Part shown: in pieces, positions 1 through 64,000 of the stretch | Layout of the letters: every line of letters begins with the position of its first letter | How positions within the stretch are numbered: the first letter of the stretch is position 1 | Origin: Anaeromyxobacteraceae bacterium | GTDB taxonomy: Bacteria; Myxococcota; Myxococcia; Myxococcales; Anaeromyxobacteraceae | Assembly (NCBI GenBank): GCA_047602405.1 | Contig: JASGHJ010000002.1 | Location: 2,848,001 to 2,912,000, forward strand | Length of the DNA: 64,000 bases | Direction: 5' to 3' | The notes under the pieces: model-generated | Told to the model about the DNA's origin: nothing | The model's input: only the letters and a program-made list of their open reading frames with translations | Database searches by the model: none | Position numbers and translations under genes: made by a program

Positions 1-301
1 CCTCGTGCTCTTCGCCGTCATGCTGACGAGCAAGATCACCGAGGTCACCGTCTCGAACACGAGCGTCGGGCTCTGGGGCGGGCTCCTCCTCTTCGTCGCG
101 GTGGCGCCGGTGCTCGGCGCGGTCGCGTTCCTCACCCCCTGGAGCGTGCGGGAGCCCGGGGCGCTCGCCCCCACCACCCAGGCCATCGGGAACGCCTTCC
201 TGACGAAGTGGCTCCTCCCGTTCGAGGTGGCGTCGCTGCTGCTCCTCGCGACCCTGGTCGGCGCGGTCGTGATGGCGCGCAAGGAGATCCGGCCCGAATG
301 A
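1..301 (+). CDS. nuoJ: NADH-quinone oxidoreductase subunit J (5'-truncated by window edge)
   Basis: LFAVMLT...IG..FLTKWLLPFEVASLLLLATLVGAVVMARKE is the typical NuoJ C-terminus; directly upstream of nuoK. Confidence 0.93.
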   Translation, partial: LVLFAVMLTSKITEVTVSNTSVGLWGGLLLFVAVAPVLGAVAFLTPWSVREPGALAPTTQAIGNAFLTKWLLPFEVASLLLLATLVGAVVMARKEIRPE

Positions 302-603
302 TCACGCTCGCGCACTTCCTCGTCGTCGGCGCGCTCCTGTTCACGCTCGGGCTCGTCACGGTGTCCACCCGCCGGAACGCGGTCGGCGTCCTGATGGGCG
401 TCGAGCTCATCCTGAACGGCGCCAACGTGAACTTCGTCGCCTTCGAGCGGTACGTGGGCGGCGGCGGCGCGGGCCAGGCCTTCGCCCTCTTCGTCATCGT
501 GCTCGCGGCGGCGGAGGCGGCGGTGGGGCTCGCCATCGTCCTCGCCATCTTCCAGACCACGAAGACCATCGACGTCCGCGCCGCGGACCTGCTCCGGGAG
601 TGA
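298..603 (+). CDS. nuoK: NADH-quinone oxidoreductase subunit K
   Basis: MITLAHFL...RRNAVGVLMGVELILNGANVNFVAF...LAAAEAAVGLAIV; ATGA overlap with nuoJ stop. Confidence 0.96.
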   Translation: MITLAHFLVVGALLFTLGLVTVSTRRNAVGVLMGVELILNGANVNFVAFERYVGGGGAGQAFALFVIVLAAAEAAVGLAIVLAIFQTTKTIDVRAADLLRE

Positions 604-2852
604 CCGTGGAACACGAGGCCATGGAGCTCGCCCCGCTCGTCACGACCACGGTGTCGTGGCTGCGGCTCATCCCGCTCCTCCCGATGCTGGGGGCGACCTG
701 GAACTTCCTGTTCGGGAAGCGCCTGCAGGCCCGCTACGGGAACGCGCCGATCCACGCGGTCGCCGTCGGCGTGATGACCGTCGCCTTCGCCCTCGCGGTC
801 GGCGCCTTCGTGACCATGCTCGGGCTGGAGGCGTCGCACCGGTTCCTGCAGGACACCGCCTGGACGCTCGCGGTGGCCGGGCCGCTGAAGGTCGACCTCG
901 GCTTCGCGCTCGACCCGCTCTCGATGACGCTGACCCTGGTGGTCACCGGCATCGGCACGCTCATCCACGTCTTCTCGACCGGCTACATGCACGACGAGAA
1001 GGCGTACTGGCGCTACTTCACGTACCTCAACCTCTTCGCCGCCGCGATGCTCACGCTCGTCATGGGTGACAACCTCGCGGTCGTCTTCTTCGGCTGGGAG
1101 GGCGTCGGCCTCGCCTCCTACCTCCTCATCGGCTTCTGGTGGCGCGACCGCGACAAGGCCGCCGCCGGCATGAAGGCGTTCGTCGTCAACCGCGTCGGCG
1201 ACTTCGGCTTCCTCGCGGGCCTGCTGCTCCTCTTCTGGCTCCTCGCCGGCGCCTGGGGCACCGGGGTCCCGGCCCACGTCGCGCCGACCGTGAACTGGCG
1301 CGAGCTGCGCGACCTCATCGCGCTCCCCGAGACGGGGCTCGCCCACCACCTGCAGTCGGTGCAGGTGCTCGGGCTGCCCGCCCTCGCGGTGGTCGGGATG
1401 CTCCTCTTCGTCGGCGCGATGGGGAAGAGCGCCCAGCTCCCGCTGCACGTCTGGCTGCCCGACGCGATGGCCGGCCCGACCCCGGTCTCCGCCCTCATCC
1501 ACGCGGCCACGATGGTGACCGCCGGCGTCTACCTCGTCGCCCGGCTCAACTTCGTCTACGCGCTCTCGCCCTCGGCGATGGGCTGGGTGGCGCTCGTCGG
1601 CGGGCTCACCGCCTTCTTCGCGGCGACCATCGGCGTCGTCCAGACCGACATCAAGAAGGTGCTCGCCTACTCCACCGTCTCCCAGCTCGGCTTCATGTTC
1701 GTGGGCGTCGGGGTGGGCACCTACTGGGCCGGCGTCTACCACCTCGTCACGCACGCCTTCTTCAAGGCGGCGCTCTTCCTCGGGTCGGGCTCGGTCATCA
1801 TGGCCTGCCACCACGAGCAGGACATGCGGAAGATGGGCGGGCTCGGGAAGCTCATGCCCATCACGCGGTGGACGTACCTCATCGCGACGCTCGCCATCGC
1901 GGGCTTCCCGGTGGCGTCCGGCTTCTACTCGAAGGACGAGATCCTCTGGAAGGCGTTCACCGCGCGGCACCTCGAGCTCTTCGGGCACCCCACGCCCTGG
2001 CTCGGGCCGGCGATCTGGCTCGCGGGGCTCGTCGCCGCGACCGGGACGTCGTTCTACATGTTCCGCTCGTACTACATGACCTTCACGGGCGCCTACCGCG
2101 GAGGCCACGCCGACCACGGGCACGACGCGCACGCGGCGCACGGCGCCGACGCCGCCCACGGCGCCGCGAAGACCGCGCACGGCCATGACGCTCACGGCCA
2201 CGGCCACCTGCCGAAGGAGTCCCCGGTCGCGATGACCGCCGTGCTGATCGTGCTCGCGGCCGGCGCGATCCTCATGAGCTTCTTCGGCCTCCCCATGGCC
2301 TGGACCGGCCACGAGCCGCTCCTCGAGGCCTGGCTCGCGCCCTCGCTCCCCGCCGGCCCCACGGTGCCGTTCACCGAGTTCCCGCACGCCATGGAGTACC
2401 TGTTCCAGGCGCTCGGGGTCGGCGCGGCGACGGTGGGCTGGCTCATCGCCCGCGCGCTCTACGCCGACGCGCGGTCGAGGACGCCCGAGGCCCTCAAGGC
2501 CCGCTTCCTCGCGGCCTGGACCTTCGTGAACCAGGCCTGGCGGGTCGACGCGCTCTACGCGCGCACGGTCATCCGCCCGACCGTGGCGACCGCGCGCGGC
2601 CTCTCCCGCTTCGACGGCGCCGTCATCGACGGCCTCGTGAACGCGGTGGGCGCGGTCGGCCGGTTCCTCGGCTTCATCGACGCCGCCATCGACACGCACC
2701 TCGTCGACGGCGCGGTCAACCTCGTCGCCACGCTCACCGGCCGGGCCGGCCGCGCCATGCGCGGCCTCCAGACCGGCCGGATCCAGACCTACCTCTACGG
2801 CGCGCTCGGCGGAGCGCTGTTCGTCGTCCTCCTCAACTTCCTCGTTCGCTGA
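600..2852 (+). CDS. nuoL: NADH-quinone oxidoreductase subunit L
   Basis: GWEGVGLASYLLIGFW, GKSAQLPLHVWLPDAMAGPTPVSALIHAATMVTAG and KKVLAYSTVSQLG motifs. Confidence 0.97.
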   Translation: MTVEHEAMELAPLVTTTVSWLRLIPLLPMLGATWNFLFGKRLQARYGNAPIHAVAVGVMTVAFALAVGAFVTMLGLEASHRFLQDTAWTLAVAGPLKVDLGFALDPLSMTLTLVVTGIGTLIHVFSTGYMHDEKAYWRYFTYLNLFAAAMLTLVMGDNLAVVFFGWEGVGLASYLLIGFWWRDRDKAAAGMKAFVVNRVGDFGFLAGLLLLFWLLAGAWGTGVPAHVAPTVNWRELRDLIALPETGLAHHLQSVQVLGLPALAVVGMLLFVGAMGKSAQLPLHVWLPDAMAGPTPVSALIHAATMVTAGVYLVARLNFVYALSPSAMGWVALVGGLTAFFAATIGVVQTDIKKVLAYSTVSQLGFMFVGVGVGTYWAGVYHLVTHAFFKAALFLGSGSVIMACHHEQDMRKMGGLGKLMPITRWTYLIATLAIAGFPVASGFYSKDEILWKAFTARHLELFGHPTPWLGPAIWLAGLVAATGTSFYMFRSYYMTFTGAYRGGHADHGHDAHAAHGADAAHGAAKTAHGHDAHGHGHLPKESPVAMTAVLIVLAAGAILMSFFGLPMAWTGHEPLLEAWLAPSLPAGPTVPFTEFPHAMEYLFQALGVGAATVGWLIARALYADARSRTPEALKARFLAAWTFVNQAWRVDALYARTVIRPTVATARGLSRFDGAVIDGLVNAVGAVGRFLGFIDAAIDTHLVDGAVNLVATLTGRAGRAMRGLQTGRIQTYLYGALGGALFVVLLNFLVR

Positions 2853-2876
2853 GCCTTCGACCGGAGCCAGACCCCC

Positions 2877-4538
2877 ATGTTCGACGCCGGCAACGTCCTC
2901 ACCTGGGCCACCTTCGCCCCGCTCCTCGGGTCGGCGGCCATCCTCGTGCTCGTCGCGGTGCGCTACGCGGCGAACCTCCCGAAGCGCGTCGCCGACCAGG
3001 GCGCGCGCGCCATCGCCCTCTTCACGAGCGCGCTCTCGTTCGTCGCCGCCATCTACGCCTGGTCCTTCTACCAGTCGGCCGACGCGGGCCCGCAGCTCGT
3101 GCAGCGCGCGGTCTGGATCCGGAGCTTCGGCGTCGAGTACCACGTCGGCGTCGACGGCCTCTCGATCTCGATGGTGCTCCTCTCCGGGCTCATCTCGCTC
3201 GTCGCGACCGTCGCCTCGATGCCCTGGTGGTCGGGCGCGAAGGACGCCGAGATGGCCGGCATCACCCAGCCTCACGAGGCGGGGGGCCACGGCGACGGCC
3301 ACGGGCACCACAAGCCGCACTTCTCGGTCCGGATGACGCCGGGCTACATGGCGCTCCTGCTCCTCCTGCAGACGGGCATGATCGGCACCTTCGTCGCCCT
3401 GGACATGTTCCTCTTCTACGTGTTCTGGGAGGTCATGCTCCTGCCGATGTACTTCCTCATCGGCATCTGGGGCGGGCCGCGCAAGGAGTACGCGGCGATC
3501 AAGTTCTTCCTCTACACGCTCGCGGGCTCCGTGCTCATGCTGCTCGCGATCATCGGCGTGTACTACGCGTCGGGCCCCTCGACGCTCGTCGACGGCACCC
3601 CGGTCCAGCACACCTTCGACCTCGTCGAGCTCGCCCGCCAGGGCGCGGCCGGCCGCTTCACGAACGCCGCCCCCATCCTCGGGATGGAGTTCGCGAAGCT
3701 CTGCTTCGTCCTCTTCTTCATCGGGTTCGCCATCAAGATCCCGATGTTCCCGTTCCACACCTGGCTGCCCGACGCCCACGTCGAGGCCCCCACGCCCATC
3801 TCGGTCATCCTCGCGGGCGTGCTCCTCAAGATGGGCCCGTACGGCATCCTCCGCTTCAACTACCCGCTTTTCCCCGACGCCACGCACTGGGCCGCGAACG
3901 CCGTCGCCGTGCTCGGGATGATCAACATCGTCTACGCGGCGCTCGTCTGCCTCGGGCAGAAAGACCTCAAGAAGCTCATCGCGTACTCGTCGGTCTCGCA
4001 CATGGGCTTCACGCTGCTCGGCATGGCGGCCATGACGCCGACCGGGATGTCCGGGGCGATCCTCAACCTCTTCACCCACGGCATCATCAGCCCGATGCTG
4101 TTCCTCGTGGTCGGCGTCATCTACGACCGCGCCCACCACCGCGAGATTGAGGGCTTCGGCGGCCTCGCCCAGGAGCTGCCGGAGTACACGGCGATCATGG
4201 GCCTCGCCTTCTTCGCCTCGCTGGGCCTCCCCGGCCTCGCGGGCTTCGTCTCCGAGTTCCTGGTGTTCGCCGGCTCCTTCCCGACCTTCACCGCGTACAC
4301 GGTGATCTCGGCGACGAGCGTCGTCTTCACCGCGGCCTACTACCTGTGGGCCATCCACCGGATGTTCCTCGGCGCGCCCAACCCGAAGTACGCGGGCTAC
4401 CCCGACCTCAACTGGCGCGAGCGCCTCACGCTCTACCCGCTCGGCGCCTTCGCGATCGTGCTGGGCTTCTACCCCCAGTTCATCCTGAGCGCGGTCAACG
4501 GCACGCTCCACGCGATCGTCCGCTCGATCCCGAGCTAG
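2877..4538 (+). CDS. nuoM: NADH-quinone oxidoreductase subunit M
   Basis: FYVFWEVMLLPMYFLIG, KIPMFPFHTWLPDAHVEAPT and DLKKLIAYSSVSHMG motifs. Confidence 0.97.
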   Translation: MFDAGNVLTWATFAPLLGSAAILVLVAVRYAANLPKRVADQGARAIALFTSALSFVAAIYAWSFYQSADAGPQLVQRAVWIRSFGVEYHVGVDGLSISMVLLSGLISLVATVASMPWWSGAKDAEMAGITQPHEAGGHGDGHGHHKPHFSVRMTPGYMALLLLLQTGMIGTFVALDMFLFYVFWEVMLLPMYFLIGIWGGPRKEYAAIKFFLYTLAGSVLMLLAIIGVYYASGPSTLVDGTPVQHTFDLVELARQGAAGRFTNAAPILGMEFAKLCFVLFFIGFAIKIPMFPFHTWLPDAHVEAPTPISVILAGVLLKMGPYGILRFNYPLFPDATHWAANAVAVLGMINIVYAALVCLGQKDLKKLIAYSSVSHMGFTLLGMAAMTPTGMSGAILNLFTHGIISPMLFLVVGVIYDRAHHREIEGFGGLAQELPEYTAIMGLAFFASLGLPGLAGFVSEFLVFAGSFPTFTAYTVISATSVVFTAAYYLWAIHRMFLGAPNPKYAGYPDLNWRERLTLYPLGAFAIVLGFYPQFILSAVNGTLHAIVRSIPS

Positions 4539-4556
4539 GGGACCGGCGAGGAACCC

Positions 4557-6108
4557 ATGGAGACCCTCCTCCCCATCGTGAAGGACAACGTCGGCTCGGT
4601 CGCCGCGTTCCTGCCGGAGCTCGTGCTCGGCGCGGCCGCGATGCTGGTGCTCGTGCTCGACGCCGCGCTCCGGAAGCACCCGCGCCGCACCGGGATTCCT
4701 CACCGGCGCCGCGCTCGCCTCCCTCGCGGTGGTCGCGCTCCTGCACGGCGCCCGCCCCGAGGGCGAGAAGCTCATCTGGGCGGGGCTCATCGCGTCCGAC
4801 GCCTTCTCCCGCTTCTTCGGCTGGCTGTTCCTCGGCGCCGGCGCGATGACGGTCGTGCTCGCCGGCTTCGGGCGCGACTTCCCCGCCCCGCGCATCGGCC
4901 AGTTCCACGCGCTCCTGCTCACGGTGGTGCTGGGCCTGTTCCTGATGGCGAGCGCCACCGACCTGTTGATGATCTACCTCGCCATCGAGCTCGTCTCGGT
5001 GCCGAGCTACGTGCTCGCGGGCTTCCGGCGCAACGACCGCCGCGCCTCCGAGGCGGCGCTGAAGTACGTCGTGTTCGGCGGGGTCGCCTCCGGCGTCATG
5101 CTCTTCGGCATGAGCTACCTCTTCGGCCTCACCGGCACGACCGCCATCGGCGAGATTGGCCCGCGGCTGGCGGTGATCCAGACCCAGCTCGGGCTGCCGC
5201 AGGCGGCGGTGCGCTTCACGCTCGTGGTCTCGATCGTCTTCGTGCTCGCCGGCGTCGGCTACAAGATCTCGGCGGTGCCGTGGCACATGTGGTGCCCCGA
5301 CGTGTACGAGGGCGCCCCGAGCCCCTTCACCGCGTTCCTCTCGGTGGGCCCGAAGGCCGCCGGCTTCGCGCTCGCGCTCCGGCTCTTCCACGTGGCGTTC
5401 TCGATGCCGCTCGGCGCGCCGCTCGCCGACGCGCTCGACGGCGTGCCCTGGCCGGCGGTCATCGGCGTCGTCGCCGCGGTCACGATGACGCTCGGGAACC
5501 TCGCCGCGCTCTCGCAGACCAACCTGAAGCGCCTCCTCGCGTACTCCTCGATCGCGCAGGCGGGCTACACGCTCATGGGGCTCGCGGCCGCGTCCGAGCG
5601 CGGCACCCAGGCCGTGATGATCCAGCTCGTGATGTACCTCGTCATGAACCTGGGCGCCTTCATGGTGGTGATCCGGGTCGCCGACGCGACGGGCTCGGAG
5701 TCGATCCAGGACTACCGCGGCCTCGCGCGGCGCCAGCCGCTCGCCGCGATCACCTTCGCGGTGTTCCTCTTCTCGCTCACCGGGCTCCCGCCGCTCGCGG
5801 GCTTCGCCGGGAAGTGGTGGCTGTTCTACGCGGTGTTCGAGCGGGTCGGCGGGCCGGGCGGCGCGGGCTACGCGCTCCTCGCGCTCTGCGGCGCCATCAA
5901 CACGGCGATCTCGCTCTACTACTACGCGCGGATCGTGAAGGCGATGTTCCTCGACGACCTGCCGGAGGGCGAGGTGAAGCCGCTGCCGCGCGCCTGGCTC
6001 GACCAGCTCTTGCTCGGCGGGCTCGCGACCGGGGTCCTCGTGCTGGGCCTCTGGTGGCAGCCGGTGATCGACTGGACCGGCGCCGCGGTCCGGATGTTCC
6101 GCGGCTGA
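4557..6108 (+). CDS. nuoN: NADH-quinone oxidoreductase subunit N (apparent +1 frameshift near 4690-4700, probably an error)
   Basis: N-terminus METLLP...FLPELVL in the frame from 4557; body (EAALKY, GYKISAVPWHMWCPDVYEGAP, NLKRLLAYSSIAQAGY) in ORF 4729..6108. Confidence 0.92.
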
Positions 6109-6310
6109 GGCGCGGCCCCTCCGACGAGGGCGGGCCGACCGTGGAGGAATGGGACGGACCGAGGGCCGGTCCGTCCCGGATCTCCCCAGCTCCCGGCCGC
6201 CGGCGGCGCCAACCCCCGATTCTTCCGGGAGTGCACCCGTGGCACGTCGGATGCGAGGCGAGCGGGCCCGGGACACACGTCCGTCCACCCGTCCCATGAG
6301 GAGAGCCCCC

Positions 6311-6517
6311 ATGAAGAACGCCATCTTCGCCGCGCTCGTGCTCGCCATCGCCGCCCCCGCGTTCGCGGACGAGGCCAAGAAGGACGCCGCCCCCGCGAAG
6401 GCCCCGGCCGCCGCGAAGGCCGAGGACAAGAAGGACGCGAAGGCCCCCGCCGGCGCCCCGAAGGCCGAGGAGAAGAAGGACGCCGCGAAGCCGGCCGAGG
6501 CGCCGAAGGCGAAGTAA
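6311..6517 (+). CDS. Small secreted Ala/Lys/Asp-rich low-complexity protein
   Basis: RBS GAGGAG; signal peptide MKNAIFAALVLAIAAPAFA; KKDA(A/K)..KAP repeats; host-like codon usage. Confidence 0.8.
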   Translation: MKNAIFAALVLAIAAPAFADEAKKDAAPAKAPAAAKAEDKKDAKAPAGAPKAEEKKDAAKPAEAPKAK

Positions 6518-6538
6518 CGAGGTCTCCGCACGGGACCC

Positions 6539-6577
6539 GGAGGGCCGGCAGGCGTCCTGCCGGCCCTCCTCCGTTTT
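6539..6577 (+). terminator. Intrinsic terminator-like hairpin
   Basis: GGAGGGCCGGCAGG-CGT-CCTGCCGGCCCTCC 14-bp perfect stem followed by TCCGTTTT. Confidence 0.75.
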
Positions 6578-6594
6578 CGTGGTAGACGGTCGCC

Positions 6595-6944
6595 ATGTCG
6601 ACCGACCGCGCCGCGCTGAAGCGCCAGTACCGTGAGGCGAAGGAGCCCATGGGCGTCTTCGTCATCCGGAACCTCCGGAACGGCCGCTTCCAGGTCCGCC
6701 AGGCGCTCAACCTGCGCGGCGGGATGAACCGCCTCAAGGTCGAGATCACCCCCGGCACGAACCCCAACGTCGCGCTCCGGGACGACTGGCGCGCCATGGG
6801 CCGGAGGCCTTCGAGGTGAAGGTGCTCGACGTGCTCGAGCCGCCGAAGGACGCGCCGTCGAGCTGGGACCCGAAGGACGACCTCGCCGAGCTCGAGCGGA
6901 TGTGGATCGAGCGGCTGAAGGCGGAGGGCGGGGTGCCCTACTGA
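6595..6944 (+). CDS. GIY-YIG-like small protein (apparent frameshift near 6798-6802)
   Basis: RAALKRQYREAKEPMGVFVIRNLRNGR...DDWRAMG continues in another frame as PEAFEVKVLDVLEP...DDLAELERMWIERL to TGA at 6942-6944. Confidence 0.7.
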
Positions 6945-7001
6945 GGCCGGGATGAGCTCCTCACGGCGCCGCGCTCGACGCGCCCGGGCGGGGTGGCGGC
7001 C

Positions 7002-7715
7002 TCACTTGAAGCGGGCGCCCGCGAGGGCCTCGCGGCGGTCACGTCCGGCGGCGGGGAGGCCGTCGAGGTAGAGGACCACCCCGAGGGCGGCCTTCGTGTA
7101 CAGGTTCCCGCCGTACTGCGCGTAGACGGCGAGCGACGTGGAGGTGCCCCGGTGCGCCGTCCACTCCCCTCGCAGCACCACGTCCGCGCGGGTCTGCTTG
7201 AGCTGGCTGACGGCGTACGAGACGCCGGCCGAGGCGAACCAGCGGTCGGACGGGTAGAGCCGCAGGAAGAGCTCCCAGAAGCGCAGGTCGTCGCCGAAGC
7301 TCTTGCGCTCGAGGCCCACGCTCCCGACGACGCGCAACCACGGCTCCTCCTCGACCTCCCCGTGCAGCGCGAAGGTGTCGCTCCGGATGCCGCCCTGGAG
7401 CTCCGTGTGCCCCCAGGAGGCGCCCGCGACGAACCGGCCGAGCCAGGCGTAGGCCCGCAGCGCCCCCGAGCCGACCCACTCGCCCTGGCCGAATCGCCCG
7501 CCGAGCGCGTCGACGCGCAGCCGCAGCGGGCCGGGCAGCGGGACGCCGAGCGAGAGCTGGGCCGCGGCGAAGCCCTGGGTCCGGCCTCCGACGGTGGAGT
7601 AGTCCGCCCGGTACACGCCGCCCAGGGCCTCGGCCGAGACGAGCCGCAGGCCGGCGTCGCGGGGCGGGTCGCCCGCGGCGGCGAGGAGCGCGAGCACGAG
7701 GAGGGAGGCCGTCAC
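7002..7715 (-). CDS. Hypothetical exported protein, beta-strand-rich (possible outer-membrane protein)
   Basis: GTG start overlapping the upstream stop; signal-like VTASLLVLALLAAAG; amphipathic beta pattern. Confidence 0.6.
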   Translation of the reverse strand: MTASLLVLALLAAAGDPPRDAGLRLVSAEALGGVYRADYSTVGGRTQGFAAAQLSLGVPLPGPLRLRVDALGGRFGQGEWVGSGALRAYAWLGRFVAGASWGHTELQGGIRSDTFALHGEVEEEPWLRVVGSVGLERKSFGDDLRFWELFLRLYPSDRWFASAGVSYAVSQLKQTRADVVLRGEWTAHRGTSTSLAVYAQYGGNLYTKAALGVVLYLDGLPAAGRDRREALAGARFK

Positions 7716-8251
7716 CGCGCGTACCTCAGGCCGACGTGGAACGAGAGCCCGTCGTAGGCGGGGTTGTCGGTGACGAGCCCGCGGCCGTTCGAGTGGTGAA
7801 GGAACCGGACCCCGCCTGCGACGGCGACCCCGCGGCCGAGGTCCAGGTCGGCCCCGAGGCCCCAGGCGGAGTACCCGTTCCACCGCGTCCCGCCGGGCGG
7901 GAACGGCCTCGCGAACCTGGCTCCGCCGAACCCGAACTCGAAGGCGCACGAGGACTCGCCGAGCCGGAGGAAGTGCCAGCGCGCGAGCGGCAGGGCCGTG
8001 ACCCCGGTCGCGTCCGCGATGACGCCGCCGCGCGTCCCCTCGAACCGCACCGCCGCGAGCTCCAGCCCCGCGGAGAGCGAGGGCGCGAAGCGGCGCATCG
8101 CCCCGGCGCGCAGCTCGAGCTTGTCGAGGCGGGAGTTCACGTCGATCCCGCTCCCCCACCCCGCCGCGAGCGTGTACTCCCAGCGCGGGTCCCACCCGGA
8201 GGCGGGGGTGGCGGCGAGCAGCAGGGCGGCGGCGGCGAGCCTCGGGGGCAT
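7712..8251 (-). CDS. PagL-like acyloxyacyl hydrolase / lipid A 3-O-deacylase family beta-barrel
   Basis: Signal peptide; C-terminal RFLHHSNG...NPAYDGLSFHVGLRY matches the PagL H-x-S-N...N-P-x-x-D pattern. Confidence 0.7.
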   Translation of the reverse strand: MPPRLAAAALLLAATPASGWDPRWEYTLAAGWGSGIDVNSRLDKLELRAGAMRRFAPSLSAGLELAAVRFEGTRGGVIADATGVTALPLARWHFLRLGESSCAFEFGFGGARFARPFPPGGTRWNGYSAWGLGADLDLGRGVAVAGGVRFLHHSNGRGLVTDNPAYDGLSFHVGLRYAR

Positions 8252-8318
8252 GCGGCGACGTGACACGCCGTCCTCGTAGCACGGTTCCCCCGCTTCCACG
8301 ACGCGTTATGGTGAAGGC

Positions 8319-8651
8319 ATGCCCCTCGAGAAGAAGCGCCTCGACGTCCGCCGTTGGGACGCGGCGAAGCTCCAGAAGCTGAACCTCTTCGAGACCGCCC
8401 GCTTCTTCGCGGACGTCTACTGCATGGAGGTCGGCCAGCAGCAGAAGCCGCACGTCCACGCGGACTCCGACAAGCTCTACGCCGTGCTCGAGGGTACCGC
8501 CGTCGCGACGGTGGGCGGCGAGGAGGCGACGCTCGGCCCGGGCGAGGTCGTGCTCTGCCCGGCCGGCGTCGAGCACGCGATCGAGAACCGCGGCCCGGGC
8601 CGGGCCGCGGTGCTCGCGTTCGCGGCGCCGCACACGCATCCGCCGAGGTGA
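8319..8651 (+). CDS. Cupin domain protein
   Basis: PHVHADSDKLYAVLEG...LGPGEVVLCPAGVEHAIEN cupin motifs. Confidence 0.9.
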   Translation: MPLEKKRLDVRRWDAAKLQKLNLFETARFFADVYCMEVGQQQKPHVHADSDKLYAVLEGTAVATVGGEEATLGPGEVVLCPAGVEHAIENRGPGRAAVLAFAAPHTHPPR

Positions 8652-8726
8652 GGCGGCGGCTGCAGCTGGCCGAACCCCTACCGGTAGCCGGGTCAGGTGC
8701 TTCCCACCGGGCCGGGCCGCGGCAGT

Positions 8727-9020
8727 TCACCGTCGGTGGATCAACCGCAGGGCCGCAGCGGCGGACTCGCGCGAGAGCACGCGTCCCTCACGCAGCTTCG
8801 GGGCCCCGGGATCCGCCAGGCGCCTCAACGCGACCGCCAGTTCGTCCGCGAACCAGTCACGCCAGTCCAGCACGCGCTCGAGCTCCGTCTTCCGTGTCCC
8901 CCCCGGCGCCTGGTTGTGGGGCGGGCTGTTGAAGTAGCAGTCCGCGCAGGTCGCGATGAGCTCGAAGGCCTCGTTCAGGACGCGGACATCGTCGATCGGA
9001 TCGGTGGGCGCGAGCGACAT
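8727..9020 (-). CDS. Hypothetical 97-aa protein
   Basis: Strong RBS GGGAGG before ATG (MSLAPTDPIDD...); follows the kinase on the same strand. Confidence 0.55.
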   Translation of the reverse strand: MSLAPTDPIDDVRVLNEAFELIATCADCYFNSPPHNQAPGGTRKTELERVLDWRDWFADELAVALRRLADPGAPKLREGRVLSRESAAAALRLIHRR

Positions 9021-9116
9021 GGTGTTCCTCCCGTAGAGAGAGACCCCGAGCAACGCACCTTCCGACGCGCTCCGCTGCGCCCACGACGGGCCGCCACGAA
9101 CGCGGCACGCCACGCC

Positions 9117-11957
9117 TCAGCGCGACTCGAGCGCGGCGCGGGCCTCGCGGGCGGATCGCAGGAGCTCCAGATCGGGATCCGCTCGCGACAGCGCGGCGAG
9201 GAGCCCATCGAGCTCCACCCGCGCCTCCGCGGCGCGGCCCTGCCGCGCGAGCCAGCCCGCGGCCTCGAGCCGGCTCTGCGGCAGCGCCCAGGGGCGCCAG
9301 TACGAGTCCGGCGCGTAGAAGGCCTGGTAGTGGCGGAGCGCCTCGAGGGCCTCGGGCGCGTCGGCCCGGGCGAGCGCCACGGCGAGCAGGAACGCGCGGC
9401 CGTCGACCGGCACGTCGGCCGCGAACGCACCCTCGGGCCCGGCCCTGAGGAGCCGCACCGCGCCGGCGGCGTCGCCGGAACGCAGGGCGGCCACCGCGGC
9501 GTGGATCGCCGCAGCGGTCGAGCCCGCGGGGAGCCGGGCCGCGAGCTCGGCGGCGCCCGCGAGGTCCCCGGCCCAGGCGAGCGGGATGGAGACCCAGGGC
9601 ACCTCCTCCGGCCCCTCCCGCGCGAGCGCCTCGAGCTCGCGGCGCACGCCCGCGGCGTCGCCAAGCCCGGCGAGCAGGCTCAGCCGCCGGAAGCGCACCA
9701 CGAGCGGGGACTCGCCGTCCGCGAGCGTGAGCCCCTCGAGCTCGGCCCGCGCCTCCCGGACCCGCCCCTCCTGGAGGAGGATCGCCGCGAGGCGGCTCCG
9801 GGCTCGCCAGCCCACCTGCGGCCTCAGGATCGCCTCGGCCTCCTCGAGCCGGCCTCCCGCGACGAGGGCAGCGAGCACGTCCGCCGCGCCGGTGGGCGCG
9901 CCCTGCGCCTCCGCCTGCCGCGCCGCCGCGATCGCGCGGTCGTGCTCCCCCAGCCAGCCGAGCGCGCGCACCAGCGCGTGGCGCTCGCCCGCGCCGACCG
10001 CCGCCTCGAGGCCCTGCGCGAGCTCCCGGAGGCGCCCGAGCTGGCCGAGGTAGCCGAGCGCGCGCACGAGGTGGTCGAGCGCCCACGGGTGCCGCGGGTC
10101 GAGCCGGAGCACGGTCTCGAGGAGCGGCACGGACGCGGCGACGTCCCCGGCGTGCCACTCGAGCTCACCGAAGGTCCACGCCACCTCGGCGTCGTCGGGC
10201 GCCTGCTCGAGGAGGGCCGCGTACCGCGCGCGCGCCGCCGCGACCTTCCCGTCGAGCCGTTCGCGCCAGGCGAGCACGAGCTCCCGCTCGCGGGACGGCA
10301 ACCGCTCGAGGTGGCGCAGCGCGGGCGCGAGGACGCCCTCCTGCTGCGCCGCCGCGTCGTGCGACATCTCGGCGGCGCGCGCGAGCTGGTAGTGGGCGAG
10401 GCCGAAGCCGGGGTCGCGGGCGAGCGCGGCCTGGAGCGCGGGGGCGCACGGCTCGCCCGTCCCGCCCACCTGCCGCTCGAGGCACCGGACCCCCTCGTCG
10501 TAGAGCCGGTAAGCCTCGGCGTCGCGGGTCACGAGCTCCTCGATCGGCCGGGCCGGCTCGGCGCCCGCCGCGGCGCGGAGCACGGTCCGCACGCGCTCGG
10601 AGGCGTCCTCGACGAGCGCGAAGAGGGGCGCCTCGCCCTGGCGACGCACGGGCTCGATCGCCCGCACCGCGCGCTCGGAGGCGGGATCCACCGCCGAGAC
10701 CGCGAGGGCGACGCCGTCGCCGTCCGGGTGCAGCTGGGGCACGAGCACGAGCGCCGCGCCGGCCTCGGAGGCCACCGCGCAGGCGGCGCCGACGTCGAGC
10801 CGCCCCCCGGCGCCGTGGCCGGCCCGCGCCGCGAGCCGGACCACCCGCTCCCGGCGCACGACCTGGATGTGGAACCGCGCGAGCGCCGTCTCGAGAAGTC
10901 GCCCCGCACCGTCGAGGCGGGCGTCGCCGGTCTCGTTCACCGCATCGGCCACCAGCACGACCGGGGGCGGCGCCCCGGGCCGGGGCCACGCGAGCCACCC
11001 CAGGGCGCCGAGGGCGACGGCCGCGGCCGCGGCGACTCCCCCGTGGAGCCGGCGGCGGGACGCCTCCCACTCGCGGATCGCGCCGTCGAGCGCGGCCTCG
11101 AGCGCGCGCCCGTCGGCGGGGCGGCCCGCGGGATCCTCCGCGCGGCAGCGCTCGAGCAGCCGCGCGAGCGGGGCCGGCACGCCCGCGGCGCGGGGCGCCC
11201 GGGCGCGGCCGGGGTCCGGGAGCGTGGCGGAGGCCACCGTCGCCGCCGCGCCGCCGGGGCGCGCCGAGAGCGCCTCGTGCAGCAGGACCCCGAACGCGTA
11301 GACGTCGGTGCGGGCGTCCTCCGGCTCTCCCCGGGCCTGCTCGGGGGACGCATACCCCGGCGTCCCGCCGGCGAGCCCGGCCCGGTGATCCGGCGAGGTG
11401 GAGAGCCCGAAGTCGAGGACCTTCACGCGGCCGTCGGTGGTCAGGAACACGTTGCCGGGCTTGAGATCGCGGTGGACGACGCCGGCGGCGTGGGCCGCGG
11501 CGAGCGCGCTCGCGACCCGCCGCCCGACGCGGAGCGCGTCCTCCCGCGGCAGCGGCCCCCGCCGCAGCCGCTCCGCCAGCGTCTCGCCGTGCAGCCGCTC
11601 GAGCACGAGGTAGAGCCCGCCGCGCCAGGGTCCGAGATCGTGGACCGTCACGACCGCCGGGTGATCCAGCCTGGCCGCGGCGAGCGCCTCCTCGCGGAGC
11701 GGCTCACGCTCGGCGAGCGCCCGCAGCGCGCGGTGCCGGAGGACCTTGACCGCCACCTGCCGCAGCAGGGTGGTGTCGAGCGCCGCGTAGACCACCCCGA
11801 AGCCGCCGCGGCCGAGCTCGCCGAGGATCTCGTAGCGCCCGCCGAGGAGGTCGCCCGGCAGCGGTGGCGGGGCGTCCTCCGGCCCCGGCGCCTCGCGGGC
11901 GAGGGCCCGGAGGAGCGTCTCGAGGCGCGCGGACAGGTCGTCCGGGAGCGAGGCCAT
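9117..11957 (-). CDS. Hanks-type Ser/Thr protein kinase with TM segment and TPR-like C-terminal region
   Basis: LGRGGFGVVY, VAVK, HRDLKPGN, DFG, GTPGYASPEQ, DVYAFG; TM after RRR; helical repeats. Confidence 0.92.
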   Translation of the reverse strand: MASLPDDLSARLETLLRALAREAPGPEDAPPPLPGDLLGGRYEILGELGRGGFGVVYAALDTTLLRQVAVKVLRHRALRALAEREPLREEALAAARLDHPAVVTVHDLGPWRGGLYLVLERLHGETLAERLRRGPLPREDALRVGRRVASALAAAHAAGVVHRDLKPGNVFLTTDGRVKVLDFGLSTSPDHRAGLAGGTPGYASPEQARGEPEDARTDVYAFGVLLHEALSARPGGAAATVASATLPDPGRARAPRAAGVPAPLARLLERCRAEDPAGRPADGRALEAALDGAIREWEASRRRLHGGVAAAAAVALGALGWLAWPRPGAPPPVVLVADAVNETGDARLDGAGRLLETALARFHIQVVRRERVVRLAARAGHGAGGRLDVGAACAVASEAGAALVLVPQLHPDGDGVALAVSAVDPASERAVRAIEPVRRQGEAPLFALVEDASERVRTVLRAAAGAEPARPIEELVTRDAEAYRLYDEGVRCLERQVGGTGEPCAPALQAALARDPGFGLAHYQLARAAEMSHDAAAQQEGVLAPALRHLERLPSRERELVLAWRERLDGKVAAARARYAALLEQAPDDAEVAWTFGELEWHAGDVAASVPLLETVLRLDPRHPWALDHLVRALGYLGQLGRLRELAQGLEAAVGAGERHALVRALGWLGEHDRAIAAARQAEAQGAPTGAADVLAALVAGGRLEEAEAILRPQVGWRARSRLAAILLQEGRVREARAELEGLTLADGESPLVVRFRRLSLLAGLGDAAGVRRELEALAREGPEEVPWVSIPLAWAGDLAGAAELAARLPAGSTAAAIHAAVAALRSGDAAGAVRLLRAGPEGAFAADVPVDGRAFLLAVALARADAPEALEALRHYQAFYAPDSYWRPWALPQSRLEAAGWLARQGRAAEARVELDGLLAALSRADPDLELLRSAREARAALESR

Positions 11958-12061
11958 CTCGGACACACCGTAGATCAACGGTGGGCCGCTCACCACCCGC
12001 CTGCGCCACGCCGACGCCGGCGCGAGCCTTGCCGCCAGCCCGGGAGCCCGCACATTGCTGC

Positions 12062-13534
12062 GTGCACGATCCTGCTCTGCTCGAGCGCCTCACCACGGGC
12101 GTCCCCGGGCTCGACACGGTGCTCCTGGGCGGCCTCTACCGGGGCAGCGGGACGCTCGTGGCGGGCGCCTCGGGCAGCGGCAAGACGGTGCTCGGCGCGC
12201 AGATCGCGTTCGCGCACGCCGCGGGCGGGGGCCGGGCCGGGGTCCTCACCTTGCTCACCGAGAGCCACGAGCGCCTGGTCTCCTACCTCTCGACGCTCTC
12301 CTTCTTCGACCCCGGGGCGGTCTCGGACAACGTCTACGTGGTGAGCGGCGCGGCCCGGCTCGCCAGCGACCGCGCCCAGGGGGTGCTCGACCTCGCCCGG
12401 ACCCTGATCCGCGAGCGGCGGCTCACCATGCTGGTGGTGGACGGCGTGGGCGCGCTCGAGGAGGCCGCGACGACCGTGGAGCTCCGCCGGATTGCCCAGG
12501 CGCTCCTCGCGTTCCTGCCGGCCACCGGCTGCACCGGGCTCCTGCTCGTCGGGACGCCGAGCGTCCTCGAGGTGCTCGGCGCCTGCGACGTCCACCTCCA
12601 CCTCGACGCATCGCCGTTCGGGCCACGCCTCGTCCGCGGGATCGAGGTCTCGAAGCTGCGCGGCGGCGCGTTCCTCGAGGGACGCCACACCCTCGTGATC
12701 GACGGGGACGGCGTGAAGGTCTTTCCGCGGCTCGAGGCCGTGGCCACCCGCACGGCCGGGGCCCCGCCCCGGGAGACGCACCGGGCCAGGACCGGCGTCA
12801 CGGTGCTCGACGCGATGCTGGGAGGCGGGCTCGTCGCCGGCTCGTCCACCGCCCTGCTCGGCGCGCCGGGGACGGGGAAGACGCTCCTCGGGATGACGTT
12901 CCTCGCGGCGGGCGCGAAGGCCGGTGAGCCGGGGTTGTACGCCGGGTTCTACGAGTCGACCGAGCGCCTCGTCGCGAAGTGCGAGGCGGTCGGGCTGCCG
13001 ATCGCCCGCCGGGTGCGAGAGGGGCGGCTCCACCTCGACTGGGCGCCGCCGATGGAGCGCCTCCTCGACGAGACCGCCCAGCGGCTCCTCGAGACGGTGG
13101 ACCGGGGGGGCGTCCGGCGGGTGGTGGTCGATGGCATCGATGCGCTCCGGCTCTGCGCGGAGCAGCCGGGGCGGATCCCGGCGTTCCTCGCGGCCCTGAC
13201 CCTCGAGCTGCGCCGGCGGGACGTGACCACCGTCCTCACCGAGGAGACCGACCTCTTCGCGCCGCAGCTCACGGCCCCGCTCGCGGAGCAGGTCCTCTCC
13301 GCGGTGGTCGAGAACATCGTCGTGCTGCGGTACGTCGAGCTCCACGCGCGCCTCCACCGCCTGCTCGCCGTCGTGAAGACCCACGAGGGCCAGCACGACG
13401 CCAGCCTGCGAGAGCTCACCATCGGGCCCGAGGGGCTCGCGGTGAAATCGGCGTTCCGGGGCGCCGAGCACCTCCTGACCGGCGTTCCGGTGGAGGCCGC
13501 GCCGCTCGCGCGGCCGCGAGGGCGGCGCCGGTGA
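12062..13534 (+). CDS. KaiC-like double-domain ATPase (KaiC/RAD55 family)
   Basis: Two RecA domains: TGVPGLD...GASGSGKT and TGVTVLDAMLGGG...GAPGTGKT; KLRG motif. Confidence 0.88.
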   Translation: MHDPALLERLTTGVPGLDTVLLGGLYRGSGTLVAGASGSGKTVLGAQIAFAHAAGGGRAGVLTLLTESHERLVSYLSTLSFFDPGAVSDNVYVVSGAARLASDRAQGVLDLARTLIRERRLTMLVVDGVGALEEAATTVELRRIAQALLAFLPATGCTGLLLVGTPSVLEVLGACDVHLHLDASPFGPRLVRGIEVSKLRGGAFLEGRHTLVIDGDGVKVFPRLEAVATRTAGAPPRETHRARTGVTVLDAMLGGGLVAGSSTALLGAPGTGKTLLGMTFLAAGAKAGEPGLYAGFYESTERLVAKCEAVGLPIARRVREGRLHLDWAPPMERLLDETAQRLLETVDRGGVRRVVVDGIDALRLCAEQPGRIPAFLAALTLELRRRDVTTVLTEETDLFAPQLTAPLAEQVLSAVVENIVVLRYVELHARLHRLLAVVKTHEGQHDASLRELTIGPEGLAVKSAFRGAEHLLTGVPVEAAPLARPRGRRR

Positions 13535-13899
13535 GCACCGTCCTGGTCGTGGACGACGAGCCCACCATCGCCGAGACGCTCTGCATGGTGCTCGAGATGG
13601 ACGGGTACCGGTGCGTCACCGCCAGCGACGGCCTACAGGCGCTGGAGCGGCTCCCCGACGTCTCGCCCTCGCTCGTCCTGCTCGACGTCATGATGCCCGT
13701 GATGGACGGCCGCGAGTTCCTCCGGCGGCTCCGCGCGGACGCGCGGTGGAGGGACCTCCCGGTCATCGTGATGACCGCCGCCCCGCGCCTCGCCGGCAAC
13801 GACGCCCTCCCTCCGCACCAGGGCTTCTTCCAGAAGCCGTTCGACCTCGATCGCCTGCTGGCCGAGATCGGGCGGTTCACCAGCCCCGCGCGGGAGTGA
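13531..13899 (+). CDS. Single-domain response regulator (receiver)
   Basis: VLVVDDE...LLDVMMPVMDG...KPF; GTGA overlap with the KaiC-like gene. Confidence 0.92.
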   Translation: MSTVLVVDDEPTIAETLCMVLEMDGYRCVTASDGLQALERLPDVSPSLVLLDVMMPVMDGREFLRRLRADARWRDLPVIVMTAAPRLAGNDALPPHQGFFQKPFDLDRLLAEIGRFTSPARE

Positions 13900-15034
13900 G
13901 CACGCCGGCCGACGTCTCGCGCGGGAGCCGGAGGCGAAAGGTCGAGCCCACCCCCGGCGCGCTCGCGACGTCGATGTCGCCGCCGTGGGCGAGGGCGATC
14001 TCCCGGGCCGCCCAGAGCCCCACCCCGAACCCGCTGATGTTCCGGGTCGGGACCGCCCGCTCGAACCGCTCGAAGATGCGACGCTGGTCCTCCTGGCTGA
14101 CGCCGAGCCCGGAGTCGGTGACCGACACGCTGGCCCAGTCACCCCCGGCGGCCACCTCCACACGCACCGGCCGCCGCTCTCCGTACTTGATCGCGTTGTC
14201 GACGAGCGCCGCCAGCGCCTCCTCCAGGCGGTCGAGGTCCCACTCGCCCTCCGGCCGGGCATGGCAGACGAGGCGGAGCCTCACGCCTGCCCTCGCGGCC
14301 TGCGGGCGGAGCCTCGCGACGAGCCGCCTCGCCACCTGGGCGAGATCGCCGCGGCGGAGCGAGAGCGCCGGATGCCGGCCGCTCGCCCGCGTGCTCGCCT
14401 CGAGGAGCCGGTCCACGAGCGTGTCCAGGCGGCCGGCTTGCAGCTCGAGCTCGCCCACCTGTCGCCGCTGGACCGGCGGCAGCTTCGAGGAGGCGGCCCA
14501 CCGCCGGAGCGCTTGCGAAGTGAGGAGGAGCGCGGCGACCGGCGTCCGCAGCTCGTGCGAGGCCGCCGCCAGGAACTCGTCCCGGGCCGCCATCGCCCGG
14601 CGCGCCACCTCGAGGGCCCGCGACGCCTCGGCCTCTCGCAGGGGCCCGGTGAGGTCGCGGGTGATCTTCGCGAACCCGACGAGCGTCCCGTCGTCGTCGC
14701 GCACCGCCGTGAGCACCACGCTCGCCCGGAAGAGCGTCCCGTCCTTGCGGACCCGCCAGCCCTCCTCCTCGGCGCTCCCCTCCTCCGCCGCCTTTCGGAG
14801 GTTCTGCTCCGGGCGGCCGGCCCGGACGTCCGCCGGGTCGTAGAAGAGCGAGAAGTGCCGGCCGAGCACCTCCTCGGCGCGGTAACCGTTGATGCGCTCG
14901 GCCCCGCGGTTCCAGCTCGTGATCCGCCCCTCGGTGTCGAGCAGGAAGATCGCGTACTCCCGAACGGCCTCGACGAGGAGCCGGAACAGGTCGCGGGTGT
15001 GGGGACTCCCCACGGAATGGGCGGACGCGTTCAT
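13877..15034 (-). CDS. PAS-domain sensor histidine kinase
   Basis: YAIFLLD..G.ITSWNRGAERINGY PAS; ASHELRTP; DNAIKY, DSGLG, FERF, GFGVGL boxes. Confidence 0.93.
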   Translation of the reverse strand: MNASAHSVGSPHTRDLFRLLVEAVREYAIFLLDTEGRITSWNRGAERINGYRAEEVLGRHFSLFYDPADVRAGRPEQNLRKAAEEGSAEEEGWRVRKDGTLFRASVVLTAVRDDDGTLVGFAKITRDLTGPLREAEASRALEVARRAMAARDEFLAAASHELRTPVAALLLTSQALRRWAASSKLPPVQRRQVGELELQAGRLDTLVDRLLEASTRASGRHPALSLRRGDLAQVARRLVARLRPQAARAGVRLRLVCHARPEGEWDLDRLEEALAALVDNAIKYGERRPVRVEVAAGGDWASVSVTDSGLGVSQEDQRRIFERFERAVPTRNISGFGVGLWAAREIALAHGGDIDVASAPGVGSTFRLRLPRETSAGVLTPARGW

Positions 15035-15173
15035 CCTGCGAGAGTTCGCCGGACGCGCACCACCCGCCCGAGACGACGCCGCGCAATGTACTCACCCTCG
15101 GCCGGCGGCGCCTGCCCGTCGCTCGGATCGAGCGCGTGGCGCGAGGCCCCGGTCGCGCCGCGTGGGGGCCGTC

Positions 15174-15439
15174 ATGAAGGTCCTGCTCCTCGCCTGCCTG
15201 GGGACCTGCCTCGCCTGCCGGAGCGGTTCCTCCGGAACCCCCGGCCCCGCGGACCCGACCGGCCCCGCAGGCCCCCCGGGACCCACGGGGCCCTCGGGCG
15301 CGCTCTCCGCGGCCGACTGGAGGCTCGCGCCCGCCCACGTCCCCGACCTGCTCGACGCCGGGGACGGGCTCACCTTCGCGCGCTCGACGCGGCGGAGGTC
15401 GCGGCGCACCACCGGGCCTCGGCCGGGCTCTATCCCTGA
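15174..15439 (+). pseudogene. Possible remnant of a lipoprotein with a collagen-like repeat
   Basis: MKVLLLACLGTCLAC followed by GPAGPPGPTGPSG; a frame switch near 15378 gives RALDAAEVAAHHRASAGLYP*. Confidence 0.35.
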
Positions 15440-16677
15440 TCCGTCCCGGCGAGCCAGCCCCGCAGCCGCGCGTACACCTCCGCGCTCGAGAGCAGCTCCA
15501 CGTGGCCCGTCCCCCGCACCACCGCGCGCCGCGCCTCGGGGAAGCGGAGGTCGCGGGACGGATCGGCGTGGCGGCCGAGCGCGCTGTCGAGCGGCACGAG
15601 CCCGTCGCCGAGGAGCCGGCCCGCGGCGTGGTCGCCGGCGGCGGTGGTCGCCGCGACGGCGAAGCAGCGGACCCCGGCCGGCAGGGGCACGTGGCGCGGC
15701 GGCGGCTGGGGCCGGGCGAAGCGGTCGCGCCCGGCCCAATCCTCGTCCGACACGCTGCCCTGCCGCAGGTCGGTCACGCCCGCGCTGCGGATGCGCCCCA
15801 GCCGGCCGATCGGCGCCGAGGTGCGGCTCACGCCGAGCGCCACGTCCACGAGGTTGCCGCCCCGCTCGAGCGGCGCGCCGTGGTGCGGGGTCCCCAGGAA
15901 CACGGCGTCCGAGAGGCGCGCGCGCCAGGTGTGCCCCGCCGCCTCCGCGTGCGCGCACGCGCTGCGCACCACGAGCCCGCCCATGCTGTGCGCCACGATC
16001 GCGAGCCGCCGCGCCGGCGCCGGCCACGCCGCGAGGAGCGCCTCGAGCAGCGCGGAGAGCGCACGCCCGTTCGTCGAGACGTGGAGGCCGGTGTTGTAGT
16101 GGAGGTAGACCGGGGTGAAGCCGAGGTCGCGCGCGAGCGCCGCGCCGTGGTCGTGCCCGGCGCGCCGCCAGCGCAGGTCGTCGAAGCACGAGCCGTGGAC
16201 GAGCACGAGCGGCGCGCCGCCGGCGTCCGGCAGGGCCGCCCGGAGCGCCTCGCGCTCGAGCACGAGCGGCCGCCCGCCGCGCCGCAGGCGCATCGTGATC
16301 GCGAGCGGGTTCCCGGTCGCGGCGAGGTGATCGCCGAGGACGCCGTTCAGCACCGCCTGCACCGCCACGCGGCGCGCCGTTGGCGCGGCGTCCGTGGCGC
16401 CGCGCCCCGCCGCCCCGAGCGCGAGGTCGACCCCGAGCCCGGTCGCGCGGGTGACGCCGCGGACGGCCGAGTACACGAGCCCCGTGAGCCCGCGGGTGCG
16501 CCCGGGCGCCGGCCCCGGGCCGAAGCCGGGCCAGCGCGCGATGGTCTCGTGCATCGCCTCGACGACGCCGGTCAGGCCGAGGACGCCGTCGAGCGCGAGG
16601 CGGCCCCAGCCCTGGAGCTCGGAGGGCTCCTGGGCGGGTCGGACGAGGTCGTCGTCGGAGGGGCGGCGAGGGGACAC
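15430..16677 (-). CDS. Alpha/beta hydrolase (PGAP1-like esterase/lipase); start uncertain
   Basis: LVHG, VAHSMGGLV nucleophile elbow, LGTPHHGAPLE, DGLVP, GHVELL. Confidence 0.85.
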   Translation of the reverse strand: MSPRRPSDDDLVRPAQEPSELQGWGRLALDGVLGLTGVVEAMHETIARWPGFGPGPAPGRTRGLTGLVYSAVRGVTRATGLGVDLALGAAGRGATDAAPTARRVAVQAVLNGVLGDHLAATGNPLAITMRLRRGGRPLVLEREALRAALPDAGGAPLVLVHGSCFDDLRWRRAGHDHGAALARDLGFTPVYLHYNTGLHVSTNGRALSALLEALLAAWPAPARRLAIVAHSMGGLVVRSACAHAEAAGHTWRARLSDAVFLGTPHHGAPLERGGNLVDVALGVSRTSAPIGRLGRIRSAGVTDLRQGSVSDEDWAGRDRFARPQPPPRHVPLPAGVRCFAVAATTAAGDHAAGRLLGDGLVPLDSALGRHADPSRDLRFPEARRAVVRGTGHVELLSSAEVYARLRGWLAGTDQG

Positions 16678-16693
16678 CGAGGTACGATACGCC

Positions 16694-17206
16694 ATGATCA
16701 CGCTCCGCACCGCGCGCCTCCTGCTCCGCCGCCCGGCGCCGGAAGACCTCCAGCCGCTCTTCGCCATCCTCTCCGACGCGGCCACGATGCGGTACTGGTC
16801 CACCCCACCGCACGCGGACCTGGACACGACGCGGCGCTGGCTCGAGCGCACCATCGCGGAGGGGCACGACGAGTTCGTCGTCGTGCTCGGCGAGCGGGTG
16901 ATCGGAAACGCCGGCTTCTGGCGCGACCCGGAGGTCGGGTTCGTCCTCGACCGGGCCTTCACCGGCCAGGGCTACGCCTTCGAGGCCGCGCAGGCCGTGA
17001 TCGCCCGCGCCTTCGCGGTGCGGGGCCTCGCGGTGGTGACCGCCGACGTGGACCCGCGCAACGCAGCGTCGCTGCGGCTCCTCGCGCGGCTCGGCTTCGT
17101 CGAGACCGGCCGCAAGGCGGGCACGTTCCAGATCGGCGACGAGCGCTGCGACAGCGTCTACCTGGCGCTGACGGCGGAGCGGCTGGCGGGACCGCGAGCG
17201 GAGTGA
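16694..17206 (+). CDS. GNAT (RimJ/RimL-type) N-acetyltransferase
   Basis: LRTARLLLR...EVGF...GQGYAFEA...DPRNAASLRLLARLGF. Confidence 0.9.
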   Translation: MITLRTARLLLRRPAPEDLQPLFAILSDAATMRYWSTPPHADLDTTRRWLERTIAEGHDEFVVVLGERVIGNAGFWRDPEVGFVLDRAFTGQGYAFEAAQAVIARAFAVRGLAVVTADVDPRNAASLRLLARLGFVETGRKAGTFQIGDERCDSVYLALTAERLAGPRAE

Positions 17207-17244
17207 GCAGCGGCGGTTTGCGTCGCCGCATCGAGTCGCGCGGA

Positions 17245-17922
17245 TCAGATGCGCAGCGCGCTCAGCGCCGGGTCGGCTTCCAGCGCTGCGTCCAGCCGGG
17301 CCACGAAGGCGTCGGGCTTCTCGGTCCTGAGGAGGTCCGGCGTGGCCTCGAGCGCCCTCGCGCGGATGCCGCCGCGGGCCTGCGCGTCGTCGCCGGCCAT
17401 CACCGCGGCCAGCGCCTCGAGCGCCTCGCCGCCGCCGCGCGCGAGGTCGCGCTGCAGCGCCCGGTGGTTCATGACCGCGAAGCGCCACGCGTCCAGCTTC
17501 CGGCGCTCCTCCGGCGAGCCGGCCTGGCCGGCGGGGATCATCTGCACGTGGTAGTCGAGGGGCGAGAACTTCATGAGCGCACCGGTGATGAGATCGATGC
17601 CGCCCGAGGTGAGGGTGCTCGAGACGTCGAGGATGGCGACCGCGTTGAACTCGCGCTTGAGCTGGAACTCCTGGGTCTGGTACCCCGCCCGCTCGAACTT
17701 CGCGACGAACTGGCGGCCCCCCATGAAGTTGCGGGACATGGGCACGGTGAGCGGCAGCTCCCCGAGGTACTGGCCGTCGACGCTCAGCCGCACGTTCGGC
17801 ACGTTCGCCTCGAAGCGGAGCACGTCGGAGGTGCCGGTGAAGATGGTGGCGCAGCCGGCGAGCCAGGCGGCGGACGAGACGGCGACGGCGGCGGAGAGGG
17901 CGAGCGGATGGCGGACGCGCAA
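17245..17922 (-). CDS. PEGA-like domain lipoprotein; start uncertain
   Basis: Lipobox LAGC-ATIF; VDGQYLGELPLTV...FERAGYQ; GGIDLITGA. Confidence 0.75.
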   Translation of the reverse strand: MRVRHPLALSAAVAVSSAAWLAGCATIFTGTSDVLRFEANVPNVRLSVDGQYLGELPLTVPMSRNFMGGRQFVAKFERAGYQTQEFQLKREFNAVAILDVSSTLTSGGIDLITGALMKFSPLDYHVQMIPAGQAGSPEERRKLDAWRFAVMNHRALQRDLARGGGEALEALAAVMAGDDAQARGGIRARALEATPDLLRTEKPDAFVARLDAALEADPALSALRI

Positions 17923-17982
17923 GGGAGGCTCCTCGGAGCTGGGTGAAGCCGTGATCCTACCCCGCGCGGCGGAGGCGGTACC

Positions 17983-18633
17983 ATGTCTCGCGTGAGCCCC
18001 CACCGAGAGGTGATCACCGGCGACGGGATCGCGTACCTCGCCCGCGGCCGCCTCCCGGCCGATCACGCCGTCGTGACCTCCCTCCCCGACCACTCCGAGG
18101 TGCCCCGGCTCGGCGTGGACGGCTGGAAGGCGTGGTTCGTGGAGACGGTGGCGCTCGCCTGCGGCGCGCTCGCCGACGAGGCGGTCGCGATCTTCTACCA
18201 GACCGACGTGAAGCACGACGGCCGCTGGATCGACAAGGGGCACCTCGTGCACGCCGGCTTCGACCGGGCGGGCGCGCAGCTCCTCTGGCACAAGGTGGTC
18301 TGCCGCGCGCCCGCGGGCACCACCACCTTCGGCCGCCCCGCCTACGCACACCTCCTCTGCGCGAGCCGCGCGCTCCGGCTCGAGCCCAAGCAGTCGTCGG
18401 CCGACGTGCTGCCCGCCCTCGGCGAGATGACCTGGGCGCGCGCGATGGGCCGGGCGGCGTGCGACGCCGTGGCGCGGTTCCTCGTCGACCACACGGCCTG
18501 CCGCACGGTAGTCGACCCGTTCTGCGGCGTGGGCACGATGCTCGCGGTCGCGAACCTGCACGGCCTCGACGCGGTGGGCGTCGAGCTCTCGGCGAAGCGC
18601 GCCGAGAAGGCCCGCAAGCTCACGCTGCGGTGA
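17983..18633 (+). CDS. SAM-dependent methyltransferase with N4/N6 DNA-MTase-like motif order
   Basis: VVTSLPD near the N-terminus; VVDPFCGVGT...GVELS SAM-binding motif near the C-terminus. Confidence 0.75.
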   Translation: MSRVSPHREVITGDGIAYLARGRLPADHAVVTSLPDHSEVPRLGVDGWKAWFVETVALACGALADEAVAIFYQTDVKHDGRWIDKGHLVHAGFDRAGAQLLWHKVVCRAPAGTTTFGRPAYAHLLCASRALRLEPKQSSADVLPALGEMTWARAMGRAACDAVARFLVDHTACRTVVDPFCGVGTMLAVANLHGLDAVGVELSAKRAEKARKLTLR

Positions 18634-19861
18634 AGCCCACCCCCTCACCCCGGCCCTCTCCCGCGGCGCCGGGGGAGAGGGGGAGGTGAACCCGGTCCAC
18701 GAGGCGCCGCGCGACCTCCACGAGGCACGCCAGGCGGCGGTGCGCGCGCCCGGGGCCGGCCTGCGGCGGCAGCTCGGGCCGGCCGAGGAGCCGCACCGCC
18801 TGCTCGGCGCCGCCCGGGCGGCGGCCCAGGACCCGCGCGCAGGCGAGGCGCACGTCGGCGAGGTCGACGATGGGCGCGCCCTCGGCCCGCAGGAGCCCGA
18901 GCGCGTACGGCCCCCAGGCGCAGTAGAGGTCGCCCGGCCGCACGAACCGCGCGAAGCGCGCGACGGCCTCCGCCGCGGGCTCGCCTGCCAGGAGCCGCTC
19001 CGCGGGCAGCTCGAGGTGGGTCGCGACGCCGGGGCCGAGCGGCCGCCGGGGCGCGATCACCGCCTCGAAACGCTCGCCCGTCGACGGCCGCTCCGCCACG
19101 AGCTGCACGAGCTCGGGCTCGCCCTCGAGGGAGCTCCCCTCGGCCCACGCGTTCGCCTCCGCGTAGATCGCGACCACGTCCCCGGGGCGCCGCGCGAGCT
19201 CGGCGACCGTCGCGTCGACGCGCGGCCGGCGGGGCCCGCGCCGCTCGAGCCGGCGCGGCGGGCCGGTCCGGCGCGCCTTCTCCTCGAGCTGCAGGTCCAC
19301 CATCCGGTCGAAGGCCTCGAGCACCGGCAGGAACCGCTCCGGCTCGCCCTCGAGCGCGCCGAGGAGGTGCACGAGCGCCTCGATCGTCGAGACGCAGTCG
19401 GCGGAGGGCTCCCGGCGGATGCGGTAGTTGCTCGGCCGCTCCGGCGCGAGGCCGATGCGCGGCAGCGCCTGCAGGAACGGGTTGAGGCGGATGAGCTTCC
19501 TCGCCTGGGACCAGGTGCCGTCGACGACCACGACCGTGCGGGGCGGCCGCCCCCGGAGCGCGGCGGGGTCGACGGCCCCCGGCCCCGGGAAGAGCAGCAT
19601 CGTGCCCTCCTCCGCCGCGACCTCGCGCACCCGCGGGTGATCCTCGAAGGAGACCCCGAGGTGGAGCTCGGAGTTGGGCAGCGAGAGGTGGGCCATGCGG
19701 GCGGTGCCGATGGCGGTCTTCCGCTCGCGGACGTGCTGGAGGATGCAGGCGCGGGTCGCGCTCGCCGTGGGCCTGAGGTGCCGGCACCAGCAGGCGCGGC
19801 GGGCGCGGTAGCACCGGGGGCAGCGCTCGCGGTGGGCGGGGATCGCGGGGGCGTCGAGCAT
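18620..19861 (-). CDS. DTW-domain protein (tRNA acp3U transferase family) with C-terminal extension
   Basis: CPRC...CWC, ILQHVRE...IGTARMA, LLFPG, VVVDGTWSQARK, YRIRREP, VSTIEA. Confidence 0.88.
   Translation of the reverse strand: MLDAPAIPAHRERCPRCYRARRACWCRHLRPTASATRACILQHVRERKTAIGTARMAHLSLPNSELHLGVSFEDHPRVREVAAEEGTMLLFPGPGAVDPAALRGRPPRTVVVVDGTWSQARKLIRLNPFLQALPRIGLAPERPSNYRIRREPSADCVSTIEALVHLLGALEGEPERFLPVLEAFDRMVDLQLEEKARRTGPPRRLERRGPRRPRVDATVAELARRPGDVVAIYAEANAWAEGSSLEGEPELVQLVAERPSTGERFEAVIAPRRPLGPGVATHLELPAERLLAGEPAAEAVARFARFVRPGDLYCAWGPYALGLLRAEGAPIVDLADVRLACARVLGRRPGGAEQAVRLLGRPELPPQAGPGRAHRRLACLVEVARRLVDRVHLPLSPGAAGEGRGEGVGFTAA
18641..18686. repeat. REP-like palindrome (CCCCTCACCCCGGCCCTCTCCC...GGGAGAGGG) at the junction of convergent genes
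   Basis: CCCTCTCCC / GGGAGAGGG stem; lies inside the 3' end of the DTW ORF. Confidence 0.6.
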
Positions 19862-20000
19862 CGACGGCCGGAGGTGTACCACGGGCGCCCGGGGCGGGTC
19901 AGGGCGCCGGGCGCTCCGCCGTTCACGTTCCCGTCATCTGCCGTCGTCTAGCTTCGCGTGCAGCTCGGGGTCTCTCCCACCCCGCGAGGAGACACGTCAG

Positions 20001-21050
20001 ATGAGAACCGTGAAGGTCTGGGATCCCGTCGTCCGGCTGTTCCACTGGGGGCTCGCGCTCACCGTCCTGGGCTCCTTCCTCACCTCGGACGAGGACGCCC
20101 TCGTCCCCACCCACGTGAAGCTCGGCCTCGCCGTCGTCGCGCTCGTCGTGACCCGGCTCGCCTGGGGGCTCCTCGGCCCCGGCCCCGCCCGCTTCTCGAG
20201 CTTCGTGAAGCGCCCGCGGGAGGTGCTCGCCTACGCGCGCGAGCTCCTGCGCGGCCGCCCCACCCTCCACCTCTCCCACAACCCGCTCGGCGGCGCGATG
20301 GTGGTCGCGCTCCTCGCCGTGCTCGCCGGCCTCGCCGCGACCGGCGCGCTCGTCTACGCCGGGCCGGAGTTCCAGGGCCCGCTCTCGGGCGTCCTCTCGA
20401 AGGGCGGCGCGCACGCCGTGAAGGAGGTGCACGAGGGGCTCTCGGCCGCGCTGCTCGTGCTCGTCGGGCTGCACGTCGCGGGCGTCGTCGGCTCCTCGCT
20501 GCTCGAGCGCCAGAACCTCGTGCTCGGGATGATCACCGGCAGGAAGCGCGCACCGGACGGCGAGGCCGCCCCGGCGCCCGCCCCGTCCTGGCTCCCCCTC
20601 GCCCGCGCGGCCGGCGCCGCGACCGCGATCGCGCTCGGCGCCGCGGCCGCCTTCGGGCTGGGGTTCATCCTGGGGGTGCCGTCCCGCGCGGCCGCGGGCG
20701 GCGACGTCTCCCGCGGCCTCCTCGAGGAGTACGCCGCCGCCGCGAAGGCGGCCCGGCCCGGCTTCGCGGGCTTCTCGGCCGCCGAGGGGCGCCGCATCTA
20801 CACGGCCGAGCACGTCCAGGCGGGGCAGAAGGTGTCCTGCGCGACCTGCCACACCGACGACCCGCGCCGGACCGGCCGCACGCCCATCGGCAAGGTGGTC
20901 GAGCCGCTCGCCCCCGCGGCGAACCCGGCCCGCCTGACCAATCGCGCCGACGTCGAGAAGTGGTTCCGCCGGAACTGCACGCAGGTGCTGGGCCGGGAGT
21001 GCACCCCCGAGGAGAAGGGGCACTTCGTCACCTACCTCCTCTCTCCCTGA
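20001..21050 (+). CDS. Cytochrome b (Ni_hydr_CYTB-like) fused to a DUF1924/SHP-like monoheme cytochrome c
   Basis: WDPVVRLFHW, HNPLG, EVHE, LHVAGV, NLVLGMITGRK; then CATCH and KWFRRNCTQVLGRECT. Confidence 0.87.
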   Translation: MRTVKVWDPVVRLFHWGLALTVLGSFLTSDEDALVPTHVKLGLAVVALVVTRLAWGLLGPGPARFSSFVKRPREVLAYARELLRGRPTLHLSHNPLGGAMVVALLAVLAGLAATGALVYAGPEFQGPLSGVLSKGGAHAVKEVHEGLSAALLVLVGLHVAGVVGSSLLERQNLVLGMITGRKRAPDGEAAPAPAPSWLPLARAAGAATAIALGAAAAFGLGFILGVPSRAAAGGDVSRGLLEEYAAAAKAARPGFAGFSAAEGRRIYTAEHVQAGQKVSCATCHTDDPRRTGRTPIGKVVEPLAPAANPARLTNRADVEKWFRRNCTQVLGRECTPEEKGHFVTYLLSP

Positions 21051-21066
21051 GTCCGAGGACCACGCC

Positions 21067-21658
21067 ATGAAGATCCAGCCGAAGCACGCCGCCCTCGCCG
21101 TCGCCCTCCTCGCCGCCACCGCCACCCTCGCCTCCGCCGGCGAGCACGGCCGCGACCGGGAGCGCGAGCACGAGGAGCGCGAGGGACACGAGGAGCACGA
21201 GGGGCGCCGGGAGCACGACGGGCGCGGCGCCCGCGCCGGGGGGGAGCGGGCGGGGCGCGGCGCCCCCGCGTCCGCCGCGGCGATCGAATCCCACCTACGC
21301 GAAGGAGTGCGGAGCGTGCCACCTCGCCTACCCGCCCTCCCTCCTGCCCGCGGCGGGCTGGCGCGGCGTCATGGCTGGCCTCGACCGCCACTTCGGGCAG
21401 GACGCCGCGCTGGACGAGGCGACCCGCGGCCGGATCGAGGCGTGGCTCGTCGCAGGGGCCGGCCGCGACCGCGGGCCCGCGGACGGCGATCCCTCACGGA
21501 TCTCCGGCCAGCGCTGGTTCGTGCGCGAGCACCGCGAGGTCCCCGCGGGCGCCGTGGCGCGCCCGGCGATCCGCTCCTGGGCGAACTGCCAGGCCTGCCA
21601 CGCCGGCGCCGCGGGCTGGGATTTCGACGACGATCGGGTGAAGATCCCCCGGGGCTGA
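21067..21658 (+). CDS. Diheme cytochrome c (DHC) with His/Glu-rich linker (apparent +1 frameshift near 21283)
   Basis: Signal peptide and EHGRDREREHEE...; after the shift NPTYAKECGACHLAYPPSLLP..GW...HFG...WFVREH...NCQACH. Confidence 0.85.
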
Positions 21659-21661
21659 CCC

Positions 21662-22351
21662 ATGCGCATCCTGGTCGTCGAGGACACCCGGCCGCTCGCG
21701 CGGTCCATCGCCGACGGGCTCTCCGAGGAGGGCTTCGCGGTGGACGTGTGCCACGACGGCGAGGACGGGCTCCACCTCGCCTCGGAGATCGCCTTCGACG
21801 CGATCGTGCTCGACCGGATGCTCCCCTCCCTCGACGGCCTCACGGTGCTCTCCCGGCTGCGCGCGAAGGGCGTCCGCACCCCGGTCCTGCTCCTCACCGC
21901 GCTCGGCGAGGTGCGGGACCGGGTGGACGGGCTCGACGCGGGCGGCGACGACTACCTCGTGAAGCCCTTCGCGTTCGACGAGCTCCTGGCCCGGGTGCGG
22001 GCGCTCGTGCGCCGCAGCCAGGGCCACGCCCGCAACGTGCTCGAGCTCGGGCGGCTCCTCCTCGACCTCGGGGCCCGGGTGGCCTCGGTGGACGGCGCGC
22101 CGCTCGAGCTCTCGGCGAAGGAGTTCGCGCTCCTCGAGCTCCTCGCGCTCGCCCGCGGCAAGACGTTCTCGCGCACCGAGATCGCCGCGAAGCTCTACGA
22201 CGAGGAGAGCGACCGCGACTCGAACGTCATCGACGTGTTCGTGGCCCGCCTGCGGCGGAAGCTCGACGCCGCCGGGCTCGACGGCGCGGCGCTCGTGGTC
22301 ACGATGCGCGGCGCCGGCTACCGGCTCGCGCCCGGGGAGGCGGCCCGGTGA
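21662..22351 (+). CDS. OmpR-family response regulator
   Basis: MRILVVED...LDRMLP..DG...DDYLVKPF; winged helix SNVIDVFVARLRRKL...RGAGY. Confidence 0.95.
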   Translation: MRILVVEDTRPLARSIADGLSEEGFAVDVCHDGEDGLHLASEIAFDAIVLDRMLPSLDGLTVLSRLRAKGVRTPVLLLTALGEVRDRVDGLDAGGDDYLVKPFAFDELLARVRALVRRSQGHARNVLELGRLLLDLGARVASVDGAPLELSAKEFALLELLALARGKTFSRTEIAAKLYDEESDRDSNVIDVFVARLRRKLDAAGLDGAALVVTMRGAGYRLAPGEAAR

Positions 22352-23751
22352 CGCTGCGCGCGAAGCTCGTGCTCCTCGTGGTGGGCCTCGTGGCCGCTGT
22401 CCTGCTCGCGCTCGGCGGGTTCCTCGACCGCTCCTTCCACCGCTGGTCGGGGGAGGCGACCGAGCACGAGCTCGAGGAGCGCGCGGCGCTGCTCGCCTCC
22501 CGGCTCGAGTACGAGCACGGCCGGGAGCTGCAGCTCGAGGACGACGACGAGGAGCACGGCACGCCGCTCCACGACCCGGCCCACCCCTACCGCGTGACCG
22601 CGCCCGGCGGGGAGGTGCTCCTCTCGCGCCCGGGCTTTCCGTGGCCGGCCGCGGAGGCGGGCCGCGCGCCGCGGGTGGAGGGCGTGACCGACGCCGGCGG
22701 GCGCGCCTGGAAGATCGTGACGGGGCGGTTCCCGATCCCCGAGAAGCACGGCCGGGGCGGGACGGTGATCGTGCAGGTCGCCGGCCCGGCCTCGCCGTTC
22801 ACGGCGCTCGAGGGCCCCTTCCGGCGGGGCCTCGTGGTCGCGGTGGCGGTCGCCCTCCTCCTCGCCGCGCTCGCCGCGGCCGCCCTGACGCACGCGTCGC
22901 TCGCGCCGCTCGACCGGCTCGCCGGCCAGGTCGACGCGATCGGAGCGCGCTCGCTCGACCGGCGCGTCGCCGAGGACGGGCTCCCGCCCGAGCTCCGCGG
23001 GCTGGCGCGCGCCTTCAACGCGCTGCTCGGGCGGCTCGAGGAGGCGATGCAGCGCGAGCGCCAGCTCGTGGCGCGGGCGAGCCACGCGCTCCGCACGCCC
23101 ATCGCGACCATCCGCTCGCGCGCCGAGGTCACCCTGCGCCGCGATCGCGACCCGGAGGCGTACCGCGCGGCCCTGCGGGAGGTGGACGAGGCGGCGGCGG
23201 AGGCCGGGCGGCTCGTGCAGGGGCTCCTGCAGCTTTCGCGGCTCGACGAGGCCGGCCGGGAGGAGCCCCGGGAGGACGTCGAGCTCGCCGCGCTCGTCGC
23301 CGGCGCGGTCCGCCTCCTCTCGCCGCGCGCGGAGCTCGCCGGCGTCGCCCTGGAGGCGGACGTGGGCGCCGGGCTGCGCGTGCGCGCGACGCCCGGTGCG
23401 CTCCGGGAGCTCGTCGAGGCGCTCCTCGACAACGCGGTCCACTACACGCCCCGCGGCGGCAGGGCGGGGGTCCGCGCGGCTGCGGCCCCCGGCGGCGGCG
23501 CGGAGCTCCGGGTCTGGGACACGGGCCCGGGCATCCCGGCGGAGGAGCGGGAGCGGGTCCTCGAGCGCTTCCAGCGGGGCGCCGCGGCCCAGGCCTCGGG
23601 CAGGCCCGGCAGCGGGCTCGGGCTCGCGATCGTGAAGGCGATCGCGGACGCCCACGGGGCGACGCTCACGCTCGGCGACCGCCCGGGCGGCGGGCTCGAG
23701 GTGGCGGTCGCGTTCCCTCCCGCGCTGGACGGCCCCCGGGCGGTCGGCTAA
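22348..23751 (+). CDS. HAMP sensor histidine kinase
   Basis: Two TM segments, HAMP, ASHALRTP, DNAVHY, DTGPGI, GSGLGLAIV. Confidence 0.92.
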   Translation: MTLRAKLVLLVVGLVAAVLLALGGFLDRSFHRWSGEATEHELEERAALLASRLEYEHGRELQLEDDDEEHGTPLHDPAHPYRVTAPGGEVLLSRPGFPWPAAEAGRAPRVEGVTDAGGRAWKIVTGRFPIPEKHGRGGTVIVQVAGPASPFTALEGPFRRGLVVAVAVALLLAALAAAALTHASLAPLDRLAGQVDAIGARSLDRRVAEDGLPPELRGLARAFNALLGRLEEAMQRERQLVARASHALRTPIATIRSRAEVTLRRDRDPEAYRAALREVDEAAAEAGRLVQGLLQLSRLDEAGREEPREDVELAALVAGAVRLLSPRAELAGVALEADVGAGLRVRATPGALRELVEALLDNAVHYTPRGGRAGVRAAAAPGGGAELRVWDTGPGIPAEERERVLERFQRGAAAQASGRPGSGLGLAIVKAIADAHGATLTLGDRPGGGLEVAVAFPPALDGPRAVG

Positions 23752-23775
23752 CACGGGGCCTCCGGAGGTTCCCCC

Positions 23776-25162
23776 GTGCCGCCCACGGCCACTGCCGCCC
23801 TCCTCGCCTGCATGCTCACCACCACGCCCGCCTCGCGCTGGACCGCCTACGAGACCTCCCGCGACGGGAAGGCGCCGCTCGCCCCGCCCGCCACCGCCGG
23901 CGCCGGCGGAGGCCCCGAGATCGCCGTCGACCCCGGGGAGGGCTTCCAGGGAATCCTCGGCTTCGGCGGCGCGCTCACCGAGTCGTCGGCCTGGGTGCTC
24001 GCGCAGCTGCCACCTGCGCGGCGCCTCGAGGTGCTGCGCCGCTACTTCGACCCCGCGGACGGCCTCGGCTACACGCTCGCCCGCACGCACGTGAACTCGT
24101 GCGACTTCTCGCTCCACATGTGGGAGCTCGATCCCGTCCCCGGCGACTACGACCTGCACGGCTTCTCGCTCGAGCCCATGCGGCGCTGGCTCCTGCCGCT
24201 CCTCCACGACGCGCAGGCGGCGGCGGGCGGCGCGGGCAAGCTCCGGCTGCTCGCCTCGCCGTGGAGCCCGCCGTCCTGGATGAAGACGAACGGCACCATG
24301 GACCGGGGCGGGAAGCTCCGGCCGGAGTACGCACCGTCCTGGGCCGGGTACTACGTGCGCTTCGTGGAGGAGATGGAGAAGGAGGGCCTCCCGGTCTGGG
24401 CGCTCACGGTCCAGAACGAGCCCGAGGCCGCGCAGCGCTGGGAGTCCTGCGAGTACACGCCGGAGGAGGAGCGCGACTTCGTGCGCGACCACCTCGGCCC
24501 GGCCCTCGAGCGCGCCGGCCTCGCGCGCGTGAAGCTCCTCGGCTGGGACCACAACCGCGACCGGCTCGAGGCGCGCGCCGCGGCGATGCTGGGCGACCCC
24601 GCCACCGCGCGGTACCTGTGGGGGCTCGGGGTGCACTGGTACGTGAGCGACGACTTCGCCGCCTCCGCCCGCGTCCACGCCGCCCACCCGACGAAGCACC
24701 TCCTCTTCACCGAGGGGACCGTGGAGGGCGCGCGCATCGGCCTGTGGGAGAACGCCGAGCGCTATGCCCACCAAATCATGGGCGACCTCTCGAACTTCGT
24801 GGAGGGCTGGATTCGACTGGAACGTGGTGCTCGACCAGCGGGGCGGGCCGAACCACGTCGGCAACTTCTGCGACGCGCCGGTCATCGTCGACACGCGCAC
24901 GAAGGAGGTCCGCTACGGCCCGTCCTTCCACGCCATCGCCCACTTCTCCCGGTTCGTGAAGCCGGGCGCGCGGCGGATCGCCTCGCGCGCGGCGGCGGGC
25001 GCGCCGGAGGCCATCGCCTTCCGGAACCCGGACGGCGCGGTCGCGATCGTGCTCCTCAACGCGACCGACCGGGCCGTCGACTTCACGCTGCGCGTCGGCG
25101 CGGAGGCGCGGCCGGCGCGGATCCCGGCCCACGCCATCCAGACCCACCTCCTCCGGCCGTGA
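23776..25162 (+). CDS. Glycoside hydrolase family 30 (apparent frameshift near 24812)
   Basis: FQGILGFGGALT, SCDFS, ASPWSPP.WMKT, QNEP (acid/base), WDHN, HWY, FTEG (nucleophile); DWNVVLDQRGGPNH in the next frame. Confidence 0.88.
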
Positions 25163-25185
25163 CCCTCCCCGTGAAGGCCGCCTCG

Positions 25186-25905
25186 ATGCGTCTCGCCCCG
25201 TGGCTGATCGCCGCCCTCGCGGCCCCCCTGCTCGCGGCCGGGGCCCCGCCTTCCGACGACCGCAGCGGCCTCTCGCGCTACCGGGCCGCGAACGCGCGCC
25301 TCGGCCCTCCCCGGCCCGACGAGCAGCGCGTCGTCCTCCTGGGCGACTCGATCGTCGAGGACTGGCCCGTCCGCGGCGCGGCGCTCTTCCGCGGCCGCCC
25401 CTGGATCGGGCGCGGCATCGCCGGCCAGACCACCGCGCAGCTCCTGCTCCGGTTCCGGCAGGACGTGGTGGAGCTCCGGCCCGCGGCGGTGGTGGTCCTC
25501 GGGGGCACGAACGACGTCGCCGGCAACGACGGCCCGTACCGGGAGGAGGAGACCGTCGCGAACGTCACCGCCATGATCGAGCTCGCCCGCCAGAGCCGGA
25601 TCCAGGTGGTCCTCGCCGCGGTGCTCCCGGCGGCCAGCTACCCGTGGCGGCCGGGCGGCGACCCGCCGGCGAGGATCCGTGCGCTCAACGCGCGCCTGCA
25701 GGCGCTCGCGGCGGCCACCGGCGCCGGCTGGGCCGACCTCCACGGGCCGCTGGCGGACGCGCGCGGCGGGCTCCCGCCCGCGCTCAGCGAGGACGGCGTG
25801 CACCCGAACGCCGCCGGCTACGCACGCATGAACCCGATCGTCGAGCGCGCCGTGCGCGAGGCCCTCGGGGTGAAGGCCGCGTCGCAGCCCGGCGGCGCGC
25901 CGTAG
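25186..25905 (+). CDS. SGNH/GDSL esterase, exported
   Basis: GDSI, RGIAGQTT, GGTND and DGVHPN blocks; signal peptide. Confidence 0.9.
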   Translation: MRLAPWLIAALAAPLLAAGAPPSDDRSGLSRYRAANARLGPPRPDEQRVVLLGDSIVEDWPVRGAALFRGRPWIGRGIAGQTTAQLLLRFRQDVVELRPAAVVVLGGTNDVAGNDGPYREEETVANVTAMIELARQSRIQVVLAAVLPAASYPWRPGGDPPARIRALNARLQALAAATGAGWADLHGPLADARGGLPPALSEDGVHPNAAGYARMNPIVERAVREALGVKAASQPGGAP

Positions 25906-25934
25906 GGCGGGCCGCGCCCGCGCGGCGCGCCGGT

Positions 25935-26780
25935 TCAGGGCCGCCGCGCCTCCAGCCGCGCGAGGTCGTCGGCGTGCATGCTCACCCCGCCGAACTTGCG
26001 GTCGGGCGAGATGGCGGGGCCGTGGTAGTCCGACCCCGCGGTCGGCACGAGGTCGTACGCCTCGGCGAGCCGCAGGTACTTCTCGCGCATCGACGGGTTC
26101 TGCTCGGCGTGGTGGACCTCGATGCCCGAGGCGCCCGCCTGGCGGAGGTACTCGATCGCCGGCTTCTCGAGGCCGGAGAGGCCGGGGTGGGCGATGGTCA
26201 CGGTGCCGCCCGCCTTCCGGACGAGGGCGACGGCGTCCTGGGCGAGGAGGCGGTAGCGGCCGACGTAGGCGGGCTTGCCCTCGCCGAGGTAGCGGTCGAA
26301 CGCCTCCCGCACGTTGAGGACCGCGCCCGTCTCCACGATCGCCCGCGCGACGTGCGGGCGGCCGATCGTCTTCCCGCCGCTGTGCTTCTCGATGTCGGCC
26401 TCCGAGAGCACCACCCCGAGCGCGGCCAGCTTCTTCACGATCTCGCCCATGCGCCGCCGGCGGTGGTCGGCGAGGAGATCCTCGAAGGCGCGCAGCTCGG
26501 GCGAGGCGGGATCCACGAAGTGGCCGAGGAGGTGGATCTCGCGCCGCTCGCGGTCGCTCACGTGGCAGCTGAGCTCGATGCCGGGCACGAACCGCACCCC
26601 GAGCCGCCCCGCGGCCTCCGCCGCCTGCGGGAGCGCCGCCACGGTGTCGTGGTCGCACAGCGCCCACACCTTCACGCCCGCCGAGGCGGCGAGCGCCGCG
26701 ACCTCGGCGGCCGGGTACTGGCCGTCGGAGGCGAGGCTGTGGGAGTGAAGATCGATCGTCCCGCCTTGACCGTCCGCCAT
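25935..26780 (-). CDS. PHP-domain phosphoesterase (TrpH/YciV-like)
   Basis: DLHSHS..SDG, CDHDT, GIELS, GRPHVA, AHP, GSDYHG. Confidence 0.92.
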   Translation of the reverse strand: MADGQGGTIDLHSHSLASDGQYPAAEVAALAASAGVKVWALCDHDTVAALPQAAEAAGRLGVRFVPGIELSCHVSDRERREIHLLGHFVDPASPELRAFEDLLADHRRRRMGEIVKKLAALGVVLSEADIEKHSGGKTIGRPHVARAIVETGAVLNVREAFDRYLGEGKPAYVGRYRLLAQDAVALVRKAGGTVTIAHPGLSGLEKPAIEYLRQAGASGIEVHHAEQNPSMREKYLRLAEAYDLVPTAGSDYHGPAISPDRKFGGVSMHADDLARLEARRP

Positions 26781-26832
26781 GTGCCGCACCTCGGAGCCTT
26801 CTGAAGCAGGGCGTGCTAGGATAGTCAACCGG

Positions 26833-27315
26833 ATGCAGCACGTCCTCCGCATCTCCCGGAAGATCGACTACGGCCTCAGGGCCATGATCTACCTCGCCAG
26901 CATCCCGGCCGAGGCGGTGGTCCCGTTCAGGGAGATCGCCCGCCAGATGGACGTCCCCGAGGACTTCCTGGCGAAGATCCTGAAGACCCTGGTGGACCAC
27001 ACCCTGGTCCGGTCGACCCGCGGACCGCACGGGGGGTACGCGCTCGCCCGGCCCGCCACGGACATCAGCTTCCTCGACGTCATCGAGGCGGTGGAGGGCC
27101 CGGTCGCGGTGAACGTGTGCCTCGACGGCGAGGACGCCTGCGGGCACTCGACCCAGTGCACCATGGTGCACGTCTGGCGGCTCGGCCAGGACCGGATGCT
27201 CGACGTCTACCGGCAGGCGAAGCTCGCCGAGCTCGCGTTCAAGCCCGGCCAGGGCGGCAACATCGGCCTCGTCCAGCTCGACGCCGCCGGCGCCCGGGCG
27301 ACGCCGCAGGGCTAG
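26833..27315 (+). CDS. Rrf2-family transcriptional regulator, IscR-like with three Cys
   Basis: DYGLRAMIYLA...STRGPHGGY.LARP...VEG...CLDGEDACGHSTQC. Confidence 0.9.
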   Translation: MQHVLRISRKIDYGLRAMIYLASIPAEAVVPFREIARQMDVPEDFLAKILKTLVDHTLVRSTRGPHGGYALARPATDISFLDVIEAVEGPVAVNVCLDGEDACGHSTQCTMVHVWRLGQDRMLDVYRQAKLAELAFKPGQGGNIGLVQLDAAGARATPQG

Positions 27316-27318
27316 GCC

Positions 27319-28761
27319 CAATGCCGATCGGTTAGCGCCAACCGATCGAGACCGATGGGGATTTTGGAGGCCGGGGCAGCAGAGTTGCCGCGGCGATCCA
27401 GGAGATCATGATGCGGCGATCGCCCGGAGGGCGATCCCATGCCGCGTCGCCCCGTTTCCGCCCAAGAGGACAGCTCGGGCGAGTTGCTGGATAGGTTCCA
27501 GGCGAGCCTCGATCCCGAATGGATCGAGGAAGCCCTTCAGGCCACCGGGACGGCCACCATCCGCCGGCGCCGCCTTCCAGCCGAGCAGGTCGTCTGGCTC
27601 GTGCTCGGGATGGGCATCTACCGTAACAAGCCCATCGCCGAGATCGTCGCGGAGCTCGATCTCGCGCTACCGGGGCGGCGCCCGCGCGCGGCCTCGAGTT
27701 CGGTGACCCAGGCGCGCGAGCGGCTGGGCAGCGAGCCCATCCGCTGGCTGTTCGAACGCAGCGCCGAAAAGTGGGCGCACGAGAGTGCGCGCCGGCACGC
27801 GTGGCGCGGGCTCGCCGTCTACGGCGTGGACGGCACGACCGTCCGTCTCCCGGACTCCGAAGCGAACCGCGATCATTTCGGCTACGCCGTGAGCTCCCGA
27901 GGCGAGAGCGCGTATCCGATGGCACGCCTCGTCACGCTGATGGCCCTCCGCTCGCACCTGCTGGCGGCGGCCCGCTTCGGTCCACAGTCGGGCAGCGAGA
28001 TCGCTCTCGCCAGGGAGTTGTGGCCGCTCGTGCCGGACGAGTCGCTGTGCATCGTGGATCGCAACTTCCTCTCGTCGGCGCTGCTCATCGGCATTGCGAG
28101 CCACGGGCATCGAAGGCACTGGCTCATCCGCGCGAAGAGCGACACGGCCTGGAAGGTAGTCCGCTCGCTCGGGCGCGGCGACTGGCTCGTCGAGAAGACC
28201 GTCCACCGGGACGCCCGCCGAGAGAACCCTGACCTCCCCGAGCGCTGGGAGATGCGGGCGATCCGCTATCAGCGGAAGGGCTTCAAGCCTCAGACCCTGC
28301 TGACGTCGATGACGGACCCGGAGGTTTACCCGGCGGCCGAGATCGTCGCGCTCTACCACGAGCGCTGGGAGATCGAGCTCGGCTACGACGAGGTCAAGAC
28401 TGTCATGCTCGACCGCGAGGAGACGACGCGCAGCAGGACTCCTCGCGGCGTCTCCCAGGAGCTCTGGGGCCTCGCCCTCGCGTACAACCTCGTCCGGCTC
28501 GAGATGGAGCGCATGGCCGAGGACGCCGGCGTCACGCCCGACCGCGTCAGCTTCAAGAACGCGCTCATGTACATCGAGCACGCCCTCCTAACGCTCTCCC
28601 TAGAGAGCGCGGGACGCATCCCGGAGCACCTCCGCCGCCTCCGGGAAGACGTCGTGCACTTCATCCTGCCGAAGCGACGGCTGCGGTCCTACCCGAGGGC
28701 CGTGAAGATCAAGATGAGCAACTACCCCCGGAAACGCCGAGGGCTTAAGTGAGCGGCATTG
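27319..28761 (+). mobile_element. Complete IS4-family insertion sequence (1443 bp)
   Basis: Imperfect terminal IRs CAATGCCGATCGGTTAG and (reverse complement) CAATGCCGCTCACTTAAG; 10-bp direct repeat GGGCTAGGCC at 27309-27318 and 28762-28771. Confidence 0.95.
27439..28752 (+). CDS. IS4-family DDE transposase
   Basis: RRRRLPAEQVVWLV, VDGTT, VDRNF and YHERWEIELGYDEVK (YREK signature). Confidence 0.95.
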   Translation: MPRRPVSAQEDSSGELLDRFQASLDPEWIEEALQATGTATIRRRRLPAEQVVWLVLGMGIYRNKPIAEIVAELDLALPGRRPRAASSSVTQARERLGSEPIRWLFERSAEKWAHESARRHAWRGLAVYGVDGTTVRLPDSEANRDHFGYAVSSRGESAYPMARLVTLMALRSHLLAAARFGPQSGSEIALARELWPLVPDESLCIVDRNFLSSALLIGIASHGHRRHWLIRAKSDTAWKVVRSLGRGDWLVEKTVHRDARRENPDLPERWEMRAIRYQRKGFKPQTLLTSMTDPEVYPAAEIVALYHERWEIELGYDEVKTVMLDREETTRSRTPRGVSQELWGLALAYNLVRLEMERMAEDAGVTPDRVSFKNALMYIEHALLTLSLESAGRIPEHLRRLREDVVHFILPKRRLRSYPRAVKIKMSNYPRKRRGLK

Positions 28762-28852
28762 GGGCTAGGCCCCCCGGCCCCCGGCTGCGCCGGGAGCCCC
28801 CGCGACACGCCGGCTGATTCCGTCGGACTGCCGTGTTAGAGAGGGGCCCGCC

Positions 28853-29890
28853 ATGGCCTCCTCCAACGTCACCGCTTCGAAGCTCCCGACCTTCGAGCTC
28901 GTCCTCCGGAACTACAAGAACTTCAACGCCCGGGCGACCCGGGACGCGCTGCTCGCCTACTGGCGGCACGTCGAGTCCGGCGGCCGGATGTTCTGGGCCG
29001 TCGCCGGCGCGATGTCCTCGGCGCAGCTCGGCATCACGATGGCGCCCGCCATCCGGGCCGGCCTCATCCACGGCCTCTCGGTGACCGGCGCCAACCTGGA
29101 GGAGTCGCTCTTCCGGCTCGTCGCCCACCACGCGTACAAGGACTTCCCGGACTACCGCTACTTCACGAAGGAGGACGACACCCGCATCCTCGAGCAGCGG
29201 ATGCGCCGGGTGACCGACACCTCCATCCCGGAGGACGAGGCGTTCCGCGCGGTCGAGAAGATCATCGTCCCGATGTGGACCGAGGCGACCGCGAAGAACG
29301 GCCGCCGCTTCTGGCACGAGTACTTCTACGAGCTCATCCAGAAGATCCCGGCCGCGGCCTACGAGGGCAACCCCGAGGAGTGCTGGCTGCTCGCCGCCGC
29401 GAAGGCGGGGCTCCCCATCGTCGTCCCCGGCCACGAGGACTCCACCTTCGGCAACATCTTCGCGTCCCACGTGAAGACCGGCGAGTGCTCGCCCCTCATC
29501 GTGAAGTCGGGCATCGAGTACATGGCCGCCTTCTACGACCAGTACGAGACCCTCTCCGAGGGCAAGGGCGTCGGCTTCTTCCAGATCGGCGGCGGCATCG
29601 CCGGCGACTTCCCGATCTGCGTGGTGCCCTCGATCAAGTACGACCTCTCGAAGCCGGTGAAGCCCTGGGCCTACTTCTGCCAGATCTCCGACTCGACGAC
29701 GTCCTACGGCTCCTACTCGGGCGCGACCCCGAACGAGAAGATCACCTGGGACAAGCTCACGAAGGACACCCCGATGTACGTGGTGGAGTCCGACGCGACC
29801 ATCGTGGTCCCGCTCATGCTGACCGCGCTCCTCGAGGCGAAGGCGCACCCCGCCGAGGCGAACGCCCTCATCAAGAGCGCAGGCTACTAG
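28853..29890 (+). CDS. Deoxyhypusine synthase-like protein
   Basis: AGAMSSA, TGANLEE, EDST.GN, IGGG, SYSGATPNEKITWDKL, ESDATIV. Confidence 0.9.
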   Translation: MASSNVTASKLPTFELVLRNYKNFNARATRDALLAYWRHVESGGRMFWAVAGAMSSAQLGITMAPAIRAGLIHGLSVTGANLEESLFRLVAHHAYKDFPDYRYFTKEDDTRILEQRMRRVTDTSIPEDEAFRAVEKIIVPMWTEATAKNGRRFWHEYFYELIQKIPAAAYEGNPEECWLLAAAKAGLPIVVPGHEDSTFGNIFASHVKTGECSPLIVKSGIEYMAAFYDQYETLSEGKGVGFFQIGGGIAGDFPICVVPSIKYDLSKPVKPWAYFCQISDSTTSYGSYSGATPNEKITWDKLTKDTPMYVVESDATIVVPLMLTALLEAKAHPAEANALIKSAGY

Positions 29891-29919
29891 CTCATCCGCA
29901 GAATCGTCGGCATGCGGTA

Positions 29920-30588
29920 CCGTGGGAGCCAAACGGGCCTCCGCGACAGCGCTTGCTCGGACGGGTTTGAGACGGAACAGATCGCCGGAACCGTTGCTGT
30001 TCCATGGCGGTGACCGCCGCAGCAGGCCTGCGCGCGAGTTGCGCGTGTCGACGCCGTGCGCTGCGCGCACGTCGCCGACACACGCCCTCGTCACTTGGCC
30101 TGCATTGCTAGGATCCTGGTGGCCGTACCTCGCCCGTCGCTCGCTGCGCGCTGCTGCGGAGGCCCGTTTGGCTCTCGGGCGTGGTGGACTGACGTCGGCC
30201 GTAGATGCCGGGTGCCGATGAACGACTAACGATGGGCGATGGCCATTTGGCAGTTTGCCCGCCGCATCTTCTTCACCATCAGTTCCGCACTTGCACCCCA
30301 GCACCATCGGCCGACCTCAGTCCGCTCGTTCCGAGGGCGAAACGCGCCTCCGCAGCGGCGCGCAGCGAGCGACGGGCGAGGTTCCGTCCCCACATCTGGG
30401 CATTGCAGGCCAAGCGACGAGGGCGTGTGACGGCGCCTTGCGCGCAGCGCAAGGCGTCGTCACGCGCAACTCGCGTGCAGGCCTGCTGCCACGATCACCG
30501 CACTGCAACAGCAACGGTTCCGGCGATCGACACCGTCTCATACCCGTCCGAGCAAGCGCCGTCGCGGAGGCGCGTTTCGCCCCCACGG
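29920..30588. repeat. Long fold-back intergenic element, copy 1 (unit A forward, spacer, unit B reverse)
   Basis: 29920-30178 is an imperfect reverse complement of 30331-30588; a second copy lies at 41779-42437. Confidence 0.9.
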
Positions 30589-30601
30589 CAACGTTCGTCG
30601 T

Positions 30602-31120
30602 CTAGAGCTTGCCGGGAAGCTTCTTGGTGAGGTCCTCGAGCTTGCGGACCTGCTCGGGCAGGACCGCCTGGACGAGGTTGTGCTCGCGGGCGAGCGAGGC
30701 GAACTCGCTCGTCGACGCCCTGGCCCCGATCCACGGCAGGGCGTCGCCGGCGATGGCGATGGCGGAGAGCGCGACCCAGGCCGCCACGAGCGCCTTCGCG
30801 CCGGACAGGACCGCGCCGAGGGCGCGGTCGGCCGGGGCGCGCACGGCCCGGGAGAGGGCGGTGCCGCGGAGGGCGGCCGCGCCGAGGAGGCCGAGCAGGG
30901 AGGCCGCGCCCGCGAAGACGAGCGCCGGGGCCGCGGCGCGTGCCAGGGCGGCCGGGAGCGCGTTCTCGAGGCCCGCGGCGATGGGGGCCGCGAGGATCCG
31001 CGCGGCCAGGGCGGCGAGCACGTAGGCGACGAGCTGGATCACCTGCCGGAGCGCGCCCGACCCGGCGCCCGAGAGGGCCGCGACGAGGAGGAGCGCGAGG
31101 ATGACGAGATCGAGGGCCAG
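30602..31120 (-). CDS. cvpA: CvpA (colicin V production) family membrane protein; start codon unclear (CTG at 31120)
   Basis: LDLVILALLLVAALSGAGSGALRQV...ADRALGAVLSGAK. Confidence 0.75.
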   Translation of the reverse strand: MALDLVILALLLVAALSGAGSGALRQVIQLVAYVLAALAARILAAPIAAGLENALPAALARAAAPALVFAGAASLLGLLGAAALRGTALSRAVRAPADRALGAVLSGAKALVAAWVALSAIAIAGDALPWIGARASTSEFASLAREHNLVQAVLPEQVRKLEDLTKKLPGKL

Positions 31121-31127
31121 GGGCGGC

Positions 31128-31694
31128 TCACTTGATCTTGAAGCCGTCGGCCTTCGATCGGCCCTTGTCGAGCTCCTTCTCGACCTGGGCGAGGAGCTCC
31201 TTGAACTTCGCGTTCTGCGGCTCGTACATGAGGGCCGAGCGGAGCTGGCGGGCGGCGGCGTCCCAGCGGCCGGCCTGCACCTCGGTCACCGCGGAGGCGT
31301 AGAACTTCCGGCCGTTCGGGGTGGTGCCGTACTGCTCCTCGACCCGCTTCTTCGCCTGCTCCTTCACCTGGGCCTCCTCGGCCTCGGTGAAGCGGAGCTT
31401 CTTCGCGCGGTCGGGCCCCGTGACGTCGGCGAGGTACCGGGTGCGCTTCTGGTCGTCGCGCAGCACCGTGTACGCCTCGTTCACGCGCCGGTAGATCCTG
31501 CCGACCACCTCCCGCAGCTCCGCCGACGGGTGCGCGGCGAAGCGGTCGGGGTGGAAGGCGCGCGACTCGCGGTAGTACGCCTTCTTGATCTCGGCGGGCG
31601 TGGCCGAGTGCGGGATCTTGAGGACGTTGTAGTAGTCGAGCTGGTCGAGGACGGTCGCCAGGGTCTCGGCCTCGATGAGGAACTGCGCTTCCAT
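31128..31694 (-). CDS. J-domain (DnaJ-type) protein with TPR-like C-terminus
   Basis: DYYNVL...IKKAYY...FHPD...VNEAY.VL.D. Confidence 0.92.
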   Translation of the reverse strand: MEAQFLIEAETLATVLDQLDYYNVLKIPHSATPAEIKKAYYRESRAFHPDRFAAHPSAELREVVGRIYRRVNEAYTVLRDDQKRTRYLADVTGPDRAKKLRFTEAEEAQVKEQAKKRVEEQYGTTPNGRKFYASAVTEVQAGRWDAAARQLRSALMYEPQNAKFKELLAQVEKELDKGRSKADGFKIK

Positions 31695-31718
31695 GGTGTC
31701 GGTGCGCGGCGGGCGCGC

Positions 31719-33332
31719 CTAGGCGGCCCGCACGTCCTTGGCGAGCTCCATCTCGGCGTTGGCGTCGGCGGCCTTCGAGATGTCGTCCTCGGAGAGGCCG
31801 GAGGAGAGGCTGATGGTCGTGGAGGTCTTCTGGCCGGTCTCGAGGTCGGTGGCCGACACGTTCACGATGCCGTTCGAGTCGATCTCGAAGGTGACCTGGA
31901 TGGAGACCTCGCCGCGGTAGCCGACGCGGAACCCGGTGAACTCGAACTGGCCGAGGAGCTCGCACTCCTCCGCCTTGTTCGACTCGCCCTGGTAGACGCG
32001 GATGCGGACCTTGTCCTGGCCGTCGCGGCTCGTCGTGAAGGTCTTCGACTTCTCGATGGGGATGGGGGTGTTCTTGTCGATGATCTTCTCGGTGAAGCCG
32101 CCGACCGTCCCCACCCGCAGGGAGAGCGGCGTCACGTCGAGCAGGTAGCTCGCCTGGCCGTAGACCGCCGCCTCGCTGTTGAGGAGCGCCGCCGCCTGGA
32201 TCGAGGCGCCGAGGGCGACGACCTCGTCGGGGTCGATGCCGGTCATGGCCTCCTTCTGGAAGTAGTGGCGGACGCTGTTGCGGATGATGGGCAGGCGGGT
32301 CGGGCCGCCCACCAGGATCACCGCGTCGATGTCGGCGGCGGTGAGGCGGGCCGACTGGAGCGCCTCGTCGCAGACCTTGAAGGTCCGCTGCACGAGGTCC
32401 ATCACCATCCGGTTGAACTGCTCCTGCTCGAGGTGCTGGGTGAGGTCGAGCACCTGGCCCTCCGGGGCCTGGCAGATCCCCTGGACGAAGATCTCGGCCT
32501 TGCCGTGGCGGCCCACCTCGATCTTCGCGGTCTCGCCGGCCTCCTTCAGCATCTGGAGGCAGTACTTGTTCTGGCGCAGGTCGAGGCCGTGCTTCTGGAG
32601 GAAGTCGTCGGCCAGCCACGTCATGATGCGATCGTCGAAGTCGTCGCCGCCGAGGTAGGTGTCACCCGCGGTCGAGAGCACCTCGAAGACGTCCTTGCCG
32701 ATCTCGAGGATCGAGACGTCGAAGGTGCCGCCGCCGAGGTCGTACACGCAGATCTTCTGCGAGATGTCCTTGCCGAAGCCGTAGGCGAGCGCGGCGGCGG
32801 TGGGCTCGTTGATGATGCGGAGCACCTCGAGCCCGGCGATCCGGCCGGCGTCCTTGGTGGCCTGGCGCTGGTTGTCGTTGAAGTAGGCGGGGCAGGTGAC
32901 GACCGCCTTCCTCACCTCGCGGCCGAGCGCCGTCTCGGCGATCGCCTTCATCTCCTTGAGGACGAGCGCGGAGATCTCCGGGACCGCGAAGCTCTTCCCC
33001 TTCACCTGGACCCGGACCGAGTTGTTCGGGCCCTCGACGATGCCGTACGGCATCACCGCCTGCGCCTTCTTCACCTCGTCGGAGAAGAAGAAGCGGCCGA
33101 TGAGGCGCTTCGCCGAGTAGACGGTGTTCTCGGCGTTCGTGATGATGTTCTTCTTGGCGTTGTTGCCGACGAGGACCGTGCCGTCCTCGAGGAACGACAC
33201 GCAGGAGGCGTGGGTCCGCTCGGCCCACTCGTTGAGCAGCACCTGGGGCGGCGCGCCCGCCTCCGTGACGGCGGCGACGCAGCTGTAGCTCGTACCGAGG
33301 TCGATGCCGATCGCGATGCCGTCGTCGCTCAT
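31719..33332 (-). CDS. Hsp70/DnaK-family chaperone lacking the C-terminal lid region
   Basis: [46 protein letters not shown]; about 537 aa. Confidence 0.95.
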
Positions 33333-33509
33333 GAGGTCGGTGGGTGATGGCGTGGTGAGCCAGCGATCACGCCGGTTTAGGGATCCTAGCGGCCGGGTCT
33401 CGACCCTGTCAAACACGTGGCCGCGCCTTCGTTCGCCCGACGGTGCGTGCGCGCCCGTGGGATGGCCCTGTCACCCCGATCCGTTATTACATTCGGACCT
33501 GGGAGAACC

Positions 33510-34400
33510 ATGGGCGCGCTCGTCGCCGTGCTCCAGACCGATGCCAGCCTGATGCGGTGCCAGCTGGCCCGCCTCGCCGCCCACGTGACGCTCGGCGGCG
33601 TCTCGTCCGGCGGCAGCTCATCCGGCGGCAGCTCATCTGGCGGCACGGCCCCGGCCGACCCGCCCCCGGACGCGTACGGCTTCGGCTACTACGAGGGCGG
33701 CAGCGTCCTCCTCGGCCACCGCCCCTCCGGCGCCGCGTCGCCCCTCGGCCTGCCCGAGCTCGTGGGCGACGTCGACTCCGAGGCGCTCCTCGCCCACGCG
33801 CGCCGGGCCACCGTCGGCAAGGCGCGCGAGGAGAACACGCACCCGTTCCGGCACCACCAGTGGCTGTTCGCCCACGACGGCACGATCTCCGGCTGGACCG
33901 AGGTCAAGCCGCGCCTCGTCGCCGCCCTGCCGGACTTCCTCCGCCGGTCCATCGGGGGCGATACCGACTCCGAGCACGCGTTCATGCTCTTCCTCGACCA
34001 GCTCCGCGCGGAGGGACGGCTCGACGACCCGGACCTCGAGCCGGCCGCGGCCGCGCGGGCGCTGGGGCGGACGGTCAGGGCCATCGAGGCGCTCGCCCGG
34101 GAGGCAGGCGAGCAGCGCCCGAGCCGGCTCGTGCTCGCGGCCACCAACGGCCGGCTGCTCGTCGCCGCGCGGCGGGGCGGGCCGCTGTACTACGCGCTGT
34201 TCGAGGGCCTGCTCCCCTGCCCGCTCCACGGCCTCGGCGTCGACGCCACCGAGAGCCAGCCGGCGTTCCGGCAGCACCGCGCGGTGAAGGCGGTCTGCTT
34301 CGCGAACCGGCTCACCTCCTCGAACGGCTTCATCGAGGTGCCGGAGGGCAGCGTGGTCGCGGTGGGGCGGAACCTCTCCGTCTCGGTCTCCCCGATCTAG
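33510..34400 (+). CDS. Class II glutamine amidotransferase-like (EgtC/YafJ-type) protein without N-terminal Cys
   Basis: AHARRATVG..REENTHPFR..WLFAHDG, GDTDSE. Confidence 0.82.
   Translation: MGALVAVLQTDASLMRCQLARLAAHVTLGGVSSGGSSSGGSSSGGTAPADPPPDAYGFGYYEGGSVLLGHRPSGAASPLGLPELVGDVDSEALLAHARRATVGKAREENTHPFRHHQWLFAHDGTISGWTEVKPRLVAALPDFLRRSIGGDTDSEHAFMLFLDQLRAEGRLDDPDLEPAAAARALGRTVRAIEALAREAGEQRPSRLVLAATNGRLLVAARRGGPLYYALFEGLLPCPLHGLGVDATESQPAFRQHRAVKAVCFANRLTSSNGFIEVPEGSVVAVGRNLSVSVSPI
33606..33645 (+). repeat. 15-bp in-frame tandem repeat (TCCGGCGGCAGCTCA, about 2.7 units)
   Basis: Read directly; encodes SGGSS repeats. Confidence 0.8.
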
Positions 34401-34409
34401 CGACGCGGT

Positions 34410-35453
34410 TCACGCGCCCCAGGGCCGGGGCACGTACAGCTCCTCCCAGGTCGAGATCGCGAACCGGTCGGTCATCCCCGACAGCCAGTCCACGACCGCC
34501 CGCCCGAGCTCCTCGGGATCGCGCCCGGCGAGCCCGGATCGGGCGGAGAACCGCGCGGGATCCTCGAGGCACCAGGCGTGCAGGTCCTTCAGGATCCGCT
34601 GCGCCTTCACGAACTCCTCGTGCACGACGGGGTTCTCGTAGACGCGGGCGTAGAGGAAGTCGCGGAGCGCGAGGAGCGCCTCGTGCACCGCGGGCGACAG
34701 CGCGATGTGCCCGCCGCCGTCGACGTCGGAGGTCTGGATCACGTCGTGCACGAGCGTCGCGAAGCGCTGCGAGTGCGAGGCGCCGAGGGTGGTGCGGATC
34801 CCGGCCGGGAGATCGCCCTCGCCGAAGAGCCCGGCGCGGAGCGCGTCGTCGAGGTCGTGGTTGACGTACGCGATGATGTCGGCGAGCCGGACGATCTCCG
34901 CCTCGAGCGTCAGGGACTTCTGCCCGCCCTGGAGGAGCACGTTCCCCTTGCCCTTCGAGTGACGGAGGATCCCGTCGCGGACCTCGGCGGTGAGGTTGAG
35001 CCCCTCCCCGTCGCGCTCGAGCACCTCGACGACGCGGAGCGACTGCACGACGTGGTGGAAGCCGCCGGGGACGAGCGCGTTCAGGGCCCGCTCGCCCGCG
35101 TGGCCGAAGGGCGTGTGCCCGAGGTCGTGCCCCATCACCATCGCCTCGACGAGCATCTCGTTGAGCCGGAGCGCCCGGGCGATGGAGCGCGCCACCTGCG
35201 CCACCTCCAGCGTGTGCGTGAGGCGGGTGCGGTAGTGGTCGCCCTTCGGGGCGAGGAACACCTGCGTCTTCCCCGCCAGGCGGCGGAAGGCCTTCGAGTG
35301 CACGATGCGGTCGCGGTCCCGCTGGAAGGCCGGGCGCTCGTCGTCCTCCCGCCAGGGCCGCTCGCGCCCCTTCGACCGCGACGACCGGGCGGCGCGCGGG
35401 TGGAGCGTGCGCTCCTCGAGCTCTTCCAGCATCTCGCGGATCGTCTGGGCCAT
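34410..35453 (-). CDS. dgt: Deoxyguanosinetriphosphate triphosphohydrolase-like HD protein
   Basis: FQRDRDRIVHSKAFRRL..KTQV, RTRLTHTLEV, GHDLGHTPFGHAGE, ADIIAY..HD.DD. Confidence 0.93.
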   Translation of the reverse strand: MAQTIREMLEELEERTLHPRAARSSRSKGRERPWREDDERPAFQRDRDRIVHSKAFRRLAGKTQVFLAPKGDHYRTRLTHTLEVAQVARSIARALRLNEMLVEAMVMGHDLGHTPFGHAGERALNALVPGGFHHVVQSLRVVEVLERDGEGLNLTAEVRDGILRHSKGKGNVLLQGGQKSLTLEAEIVRLADIIAYVNHDLDDALRAGLFGEGDLPAGIRTTLGASHSQRFATLVHDVIQTSDVDGGGHIALSPAVHEALLALRDFLYARVYENPVVHEEFVKAQRILKDLHAWCLEDPARFSARSGLAGRDPEELGRAVVDWLSGMTDRFAISTWEELYVPRPWGA

Positions 35454-35473
35454 GCCTGGCTCCTTACCGCCGG

Positions 35474-36265
35474 TCACCCGTAGAAGCTCGCCTCGAGCGT
35501 GGCGAGGAAGAGGTTCGACGCCGCGTGCACGAGCACCGGGGCCGCGACCGACCCGGTCCGCGCCCGCAACCAGCCGAACAGGAGCCCCGGGAAGAAGGTG
35601 GCGAGCCGCCAGGGCTCGAGCACCACGAGGTGCCCGGCCGCGAAGAGCGCCTGGGTGGCGAGGAAGCCCGGGCCGAGCCGGGCCCCGAGGAGCGTGCGGC
35701 CGGGGCCGGGCACGGCCCGCGCCCAGGAGGTCTGCATCCAGCCCCGGTAGAAGAGCTCCTCCGGCAGCGCCACCACGAGGAGCTGCACCGGGATGCGCCA
35801 GAGGAGCCCCTCCGGCGCCCGCCAGGTGAACGCGGCGGGCGCGCCGTAGGGCGCGAGCGCGTGGGCGAGCGCGGGCGGCAGGGACGGCAGCGCGCGGGAG
35901 AAGGCCCAGAAGCCGAGGCCGAAGAGCGGGAAGACCACCGCGCAGGTCCCGAGCGCCCAGAGCGCGCCGCGCGCCCAGTCCCGGCGCACCACCGGATCGC
36001 CGGGCCCGGTGCCGGGGAGCCCGAGGCGCTCCCAGCCCTCGCCGCGGAGGCGGAGCCGCCGGTCCGGGAGGGTCACGAACAGGACCGCGGCCACCCCGGC
36101 GAGGTTCGCGCCGAGGAGGCCCGTGGGCTCGACGAGCGAGAGGAGCTTCGCGCAGAGGATGCCGCCGACCGCGAGCAGCCACGTGCGCACGAGCACGGGC
36201 GGCGGATCGGCCGGGCCGGCGGCCTCGTCGGGGTGGGTGCGCGCGTCGTCGGGTGGGACGGCCAC
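35474..36265 (-). CDS. CPBP (Abi/CAAX-type) glutamic intramembrane protease, probable myxosortase
   Basis: EELFYRG, FAAGH and HAASN motifs; the Hsp70/GATase/dgt neighbourhood resembles what I recall for M. xanthus MXAN_2755 (mrtX). Confidence 0.8.
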   Translation of the reverse strand: MAVPPDDARTHPDEAAGPADPPPVLVRTWLLAVGGILCAKLLSLVEPTGLLGANLAGVAAVLFVTLPDRRLRLRGEGWERLGLPGTGPGDPVVRRDWARGALWALGTCAVVFPLFGLGFWAFSRALPSLPPALAHALAPYGAPAAFTWRAPEGLLWRIPVQLLVVALPEELFYRGWMQTSWARAVPGPGRTLLGARLGPGFLATQALFAAGHLVVLEPWRLATFFPGLLFGWLRARTGSVAAPVLVHAASNLFLATLEASFYG

Positions 36266-36418
36266 GACGAGCGCATCTCACGCGCCCGACGGCGCGTCAA
36301 ACTCGTGTGCCGCGCGCGCGGCCGGTGTAGGCCGAGGTGCGCCGGGCGGGCCGGCCGTGGGTTCGGCGTACCCGGGAGCGCGTGCTAACCTGACGAGGTT
36401 CCACAGGGAGCCCCGCAC

Positions 36419-41737
<5,319 letters not shown>

Positions 41738-41778
41738 GGGGGCTTGCTCGTCCCGAGCTTCTCGGCCTGGCCGCGAGT

Positions 41779-42437
41779 CCGTGGGAGCCAAACGGGCCTC
41801 CGCGACAGCGCTTGCTCGGACGGGTTTGAGACGGAAGAGATTGCCGGAACCGTTGCCGTTCCACGGCGGTGATCGCGCAGCAGGCCTGCGGACCATGTGC
41901 GCGTGACGGCGTCGTGCGCTGCGCGCACGGCGCCGTCCTCGCGCGATGGTTCCTTGGCCTGCAATGCGAGATGTGGTGACGGTACCTCGCCCGTCGCTCG
42001 CTGCGCGCTGCTGCGGAGGCCCGTTTGGCTCTCGGGCGTCGTGGACGGCGGTGCGGCCGATACTGCTGGGGTGCTGGTGAACGACTAACGGTAGGTCACC
42101 CGCCGTCCGTCACCTCATCGGAACCATCAGTTCATCACTCGCCGCCCAGCAGTATCGGCCGACCTCAGTCCGCTACCTCCGAGGGCGAAACGCGTCTCCG
42201 CAGCGGCGCGCAGCGAGCGACGGGCGAGGTTCCGTCTCCACATCGCAGCATTGCAGGCCTAGAGATGTGGGCGGGTGACGGCATGGCGCGCGCAGCGCGC
42301 TGTGCCGTCACCCGCATCTCAATCGACGGCCTGCTGCCGCCGATCACCGCCGTGGAACAGCAACGGTTCCGGTGATCGGTCCCGTCTCAAACCCGTCCGA
42401 GCAAGCGCCGTCGCGGAGGCGCGTTTCGCCCCCACGG
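41779..42437. repeat. Long fold-back intergenic element, copy 2
   Basis: 41779-42035 is an imperfect reverse complement of 42179-42437; first 56 bp identical to copy 1. Confidence 0.9.
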
Positions 42438-42540
42438 CAACGCACCGTCGACGACAAGGGGGGAACGAACGGCCAAGCGTGGGACGAACGGTTGGCCCCC
42501 ACGGCAGCGCACCGTCGACGACAGGGGAAACGAGCGGTTC

Positions 42541-43113
42541 TTACTCGACCACCCAGATCATCTCCCACCTGCGGCCCTCGCGGGCCGCAGGCACGGAGAG
42601 GATCACGTCCTGGAGCTGGCGGCGGGCGCAGTCGACCGCGCCGGGGTCCTCGGGGGGCGGCACGGGGACGCCCGCCGGGAACTCCTTCGGATCGTGCGCC
42701 GTGCCCTTCACCTCGACGACGCGCACCCGGCGGTCGAGCGACTCGAAGCCCAGGAGCAGCTCGGCGTGGAGGAGCCGGCACGGGCGCACGCGGTCGGCGT
42801 AGGCGTGGAGCGCCTCCTGGATCTGCGCCGTCCAGGCCTGGAGCGCGGCGGCGCGCTCGCCGAGGTCGGCGGGCAGCGTCTCCTTCGCGGTGCCCTCCCC
42901 GGGCTCCCTCGGCTTCGGGGGCGCCTCCCGCGGCGGCGGCGGGGGGCTGGCGTTCGGCAGCACGATTTGCGGCAGCGGCGCGGGTGCCGCGGCCTCGGGC
43001 GCCGGCGCGGCGCCGGGTCCCTTCACCGGCCCCTCGAGCGACAGCACGAGCCACACTCCGCCCGCGGCGAGGAGCACGATCCCTGCGAGGCCGGCGAGGA
43101 GCCCCTTCCTCAC
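42541..43113 (-). CDS. Hypothetical membrane-anchored protein with Pro-rich linker (TonB-C/AgmX-like architecture)
   Basis: N-terminal [14 protein letters not shown] linker, C-terminal domain with two Cys; GTGA overlap with the ptsG stop. Confidence 0.65.
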
Positions 43114-44958
43114 GTCGCCTTGACCGCCTCGGCCAGCCTGTCGGCGTGCTCACCCACGATGAGGTGGAGGATACCAGGTCCGGCCTGCATCACCGCCATG
43201 ACGCCCGCGCCGCGGGCGCCCGGCTCGTCGAACCGGCCGGGGTCCGCGAGCACGACGCGCAGGCGCGTGAGCGCGACGGCATCGAGCGAGCGCAGGTTCT
43301 CGCGGCCGCCGAGGGCGCGAAGGAGCGGCGGAGCCGCCTCGGCGACCCAGGCGTCCGCGCCGGCCGCCGCGGCGGCGAGGCCCGGCCCCGGCGCCGGCAG
43401 GGAAGCCGGAGCGGGCGGAGCGGCCGCTTGCGCCGCCCCGTCCGCCTCGGCCCCCGCAGAGGCCGCAGTCGACGCGAGGTAGAGCTGCATGTCGGTCTTC
43501 AGGTTCTCCGACACCGGCCCGAAGATCGCCTGCACCCCGTTCCCGATGACGACCACGCCGGTGGCGCCGAGCGCCTTGAGGCGCGCCTGGTCCACCCGGG
43601 CCGGGTCGGCCACCGTGATGCGCAGGCGGGTGATGCAGGCGTCGAGGGCCTTCAGGTTCGGGCGGCCGCCGAACGCGAGCACGAGGTCGCGCGCCTTCGA
43701 GGAGCCGGCGGAGGTGGCGGCGTGGGCGGCCTGCGCGACCGGCGCGTCCTCGCGGCCCGGGGTCTTGAGGTCGAGCCAGCGGATCGCCGCGCGGAACGTG
43801 ACGTAGTAGATGCCCGCGTAGATCGGCCCGAACACCAGCACGAGCCACCACTTCTGCGAGAACGGGTTGAGGACGTTGAAGACGACGAAGTCGATCCCGC
43901 CCTGGGAGAAGGTGAAGCCCATGTGCACGCCGAGCGTCGCGAACAGGAACTGGGCGGTCGCGACGAGGAGCGCGTGCACGAGGTAGAGCTGCGGCGCCAC
44001 GAACAGGAACGCGAACTCGATGGGCTCGGTGATGCCGGTGAGGAACGAGGTCAGCGCGGCCGAGATCATCATGCCGCCGACGGCGGTGCGGTGCTCGGGC
44101 TTCGCCGAGTGCCAGATGGCGATCGCGGCGGCGGGCAGGCCCCACATCTTGAAGAGGAAGGCGCCGCCGAGGATGCCGGCGGTCGGGTCCCCGGAGAAGT
44201 AGCGCTGGATGTCGCCCGTGACGGTCTTGCCGGTCACCGGATTGACGAAGCTGCCGATCTCGTAGAAGAACGGCGCGTTCCAGATGTGGTGGAGCCCGAA
44301 GGGCACCAGCATGCGCTCCACGAAGCCGTAGAGCGTCGCCGCGAGGCGCGGGTCGCCGACCGCGGCCCAGTGGGAGAAGACGTTGATGCCGCGCCCGATG
44401 GGCGGCCAGACCACCGCGAGCACGAGGCCGAGCCCGATGGCCGAGAGCGCGGTGATGATGGGCACGAAGCGCTTGCCGGCGAAGAAGGCCAGGTAGGGCG
44501 GCAGCGAGATCCGGTAGAAGCGGTTGAACATCCACGCCGCGAGCGCGCCGGCGAGGATGCCGCCGAACACCCCGGTCTGCATGGACTTGATGCCCATGAT
44601 GGTGGCCGGCGGGATGCCCCACACCCCGGCCAGCACGCCCATGGTCGCGAGCATGACCGTGTAGCCGATCATCGCGGCGATGGCCGAGACGCCGTCGTTC
44701 TCGGTGAACCCGAGCGCGACCGCGATGGCGAAGATGAGCGGCATGTTGCCGAACACCACGTCGCCGCTCATGCGCATCAGGTCGGAGACGACCTGCGGCA
44801 TCCAGTGGAAGTTCGCCGCGCCGATGCCGAGGAGCAGGCCCGCGACCGGCAGCACCGCCACCGGCAGCATGAGGGACTTGCCGATTCTTCTGCAGGAACC
44901 CGAACGCGCCGGTGAGCGCGCCCTCCCCCGCCGGAGCCGCCGCCGCCGTCGTCGTCAT
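43110..44958 (-). CDS. ptsG: PTS glucose-family permease EIIC-EIIB plus a second EIIB-like domain (apparent frameshift near 44885)
   Basis: FGFLQK then [45 protein letters not shown]. Confidence 0.9.
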
Positions 44959-47504
44959 GTGAGCACCTTGGTCGCGGTGGCCGCGCCGGACTCGTCGAAC
45001 TGCACGAGCGCCTGGCGGACCTCCGCCGTGGTCCTGCAGCGCAGCACCTCGGTCGCGAGCTCGGAGCACTCCGAGAGCCGGTGCCGCGAGATGGCGGCCT
45101 TCACCGGCGCGATGGAGGGCACGCTCACCGACAGCTCGTCGAGGCCGAGGCCCACGAGGAGCGGGACGGCCAGCGCCTCGGAGGCGAGCCCGCCGCAGAC
45201 CCCCACCCACTTCCCCTGCTCGTGGGCGCCCTCGACCGTCATCGCCATCATCCGCAGCACGGCCGGGTGGAGCGCGTCGGCCTGGCGGGCGAGCCGGGGG
45301 TGCCCGCGGTCCATCGCGAGCGTGTACTGGGTGAGGTCGTTCGTGCCGATGGAGAAGAAGTCCACCTCGCGCGCGAGCTGCTCGACGATCACCGCGGCCG
45401 AGGGGACCTCGACCATGATGCCGACCTTCACGGCGCGGGGGATGGCCTGCTGCTCCTCGGCGAGGAGCGCCTTCGCCTGGCGCAGCTCCTCGAGCGTCGC
45501 CACCATCGGGAACATGAGGTGCAGGTTCCCGGCCGGCGCCGCGCGCAGGATGGCGCGGAGCTGGACCCGGAAGACGTCCGGATAGGCGAGGCTGACCCGG
45601 ATGCCGCGCAGGCCCAGGAAGGGGTTCTGCTCCCTCGGCAGCGGCATGTACGAGAGCGGCTTGTCGCCGCCCACGTCGAGGGTCCGCACGATGAAGCGGC
45701 GGTCGCGGCCCAGCGCCTCGGCCATCGCGCCGTACTCGGCGGCCTGCTCGTCCTCGCCCGGCGCCACGTCGCGGTCGGCGAAGAGGAGCTCGGTGCGGAG
45801 CAGCCCCACGCCCTCGGCGCCGGAGGCGAGCGCGGCCTTCACGTCCTCGAGCGTCGCCACGTTCGCGGCGACCTCGATGCGGTGGCCGTCCCGCGTGCGC
45901 GCGGGCTGCCCTGCGGCGGCCGCCTCCTGCTCGCGCCGCGCGGCCTGGTCGGCGATGCGCTGCCTCACCGCGATGACGTGCCCCTCGTCCGGGCTCACCT
46001 TCACGAGGCCGATGGCGCCGTCGATGACGACCCTCAGGCCGTTCGGCAGGCTGAGCGCGTGCTCCTCGATGCCGCACACCGCCGGGATGCCCATCGAGCG
46101 GGCGAGGATCGCCACGTGGCTCGTCGAGCCGCCGGTGGTCGTGCAGAAGCCGAGCACGACCTTCGGGTCGAGGGCGGCCACCTCGGAGGGGGTGAGCTCG
46201 TCGGAGATCAGGATTGACCCGGGCGGGATCTCCGCCTGCGCGGTCGCCGCGCCGGTGAGGAGCCCGAGGAGCCGCCCGCCAACGTCGCGGAGGTCCGCCG
46301 CGCGCTCGCGCATCAGCGCGTTCTCGAGCTGCTCGAGCTTCGCCGCCTGGCCGGTGTACGCCTCGCGCCAGGCGAAGGCGGCGCTCTTGCCCTCGGCGAG
46401 GTGCCGCTCGGTGGTCTCGATGAGGTCCGGGTCCTCGAGCAGCGCGAGCTGCACGTCCAGGATCGCGGCCTTGCCGGGGTCGGCGGCGTGGCGCTCGAGC
46501 GCGTCGATCTGCCGGGCCGCCTCGCGGACCGCGGCGGCGTACCGGGCGCGCTCCTCGTCGGGCGTGCCGCCGCGCTCTTCGACCGCGATGGCGGCGTGGC
46601 GGCGCTGGAACACCTTGCCGATGGCGAGCCCCGGCGACGCGGGCGCGCCGACGAGCTCGTTCGAGCCGCTCGGCGCGACCCGCGGGACCGGCGCGCGGCG
46701 CGCCTCGGGGGCGACCGGCGCGTCCGACGCCTTCTCCCCGAGGCCGTGGGCGACCTGGGCGGCGAGGTGGGCGACCGCCGCGGCGGCGTCGGGGCCGGTG
46801 GCCTCGAAGACCACCTGCTCGCCCTGCTGGGCCGAGAGCCCCATGATCGCGACGACCGACTTCGCGTTCACCCGGTCGGCGCCGCGCACGAGGGTGACCG
46901 ACGACTGGTACTTCTTCGCCTCGCCCGCGAGCACCGCGGCGGGCCGGGCGTGGAGGCCGACCCGGTTCGGGATCGCCACCGGGGCAGACCGCACCGTCTC
47001 GCCGGACACGCTGGCCGCGCGCGCCTGGGCGCCGCCGAGCTCCACGGTGAGGAGCACCGAGCGGCCCGCCTCGACGAGGCCCCTGGCGGCCTCGAGGCGG
47101 CTGACGCGCTCGACGTTCGTGACCACGACCTCGGTGAGCAGGCTGCGGGCGGTGCGGGCGATGGCGTCGAGGTCGAGGCGCAGCACCGGCTGGCCGCGCT
47201 CGACGTGGTCGCCGAGGGCGACGAGCGGGGTGAACCCCCGCCCGGCCAGGGTGACCGTGTCGAGGCCGACGTGGACCAGGACCTCGACCCCGGCCGCGCT
47301 CGTGATGGCGAGCGCGTGGTGGGCGGAGTGGAGCTGGGTCACGTCACCGGTGATCGGGGCGAGCACCTCGGCAGAGGTGGGGTCGATCGCCGCCCCGTCG
47401 CCGACCATCTTCCGCGCGAAGACGGGATTGGGCACCGAGTCCAGCGGCACGACCACGCCGGACAGCGGGGCGACGATCTCGATCCTCGTTGGTGATCCCG
47501 ACAT
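44955..47504 (-). CDS. Multiphosphoryl transfer protein: EIIA(Glc)-HPr-Enzyme I fusion
   Basis: VLVHVGLDTV (EIIA), GLHARPA and NAKS (HPr), TSHVAILARS, GLLRTE, RTLDVGGDK, SIGTNDLTQY (EI). Confidence 0.94.
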   Translation of the reverse strand: MSGSPTRIEIVAPLSGVVVPLDSVPNPVFARKMVGDGAAIDPTSAEVLAPITGDVTQLHSAHHALAITSAAGVEVLVHVGLDTVTLAGRGFTPLVALGDHVERGQPVLRLDLDAIARTARSLLTEVVVTNVERVSRLEAARGLVEAGRSVLLTVELGGAQARAASVSGETVRSAPVAIPNRVGLHARPAAVLAGEAKKYQSSVTLVRGADRVNAKSVVAIMGLSAQQGEQVVFEATGPDAAAAVAHLAAQVAHGLGEKASDAPVAPEARRAPVPRVAPSGSNELVGAPASPGLAIGKVFQRRHAAIAVEERGGTPDEERARYAAAVREAARQIDALERHAADPGKAAILDVQLALLEDPDLIETTERHLAEGKSAAFAWREAYTGQAAKLEQLENALMRERAADLRDVGGRLLGLLTGAATAQAEIPPGSILISDELTPSEVAALDPKVVLGFCTTTGGSTSHVAILARSMGIPAVCGIEEHALSLPNGLRVVIDGAIGLVKVSPDEGHVIAVRQRIADQAARREQEAAAAGQPARTRDGHRIEVAANVATLEDVKAALASGAEGVGLLRTELLFADRDVAPGEDEQAAEYGAMAEALGRDRRFIVRTLDVGGDKPLSYMPLPREQNPFLGLRGIRVSLAYPDVFRVQLRAILRAAPAGNLHLMFPMVATLEELRQAKALLAEEQQAIPRAVKVGIMVEVPSAAVIVEQLAREVDFFSIGTNDLTQYTLAMDRGHPRLARQADALHPAVLRMMAMTVEGAHEQGKWVGVCGGLASEALAVPLLVGLGLDELSVSVPSIAPVKAAISRHRLSECSELATEVLRCRTTAEVRQALVQFDESGAATATKVLT

Positions 47505-47599
47505 GGCCACGCTCACTTGCCGTCAACGCCCGGCTCGAAACCCTACCCAACCGCCCTGCCCCACACCAGCCCTCGCCGCGGGGGGCCCCCGCGAGACGA

Positions 47600-48781
47600 T
47601 CACCGGAAGTCGTAGCGGAGCCGCACCCGGAAGGACGTCAGGTCGTTCTCCCAGGCGGTGTTCGCGTCGACGTCCTGGAGCTGCGCGCGGCTGAAGCCCA
47701 CGACCGCCTTCACCGAGAGCCCCTCGATCGGCAGCTTGTACTGCGCGGCCACGAACGCCTGGTGGTGCTTGTCGTGGTCGCCCTTCTTGAGGTCGTCCTG
47801 GGTGAAGTGGTAGCCGCCGCCCAGCAGGAGGTCGCCGATCCAGCCCTCGGCGAAGCCGCCGAAGGTCTTGCCGTCGAGCGTCTTGTTCGCGTCGACGAGG
47901 CCGTCGATCTGGGTCGCGTCCACCGACATGAGCGTCGCGTTGGCGCCGACGGTCACGTTCGCGATGCGGTACTGGAGCCGGCCCGAGAAGCCCTTCGTGG
48001 TCTGCTCGACCTTGTTGTTGTCGGCCTGCGGCGACTCCTTGAAGTACTCGTAGCCGCCGACGAAGGTGAAGCCATACCCGCGCAGGGCGAGCACCGGCCG
48101 GATGCCGAGCTTGTTCTGCTCGGACTGCTGGCCGTAGACGCCGCCGAGCTCGAGGGCGGCCCACTCCGCCGGGTACCAGTGCGCGGCGAGCTGGCTGGGC
48201 TCGTCCATGTAGCCGAGCGCGGACTCCAGGCGGTGCATCGGCGGGCCGCCGAGCGCACCGGCCTCCTCGGCCGCGTACCGGTCGAAGCCCATGCCGCGGT
48301 AGTACGGCTCCCAGCCCAGGAACCGGCCCACCTGCACGTCCCAGGTCCGCTGGCCGATGCGCAGGAAGGCGTCCTGCGTGTGGGGCTCGTACTGGGACTT
48401 CGTGAACTCGTTGTCCATCGCCACGAACTGGGCCCGGGCCTCGGCGAAGAGCGCGCCGAGCTCGCGGCGGTACTGCACGCCGAGCACGAGGCGGCCCTGC
48501 CCGTAGTTCGCGCCCTGGTCGTAGGCGCCGGACTGCGTGTTGTTACGGGAGAGGTAGCCGACGTCGTACCAGGTGTAGCCGGACAGCCGGAGCGGCCCGG
48601 ACGGCGCCCAGGTCGGCACGGTGTACGAGTCGGTCTCCTCGCCCGGCCGGCCGGCCTCGCCGCCCCAGAAGGTGATGCGGGGGTCGGTGACGACCGGCGC
48701 GGCGGCGGGCTCCTCGGCGCGGACGGCCGGGGCGGCGAGCAGGACGGCCAGCGCGGCGGCCCACGTGATCTTGGCGTTCAT
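47600..48781 (-). CDS. Putative outer-membrane beta-barrel (porin-like)
   Basis: Signal peptide; alternating beta strands; C-terminal FRVRLRYDFR. Confidence 0.7.
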   Translation of the reverse strand: MNAKITWAAALAVLLAAPAVRAEEPAAAPVVTDPRITFWGGEAGRPGEETDSYTVPTWAPSGPLRLSGYTWYDVGYLSRNNTQSGAYDQGANYGQGRLVLGVQYRRELGALFAEARAQFVAMDNEFTKSQYEPHTQDAFLRIGQRTWDVQVGRFLGWEPYYRGMGFDRYAAEEAGALGGPPMHRLESALGYMDEPSQLAAHWYPAEWAALELGGVYGQQSEQNKLGIRPVLALRGYGFTFVGGYEYFKESPQADNNKVEQTTKGFSGRLQYRIANVTVGANATLMSVDATQIDGLVDANKTLDGKTFGGFAEGWIGDLLLGGGYHFTQDDLKKGDHDKHHQAFVAAQYKLPIEGLSVKAVVGFSRAQLQDVDANTAWENDLTSFRVRLRYDFR

Positions 48782-48808
48782 GGTGCGTGTCTCCCGAGGT
48801 GTCCCGCC

Positions 48809-51127
48809 CTACTGGACGGTGAACGTGCTGGTCTTGGTGTTGGCGTCGGTCGTGTCGGAGGACGGGCCGACCCAGAGCGGGTACTCCATCTTCTCGACGG
48901 TCATCGCCTTCGTGGCCGTGTTCCAGTAGGCGAGATCCGCCACCTTCACGGTGAGCGTCACGGTCTCCGACGCGTCCGGGGCGAGCGTCCCGGTGCGGCC
49001 GAAGGCGGCGAGCGTCTTCTTCGGGCGCCCCCAGGTGTCGTTGACCGCGGTGTTCCCGAAGCCGACGTAGAGCTGGACCACCTCGGCGCCCGCCACCGGC
49101 CCGGTGTTCTTCACGTCGACCTTCACCGTCACGGTGCCGTCGGCGGCGGCCGTGGGGGTCACGACCTGGAGGTTCGAGTACGCGAAGGTCGTGTAGCTCT
49201 GGCCGAAGCCGAAGGGGAAGAGCGGGGTCTTGTTCGCGCGATCGAGGTACCGGTACCCGTGGTAGTAGGAGTACTGGACGTCACCGATGGCGGCGTTGTC
49301 GAAGGCCGGGAGGTCCGACTCCGCCACCGGGAAGCTCTGGACCACCTTGCCGGACGGGTTGACGTCGCCGAACACGAGCTCGCCGAGGGCGGTGCCCTCG
49401 CGCATGCCGGCGAACCAGACCATGAAGACCGCGTCGACCGAGTCGATCCAGGGCTTCATGACCACCGCGCCGCCGCTCTTCACGAGCACCACGATCTTGA
49501 GCGAGGGCTTCGCCGCCTTCATGGCGATGACGGCGTTCAGGTTGTCGATGTCCCGCTGGGGCAGCGACATCGAGACGCGGTCCTTCCACTCGCCCTCCTC
49601 GCCGGCGGAGGAGCGGGCGAGGTCGGCGTAGTAGTACGCGCCCACCACGAAGACCACGTCGGAGGCCTGGATGGAGGTCTCGTTCCCCTGCACGAACTCG
49701 TAGGTCAGCGCGCACTTCGCCTGGCCGCCGCAGGAGGTCTTGGAGGTGTTGGTCGCGCCGAGGGCGTCGTAGAGCCCCTCGTACGGCGTGAACACGAGCG
49801 AGGAGTCCACGACCTTCGCGTCGGACGAGCCCTTGTCGCCCATGTTCTCCGAGTTCGCGAACTTGCCGACCACCGCGATCCGGTTCACCGCGGCGCGGGA
49901 GAGCGGCAGCACGTCGTCGGCGAGCGCCCGGGTCGGGCCGTTCCGGAGCAGCACGATGCCCTGCTCGGCCACGGTCTGGGTGAGCAGCTGCGCGTCATCG
50001 GCCTTCGTGAGCCACGGCGCCCAGTCCGCCTCCTTCGCCCACTTGTCGATCACGCCGAAGTGGACCTTCGCGTAGAGGATCCGGAGCACCGCCTCGTCGA
50101 TGAGGGCCTCGTCGACCTTGCCCTGCTCGACCGCGGTCTGCAGGAGGTTGCCGTAGAAGTAGGCGGAGTCGAAGATCGTCGGGAACGCGCCGGAGCTGAA
50201 CGGCATCTCGATGTCGAGGCCGGCCGCCGGCGAGGTGAGGGTCGCGCCCTTCGCGAACCAGTCGGAGACGACCCAGCCCTGGTAGCCCCACTCGCCCTTC
50301 AGGATGTCCCGCACCATGGCCTTCGAGTAGCCGGAGTAGCTCCCGTTGACGCGGTTGTAGGAGGCCATGACGCACGAGACGCCGGCGTCGGAGGCCTTCT
50401 TGAAGTGCGGCAGGTACACCTCGCGCAGCGTCCGCTCGTCGAGGACCGCGTTCACGTAGATGCGGGTGTCCTCGATGTTGTTCGCCGCGAGGTGCTTCGC
50501 GCAGGCCTGGATCCGGTAGTCGGCGGGGTTCTCGGGCGTCGCCTGGGCGCCGGCGATGAAGGCCTCGCCCATGACGCCGAGGAGGTGGCTGTCCTCGCCG
50601 TAGCTCTCCTGGGCGCGGCCCCAGCGCGGGTGCGTGACCTGGTTGATGGTCGGCGCGAGGAGGACGTGGCGCCCGAGGTACCGCATCTCGTCCGCCTCGA
50701 CCTTGCCGATGGCCGTCTCGAGCGACGGGTTCCAGGTGGACGCCCGGGCCTCGGCGACCGGGAAGACGGTCGTGCCGTAGTCCGAGTTCATCCAGCGCAC
50801 GCCGCGCGGGCCGTCCATGAAGCGGTACCCGGGGACCGAGAGGCGGGCGTTGTCCTCCTGGTCGAACATGTTGTTCGGGTTGTAGGCGGGCCCGGACATC
50901 TGCTGGACCTTCTCCACCAGCGTCATCTGGCGGAGGAGGTCCTTCGCACGAACCACCTCGGGGTCCTCGCAGGGCAGCCCGACCTTCTTGATGGCGGCGT
51001 CGCAGAGGTCGGGGCCGGGGCCTTCCTTGTTGATCGGGTGCGGACCCCAGGGCTCCCCGCAGCCCACGGCGGCGAGCGCCGCCGCGAGGCCGAGGGCGTG
51101 GACGAGGTGGTTCGTGCGCGTGGTCAT
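48809..51127 (-). CDS. GH3 beta-glucosidase lipoprotein with Fn3-like C-terminus
   Basis: AVGC lipobox; DGPRG, PRWGRAQESYGED, AKH, MASYN, VVSDW, GYRY, FPFGFG.SYT.F.Y. Confidence 0.93.
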   Translation of the reverse strand: MTTRTNHLVHALGLAAALAAVGCGEPWGPHPINKEGPGPDLCDAAIKKVGLPCEDPEVVRAKDLLRQMTLVEKVQQMSGPAYNPNNMFDQEDNARLSVPGYRFMDGPRGVRWMNSDYGTTVFPVAEARASTWNPSLETAIGKVEADEMRYLGRHVLLAPTINQVTHPRWGRAQESYGEDSHLLGVMGEAFIAGAQATPENPADYRIQACAKHLAANNIEDTRIYVNAVLDERTLREVYLPHFKKASDAGVSCVMASYNRVNGSYSGYSKAMVRDILKGEWGYQGWVVSDWFAKGATLTSPAAGLDIEMPFSSGAFPTIFDSAYFYGNLLQTAVEQGKVDEALIDEAVLRILYAKVHFGVIDKWAKEADWAPWLTKADDAQLLTQTVAEQGIVLLRNGPTRALADDVLPLSRAAVNRIAVVGKFANSENMGDKGSSDAKVVDSSLVFTPYEGLYDALGATNTSKTSCGGQAKCALTYEFVQGNETSIQASDVVFVVGAYYYADLARSSAGEEGEWKDRVSMSLPQRDIDNLNAVIAMKAAKPSLKIVVLVKSGGAVVMKPWIDSVDAVFMVWFAGMREGTALGELVFGDVNPSGKVVQSFPVAESDLPAFDNAAIGDVQYSYYHGYRYLDRANKTPLFPFGFGQSYTTFAYSNLQVVTPTAAADGTVTVKVDVKNTGPVAGAEVVQLYVGFGNTAVNDTWGRPKKTLAAFGRTGTLAPDASETVTLTVKVADLAYWNTATKAMTVEKMEYPLWVGPSSDTTDANTKTSTFTVQ

Positions 51128-51139
51128 CGCTTTCTCGCT

Positions 51140-53743
51140 CTAGAAGCTGTTGGTCTGGATGCCGAAGCCGCGGACGAGGGTCGCGTCCTGGCCGTCACCC
51201 GCGACGTCCGGGAGCTGCGAGCCAGCGGTCGCGTCGGAGGCCGGGAGGCCCACCGGCAGCTTGCCGCGGCCGTTCACGATGCCGAACGCGACGTCCATGG
51301 CGACCTTGTCGGAGTGCTGGTTGGCCGGGAGGATCCCCATCCAGTCGATGTAGAGGCCGCTGATCCCGAGGGCCGCGGCCTGGAGCTCGCTCACGACGAG
51401 CGGCCGGCCCGCGTCGACGAACACGACGATCTGTGCCTGCGAGGCGGGGCCGCCGCCGGAGTTCGTCGCCCACCAGGTGATGGCGTCGCGCGCCTCCTGG
51501 ACCGGCGCCAGGACGGTCGCGTCCGTGGCGCCGTAGGTGAGCGCCGGCGTCGGGAGGCTGAGCGCGCCCGCGTCGGAGTCCGCCGCGAAAGGCGCCGCGA
51601 TGCGGACGAGGACGTAGTCGGAGAGCGCGAGCCGCTGCTTGCGGGCGACCACCGGGTCCGAGGAGATGGTGAATTCCTTCACCTTCGGGGCGTCGTTGTT
51701 CATCGTCCCGTAGCCGGCGGACACCGAGCGCACGTAGTCGAGGTCGAAGTCGCCGGAGATGAAGTAGTCGCAGCCCGCAGCGACGTACGGCTCGCCCGGA
51801 GGCGCCGGGAGCACCTTCATCGTCCCGTTGCCCGCGTTGCCCTTGTCGCCCGTCTGGTGCCCGTCGCCCTTCAGCGGATCGCCGTTCAGCCAGCCCGCAG
51901 GCTTGTCCTTGTTGACGAGCAGCACCATGCCGCGGTTCATCGCGTCGAGGCCGGCCTGGAAGGCCGTGTCGGCGCCGACGAGCGTGGGCGCCAGCGCGGC
52001 GTCGACGTACGGGTTCTCGAACAGGCCGAGCTGGAACGTCACGGCGAGCACGTGGGTGGCCGCCGCCGTCACCTGGGCGTCGGACAGCCCGGCCGCGGCG
52101 AGGTCGGTGGTCGCGTTGACGCCGAGGAACTGGTCGACCCCCGCGCCCACCGCCTTCGCGATGCGCTGGGCCTTCGTCGAGCCCTCCATGCCCCAGGGCG
52201 CGCCGAGCGGGGCGACGCCGGCGTCGTTGAGGATGCCCGCCGGCGCGAGCACGAGGCCGCCGAAGGAGAAGTGGTTGCGGAGGACCGAGGTGACGATCGT
52301 CGAGTTGTAGGACGAGGCGACCTGCTCGATCGTCGAGCCGTTGACCGCGCCGGAGAGCCCGGTCCACGCGCCCTGCTTCGGCACGCCGTAGCCGGTCATG
52401 ACGCCGGCCACGCCCGCGCCGAAGGCGCCCTGGAACGCGTTCACGTGGTCGTCGAACTTGGTCGAGTAGCCGTAGTACTTGCCCTTCGAGAGGCGGGCGT
52501 CGAAGCCGTCCGCGGCCGGACCCGCGCCGGGGAAGTGGCCGACGACCGCGGCGACGCCGGTCGAGGAGAGCGCGGTGCCCTGCAGGCCCTTGACCAGGGC
52601 CGCCGCCATCGCCGACACCGAGGCGGAGTCCTCGCCGAAGGTGAACTGCGAGCTCTGGAGCCGCGGGTCGGTGGCGAGATCGGCGGGGACCGAGAGCGCC
52701 ATGGTGATGCCGATGGCGCGGTACTCCTTCGCGACGATCTTGCCGTAGTTCTCGACGAGGGCGAGGTCGCCCGTGGCGCCCAGCGCGAGCTCGTTCGGCC
52801 ACTGCGTGAAGCGATTCGCCTTCACCCGGCCGTTGCCGGTCTGGTGCGCGGCCTCGCTCGAGAGGACGAACGGCACGCCCCAGGTCGCGGCCTCGGCGCG
52901 CTCCTGGATCGCGTTGGCCCAGGTCGCGCGGTTACCCACGCCGGCCGTGTTCGCGGTGGTCTGGCCGAAGCGGATGCCGGCGTCGACGATGGCGAGCGTG
53001 CCGGCGGACGGCGTGGCGCTCGAGATGGTGTCGGAGAGGGAGGCGTGGGCGAGGAGCGCGAGCTTCTGCGCGGTGGTCATGCGGGAGGCGAGGTCGGCGG
53101 CGCGAACCGCGGCGCCCTTCGTCCAGTCCTCGTAGGGCTGCAGGGCGGCGTCACCGGACGCGTCCTTGAAGTCGAGGGAGACCGAGCACTGCACGCTCGG
53201 GTCGCCCGCGACGCTCGCGAAGGTGGTGCTGGTGGTGAGCTTCGCCTTGTGGCCGGTGCCCGTGCCGACCTTGATGACCGGCTGGGCGGCGATGAGCGCG
53301 TTCTTCTTCGCGACGTTGGCGGCCTTGTCGCACTCCGCCGTCCCCGTGCCGACGCAGAGGTTGTTCGTGCAGGCCTGGCTGGCGCCGCAGTCGGCGACCT
53401 TGTGGCAGGTCGTGCCGGGGGTCGTCTCGGGGACGCAGGTGCTCGCGCTGCCGCAGTACTGCTGCGCGGGGCAGTCGGTGTGCAGCGTGCAGGTCGGAGC
53501 CGGCGCGGTGCAGACGTGGCTCTGGCAGGTCTTCGGCGAGGCGCAGTCGACCGCGCGGTTGCAGTCGACGCCCGGGTTCGGGAACGCGGTGCAGGTCCCG
53601 CTCGCCGAGCAGAACTTCTGCGCGGCGCAGTTGTCGTCCGAGGTGCACTCCGGCCCGACGGGGTCGGGGCCGCCACCACCGCCGCAGGCCGCGAGGCCCG
53701 AGAGTGCCGCCACCGCGATGAGCCAACCGAGTCTCTTCGTCAT
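51140..53743 (-). CDS. GH3-fold lipoprotein with Cys-rich stalk and degenerate catalytic motifs
   Basis: LAAC lipobox; YEDW, ADLATDPR, HFPG, LGLFENPYVD; LAPAG replaces the xDW motif. Confidence 0.85.
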   Translation of the reverse strand: MTKRLGWLIAVAALSGLAACGGGGGPDPVGPECTSDDNCAAQKFCSASGTCTAFPNPGVDCNRAVDCASPKTCQSHVCTAPAPTCTLHTDCPAQQYCGSASTCVPETTPGTTCHKVADCGASQACTNNLCVGTGTAECDKAANVAKKNALIAAQPVIKVGTGTGHKAKLTTSTTFASVAGDPSVQCSVSLDFKDASGDAALQPYEDWTKGAAVRAADLASRMTTAQKLALLAHASLSDTISSATPSAGTLAIVDAGIRFGQTTANTAGVGNRATWANAIQERAEAATWGVPFVLSSEAAHQTGNGRVKANRFTQWPNELALGATGDLALVENYGKIVAKEYRAIGITMALSVPADLATDPRLQSSQFTFGEDSASVSAMAAALVKGLQGTALSSTGVAAVVGHFPGAGPAADGFDARLSKGKYYGYSTKFDDHVNAFQGAFGAGVAGVMTGYGVPKQGAWTGLSGAVNGSTIEQVASSYNSTIVTSVLRNHFSFGGLVLAPAGILNDAGVAPLGAPWGMEGSTKAQRIAKAVGAGVDQFLGVNATTDLAAAGLSDAQVTAAATHVLAVTFQLGLFENPYVDAALAPTLVGADTAFQAGLDAMNRGMVLLVNKDKPAGWLNGDPLKGDGHQTGDKGNAGNGTMKVLPAPPGEPYVAAGCDYFISGDFDLDYVRSVSAGYGTMNNDAPKVKEFTISSDPVVARKQRLALSDYVLVRIAAPFAADSDAGALSLPTPALTYGATDATVLAPVQEARDAITWWATNSGGGPASQAQIVVFVDAGRPLVVSELQAAALGISGLYIDWMGILPANQHSDKVAMDVAFGIVNGRGKLPVGLPASDATAGSQLPDVAGDGQDATLVRGFGIQTNSF

Positions 53744-53822
53744 GTCCTCGTCTCCTCGCTGCTGCTTCGGTGTCGGCGCGGGGGGCGCCGAGCGTCGGGT
53801 TCTTCCGCCTTCCCGGCTCCGC

Positions 53823-53859
53823 GGCCCCCCTCCCCCGCGTTGGCGGGTGGAGGGGGGCC
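53823..53859. other. GC-rich intergenic hairpin between GH3 genes
   Basis: GGCCCCCCTCC-CCCGC-GTTG-GCGGG-T-GGAGGGGGGCC. Confidence 0.55.
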
Positions 53860-53958
53860 CCGGGGCCGCGGAGAGGGCGCCCACGTCAGGAGTCCGGGCT
53901 CCCCGGCGTGGCGCGCCTTCTCCGGCGGCTTTGCTGCTACTGCACCTTCACGTGCGGG

Positions 53959-56616
53959 CTAGTTGCTCGGGAGCGCCGAGCCGGTGCCCGTGACGAAGAG
54001 CGGGAAGTACGAGTCGTTCGGCAGGTCCTCGTACTGCTCGTTCACGGCCTTCTCGTCCCGCGGGAACTCGACCGGGAGCCGGGCCGCGCCGTAGGCGTAG
54101 CCGGCCGGGGTCGTCGGCACGTTCTTGTTGAAGAGGAAGTCGAGGACCGCGCGGTCGTACGCGCCGAACTCGACGAGGAACGTGTCCACGCCGGCGTGGG
54201 CCGTGGCGGTGGTCGTGGTGACCTGGCTCGGGTTGACGTTCGTGCCGTCCCAGAGGACGGGGTAGCAGAGCTCCTTCGCGGCGTCGCTGCCCGCGGCGTC
54301 GCAGCCCACGCGCTCGTCGAGCGTCTTGAGCCCGTTGATGAAGGGCGTCACCGGGCTCGGGCGGTCCATGTGCATCACGAGGACGATGCGGAGCGTGGAC
54401 TTCGCGGCCGGGACGACCGTGCCGTCCGCCTTCTTGTAGCCGTCGCGGATGCGGAAGAGGTCGATGACCTTCTGCGCGTCCTTGACGGCCGGGGCGCGGC
54501 CGGAGTCGTTGTTGAGGCCGGGGTACGGCGCGTCGAACGAGAGCGGAACGCCCGCGTCGAGGCCGGAGTAGGTGCCCTTGCGCGCCGTGATGCGAAGGAC
54601 GGCGATGTCGGCGTCCGCAGCGGTCGCGGCGGCGACGATCGGGAGCTTGAAGCCGGCGGTGCCGGCCGTGCCAGCGCCCGCGGCGCGGTAGTCGTAGTCG
54701 GCCGCGAGGACCGGCGAGAGCCCCGCGAGGGCGTTGATGGGCGCCGTGCTGTAGCGGTCGGGGCCGTTGAGCGCGTCGGCGACGCCGTCGAAGAACACCT
54801 CGACGCTGCCGTCCTTGTCGGCGTCGGAGGCGAACTCACCCACGTCGGGCGCGCCGGCCGTGCCGCCGGCCACGTCGGTGTAGCGGCTCTGCGAGATCGG
54901 GAGCCGACCCGGGTTCGTGGTGCCCGCGTTCTGGACGAGGACGATCGCCTTCTTCTGCGCGTCGAAGCCGTTCTGCATGGCCTCGGCGTTGCGGGCGAGG
55001 GCGGTGGTGGCGTCGCTCGTGTACGGGTTCTCGAAGAGGCCGAGCTTGAACGTCATCTCGAGGATCTTCGTCGCCGCGCCGTTGATCTCGGCCTCGGTGA
55101 GGAAGCCCTGGTCGTAGGCGGCCTGGACGATCGTGACGGAGTCGGAGCCGAGCTGGTGCGAGCCGGCCTTCACGAAGATCGCCGCGCGCTCGGGCTGGCT
55201 GAGCGCCTCGACGCCGAAGGCGGCGCCGGACATCGTGCCCCAGTCGGAGGTGACCATGCCGTCGAAGCCGAGCTCGTTCTTCAGGAGCCGGGTGATCATG
55301 CCGTAGGAGAACGCCGTGCCGTACTGCTCCGGGTTCCACTCGTAGATGCCCTTCTCGATCGAGTAGCAGGGCATGACGGCGGCGGCGCCGGCGTCGATGG
55401 CGTACGTGAAGGGCTTCACGTGGTTGTCGAAGTTGCCGCCCGGGTAGACGTTGTACTTGCCGCGGTAGCCGTGGGAGTCACGGCCGTCCTCGTCGGGGCC
55501 GGCGCCGGGGAAGTGCTTCATGGTCGCCGCGATGCCGCCGCGGAGGCCGCCCGCCTTGCCGGCCTGGAAGCCGAGGATGACCTCCTTGCCGATCTTGCCG
55601 ACGTGGTCGGGCTGCTCGCCGAACATCGTGATGAAGCGCGCCCAGCGGGGCTCGGTCGCGGAGTCCATCATCGGGCCGAGCTGCCAGCGGAAGCCGATGC
55701 CCATGAAGTCCTTGCGGACCGTGTCACCGTACTGGAACGCGACGTCCGCGCTGTTGATCGCGCCGAGGCCCATCGGGTTCGGCCACTGCGAGACGGCCGG
55801 GGTGATCGAGAGCGTCTGGACGCCGGCGGTCGAGGTGGACTGGGTCACGAAGTGGACCGGGTCCGCGGTGATGGCGAACGGGATGCCCCACTTCGAGCCC
55901 TCGACGATCGCCTGGAGGTTGTTGACGTAGGTCTGGTACTGCGTCGGGGTGATGTCCGCGAGGCGGATGAGCGCCTGGCGGCGGTTCTCGACGAAGAGCG
56001 CGTTGATCGTCGACTGGACGAAGATGCCGTCGGTCGTGCCGGAGCCGATGGAGCCCGCCTCGCCCATCAGGCCGGTCTTCTCCTTCACGGCCATGCGGGC
56101 GACGAGGTCCTTCGCGCGGCAGACGTCGGAGTAGCGCCAGTCCTCGTACTTCTCGAGGGTGCCGTTCGCGTTCAGGTCGCGGAACTGGAGCCCGTCCACG
56201 GTGATGGCGCTCTTCTTCGTGAAGGGCACCTCGACCGCGGCGGTCGCCGTGTTGGCGTCGTCGTCGTAGGTGTAGGCGGCCGCGTTGGCGCCGAGCACCT
56301 TGCCGCTCGGCGCGATGCGGCCCGCCGTGGCGGTCGCCGCGGCGAAGTCGACCGCGAACTTGAGGGTGGGCTGGACGGTGTTGACCTTCACCGTGCAGGG
56401 ATCGACCGGCTCGGGCGTGACCGAGGCGACGCAGACGCCCGCCTTGCAGGTCTGGCCCGTCGGGCAGAGGCCGATCGGGTAGTCCAGGCTGCACGCCGGG
56501 ATCTCACCGGGGACGGGGACGGGCACTTCGACGGTCTTGACCTCGGTCTCGGTACAGGCGGCGAGGCCGAGCGCGAGCAGCGCGGCCATGCCGATCCTCT
56601 GAATCGTGACTCGCAT
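53959..56616 (-). CDS. GH3 beta-glucosidase-like lipoprotein
   Basis: LAAC lipobox; FRDLN.NG.LEKYEDWR, TEPRWAR, MKHFPG, MPCY, VTSDW. Confidence 0.92.
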   Translation of the reverse strand: MRVTIQRIGMAALLALGLAACTETEVKTVEVPVPVPGEIPACSLDYPIGLCPTGQTCKAGVCVASVTPEPVDPCTVKVNTVQPTLKFAVDFAAATATAGRIAPSGKVLGANAAAYTYDDDANTATAAVEVPFTKKSAITVDGLQFRDLNANGTLEKYEDWRYSDVCRAKDLVARMAVKEKTGLMGEAGSIGSGTTDGIFVQSTINALFVENRRQALIRLADITPTQYQTYVNNLQAIVEGSKWGIPFAITADPVHFVTQSTSTAGVQTLSITPAVSQWPNPMGLGAINSADVAFQYGDTVRKDFMGIGFRWQLGPMMDSATEPRWARFITMFGEQPDHVGKIGKEVILGFQAGKAGGLRGGIAATMKHFPGAGPDEDGRDSHGYRGKYNVYPGGNFDNHVKPFTYAIDAGAAAVMPCYSIEKGIYEWNPEQYGTAFSYGMITRLLKNELGFDGMVTSDWGTMSGAAFGVEALSQPERAAIFVKAGSHQLGSDSVTIVQAAYDQGFLTEAEINGAATKILEMTFKLGLFENPYTSDATTALARNAEAMQNGFDAQKKAIVLVQNAGTTNPGRLPISQSRYTDVAGGTAGAPDVGEFASDADKDGSVEVFFDGVADALNGPDRYSTAPINALAGLSPVLAADYDYRAAGAGTAGTAGFKLPIVAAATAADADIAVLRITARKGTYSGLDAGVPLSFDAPYPGLNNDSGRAPAVKDAQKVIDLFRIRDGYKKADGTVVPAAKSTLRIVLVMHMDRPSPVTPFINGLKTLDERVGCDAAGSDAAKELCYPVLWDGTNVNPSQVTTTTATAHAGVDTFLVEFGAYDRAVLDFLFNKNVPTTPAGYAYGAARLPVEFPRDEKAVNEQYEDLPNDSYFPLFVTGTGSALPSN

Positions 56617-56699
56617 CTAGGAGCTCCTTCGGTGAGAAGCGGTTGCGCTGCGGGACGCCCGGAATTGTGGCGCAGCGTGCCCGGTGTGCGTGCAGCGGG

Positions 56700-56736
56700 C
56701 TTCCCGGTTCTTGATCTTTCGTTTTCGGTTTCTTGC
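56700..56736 (-). promoter_or_regulatory. Conserved upstream motif, copy 1 (candidate AraC-type operator)
   Basis: Minus strand GCAAGAAACC-N5-CGAAAGATCAAGA; shared with 59717-59762. Confidence 0.6.
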
Positions 56737-56851
56737 AGCTGGGGCCCGAACCCGGAGCCGCGTGGCTGCGCTGCGTCACCACACCGAAAAGAACGAGGGC
56801 CGGCGCGGCGCAGGACTTGCGCCGGCCGGCCCCGTTCAACCCACCGTCAGG

Positions 56852-59647
56852 TCAGTTCGCCGGCAGGGCGATCCCGGCGCCGTTGATGTACGACGGCTGC
56901 CAGGAGTCGTTCGCCACGTCCTCGAGCTGCCCACGGACGGCCGCATCCGAGGAGGGGAGCTCCATCGGCAGGCGGGCCGAGCCGTAGGTGAAGCCGGTCG
57001 GGACGTTCTTGTTGAAGACGAAGTCCAGCACCGCGCGGTCGTAGGCGCCGAAGTCGGCGAGGAAGGCGTCCACGCCGGTGAAGGTCGCCAGCTGGTTGAT
57101 GTTCGCCTCGTCGGAGACGCTCGGGTAGGAGCCGGCCTGGCCGGCGAGCTCGTCGAGGCTCACGAGGCCGACGATGAACGGCCGGACGATGCCGGGCCGC
57201 GTCGTCTGCTGCACGAGGATGATCTTCAGGGTGGCGTTCGTCGGCAGGACCTGGGTCCCATCCGACTTCTTGTAGCCGTCGCGGGCGCGGAACGCGTCGA
57301 GCACCTTCTTCTTCGAGGCCGCCGCGGCCGCGAGGCTCCCGTCGACCTGGTTCACGAGCTGGTCGGGCGTGAGGACGCCGTCGTAGGAGAGCAGGCCCTC
57401 GAAGGTGCGGGCGGACGCGCGCGGGACGATGCGGATGATGGCGATGTCGGCCTTCGTGATGTCGGCGGTCGCCTCGACGGGCAGCGTGTAGCCCGCGACG
57501 CCGGCGGTGCCGCTGCCGGCGGCGGTGTAGTTGTAGTCGCCGAAGAGGTCGTTCACGTCGTCCTGCTTCGCCGCCTCTGCCGCCGTCGGGCCGACGATGC
57601 TGTCGAAGACGCCGTCGTAGTAGACGGTGACCTTCGCGTCGCCGTTCGTGTCGCAGTGGAACTCGCCGACGTCCGGCGCGCTCGCGGTGCCGCCCGCCTT
57701 GTCGGTGTAGCGGGTCCCGTTGATGGGCAGGTAGCGGATCGAGGACGTCGCGTGGTCCTGGTTGCGGAGCAGCACGATCGCCTTCTTCATCGTCTCGAAG
57801 CCGTCACGCCGGTCGGCCTGCGTCCGCATCGAGGTCGCGGCGTTCGCCGCCACCACGTACGGGTTCTCGAAGGCGCCCGTCTTGAACGTCATCTCGAGGA
57901 TCTTCTCGGCCGCCGCGTCGATCTCGGCCTCGCTCACGAGGCCCTGGTCGAAGGCCTGCTGGAAGGCGGTGTTCGAGTCGATGCCGAACTGGTGCGAGCC
58001 GGCGTGCAGCCACTGCGCGCCGCGCTCCGCGTAGGTCCAGTTCTCCATGTTGAAGGCCTGGCCGTTGGCCGTGTTCCAGTCGCCGGTCACCATCCCGGTG
58101 AAGCCCATGCGCTTCTTCGCGAGGCCGGTGATGAACTCGTAGGAGAAGCCCGACGGGATCTGGAGCGGGTCGTACTGGTACTGATCCTTGTAGATCGCGT
58201 AGCACGGCATGATCGCCGCCGCGCCCACGTCGAAGGCCGCCTGGAACGGGATGAAGTGCGCCTCGAGGTTGTTGCCCGGGTAGACGTTGAAGCGGCCCGG
58301 GTAGGTGTGGGCGTCCATGCCGTCGTCCTCGGCGCCGTGGCCGGGGAAGTGCTTCATGGTGGCCGCGATGCCGTTGCGGAGGTCGCCGGTCGCGCTGCCC
58401 TGGAAGCCGATCACCATCGCCTCGACGTGCTTCGAGACCGCCACCGGGTCGGAGCCGAGGACGCCGGCGATGCGGCCCCAGCGGGGCTCGGTCGCGGAGT
58501 CGGCCATGGGCCCGAGCTGCCAGCGGAGGCCGGCGGCCATGAACTCGCGGCGGACGCAGTCACCGTGACGGCGGGTGAGGTCGCGGTCGTTGATCGCGCC
58601 GAACGCGAGCGTGCTCGGCCAGTTCGTCATCAGCGTGGACTTCGAGATCGACATCGTGCCGTCGGCCGCCATGGAGGCGCTGATGGAGTGCGCCGGGTCG
58701 GCGGAGACGATCGCCGGGATGCCCAGCGGGAGCCCCTCGGCCATCGCCTGCACGTTGTTGAAGTAGGTGGCGAGCTGGGTGCCGGTGAAGCCAAAGCGCG
58801 TGAGGCCCTGCCGGTAGTTCCAGTACGCGATGTTCTGCACCGTCGAGTCGGCGAGCACGCCGTCGTTGGAGCCGTTGCCGAGCGAGCCGCCCGAGTTCAT
58901 GAGGCCGACCTTCTGCGGGACGGTCATGCGCTTCACGAGGTCGCGCGCGCGGCAGAGCGGCGAGTAGCGCCAGTCCTCGTAGCGCTCGAGGGTGGTGTTG
59001 TGGTTGAGGTCGCGGAAGTCCTTCCCGTCCACCGTGATCTTGGCCTTCTGCGTGTAGGGCACCTCGACGGCGGCGGTGGCGGTGTTGTTGTCGGCGTCGT
59101 ACGTGTACGCGACGCCGCCGGCCTTCGTGGGCTTCGCCGCGGCGAAGCCGAGCGTCGGCTGGGTGGTGGTCACCTGCGCGGCGCAGGGGTCGACCTCGGC
59201 CGGGGTGACCGGCGGGACCGCGGAGGCGATGATGCAGCCGCCGCCGTAGCACGCCCACCCGGTCGGGCAGGTGCCGGCCTGGTTCGCGGCGGAGCAGATG
59301 CTCGCGGTCGTCGCGCAGGCGCCCATGAAGCAGGTCTGGCCAGCGTCACACGTGCCGTTCGGCACGGTCGGGCTGCACGCGGCCGGGACCGAGGCCGCGA
59401 CGATGCAGCCGCCGCCGTAGCACTGGAAGCCGTTCGGGCAGCTGCCGGTCGCGTTGGTCGCGCTGCAGAGCGAGGCGGTCGCGACGCACGCGCCCTGCGA
59501 GCAGGACTGGCCGGAGGCGCACTGGCCGGTCGGGTAGGTGGGACTGCAGTCCGGGATCCGATCCACGTACTTCGTCTCGGTGTCCGTGCACGCGGCGAGG
59601 CCGGCGAGCACGAGCGAGGCGAAGAGGAGGTTCTTCGGTACGCGCAT
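56852..59647 (-). CDS. GH3 beta-glucosidase-like lipoprotein with four Cys repeats
   Basis: LAAC lipobox; FRDLN...YEDWR, TEPRWGR, MKHFPG, VTGDW. Confidence 0.92.
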   Translation of the reverse strand: MRVPKNLLFASLVLAGLAACTDTETKYVDRIPDCSPTYPTGQCASGQSCSQGACVATASLCSATNATGSCPNGFQCYGGGCIVAASVPAACSPTVPNGTCDAGQTCFMGACATTASICSAANQAGTCPTGWACYGGGCIIASAVPPVTPAEVDPCAAQVTTTQPTLGFAAAKPTKAGGVAYTYDADNNTATAAVEVPYTQKAKITVDGKDFRDLNHNTTLERYEDWRYSPLCRARDLVKRMTVPQKVGLMNSGGSLGNGSNDGVLADSTVQNIAYWNYRQGLTRFGFTGTQLATYFNNVQAMAEGLPLGIPAIVSADPAHSISASMAADGTMSISKSTLMTNWPSTLAFGAINDRDLTRRHGDCVRREFMAAGLRWQLGPMADSATEPRWGRIAGVLGSDPVAVSKHVEAMVIGFQGSATGDLRNGIAATMKHFPGHGAEDDGMDAHTYPGRFNVYPGNNLEAHFIPFQAAFDVGAAAIMPCYAIYKDQYQYDPLQIPSGFSYEFITGLAKKRMGFTGMVTGDWNTANGQAFNMENWTYAERGAQWLHAGSHQFGIDSNTAFQQAFDQGLVSEAEIDAAAEKILEMTFKTGAFENPYVVAANAATSMRTQADRRDGFETMKKAIVLLRNQDHATSSIRYLPINGTRYTDKAGGTASAPDVGEFHCDTNGDAKVTVYYDGVFDSIVGPTAAEAAKQDDVNDLFGDYNYTAAGSGTAGVAGYTLPVEATADITKADIAIIRIVPRASARTFEGLLSYDGVLTPDQLVNQVDGSLAAAAASKKKVLDAFRARDGYKKSDGTQVLPTNATLKIILVQQTTRPGIVRPFIVGLVSLDELAGQAGSYPSVSDEANINQLATFTGVDAFLADFGAYDRAVLDFVFNKNVPTGFTYGSARLPMELPSSDAAVRGQLEDVANDSWQPSYINGAGIALPAN

Positions 59648-59716
59648 GGCTGCTCCTGGAGTTGCGAGTGTGGGTGCCCGGAGGACACGCACCATGCGCG
59701 CTCGACCCCGAGTTCA

Positions 59717-59762
59717 CTTCCGGGATCTTGATCTTTCGGTTTCCGAATTTTTGGTTTCTTGC
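59717..59762 (-). promoter_or_regulatory. Conserved upstream motif, copy 2 (candidate AraC-type operator)
   Basis: Minus strand GCAAGAAACC-N14-CGAAAGATCAAGA; AT-rich patch in the divergent GH3/AraC gap. Confidence 0.6.
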
Positions 59763-59908
59763 GGTTCGGCCCGGGAAGGCTTGCTGCATCGCGTGATGGC
59801 GGAGTCTCCGGCCTCCCCGAGAGGAGCAAACGACTGCAGGTCGATCGCACCCTGCGACGGCGCTGCCTCTTGCCCGGGCACGCAAGACCCGGCTACGGTC
59901 CCGCCGGA

Positions 59909-60808
59909 ATGATCTCCCCAGGCGCCCCCGGCGCCTTCTTCGCGCGCGTCGAGCGCGGGACGCCGAGGTGCTATGCCCCGGCGGAGGGGGGCCCGCGCGG
60001 CTTCGTGCGGACCTGGAGCACCGTGGGTGCGGCGCGCTTCGCGTGCGAGCCCTGCGAGGAGCCTCAGGGGCACCTCTTGAACCACCTCGTCACGCTCCAC
60101 CTCTCCGGCGAGGCGGTGCTCGACCTCGGCCTGCCGGGGCGCGACTGGGAGAGCCACCGCGTCGCCCATCACGGCATCGGGCTGTGGCCCGCCGCGTTCG
60201 AGCACGCGGTCCGCACCCACCAGCCCGCCGACGTGCTCTTCGTCGAGCTCGCGCCCGGGTTCGTGGAGTCCGCCCTCCTCGACGCCCACGCCAGCGAGCC
60301 GGTCCTGCCGGTCGTCGGCGGCGAGGACCCGTTCGTCGAGCACGTCCTCCTCGCGCTCGCGTCGGAGGCGAAGGCCGACACGCCCACCGCCGCGGCCCGG
60401 GTCGAGAAGCTCGCCGCGGTGCTCGTCGCCCACCTCGCCGAGCACCCGCTGCGCGGGCCTCCGCCGCTCGCGCCGGCGAGCTCGCTGCCGAGCCCCAAGC
60501 TGCGCCGCGTGCTCGATCACATCTCCGGGAACCTCGACGCGGCGCTCACGCTGCAGCGGCTCGCCGAGCTCGCGGACATGGACGTCTTCCGCTTCACGCG
60601 CGCGTTCAAGCAGTCGACGGGCAGCTCCCCGCACCGGTACGTGCTCGAGGCCCGCATCGCGCGCGCGAAGGAGCTCCTCGGGAACCGCGCGCTCTCGATC
60701 ACCGACGTGGCGCTGCAGACCGGCTTCGCGACGCCGAGCCACTTCTCGGTGACGTTCCGGCGGATCACCGCCCTCACCCCGCGCGCGTTCCGCGACGGGC
60801 TGAAGTAG
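59909..60808 (+). CDS. AraC-family transcriptional regulator
   Basis: LRRVLDHI...LTLQRLAELA...FTRAFKQSTG.SP...ITDVALQTGFATPSHF...FRR. Confidence 0.93.
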   Translation: MISPGAPGAFFARVERGTPRCYAPAEGGPRGFVRTWSTVGAARFACEPCEEPQGHLLNHLVTLHLSGEAVLDLGLPGRDWESHRVAHHGIGLWPAAFEHAVRTHQPADVLFVELAPGFVESALLDAHASEPVLPVVGGEDPFVEHVLLALASEAKADTPTAAARVEKLAAVLVAHLAEHPLRGPPPLAPASSLPSPKLRRVLDHISGNLDAALTLQRLAELADMDVFRFTRAFKQSTGSSPHRYVLEARIARAKELLGNRALSITDVALQTGFATPSHFSVTFRRITALTPRAFRDGLK

Positions 60809-60894
60809 AATCCCGCGCCCCTCGTCTCCGGGGCCGCTGCGCGGCCCCTACGCTCGGGGCGAACGGAGCCCTTGTTGCTGGAGGAGCCCCGAAG

Positions 60895-61659
60895 CTACGG
60901 CCCGAGCACCGGACGGATGCCGTACCCGCCCACCTTCCAGGCGCCGCCCTCCTCCACCAGCGTGACCCGCTCGAGGAAGCGCACGCCGTCGGGGCCCCGC
61001 GTCTCGTACTGCGTCGCGATCACCCACGCGCCGGACGCGTCGCGCGACTGGGTCCGGTAGCGCTCGGTGCGCGTCGCCGGGTAGCGCAGCGCCTTGCGGA
61101 CGCCCATGAGCTGGGCCCACTGCGACGTCGCCTGGATCTCCGAGCGGAAGGAGGCCGCCGCGGTGGCGATGGCCGCCTCGGGCCGGCCGTCGTCCAGCAG
61201 GAGCACCCACGCCTTCCCCGCTGCGGCCGCCGCGGCGGTGCGCGCGCGATCCGCGCGATCGGCGGCGGCCCCGGCCGCCGGGTGCGGGGTGAGGCGCGCC
61301 TCCGCCTGCGGCGCGCCCTTCGCCCGGCGGAAGCCCGCCCCGGCGGGCTCGTACACGTGTTCCACCGCGCCCGCGCGGCCGGCCGCGCGCACGGTGAGCC
61401 TCACCTCGCTCGCGGCGGCGAGCTCCGGGCCGACCGCGGCGGCGACCGCGTCCGCGTCGCGCGCCAGGCGCGCCGGGTCGGCGGTCTCGGCGGCGTACGA
61501 CACCTGGAGGCCGGCGCCCGCCGCCCGGGACGGGTGCACCTCGAAGACCCGGAACACCGCGCCCGACGGCGTGTGGAGGTCCACCTGGCGCGGCGGCGCG
61601 GCCGGGCCGGCGGCGAGGTGGAGCGACAGGGCGGCGGCGAACGGGGCGAGGGCGATCAT
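60895..61659 (-). CDS. Exported protein with DUF4019-like C-terminal domain
   Basis: Signal peptide; AWVLLLDDG...QYET...ERVTLVEEGGAWKVGGYGI. Confidence 0.7.
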   Translation of the reverse strand: MIALAPFAAALSLHLAAGPAAPPRQVDLHTPSGAVFRVFEVHPSRAAGAGLQVSYAAETADPARLARDADAVAAAVGPELAAASEVRLTVRAAGRAGAVEHVYEPAGAGFRRAKGAPQAEARLTPHPAAGAAADRADRARTAAAAAAGKAWVLLLDDGRPEAAIATAAASFRSEIQATSQWAQLMGVRKALRYPATRTERYRTQSRDASGAWVIATQYETRGPDGVRFLERVTLVEEGGAWKVGGYGIRPVLGP

Positions 61660-63879
61660 CGGCGGGCCTTCCTTTCACGGCGGGCGGGGCGCGCCGCGGC
61701 GGCCGGCGCCGGCGCGGCGGTGAGGCCGCCCCGCCGGTCGAGCCAGCGGCGGAGCAGCACGGGCAGCGCGAGGGCCGGGACCTCGTAAAGGAGCCAGCTT
61801 CTTCTCCCGCTCCCAGGCGTACCAGTTGTCGGACAGCTTCTCGAACGGCACGAGCCCGAGCGCACACAGGATGGCGTTCACGGCCAGGAACACCGTGAAG
61901 TGCCAGACGAGCACGTCGAGCGTGGACCGGCCGAGGAGGTGGACCGGCGAGCCCTCCGGCAGGAACCGCGCCGCGTGGTGCGCGAGCTGGAAGACCATCA
62001 GCACGAGGAGGAGGCTCGTCGCGACCGGGACCCACACCCGCACGTTCGCGACGTTCCCGAGCACGAAGTTGTAGCGGATGTTCCCGAGGTTCACCGCGAG
62101 CACGTTCACGAGCGCGAAGGCCACGACCAGGAACCACGGCGCGAGCAGCACCCGCGCGAGGCGCTCCTCGTGCAGGCGGACCACGTGGCCGGCCAGGAAG
62201 AAGAACAGCGCGAGCGCGGTGCGCACGCCGGTGAGCCGGAGATCCTCGAACGACTGGAGCCCCTGCTCGAGCACCGGGACGAGCAGCGGGGCGAGGACGG
62301 CGAGCGCCGCCGTCGCCCAGGCCTTCCCGGGCCGCCAGACGACCACCTGGAAGACCACGTGCACGAGGAAGAGCTGCAGGATGAACCAGGCCGCGAGGTA
62401 CAGGTGGTACTGGTGGCCGTCCTCGAACGGCTGCACGAAGAACCCGCGCAAGGTCGCGAGCACCTCCGCCCGCGAGCCGAAGGCCGGGATGGCGTAGCCG
62501 AGCCGGATGCCGCCGAGCGCGAGCAGGAACGTCAGGACGGCGAAGAAGAGGTTCCAGCGGAAGTAGAGGAGGAGCTGGGTCCTCGCCTTCCCGGCGAGGA
62601 ACCGGAGCTTCGCGCCGAGCCCCTCCTTCGCGGTCGCGAGGTAGCCCGACGCGAAGAAGAACAGCGGCATGTGGAACGTGTACGCGTCGAGGAACAGGTG
62701 CGGCGGCTGGTGGTGGTGGCCCATCACCACCATCACGATGCCGAACGCCAGCATCACGTCGACGTGGCGCAGCCGCCCCCCGCTCCCCCCGCTCCCCCCG
62801 CTCCCCCCGCTCGCCCTCTCGCCCCCGCTCGGCCCCTCCCGTCCGTTCGTCCTGAGCGTAGCCGCCGCGAAGCGGCGGCGTAGTCGAAGGACGGGCAACC
62901 CGATCGCCGGCACGAGGTAGAGGAGCCACCAGCGGTCGAGCTTGAACGTGCGCGCCGCCGCCGGGAGGTCTGCGGCGGCGAGGAGCCCCGCGCCCACGAA
63001 CGCGAGGTCCACCAGGAACAGCACCGCGGCGTGGAGCGCGAGCACCGCGACCCACGCGCGCCCCACGGCGAGGAGCGCCGAGCGCGGCGGGACGACCTCG
63101 GCCGCGTAGCCGGCCAGGGACCAGCCCATGAGCGCGATGGGCGCGGTGGTGAGGAGCGCGGGCCCGGGGGTGGCCCCGAGGCTGCCCCGCTCGATCGCGT
63201 ACCCGAGGGCGCCCCCGTTCTTCGCGATCGTGTCCACGAGGAGGAAGCCGCCCACGATCACAGTGGGGGCGCGCAGGCGCCGGGCGAGCGCCGGGCTCGC
63301 CGCGAGCCCCGCGCCCGCGAGCAGGAACGCGAGCGCGAAGGCGAGGCGCGCGAGGAGGAGCTGGCCGCCCGGCTCGAGCGCTCCGTCCCCGCCCGCCGCC
63401 ACCGCGAGGAGCGCCGCCGCGGCCGCGCCAATCCATGCGCCGGCCGCTCGACCGGGCGCCGGCGCGAGCACGGCGAGGAGCGCGAGCCCCGCCGCGGAGG
63501 ACGCGAGCATCCAGGCCGCCGGGAAGAGCCCCGGCGCCGCCGCGAGCCCGAGCGGCGCGAGCGCCGCCTGGAGGAGCGTGTCCCCGGCGCTGCTGGCGAT
63601 CGCGCCCGGCGGCGGGAGCCCCGCGCGGGAGAGCGCGAGCGCGAGCAACACCGCGAGCGCGGTGCCCGCCCACGCGACGGCGGCCCACCGGCCGGCCGCG
63701 GCGAGGAGCGCGCGCCGGCCGCGCGGCGCGGCGAAGCCCACCGCGAGGAAGAGGAAGCCCGCCGCGAAGGCGGCCACCGGGTAGAAGAGGAACGCGGGCT
63801 GGTAGCGCGCCGCCATGACGGCGGCCACCGCCGCGAGCCCGAGCATCGCCTGGCCGTGCCGTTCGTGCACGGGCGGCAC
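61656..63879 (-). CDS. Polytopic membrane protein with C-terminal acyltransferase-3 domain (apparent frameshift near 61800; start uncertain)
   Basis: RLRHVD...GIVMVVMGH...YTFHMPLFFFASGY...WFILQLF...LGRSTL.V..WH; C-terminus SWLLYEVPALALP... in the frame ending at 61656, which overlaps the next ATG. Confidence 0.8.
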
Positions 63880-64000
63880 CCTTCCACGAAAGGCGGCGGC
63901 GCGGCAAGCGGCGGCACCCCGGGTACGGGGTGCGCCCTCTCCCGCTCAGCCCGGCCTCCGGGAGTGACTCACTGACAGTCAATCTTCGGGATCCGGCCCC

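Follow-up and report, generated by a model that had tools for sequence, protein, structure and literature searches.

Giant REPIN-like hairpin doublets in the genome of an Anaeromyxobacteraceae bacterium

The closest described systems are the REPINs, dimers of REP sequences linked to RAYT transposases (PMC3116915, PMC3733652, PMC6006769, PMC8266576, bioRxiv 2021.07.10.451892). As portrayed in these sources, REPINs are inverted doublets with a variable spacer, lie outside genes near 3' ends, prefer heterodimers, retain a conserved stem mismatch, are inherited vertically and decay, and are targeted by IS110-family elements. The repeat family described here is alike in these respects. It differs in size, with a branched unit of ~330 bp against the 20-40 bp given for REPs in PMC3733652, and in copy number, with 16 loci against hundreds for REPINs. 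It also differs in that the GTRG tetranucleotide is not invariant, no RAYT gene is flanked by the repeat, and pairing is conserved within each unit and not across the doublet. Two further classes are treated in PMC3733652. The CGTC-tagged REPs described there are likewise palindromic dimers without a known transposase, but their stems are 8-9 bp; TIRtron repeats flank a Y1 gene, which the giant units do not. The means by which REP-like repeats lacking a flanked transposase might spread are presented there as an open question.

Layout, copies and genomic sites

The window, meaning the whole stretch of 64,000 nucleotides analysed, comes from the source genome (G000; 6.16 Mb, 74% G+C) and holds copies 1 and 2 of the repeat (Table 1). 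A sister-species genome, G010, served for comparison. A first-pass annotation of the window had described copy 1 as two inverted, self-folding units, A and B, with compensated differences between them, and this anatomy held up. Unit A (29920-30178) is the reverse complement of 30331-30588 with 86.1% identity over 259 nt, and the compensated motifs all lie where they had been placed (29926/30161, 30335/30569, 30045/30076, 30427/30458, 30055 and 30437). Self-folding of unit A was borne out by z-scores of -6.35 as DNA and -6.68 as RNA, equalled by 0/200 shuffles. The neighbouring genes are convergent as claimed, gene calling gave no gene within copy 1, and comparison of the element flanks revealed no target duplication.

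The limits of the repeat had to be redrawn. The unit had been put at ~258 bp, but alignment gave a repeat of ~330 bp, made up of a ~14-base outer flank, a 258-base hairpin and a ~55-base tail, with conserved sequence extending beyond the hairpin on both sides. In copy 1, ~14 conserved bases lie beyond each outer limit (29920/30588), and the stretch previously read as spacer (30179-30330) consists mostly of conserved tails, leaving only 42 nt of true spacer. The alignment comprised 29 of the 31 G000 units and three G010 units; the truncated pair at C2:2545332 was excluded.

Table 1. Coordinates of copy 1, its neighbouring genes and copy 2 (positions in the window)
Feature	Position	Strand	Basis or remark
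Upstream gene, deoxyhypusine-synthase-like	28853..29890	+	PF01916, E 8e-36; reads into unit A outer end
Conserved outer flank, type-a unit	29906..29919	+	alignment
Unit A (type a) hairpin	29920..30178	+	folding, alignment
Unit A outer helix	29926-29952/30148-30174		contains invariant tandem mismatch
Unit A short helix	30022-30028/30097-30103		
Unit A apical helix	30035-30061/30065-30090		loop C-GCA-G on - strand
Link segment	30111..30125	+	13-base motif common to sister hairpin family
Unit A inner tail	30179..30233	+	conserved, part of repeat
True spacer, 42 nt	30234..30275	.	93% identity to spacer of copy G000:C2:3365509
Unit B (type b) inner tail	30276..30330	-	conserved; IS1111 position in 4 other copies
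Unit B (type b) hairpin	30331..30588	-	86% identity to unit A
Unit B outer flank	30589..30602	-	abuts downstream gene's stop codon
Downstream gene, CvpA/colicin-V-production family	30602..31042	-	PF02674; reads into unit B outer end
Copy 2	41765..42451		type-a unit 41779-42035 on +, type-b unit 42179-42437 on -; between convergent genes

Several neighbouring features were recorded alongside. An IS4-family transposase (window 27439-28752) lies immediately 5' of the deoxyhypusine-synthase-like gene, and another copy of it adjoins a Y1 gene elsewhere (L006). A glycoside-hydrolase-like gene (window 23776-25162) appeared, by eye from the list of open reading frames, to be split by a frameshift near 24900. 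Immediately upstream of copy 2 lies a gene for a secreted, Cys-rich repeat protein of 1772 aa (window 36419-41737).

BLAST and profile searches of G000 found 31 units at 16 loci, comprising 15 inverted pairs and one solo unit; the genome-wide BLASTn count that had been suggested for copy 1 makes it one of these loci. All elements are extragenic. Heterodimers of a type-a and a type-b unit, types assigned by the analyst from the outer stem, account for 14/15 pairs. Partners within a pair average 71% identity, and each unit has an 88-98% match at another locus. All 15 element pairs sit between convergent genes, compared with 829/5016 adjacent gene pairs overall as called by a crude gene caller, and a gene points into the outer end of 31/31 units, the solo unit included. 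All 16 loci lie outside a zone of ~2.3 Mb round the skew-predicted origin, a zone drawn post hoc.

In six of the 14 elements examined, copy 1 with C2:3365509 among them, the spacer was 91-94% identical to that of an unlinked copy. Spacers common to unlinked loci imply that doublet and spacer were copied or converted as one piece. The search for a target-site duplication across 15 elements, whose ends are fuzzy, gave a longest flank repeat of 5.13 nt against 5.12 in mismatched pairs. Profiles of ends, tails, centres and sides run over G000 matched only the elements and stuttered ends, and no DDE-type autonomous element with the same ends was found there. The centres of the 15 pairs contain no genes, insertion sequences excepted. 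An assembly artefact was considered and excluded by arms that are 57-90% identical, by the 16 loci and by presence in a second genome.

The outer ends had been likened to the GTRG tetranucleotide of RAYT-associated REPs, a likeness that stood in part: GTGG occurs in 18/29 aligned G000 units, but GTAG in 0/29. The last two letters of the position are RG in 28/29 units, but RG can extend the stem. Relative to the hairpin, GTGG is 5' and belongs to the strand without GNA loops, which speaks against the REPIN-like reading. Some outer ends are also stuttered in tandem with periods of 31-47 bp, mostly breaking at a short direct repeat next to the invariant mismatch (window 42440-42530; G000:C2:1350355, 3293137 and 3365509; G010 L008:1350-1500).

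G000 also contains a sister family of giant paired hairpins, with about 20 units at 13 loci (e.g. C2:3323061). The two families are alike in size, inverted pairing, convergent sites and an outer-end motif. They also share a 13-base motif, of whose 16 matches in G000 15 fall in them (six in this family, nine in the sister family); 91 relatives have 0-5 matches per genome. They differ in that their profiles do not cross-detect and the 13-base motif lies on the opposite side of the apical hairpin, and in that the sister family has many solo units, a variable apex and no IS1111. One sister-family copy (G000:C2:278075-279630, L377) has a ~900-bp centre with a foreign-looking open reading frame (634-1464, - strand), possibly cargo, and a partial extra unit.

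Smaller repeats were noted in passing. Two units, at G000:C1:2244403 and C2:518809 (L143, L145), carry a small CGTC-type REP-like repeat in place of the side arm; this repeat has 242 heads in G000, of which three lie no more than 120 bp from the end of an element. A further intergenic repeat of ~60 bp with two hairpins and GNA-type loops gave 23 exact 18-mer matches in G000 (C1 about 484300, C1 about 699141 and 20 or more other sites). Inverted hairpin leaders of convergent four-helix-bundle gene cassettes (G000:C2:3644838, C2:7283, C1:316531, C1:2166937) resemble the unit by a short motif only.

Fold of the unit

Three helices with 59 pairs were 92.2% paired across the 32 aligned units. The covariation proposed by the first-pass annotation was upheld by its score, 0.208 compared with 0.088 in shuffled alignments (0/500) and 0.021-0.069 in slid ones, but less so by two-sided changes, which were found in 17/59 pairs, a number reached by 47/500 shuffles. 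With 2-4 alleles per segment and related sequences, independent compensatory events are few. Linkage between the arms was complete, with 0/128 allele discordances and a Cramer's V of 1.00 (four helix segments, 32 units). Neighbouring segments on one arm gave V of 0.66-0.80 and 12 haplotypes, indicating reassortment. Arm-to-arm linkage is stronger evidence for conserved pairing than the covariation count.

Whole-element predictions paired unit with unit in 14/20 cases, which goes against a within-unit reading. Copy 1 was among them: its equilibrium prediction is a single A-with-B hairpin with 231 pairs and none within units, so that the within-unit fold requires local exposure of one unit. Between the two tails or the two flanks of an element, no co-adaptation was detected (p 0.29-0.65). 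The conserved feature is the fold of the single unit.

The loops and mismatches carry information on strand and on the nature of the folding molecule. Read on the strand that leads outward from the spacer, apical loops are C-GNA-G in 26/32 units (GCA 14, GAA 11, GTA 1), and within them only N varies. C-GNA-G is a DNA mini-hairpin motif that PMC13037366 describes as far less stable as RNA. Variable pairs include 66 of G.T type on the spacer-outward strand, compared with 20 on the opposite one. The outer helix has a tandem mismatch that does not vary across the units (32/32); a required bulge is reported for REP hairpins (PMC8266576). DNA folding energy was lower on the spacer-outward strand in 22/29 units, and strand preference by z-score was weak (17/29). 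Taken together, loops and mismatches point to DNA as the more likely folding molecule. The conserved segment next to the short helix was also considered as a sigma-54 site, but on inspection its spacing is 5-6 and not the consensus 7, and this reading was rejected.

Distribution, history and the IS1111 passenger

The repeat was found by profile search in two of 92 family genomes, G000 and G010, and by DNA search in the same two among 401 genomes of the phylum, where few candidates are scored per genome and 'not found' falls short of 'absent'. A third match in the phylum, 51 bp in G113, scored 2.6 bits and was dismissed as chance. One of six matches in a metagenome scan was genuine (contig L182). 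The plasmids, phages and viral contigs searched gave no match. A pattern scan of a genome collection had little reach, its over-loose pattern returning 118 stretches with a best unit-profile score of 12.7 bits. No description of the repeat was found in the literature, the supplementary REPtron and REP lists of PMC3733652 and PMC6006769 lying outside the scope of that search.

Orthologous G010 sites were compared for 11 of the 16 G000 loci. One holds an intact element, four an internally deleted one and six none, so that an element or remnant is kept at 5/11. The intact element is at the copy 2 site; the copy 1 site has a 43-bp gap and no element, and one of the six element-free sites contains another gene. 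One site without the element in G010 is filled in the metagenome contig, and that absence at least is therefore a loss. No new G010-specific site was seen, every G010 match being at a site common to G000. The proposed empty-site comparison thus did find G010 sites without the element, but these resemble deletion scars, and the comparison yielded no clean pre-insertion site. At one site checked across the genus, only G000 carries the element among genomes with both flanking genes. Orthologous units rank 4, 16 and 8 of 29 in identity and are not mutual best matches, which points to conversion after insertion. The G010-type empty copy 1 site occurred in contigs of two of four sequencing runs (shares 0.17 or less), and a single 74-nt RNA-library piece in the sequencing runs was uninformative on expression.

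Four elements carry an insertion sequence of 1470 bp. It encodes a DEDD transposase (domain matches PF01548, PF02371 and NF033542) and has subterminal repeats of 12 bp and, downstream, a long non-coding region. PMC11187229 gives as IS1111 features a DEDD transposase, subterminal repeats of 11-13 bp with 7 and 3 bp extensions, and a long guide-containing non-coding region downstream of the transposase. By sequence, the passenger has the IS1111 layout.

All four G000 copies of this element (4/4) sit at one position in the type-b tail. No exact target 9-mer without an insertion is left in G000, and one element whose target site differs by a single base carries no insertion. The left and right sides of the target are each matched by a segment of the non-coding region, in line with the bridge-RNA model of PMC11208160. 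Among relatives with 75-78% identity, guide segments and target differ together; at the 23 loci of relatives outside G000, none lies in unit-like DNA. The tail is thus the predicted target of a guide-programmed IS1111, and such targeting would mean that it has been a stable multi-copy target. Comparable cases in PMC11187229 and PMC11208160 are ISPa11 in a P. aeruginosa REP and ISKpn4 in attC, also guide-programmed elements in folded multi-copy sites, although here the insertion is some 50 bp outside the hairpin, in tail sequence that is unpaired.

Mobilising enzymes and rival explanations

The association with RAYT transposases raised by the first-pass annotation found no support. None of the 11 Y1/HUH loci in G000 has a unit, tail or end at its flanks, nor does any of 29 Y1 loci from the genus have any unit part there. 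Two Y1 proteins scored 49 and 67 bits against the REP-transposase model (cut-off 80), the rows for L001 and L002 being left out over their reading frames. Elements were found near Y1 genes with a post hoc p of 0.017, which became 0.082 after regional control, and the Y1 genes have short terminal repeats of their own, unrelated to the unit. One Y1 transposase (L002:837-2031) lies between 34-bp inverted repeats in a TIRtron-like arrangement, and three near-identical dispersed Y1 copies (L003-L005) each lie 15-37 kb from an element. The Rfam check returned 0 matches above the gathering threshold (Rfam 15); six miRNA-type matches of 21-26 bits fell far under it. No sigma-70 promoter or intrinsic terminator was found at the unit. 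Reverse transcriptase matches in G000 numbered eight, seven near-identical and group II intron-type and one internally deleted copy (L188, L191-L197), and none of them lies at an element.

It seems unlikely that the units act as RNA, whether as structures at the 3' ends of read-through transcripts (stabilising them or insulating the convergent genes from each other) or as a multi-copy ncRNA. The gene pointing into every outer end would suit such a role, the unit folds equally well as RNA, and PMC3733652 discusses REPs as 3'-end RNA elements. However, the strand a transcript meets first carries A.C mismatches and TNC loops, the flanking genes are functionally unrelated, and 10/11 orthologous sister-species sites have the element absent or deleted. 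The ncRNA family offered as an alternative by the first-pass annotation is likewise disfavoured by the DNA-type loops, this loss at most orthologous sites and the missing Rfam match, promoter and terminator. We give equally little credence to an origin without any enzyme, in which the elements are by-products of gene conversion and compensation arises by template switching between quasi-palindrome arms. The few alleles per segment, the concerted evolution, the stutters between short direct repeats at five outer ends and the failure to find a cognate enzyme in G000 all agree with it. Yet arm copying should erase mismatches and the tandem mismatch is invariant; loops retain G and A while N varies; asymmetric tracts predict discordant arms, of which there are none; and conversion cannot found new loci, the site checked across the genus being filled only in G000.

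A recombinase substrate (attC- or CTX-attP-like), or the ends of a lost autonomous element whose cargo would have occupied the centre, is more doubtful again. A single crossover between a pair of folded stems would yield nested swaps, attC is likewise a target of IS1111 relatives (PMC11187229), and the sister-family copy with its ~900-bp centre could be read as carrying cargo. Alignment inspection, however, revealed no attC-type R boxes (R''/R'), the 15 centres are devoid of genes apart from the insertion sequences, there are no cassette arrays and a target duplication was not found. The anatomy also recalls retron ncRNAs, in which an outer stem encloses short hairpins and one long hairpin; the unit has this arrangement, and its complementary strand carries loops of DNA type. 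Spread of retron-like ncRNA/msDNA modules by reverse transcription is nevertheless very improbable: the reverse transcriptases are of group II intron type and away from the elements, and inverted pairs at 3' ends are foreign to the retron arrangement.

The reading we favour, with a probability of roughly 0.55 on an evidence base of two species and a low copy number, is that these dispersed non-coding doublets spread as non-autonomous REPIN-like single-stranded DNA elements served by a transposase in trans. It draws on the dispersed inverted heterodimers, the lack of target duplication, the sister-species sites and the IS1111 parasite. The REPIN/BIME-like interpretation of the first-pass annotation thus fits in anatomy, distribution and behaviour but not in its RAYT link. 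The size, the want of a flanked RAYT and a GTRG signal that could be read either way (GTGG in 18/29 units) keep us from filing the family with the REPINs; we class it as a giant REPIN-like, non-autonomous element. On this model, a single unit would fold during transient single-strandedness of the spacer-outward strand. An HUH/Y1 transposase would recognise the folded unit through the invariant mismatch and GNA loop and copy the doublet at a low rate. Copies would then be inherited vertically, with conversion or recombination exchanging the sub-hairpins nested in them, and would be lost through deletion across the long inverted repeat. For the IS1111, the tail may serve as a harmless place to insert, in the way that REPs serve ISPa11.

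A more tentative proposal, possible though improbable, is a new class of giant hairpins with at least two families in one genome that have a short module in common, in which folded units recombine and a non-RAYT single-stranded DNA recombinase or HUH enzyme drives the process. One crossover between single-stranded stems would then swap everything apical to it and produce nested structural cassettes.

As a giant REPIN-like element, the family would extend the REP/REPIN plan tenfold in unit size. Linkage within the unit tracks base pairing and not distance, which would reflect either strict selection on the fold of a non-coding DNA or recombination between folded strands. With its 16 copies, one lineage intact and another in decay, an invariant mismatch and an insertion sequence on the tail that is predicted to be guide-programmed, the family lends itself to direct tests.

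Follow-up and report, generated by a model that had tools for sequence, protein, structure and literature searches.

A multi-copy, non-coding repeat made of two facing 260-nt hairpins was identified in the window, by which we mean the whole 64,000-nt stretch of DNA analyzed here (C2:2848001-2912000 of the 6.16-Mb genome G000, 74% G+C). With a probability of roughly 0.65, we take it to be likely non-autonomous selfish DNA that is copied and reshuffled as one composite by way of folded single strands, with an inner arm that holds a predicted, guide-matched target of an IS1111-type insertion sequence (IS). The repeat is present in multiple copies of one layout between convergent genes, with unlike ends on its two units, central loops common to several copies, block-wise exchange of its end, arm and core layers, and an IS at a single position.

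The element in the window

The left unit (41779..42037, plus strand; type A end, arm a, core alpha) is a 259-nt self-complementary hairpin. Its outer A end (41781..41803, plus strand), a GTGG followed by a short bulged, REP-like hairpin, also forms the 5' strand of the terminal stem. The left core hairpin (41880..41963, plus strand), a layer that is swapped as a block among copies, is flanked by near-invariant GCAGGCC and GGCCTGCA boxes, and its tip (41916..41926, minus strand) is GCGCAGC on the minus strand, a GCGNAGC mini-hairpin. The right unit (42177..42437, minus strand; type B end, arm a, core gamma) is 261 nt long and inverted with respect to the left unit, with its GCGCAGC tip at 42290-42296 on the plus strand. 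Between the two, the left inner arm (42038..42092, plus strand), which includes TGAACGACTAACG at 42078-42090, pairs with the right inner arm (42123..42176, plus strand), which includes ACCATCAGTTC and ATCGGCCGACCTCAGTCCGCT, and the true central loop (42093..42122) is about 30 nt in this copy, its length and sequence varying between copies. At the start of the right arm stands ACCATC|AGTTCA (42123..42134, plus strand), an empty two-mismatch version of the predicted IS1111 target ACCGTT|AGTTCA. The minus strand of the left arm contains ACCGTT|AG (42092-42085), the left half of the IS target, and CGTTCAC (42083-42077), a tag common to this genome's small palindromic repeat. The right outer foot (42438..42472, plus strand), loosely conserved across the family, begins with CAACG, and a partial direct repeat of the right end, CCCCACGGCA...GTCGACGAC (42497..42538, plus strand), resembles the tandem end repeats of other copies.

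Upstream, a gene for 1772 aa (36419..41737, plus strand) with MopE-type metal-binding repeats and a TIG domain stops 41 nt before the element, and downstream a gene for 190 aa without Pfam match (42541..43113, minus strand) converges on it. The MopE-type repeats of the 1772-aa protein, of which there are several, are cysteine- and aspartate-rich.

A sister copy (29920..30588, plus strand; A-a-beta / B-a-beta) lies 11.86 kb from the window element, so the layout is repeated nearby, as an earlier note on this DNA had described. That note was also accurate in placing both copies between convergent genes, in assigning GGAGCCAAACGG-type sequence to the A ends and GGGCGAAACGC-type sequence to the B ends, and in naming three spacer motifs, which begin at 42078, 42123 and 42154 in the window copy and at 30219, 30275 and 30306 in the sister copy. 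The CAACG that it reported after both copies is present (42438 and 30589) but is not a family trait, standing directly after the B end in 2 of the 15 two-ended loci described below.

Copies of the composite in the genome

BLAST, motif and profile searches located 16 loci in the genome, of which 14 are full composites, one is collapsed and one is a half copy. All 15 two-ended loci lie between convergent genes, compared to 837 of 5083 gaps (16.5%) in the background, as judged with a simple, crude custom gene caller that called 5085 genes; the half copy lies in a co-oriented gap. None of the 16 loci overlaps a called gene, and the distance from an element to a stop codon is usually no more than about 130 nt. 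In 5 loci an end belongs to a third type, C (GGGCTCGACGCG), and the ends of the two-ended loci are paired as A-B (8), A-C (5), A with an A/B hybrid (1) and B-B (1), with no A-A pair. An A end is thus joined to a non-A end in 14 of 15 loci (P = 0.0017 for random end pairing), a statistic which, since the copies are related, says that the pairs were copied together. Loop sequence is common to copies e06, e10 and e11, and also to e13 and e16, at unlinked sites. The pairing of A with non-A ends and the central loops common to unlinked copies indicate that the A-spacer-B composite is the copied unit, as had been proposed from the window copies.

These results also bear on the explanation that only two copies exist, produced by local duplication or misassembly. 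Two copies 12 kb apart would suit it, and long palindromes do break short-read assemblies (short contigs were seen), yet there are 16 loci on two contigs with differing sequences, parts of the element are held in contigs of independent sequencing runs (e.g., 238 nt with 5 differences in X4), and the element is present at the orthologous site of genome G010 with a different core and loop. Both an artefact and a local duplication are excluded.

Several element ends carry tandem 41-46-nt repeats of the outer foot plus the terminal hairpin. An autonomous copy was sought among the four long copies and rejected, as these hold an IS1111 and not a gene of the element; among the 16 loci, no copy has any gene besides the IS. 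Beyond this genome, the family was found in 2 of the 37 genus genomes searched, a third match being a lone motif. Plasmids and phages gave no match and viral contigs none, and lone motif matches made up 14 of 16 loci in a wider scan of genome collections and 20 of 20 in a metagenome scan. The orientation of the 16 loci follows no pattern with respect to replication direction. As a separate, post hoc observation, the 38% of the genome surrounding the GC-skew minimum (C1:1-1950000 and C2:3370000-end) is free of all 16 copies (P ~ 5e-4), whereas the small palindromic repeat is common in that region.

Orthologous sites and homogenization

The history of the copies was followed at the orthologous sites of G010, which has an element at the site of the window copy with a different right core and loop. 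Of the 16 loci, 12 could be read there: one is full, two are collapsed (one in the opposite orientation), two are end remnants and seven, including the site of the sister copy, are without trace. The intergenic DNA at the seven empty sites does not align, and neither clean ends nor a target-site duplication could be read from them. All five G010 sites with a trace are also occupied in G000, so that the data fit loss in G010 no less well than gain in G000, and the seven empty sites may be losses.

The window left unit is 97-98% identical to four unlinked paralogs and 91% identical to its G010 ortholog; four-fold sites of the gene beside the element are 83% identical between the two genomes (229/276). 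Being closer to unlinked paralogs than to its ortholog, the left unit has been homogenized within the genome, and common loops together with near-identical units at unlinked sites require copying or conversion.

Folding of the units

Folded as DNA, the whole window element forms a four-way structure of -334.5 kcal/mol compared to -177 +/- 6 for 20 shuffles, and the left unit alone, folded as RNA, gives z = -9.6. Each unit is a hairpin of 258-261 nt in which a terminal stem, about 28 pairs long, is followed by two asymmetric arms and by a core hairpin that the near-invariant GCAGGCC/GGCCTGC boxes enclose. Across 26 aligned units, 97.9% of pairing cells are paired compared to 90.5% in shuffles, none of 500 of which reaches this value, and changes on both sides of the pair occur in 19 of 71 predicted pairs, counts which are inflated by relatedness, since only 3 end, 2 arm and 3 core types exist and the events are few. 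The terminal hairpins of the A and B types differ by a compensatory pair. The layers are nested and combine as A-a-alpha, A-a-beta, B-a-beta, B-a-gamma, B-c-beta, B-c-gamma, C-c-beta and C-c-gamma, and the two halves of a layer agree in type in 28/28 units for the arms and in 27/27 typed units for the cores. Of 28 units, 24 have a core tip that reads GCGNAGC (with GAA, GCA or GTA) along the inner-to-outer strand; one further unit has it on the other strand and three have a four-base loop. GCGNAGC is a DNA mini-hairpin motif (PMC13037366).

In the terminal stem, the strand that is transcribed from the adjacent gene has 117 G-T against 42 A-C, while folding energies as RNA prefer neither strand (13/28); taken together, these leave folding as RNA fitting as well. 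We therefore weighed a reading in which the element acts as RNA, forming a two-way 3'-end structure between convergent genes that would stabilize, process or insulate transcripts and would be maintained by host selection and homogenized by gene conversion. Consistent with it are the G-T excess, the convergent placement of all 15 two-ended loci, usually about 130 nt or less from a stop codon, the higher identity of the left unit to G010 than of four-fold sites (91% versus 83%), and an argument in PMC3733652 that REPs act at the RNA level. Against it, the element is absent or broken at 11 of the 12 orthologous G010 sites, four copies tolerate IS insertions of 1.47 kb, and the tip motif is of DNA type and lies on the strand opposite the adjacent transcript. 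Moreover, Rfam returned no family at gathering score (below it only hairpin-type chance hits), and no terminator-like or sigma-70-like site was found in the element. An RNA function as the main explanation is accordingly unlikely, although it could exist as a side effect.

Under the preferred reading, selfish DNA moving through folded single strands, each strand of the extruded or unwound element would fold, and a hairpin-reading single-strand nuclease supplied in trans would nick the folded strand. Such a nick would start copying into new 3'-3' gaps and would also set off conversion among the copies, the formation of tandem repeats at the ends and the replacement of central loops.

Related families in the genus

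Three other sequence families of like layout, F2, F3 and F4, are present in the genus. They have in common the unit size, the plan of two unlike units and a GCCGTGGG foot, the sole motif seen in all four families, while sequence links between them are weak. F2 occupies about 14 loci in G000, and 12 of the 13 checked are convergent. Its copies include C2:3323061-3323727 and C2:278075-279630; inside the latter lies an ORF of lower GC content, some 270 codons long. By eye, F2 units and the F4 right unit are without the GCGNAGC tip, which is present in 15 of 15 parsed F3 units.

F3 matches were found in 7 of 91 family genomes, and in G006 and G011 it fills the gap behind the deoxyhypusine synthase gene where G000 has the 29920 copy. 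In 11 copies, its loops are 54 to 1028 nt long, and lower-GC gene pieces, including DUF7832 and AAA-ATPase (AAA_15) fragments, occur in some of them; unlike lower-GC loops were recorded at F3 loci L168, L197, L198, L187, L210 and L216 (G006, G011, G016, G019). F4, in which an F3-like left unit is joined to a right unit weakly like the C type of the element described here, is multi-copy in three genomes (G007, G015, G003; loci L228 and L288-L307). Internal deletions account for most of the differences between orthologous F4 sites, as if an old burst had been followed by decay.

Inner arms and the IS1111-type passenger

The earlier note had treated the spacer between the units as DNA holding three conserved motifs that are protein recognition or cleavage sites. 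The 5' and 3' spacer motifs proved to be the two strands of one inverted, paired arm and not separate boxes in an unpaired spacer. All three motifs are kept in both window copies, but they are less fixed across the 16 loci of the family: TGAACGACTAACG with up to one mismatch was found in 9, ATCGGCCGACCTCAGTCCGCT with up to two mismatches in 6, and exact ACCATCAGTTC in 5 (6 occurrences). Arm ends plus loop span 73 to 279 nt across the family, and conservation of the motifs is explained at least partly by base pairing of the inner arms. The proposal of protein sites was borne out in one respect, ACCATCAGTTC being a variant form of the sequence that an RNA-guided IS1111 recombinase is predicted to target; that the motifs are conserved because machinery of the element itself reads them was not supported, as no enzyme of the element was found and the IS arrived recently as a passenger.

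An additional 1.47 kb is present at four loci, each of which contains an IS110-type transposase gene of the DEDD class (364 aa; PF01548, PF02371; NF033542, E 1.7e-75). The IS is 1470 bp long, with 13-bp subterminal inverted repeats, extensions of 7 nt on the left and 3 nt on the right, and a 277-nt non-coding region after the gene. The genome has four copies, all at one arm position, and removing the IS in silico restores ACCGTT|AGTTCA in 4/4. The predicted target is ACCGTTAGTTCA, and its empty counterpart in the window is ACCATCAGTTCA. No empty ACCGTTAGTTC site is left in the genome; before AG, free arms read ACCATC, ACCGTC, ACCTTT, ACCGGT, ACCATG or AACGTT. Within the non-coding region, ATGAACTA complements the top strand of the target, a run reached in 16 of 1000 shuffles, and CGCTGTTAG, downstream of it, pairs with the bottom strand. 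In a predicted internal loop the two lie opposite one another, and their order is that of IS1111, for which PMC11187229 describes the layout and a top-strand guide followed by a bottom-strand guide.

Among 200 other genomes of the order, 14 contain related IS1111 elements, and of 16 related loci examined, 10 could be parsed, giving nine elements after one duplicate was dropped. Across these nine, the top-strand guide matches its target at 39 of 45 positions, which none of 100000 permutations reached, and in the five elements with a left end the bottom-strand guide matches at 19 of 25 positions (p = 0.016). Judged from these alignments, guides and targets co-vary across the nine related elements, and the ACCATCAGTTC of the window is predicted to be a two-mismatch variant of a programmed recombination site. 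The passenger agrees with the IS1111 family, as set out in PMC11187229, in its DEDD transposase, in its 13-bp subterminal repeats, which are extended by 7 + 3 nt, in the non-coding region that follows the gene and in the guide order. It also resembles ISPa11, an IS that inserts into REPs, in having all copies within one repeat family (PMC1525189), with the difference that its target is the inner arm of a giant composite and not a short REP. Relatives of the passenger carry other guides, matching another family of like layout.

The IS copies are 1-3 nt apart, against a divergence of 6-17% between the arms that host them, and therefore the IS came late; G010, though it has the element, has no match to it. 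The passenger is probably a recent parasite that uses a conserved, non-essential site. In another reading, the IS1111 recombinase itself builds or moves the composite, with the two arm sites as partners. Both inner arms do have target-like sequence facing the variable loop, and a related IS is found in F3 too; but the late arrival of the IS and its absence from G010 oppose this, the related IS in F3 lies at a different position, the base of the core hairpin, and the outer ends are without IS donor sequence, which together make such a role very unlikely. Related IS1111 elements with different guides were observed inside F3 units at L140 (G006) and L225 (G009), and another inside an array of GTAG-type REPs at L134 (G204).

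Two further readings of the arms and loops were rejected. In an integron attC, the boxes do not stand as they do here, where GTT/AAC boxes directly border the loop. Nor do the loops look like pre-existing intergenic DNA, the G010 gap at the 29920 site being unlike the loop of that copy. Element loops have no match elsewhere in the genome, and this includes a stretch with repeated CTGACCCC in the loop of e02 (C1:2051475-2051712), which we take to resemble an IS21-type end.

Search for a mobilizing enzyme

Given the REP-like ends, we considered whether a REP-associated tyrosine transposase (RAYT) that recognizes the GTGG foot and bulged terminal hairpin moves the element, which would then be an ordinary REPIN/BIME. 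Of 30 outer ends, 18 have GTGG in front of the terminal hairpin, the GCCGTGGG foot is in all four families, a compensatory pair distinguishes the A and B hairpins, and the tandem 41-46-nt end repeats resemble the BIME amplification modeled in PMC3333891. On the other hand, the remaining 12 of 30 outer ends have variants in place of GTGG, GTGG is absent at inner ends, and in length the units exceed the REPINs of PMC3116915 several-fold. The genome has 11 Y1 (HUH) genes by our own count, none of them flanked by element ends, nor is any of the 30 Y1 loci of eight relatives. The W-Q motif, which PMC6006769 links to enzymes that read GT[AG]G, is in none of the 11 and in 1 of the 30, the flanks of which are unmatched. 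With flanks unmatched and the W-Q motif absent in G000, a Y1 transposase was rejected as the partner, and movement by a RAYT is quite unlikely.

The likeness to REPINs and BIMEs is nonetheless extensive. According to PMC3116915, PMC3333891 and PMC3733652, these are likewise extragenic and non-coding, with inverted short hairpin ends around a pairing spacer and compensatory changes, and they share with the element dimers of unlike partners, tandem repeats at some loci, presence that varies between relatives and a preference for gene 3' ends. The differences are of size (a unit of about 260 nt and a composite of 650-850 nt, against about 70-110 nt), of architecture (nested end, arm and core layers swapped as blocks), of placement (strictly convergent) and of number (16 copies, not hundreds). 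In addition, no RAYT is flanked by the element and none of W-Q type is in the genome. The element thus works like an oversized REPIN/BIME, and we do not count it as a member because no cognate RAYT was found.

A reverse transcriptase route was also rejected, as the eight RT hits belong to one multi-copy element with group II intron features and none is flanked by the repeat. This RT element (L230-L237), 1.9 kb long, was observed in seven near-identical copies plus one internally deleted copy, mostly at gene boundaries. Among the Y1 genes, four 98%-identical transposase gene copies with their own conserved ends (L003-L005 and C2:581808-582693) are apparently a recently active element.

A different kind of candidate is a short GIY-YIG nuclease of 102 aa (C1:1892791-1893096), which has a Pfam GIY-YIG match and no NCBIfam match, and whose gene is adjoined by arrays of the small tagged palindromic repeat. 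Such a repeat is on at least one side of the gene in 9/9 close homologs (both sides in 5/9) and, by inspection, in 0/9 distant homologs. About 180 intergenic copies of the repeat were found with a relaxed pattern; it begins CG[CT][CT]C[AG][CT] and has a GCGNAGC-type tip on the tag strand in 116 of 150 copies, reversed in 3. In the giant element, a CG[CT][CT]CA[CT] tag is at one position, at the loop edge, in 11 of 14 left arms, a match noticed post hoc and with a chance of 1-22% in 55 nt depending on stringency. This tag, the reverse of TGAACG, shares its strand with the GCGNAGC tip, like that of the small repeat, and is followed by a 50-nt arm, not by a short hairpin. A variant of the small repeat replaces part of a unit in e03 and e05. 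By eye, no tag was found in F3, and the small repeat was rejected as a constant neighbor of the element, being beside it at 3 of 16 loci and in 60 of 308 convergent gaps, with no enrichment.

This arrangement, a short single-domain GIY-YIG gene beside small tagged hairpin repeats, resembles the Ssn system (PMC11893778); the left arm of the giant element has the tag and tip polarity of the small repeat. It departs from Ssn in that the published SRM pattern is unmatched in 15 of 15 elements and at the GIY-YIG locus. Ssn has been shown to cut, and its role in spreading repeats is put forward as a hypothesis (Chenal et al. 2025, PMC11893778). As SsnA cuts just upstream of its tag, a similar cut in the giant element would hit the variable loop. 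The 102-aa nuclease is the best candidate for the enzyme spreading the element, albeit a weak one with the odds well against it; most of the remaining probability goes to a GTGG-reading Y1 transposase now lost from the genome or to host recombination alone. A broader and improbable extension would make the giant hairpin heterodimers a genus-wide DNA-capture platform, in which the GIY-YIG nuclease would nick 5' of the arm tag at the loop edge, causing spread, swapping of layers and entry of foreign gene pieces into the loop, while one IS1111 clade would have been repeatedly re-guided to follow the families.

Relation to other repeats

Bacterial MITEs are non-autonomous, non-coding, intergenic sequences with terminal inverted repeats that occur in many copies. 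The giant element is likewise non-coding, multi-copy and intergenic with inverted repeats, but it is almost wholly inverted repeat and has ragged ends with tandem end repeats, and no parent IS with its ends was found in a profile search of the genome or in the collection scans. No description of repeats of such size and nested layout in the genus was found in openly accessible literature. The selfish repeats of REP/REPIN type are extended by the element to a size and nested layout not found described, in a genome without a recognizable RAYT, and this raises the question of what spreads such repeats where there is no RAYT.

For the passenger, the nine elements form a natural collection of IS1111 recombinases that have been re-guided, with predicted pairs of guide and target. 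The passenger in G000 also shows that an IS1111-type element can have a non-coding repeat as its only landing site within a genome. The predicted IS1111 target is a firm new result, its surprise limited by IS elements that target repeats being already known, ISPa11 in REPs among them (PMC1525189).

Elsewhere in the window, at 52000-59700, three tandem paralogous genes are spaced by about 2.85 kb.

Follow-up and report, generated by a model that had tools for sequence, protein, structure and literature searches.

P0001, a full-length GH3-family lipoprotein encoded in a 64,000-nucleotide stretch of an Anaeromyxobacteraceae genome (contig JASGHJ010000002.1, positions 2,848,001 to 2,912,000; here called the window), has lost the catalytic residues of its family and belongs to a conserved clade that has lost them too. 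We propose, with a probability of roughly 55%, that P0001 is conserved as a noncatalytic partner subunit in a beta-glucoside module of the outer membrane and that it most likely binds the BglB-type GH3 protein encoded by the adjoining gene. The original prediction, made from the sequence alone, held that P0001 is a pseudoenzyme retained as a SusD-like binding protein or, failing that, as a scaffold. The prediction of a retained, most likely noncatalytic GH3 protein was borne out: the protein is under selection, and its gene consistently accompanies those for an intact GH3 and a barrel. The scaffold became the better supported of the two roles.

The pseudo-GH3 gene and its neighbors

The minus-strand gene order is GH3, GH3, pseudo-GH3, BglB-type GH3, barrel, EIIA-HPr-EI, and EIICB, with an AraC-family gene divergent from the rest (Table 1). 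The gaps downstream of the pseudo-GH3 gene are 12, 27, and 83 bp in succession. The barrel protein P0005 is 393 amino acids long and resembles OmpT, PorB, and chitoporin. EIICB scored above the cut-offs for TIGR02002 and PRK11089 and below that of the GlcNAc model, and GlcNAc was rejected as the PTS substrate on that account. A promoter scan of the locus returned no sigma-70 sites, and terminators were at chance level.

Table 1. Features of the pseudo-GH3 locus, in window positions
Feature	Position	Strand	Basis or remark
Glucose-specific PTS EIICB with second EIIB domain	43110..44918	minus	Start approximate; ATG-started ORF from 44870
PTS EIIA-HPr-EI fusion	44955..47516	minus	Domain matches
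Porin P0005, predicted 16-stranded	47600..48781	minus	Structure prediction and matches; no Pfam or NCBIfam family
BglB-type three-domain GH3 lipoprotein P0004	48809..51127	minus	All catalytic residues kept; 12 bp downstream of P0001
Pseudo-GH3 lipoprotein P0001, 867 aa	51140..53743	minus	Signal peptide and lipobox, Cys-rich spacer, SN243-type TIM barrel, alpha/beta second domain
Conserved domain 2 segment Lys614-Tyr653 of P0001	51785..51904	minus	Clade-specific GDKGNAGNG insertion; candidate partner surface
Asp507 of ILND	52223..52225	minus	Aligns to non-nucleophile IIND Asp of SN243, six residues past Asp415
Pro501 at catalytic nucleophile site (SN243 Asp415)	52241..52243	minus	phmmer alignment
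Arg417 at acid/base His site (SN243 His333)	52493..52495	minus	KHFPG..D-x-H motif comparison
Gly402-His403 replacing sugar-binding Lys-His	52535..52540	minus	Clade alignment
Ser364 replacing PRWxR Arg	52652..52654	minus	Clade alignment
Cys-rich repeats, DUF7107/Dickkopf_N-like	53354..53647	minus	P0001 spacer region
P0001 signal peptide through lipobox Cys20 (LAA-C20)	53684..53743	minus	Sequence and clade conservation
SN243-type GH3 lipoprotein P0002	53959..56616	minus	Sequence; catalytic motifs intact; about 32% identical to P0001
SN243-type GH3 lipoprotein P0003	56852..59695	minus	Catalytic motifs intact; ORF bound, start probably a later Met near 59647
AraC-family regulator, divergent	59759..60808	plus	Domain match

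The P0001 open reading frame is 2604 nt long, runs from ATG to TAG with a GC3 of 0.976, and contains no internal stops. The lipobox Cys column is 98% conserved in the clade, and a loose lipobox pattern was found in 89 of the 104 members that start with Met. In other clade members the Cys-rich repeat region is swapped for Gly/Asp/Thr linkers or PF18998, and the stretch in P0001 is likely a variable spacer. The TIM-barrel domain PF00933 was matched with 94 bits against a cut-off of 27, and a search of P0001 for a SusD Pfam match returned none. An AlphaFold2 model of residues 135 to 867 reached a pLDDT of 96.3 and a pTM of 0.95. The closest solved relatives by sequence were the SN243 beta-glucuronidase (PDB 7QE1) and the 9UL7 beta-glucosidase (E values of 7e-52 and 4e-60, respectively), and the same two, 9UL7 and SN243, were the top Foldseek matches of the model (E about 1e-44, query TM 0.72 to 0.75). 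Pfam and structural comparison thus place P0001 in the GH3 fold, SN243/NagZ-like subgroup. We conclude that the 867-amino-acid frame, the lipobox, and the modeled fold are intact, as originally predicted.

Catalytic positions in the pseudo-GH3 clade

To place the motifs, P0001 was aligned to SN243 with phmmer, and the alignment was ungapped around the nucleophile. Excerpts of the SN243 report (10.1101/2022.04.25.489410) describe Asp415 as the nucleophile, with D415A completely inactive; Asp331 and His333 as the acid/base dyad, with activity of H333A reduced 80-fold; and Lys318 and His319 as sugar-binding residues. P0001 reads FGGLVLAPAGIL at residues 494 to 505 (52264 to 52229), and within the alignment its GLVLAPAGILND matched GYVNSDTGIIND of SN243 without a gap, such that Pro501 lies opposite Asp415; in the AlphaFold2 model Pro501 directly follows the strand 497 to 500. 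VVGHFPG occupies residues 400 to 406, and DPRLQSSQ occupies residues 359 to 366. The three neighboring GH3 proteins keep the S/G-D-W, KH, and PRWxR motifs (VTSDW, KH, and PRWAR in P0002; VTGDW, KH, and PRWGR in P0003; VVSDW, KH, and PRWGR in P0004), and the D-x-H motif reads DSH in P0002 and DAH in P0003. In the BglB-type clade, the nucleophile was present in 119 of 120 rows and an aligned Glu in the acid/base region in all 120. All motifs named in the original prediction were found where it had placed them, and the losses of the nucleophile Asp, the Lys, and the Arg hold as Pro501, Gly402, and Ser364. The acid/base His, now Arg417, had been overlooked, and the loss is more extensive than first described.

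To determine how widely these losses are shared, a family search was conducted with residues 185 to 867 of P0001 as the query. Of 7997 candidates scored, 480 had an E value of 1e-20 or better, and the best 120 of the 480 were used. Among these 120 matches listed, 113 (query included) were 47 to 100% identical, and the other 7 were 33 to 40% identical. Named members of the clade come from Anaeromyxobacteraceae, Archangium, Myxococcota and Deltaproteobacteria bins, and one Spirochaetes bin. A barrel-domain alignment, from which seven short, overlong, or unmatched rows were excluded, comprised 112 clade and 147 outgroup rows. In an unrooted FastTree phylogeny of 259 rows, from which 10 trait columns had been removed, all 113 formed one clade nested among 146 SN243-like rows with an SH-like support of 99. 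A contig search with the single protein found one locus, a metagenome search found 80 loci at 25 to 39% identity that are apparently of the outgroup type, and the 150 best representatives included no fused form. One GH3/porin chimera, P0225, was set aside as a probable assembly or deletion artifact.

The catalytic losses were clade-wide. Position 501 was Pro in 109, Ala in 3, and Asp in 1 of the 113 listed clade members, and the nucleophile Asp was present in 145 of 147 outgroup rows. Position 417 was Arg in 104, Lys in 6, Cys in 2, and His in none of the 112 aligned members, and the acid/base His was present in 135 of 147 outgroup rows. At the sugar-binding pair, Lys was found at position 402 in 6 and Gly in 78 of the 113 listed members, with His at position 403 in 58. 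The PRWxR Arg was kept in about 2% of the clade versus 99% of outgroup rows; Trp of the same motif was kept in 106 of the 113 listed members, its replacement by Leu being private to P0001. Other −1 subsite positions also varied among the 113 (position 297 was Glu in 70 and Asp in 9; position 502 was Trp in 36). After exclusion of three degenerate sister rows, 143 motif-intact outgroup rows gave 62 columns that were at least 85% conserved, and 7 of these were lost in the clade: Arg364, Lys402, His403, His417, Asp501, and two glycines, 5 of the 7 being catalytic or in the −1 subsite. As position 501 is mostly Pro or Ala throughout the clade, its change in P0001 is neither chance nor a sequencing error.

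Some features of the site were retained. The dyad residue Asp415 of P0001 is kept and was present in 108 of 112 aligned members, Tyr452 is largely kept, and Lys420 is newly conserved in the clade (95%). The nearby Asp of ILND, which the original prediction had raised as a possible substitute nucleophile, is unlikely to serve as one, as it aligns to a separate SN243 Asp, but an acid at position 506 or 507 was found in 110 of 112 clade members. That acid is Asp in some members and Glu in others and shifts from one position to the other; in the outgroup, 88 of 143 rows likewise had an acid at 504 to 508. As an observation in its own right, the retention of this acid, Tyr452, and Asp415 runs against reading the subunit as a dead partner.

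The order of loss and the origin of the clade were also considered. The sister of the pseudo-GH3 clade is a set of three proteins that lack the dyad His and have an acidic nucleophile, which in the unrooted tree suggests that the His may have been lost first and the Asp second. P0069, the sole Asp-bearing member, was rejected as an active basal form: it is nested in the clade and has Arg at the acid/base site. A recent duplication of P0002 or P0003 was likewise rejected as the origin, both belonging to a different clade and being about 31 to 32% identical to P0001.

Across the 113 listed members, 201 columns were at least 90% conserved. To assess selection, dN/dS was calculated by the Nei-Gojobori method. 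In the closest genome pair, G232 and G315, dN/dS was 0.17 for the pseudo-GH3 gene, 0.13 for the active GH3 gene, 0.22 for the porin gene, and 0.17 for the EI gene. In nine more distant pairs it was 0.38 to 0.60, values that lie within the range of the neighbors, are inflated by saturation at a GC3 near 0.97, and are interpretable only relative to the neighboring genes. The pseudo-GH3 gene is under purifying selection similar to that of its intact neighbors across the 10 genome pairs. Clade-wide loss together with purifying selection rules out a sequencing error or a pseudogene. P0001 has an intact frame and predicted fold, is under purifying selection, and lacks the nucleophile Asp, acid/base His, −1 Lys-His, and PRWxR Arg of an active GH3, the combination that defines a pseudoenzyme. 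We conclude from these alignments that hydrolase activity has very probably been lost.

Linkage of the pseudo-GH3, GH3, and porin genes

To determine whether gene order is conserved, 401 genomes of the phylum were searched with the family profile, and two candidates per genome were scored. Profile matches occurred in 21 genomes, 14 of which contained clade members; the remaining 7 had barrel-part matches only, with outgroup-level scores. A BglB-type GH3 gene lay directly downstream of the pseudo-GH3 gene in 14 of 14 genomes, followed by the porin and EI genes in all 13 loci where the contig reaches (in G199 with frameshifts). Of the 401 genomes, 13 had a member of the BglB-type clade and 12 had the porin, and every one of these is among the 14 that carry the pseudo-GH3 gene. 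An SN243-type active GH3 gene was located upstream in all but one of 11 informative loci (10 of 11); the G340 locus lacked it. Gene order was constant over four family codes, the kin among these genomes not being independent.

The genome of the window (G000) and that of a close relative, G010, differ in a block within this locus. DNA identity was 62 to 86% between about 47.5 and 53.75 kb, as against 92 to 98% over most of the PTS genes and over the nearer upstream GH3 gene, and the breakpoints lie near 47.5 and 53.8 kb. Between the two genomes dS was 0.54 for the pseudo-GH3 gene, 0.39 for the BglB-type GH3 gene, and 0.60 for the porin gene, and it was 0.13 to 0.17 in the flanks. The exchanged block comprises exactly these three genes, which indicates that they form a module.

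Evolutionary distances of the three proteins were also correlated. Proteins were taken as pairs when their contigs had the same length. Over 47 such inferred pairs, the distance correlation between pseudo-GH3 and GH3 was 0.82 (at most 0.31 in shuffles); over 21 inferred pairs, that between pseudo-GH3 and porin was 0.50 (at most 0.35 in shuffles). Across 19 inferred triplets it was 0.72 for pseudo-GH3 and GH3, 0.41 for pseudo-GH3 and porin, and 0.49 for GH3 and porin. These correlations arise in part from common history and from adjacency and do not imply contact, and adjacency may also account for the stronger correlation with the GH3 than with the porin. Interprotein MI-APC on the 47 inferred pseudo-GH3/GH3 pairs, a low depth, gave a top z score of 8.9, within the shuffled range of 7.7 to 10.1.

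G000 also carries two further pseudo-GH3 copies (C1) in tandem between chemotaxis genes and grpE, a site that is occupied likewise in G010, and these copies have no adjoining GH3 or porin gene. They depart from the clade at 21 to 23 of 202 conserved columns (clade median, 5), and several of these departures fall in domain 2, where, for example, Gly635 is replaced by a bulky residue. The fold is therefore able to persist outside the module, which as a side observation speaks against a partner role. We conclude that the pseudo-GH3 gene is genetically linked to, and jointly inherited with, the GH3 and porin genes, as expected for a scaffold.

Proposed role and known systems

One way in which a dead enzyme could be retained in such a module is as a partner of an active one. 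Lipid-anchored GH3 proteins at the outer membrane would cut beta-glucosides or short beta-glucans to glucose, the sugar would cross the outer membrane through the porin, and the PTS would import the glucose. The dead subunit would bind the intact BglB-type GH3, holding or orienting that enzyme near the porin, and would do so through new conserved surfaces, namely, the domain 2 insertion (614 to 653), Arg306, and Trp460; Arg417 and Lys420 may fill the former pocket. New near-invariant residues of the clade are Arg272, Arg306, Arg417, Leu418, Lys420, Gly458, Trp460, and Ala500-Pro501. A variable former sugar pocket, together with invariant new surfaces, makes a scaffold or partner more plausible than a SusD-like binder, and the variability of the −1 sugar-gripping positions speaks against a dead enzyme still binding its ancestral substrate as the active enzyme did. 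Because the unlinked copies diverge in domain 2, we read segment 614 to 653 as the putative partner surface, and P0004 is likely the partner. Many GH3 enzymes function without such a partner. The linkage evidence is all genetic and would also fit a glycan binder for the same substrate.

Such a glycan-binding accessory, similar to a surface glycan-binding protein (SGBP), would use a remodeled version of the dead cleft to keep an anionic glycan, or a beta-glucan of greater length, close to the porin and the enzyme. Like an SGBP, P0001 is a predicted lipoprotein, by its lipobox, in a glycan-uptake locus; its anchor sits on a long variable spacer; and basic or aromatic residues specific to the clade line the catalytic-face loops (Arg306, 99%; Arg or Lys417; Lys420, 95%; Trp460, 96%). 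Moreover, the cleft is wide and open in the structure described in excerpts of the SN243 report (10.1101/2022.04.25.489410), and in Bacteroides utilisomes a barrel is combined with a hydrolase and a binding lipoprotein (PMC7618045). The −1 residues that grip sugar are lost or variable, however, and the barrel is a general-type porin rather than SusC, and we regard this reading as doubtful; on the same two counts the strict SusD analogy of the original prediction is not supported. P0001 might otherwise be a regulator or gate that binds the porin or the active GH3 and tunes flux or activity by glucose or oligosaccharide level. Its presence in 12 of 12 porin-bearing genomes and the unlinked copies beside grpE in G000 and G010, which hint at use outside the operon, would suit a regulator, but a domain search of P0001 detected no signaling domain and the loci already encode AraC or a PTS-kinase/sigma54 pair, making the idea unlikely.

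Alternatively, P0001 could be an enzyme with changed chemistry that acts through the acid at 506 or 507, Asp415, or the new basic residues. The near-universal presence of the acid and of Asp415 invites this reading, and in the excerpted SN243 report Arg422, beside the equivalent Asp, shifts on ligand binding, placing the loop near the cleft (10.1101/2022.04.25.489410). The acid nevertheless moves between positions and residue types and is common in the outgroup, the equivalent SN243 Asp fails to rescue D415A as far as the excerpts describe that mutant, and the nucleophile, acid/base residue, Lys, and Arg are all gone together; we consider altered catalysis very unlikely. That P0001 is a decaying, functionless duplicate is extremely improbable. 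GH3 copies do decay in this genome, where another BglB-like gene is both decatalyzed and frameshifted, but the 113 listed members with their conserved columns, a dN/dS equal to that of the neighbors, and the occurrence of the gene in every such locus found stand against decay, which purifying selection and fixed synteny refute. We conclude that a partner subunit for the adjoining BglB-type GH3 is the most probable role of P0001. As a further and tentative possibility, the locus might encode a porin-based utilisome of myxobacteria in which the pseudo-GH3 is an organizing subunit that docks the active beta-glucosidase onto a sugar porin that feeds a glucose PTS.

GH3 is a large and much-used family, and the clade proteins carry the name beta-glucosidase in their source records despite the loss of both catalytic residues. 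A conserved dead clade in a fixed gene context is a testable case of pseudoenzyme function in the bacterial envelope, and the degenerate sister proteins allow the loss of catalysis to be followed step by step. Literature searches, partly swamped by plant Gretchen Hagen 3, found no GH3 pseudoenzyme family, no porin-linked bacterial case, and no such locus, and the combination of porin and PTS through which myxobacteria and their relatives would harvest beta-glucosides is apparently undescribed.

Several known proteins bear comparison. In the GH13-like 4F2hc/rBAT transporter subunits of eukaryotes, a dead glycosidase fold is the partner subunit of a transporter, and GH18 chi-lectins, XIP inhibitors, and GH1-like Klotho are pseudoglycosidases that are likewise eukaryotic and from other GH families. 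SN243 and 9UL7 share the KHFPG-G-x6-D-x-H scaffold with P0001, in which, unlike in either enzyme, the nucleophile Asp is Pro, the acid/base His is Arg, the Lys is Gly, and the PRWxR Arg is gone, and to which a clade-specific domain 2 insertion and a lipoprotein spacer have been added. The pseudoenzymes of beetle pectin digestion, as excerpted (PMC6549527), similarly derive from a duplicated hydrolase fold kept after catalysis was lost, but they are eukaryotic and of other GH families. The SusD/SGBP utilisomes of Bacteroides, to the extent that excerpts of their description (PMC7618045) cover them, share a sugar-uptake locus in which a hydrolase and an outer-membrane barrel are encoded with a noncatalytic lipoprotein; P0001 differs in having a GH3 rather than a SusD or Ig-like fold, and the locus differs from SusCD in that a general-type porin of 16 strands, together with a glucose PTS, takes the place of the TonB-dependent SusC. 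If the complex is real, it would extend the utilisome idea past TonB-dependent transport, and a porin utilisome, if true, would parallel the SusCD utilisomes of Bacteroides without depending on TonB and would be built from an enzyme fold that has lost its activity.

Porin family and occurrence of the module

The porin encoded downstream of the BglB-type GH3 gene (P0005) represents a family of about 100 proteins with a conserved internal loop, and no Pfam or NCBIfam family was matched when P0005 was used as the query. Among the 401 genomes searched, the family was confined to the locus type that carries the pseudo-GH3 and the BglB-type GH3. A pseudo-GH3, a porin and a BglB-type GH3 (P0095, P0151 and P0460) also occurred together in one record named Spirochaetes, in which the locus tags of the porin and the BglB-type GH3 are adjacent. 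The occurrence suggests either that the module travels across phyla or that the record contains a binning error.

Regulators beside the GH3 operon

In genome G120, the GH3 operon is preceded by a fusion of PTS EIIC-EIIB to HisKA and HATPase domains and by a sigma54 response regulator, and a similar arrangement was found at three other loci (L125 in G249, L126 in G325 and L135 in G311), with the Pfam domains of the fusion read in the G120 copy only. The fusion is likely a PTS-derived sugar sensor kinase. A divergent AraC gene takes the place of the kinase/sigma54 pair in the source genome (G000) and in G005, G010, G199 and G336.

Features located in the window and in related genomes
Feature	Location	Strand
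Porin P0005	window 47600-48781	
Cys-rich protein, 1772 aa, MopE-like repeats and TIG domains	window 36419-41737	+
Putative DnaK-like gene, then putative J-domain/TPR-like gene (from translation alone)	window 31128-33416	-
EIIC-EIIB/HisKA/HATPase fusion, then sigma54 response regulator	L124:2602-6265 (G120)	
Tandem pseudo-GH3 copies P0079 and P0107	G000:C1:1004900-1009920	
Tandem pseudo-GH3 copies	G010:C3 (L131:8154-11699)	
Further BglB-clade GH3 copy	G000:C1:1261377-1263618	

Other GH3 proteins with altered catalytic residues

G000 and G010 each carry two pseudo-GH3 copies in tandem, flanked by chemotaxis genes on one side and grpE-dnaK on the other; neither a GH3 gene nor a porin gene adjoins them, and one G010 copy matched only in its C-terminal third. 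The second BglB-clade copy of G000 has Glu for the nucleophile Asp, G-Q for the K-H pair and Gln for the acid/base Glu, as well as a frameshift near residue 552. Its catalytic set was lost independently, and it is either a decaying gene or a second de-catalysed lineage.

Three proteins (P0227, P0293 and P0329) form the sister group of the pseudo-GH3 clade. All lack the dyad His and two of the three lack the K-H pair, but the nucleophile position is still Asp or Glu. The sister proteins may be intermediates or separate pseudo-enzymes.
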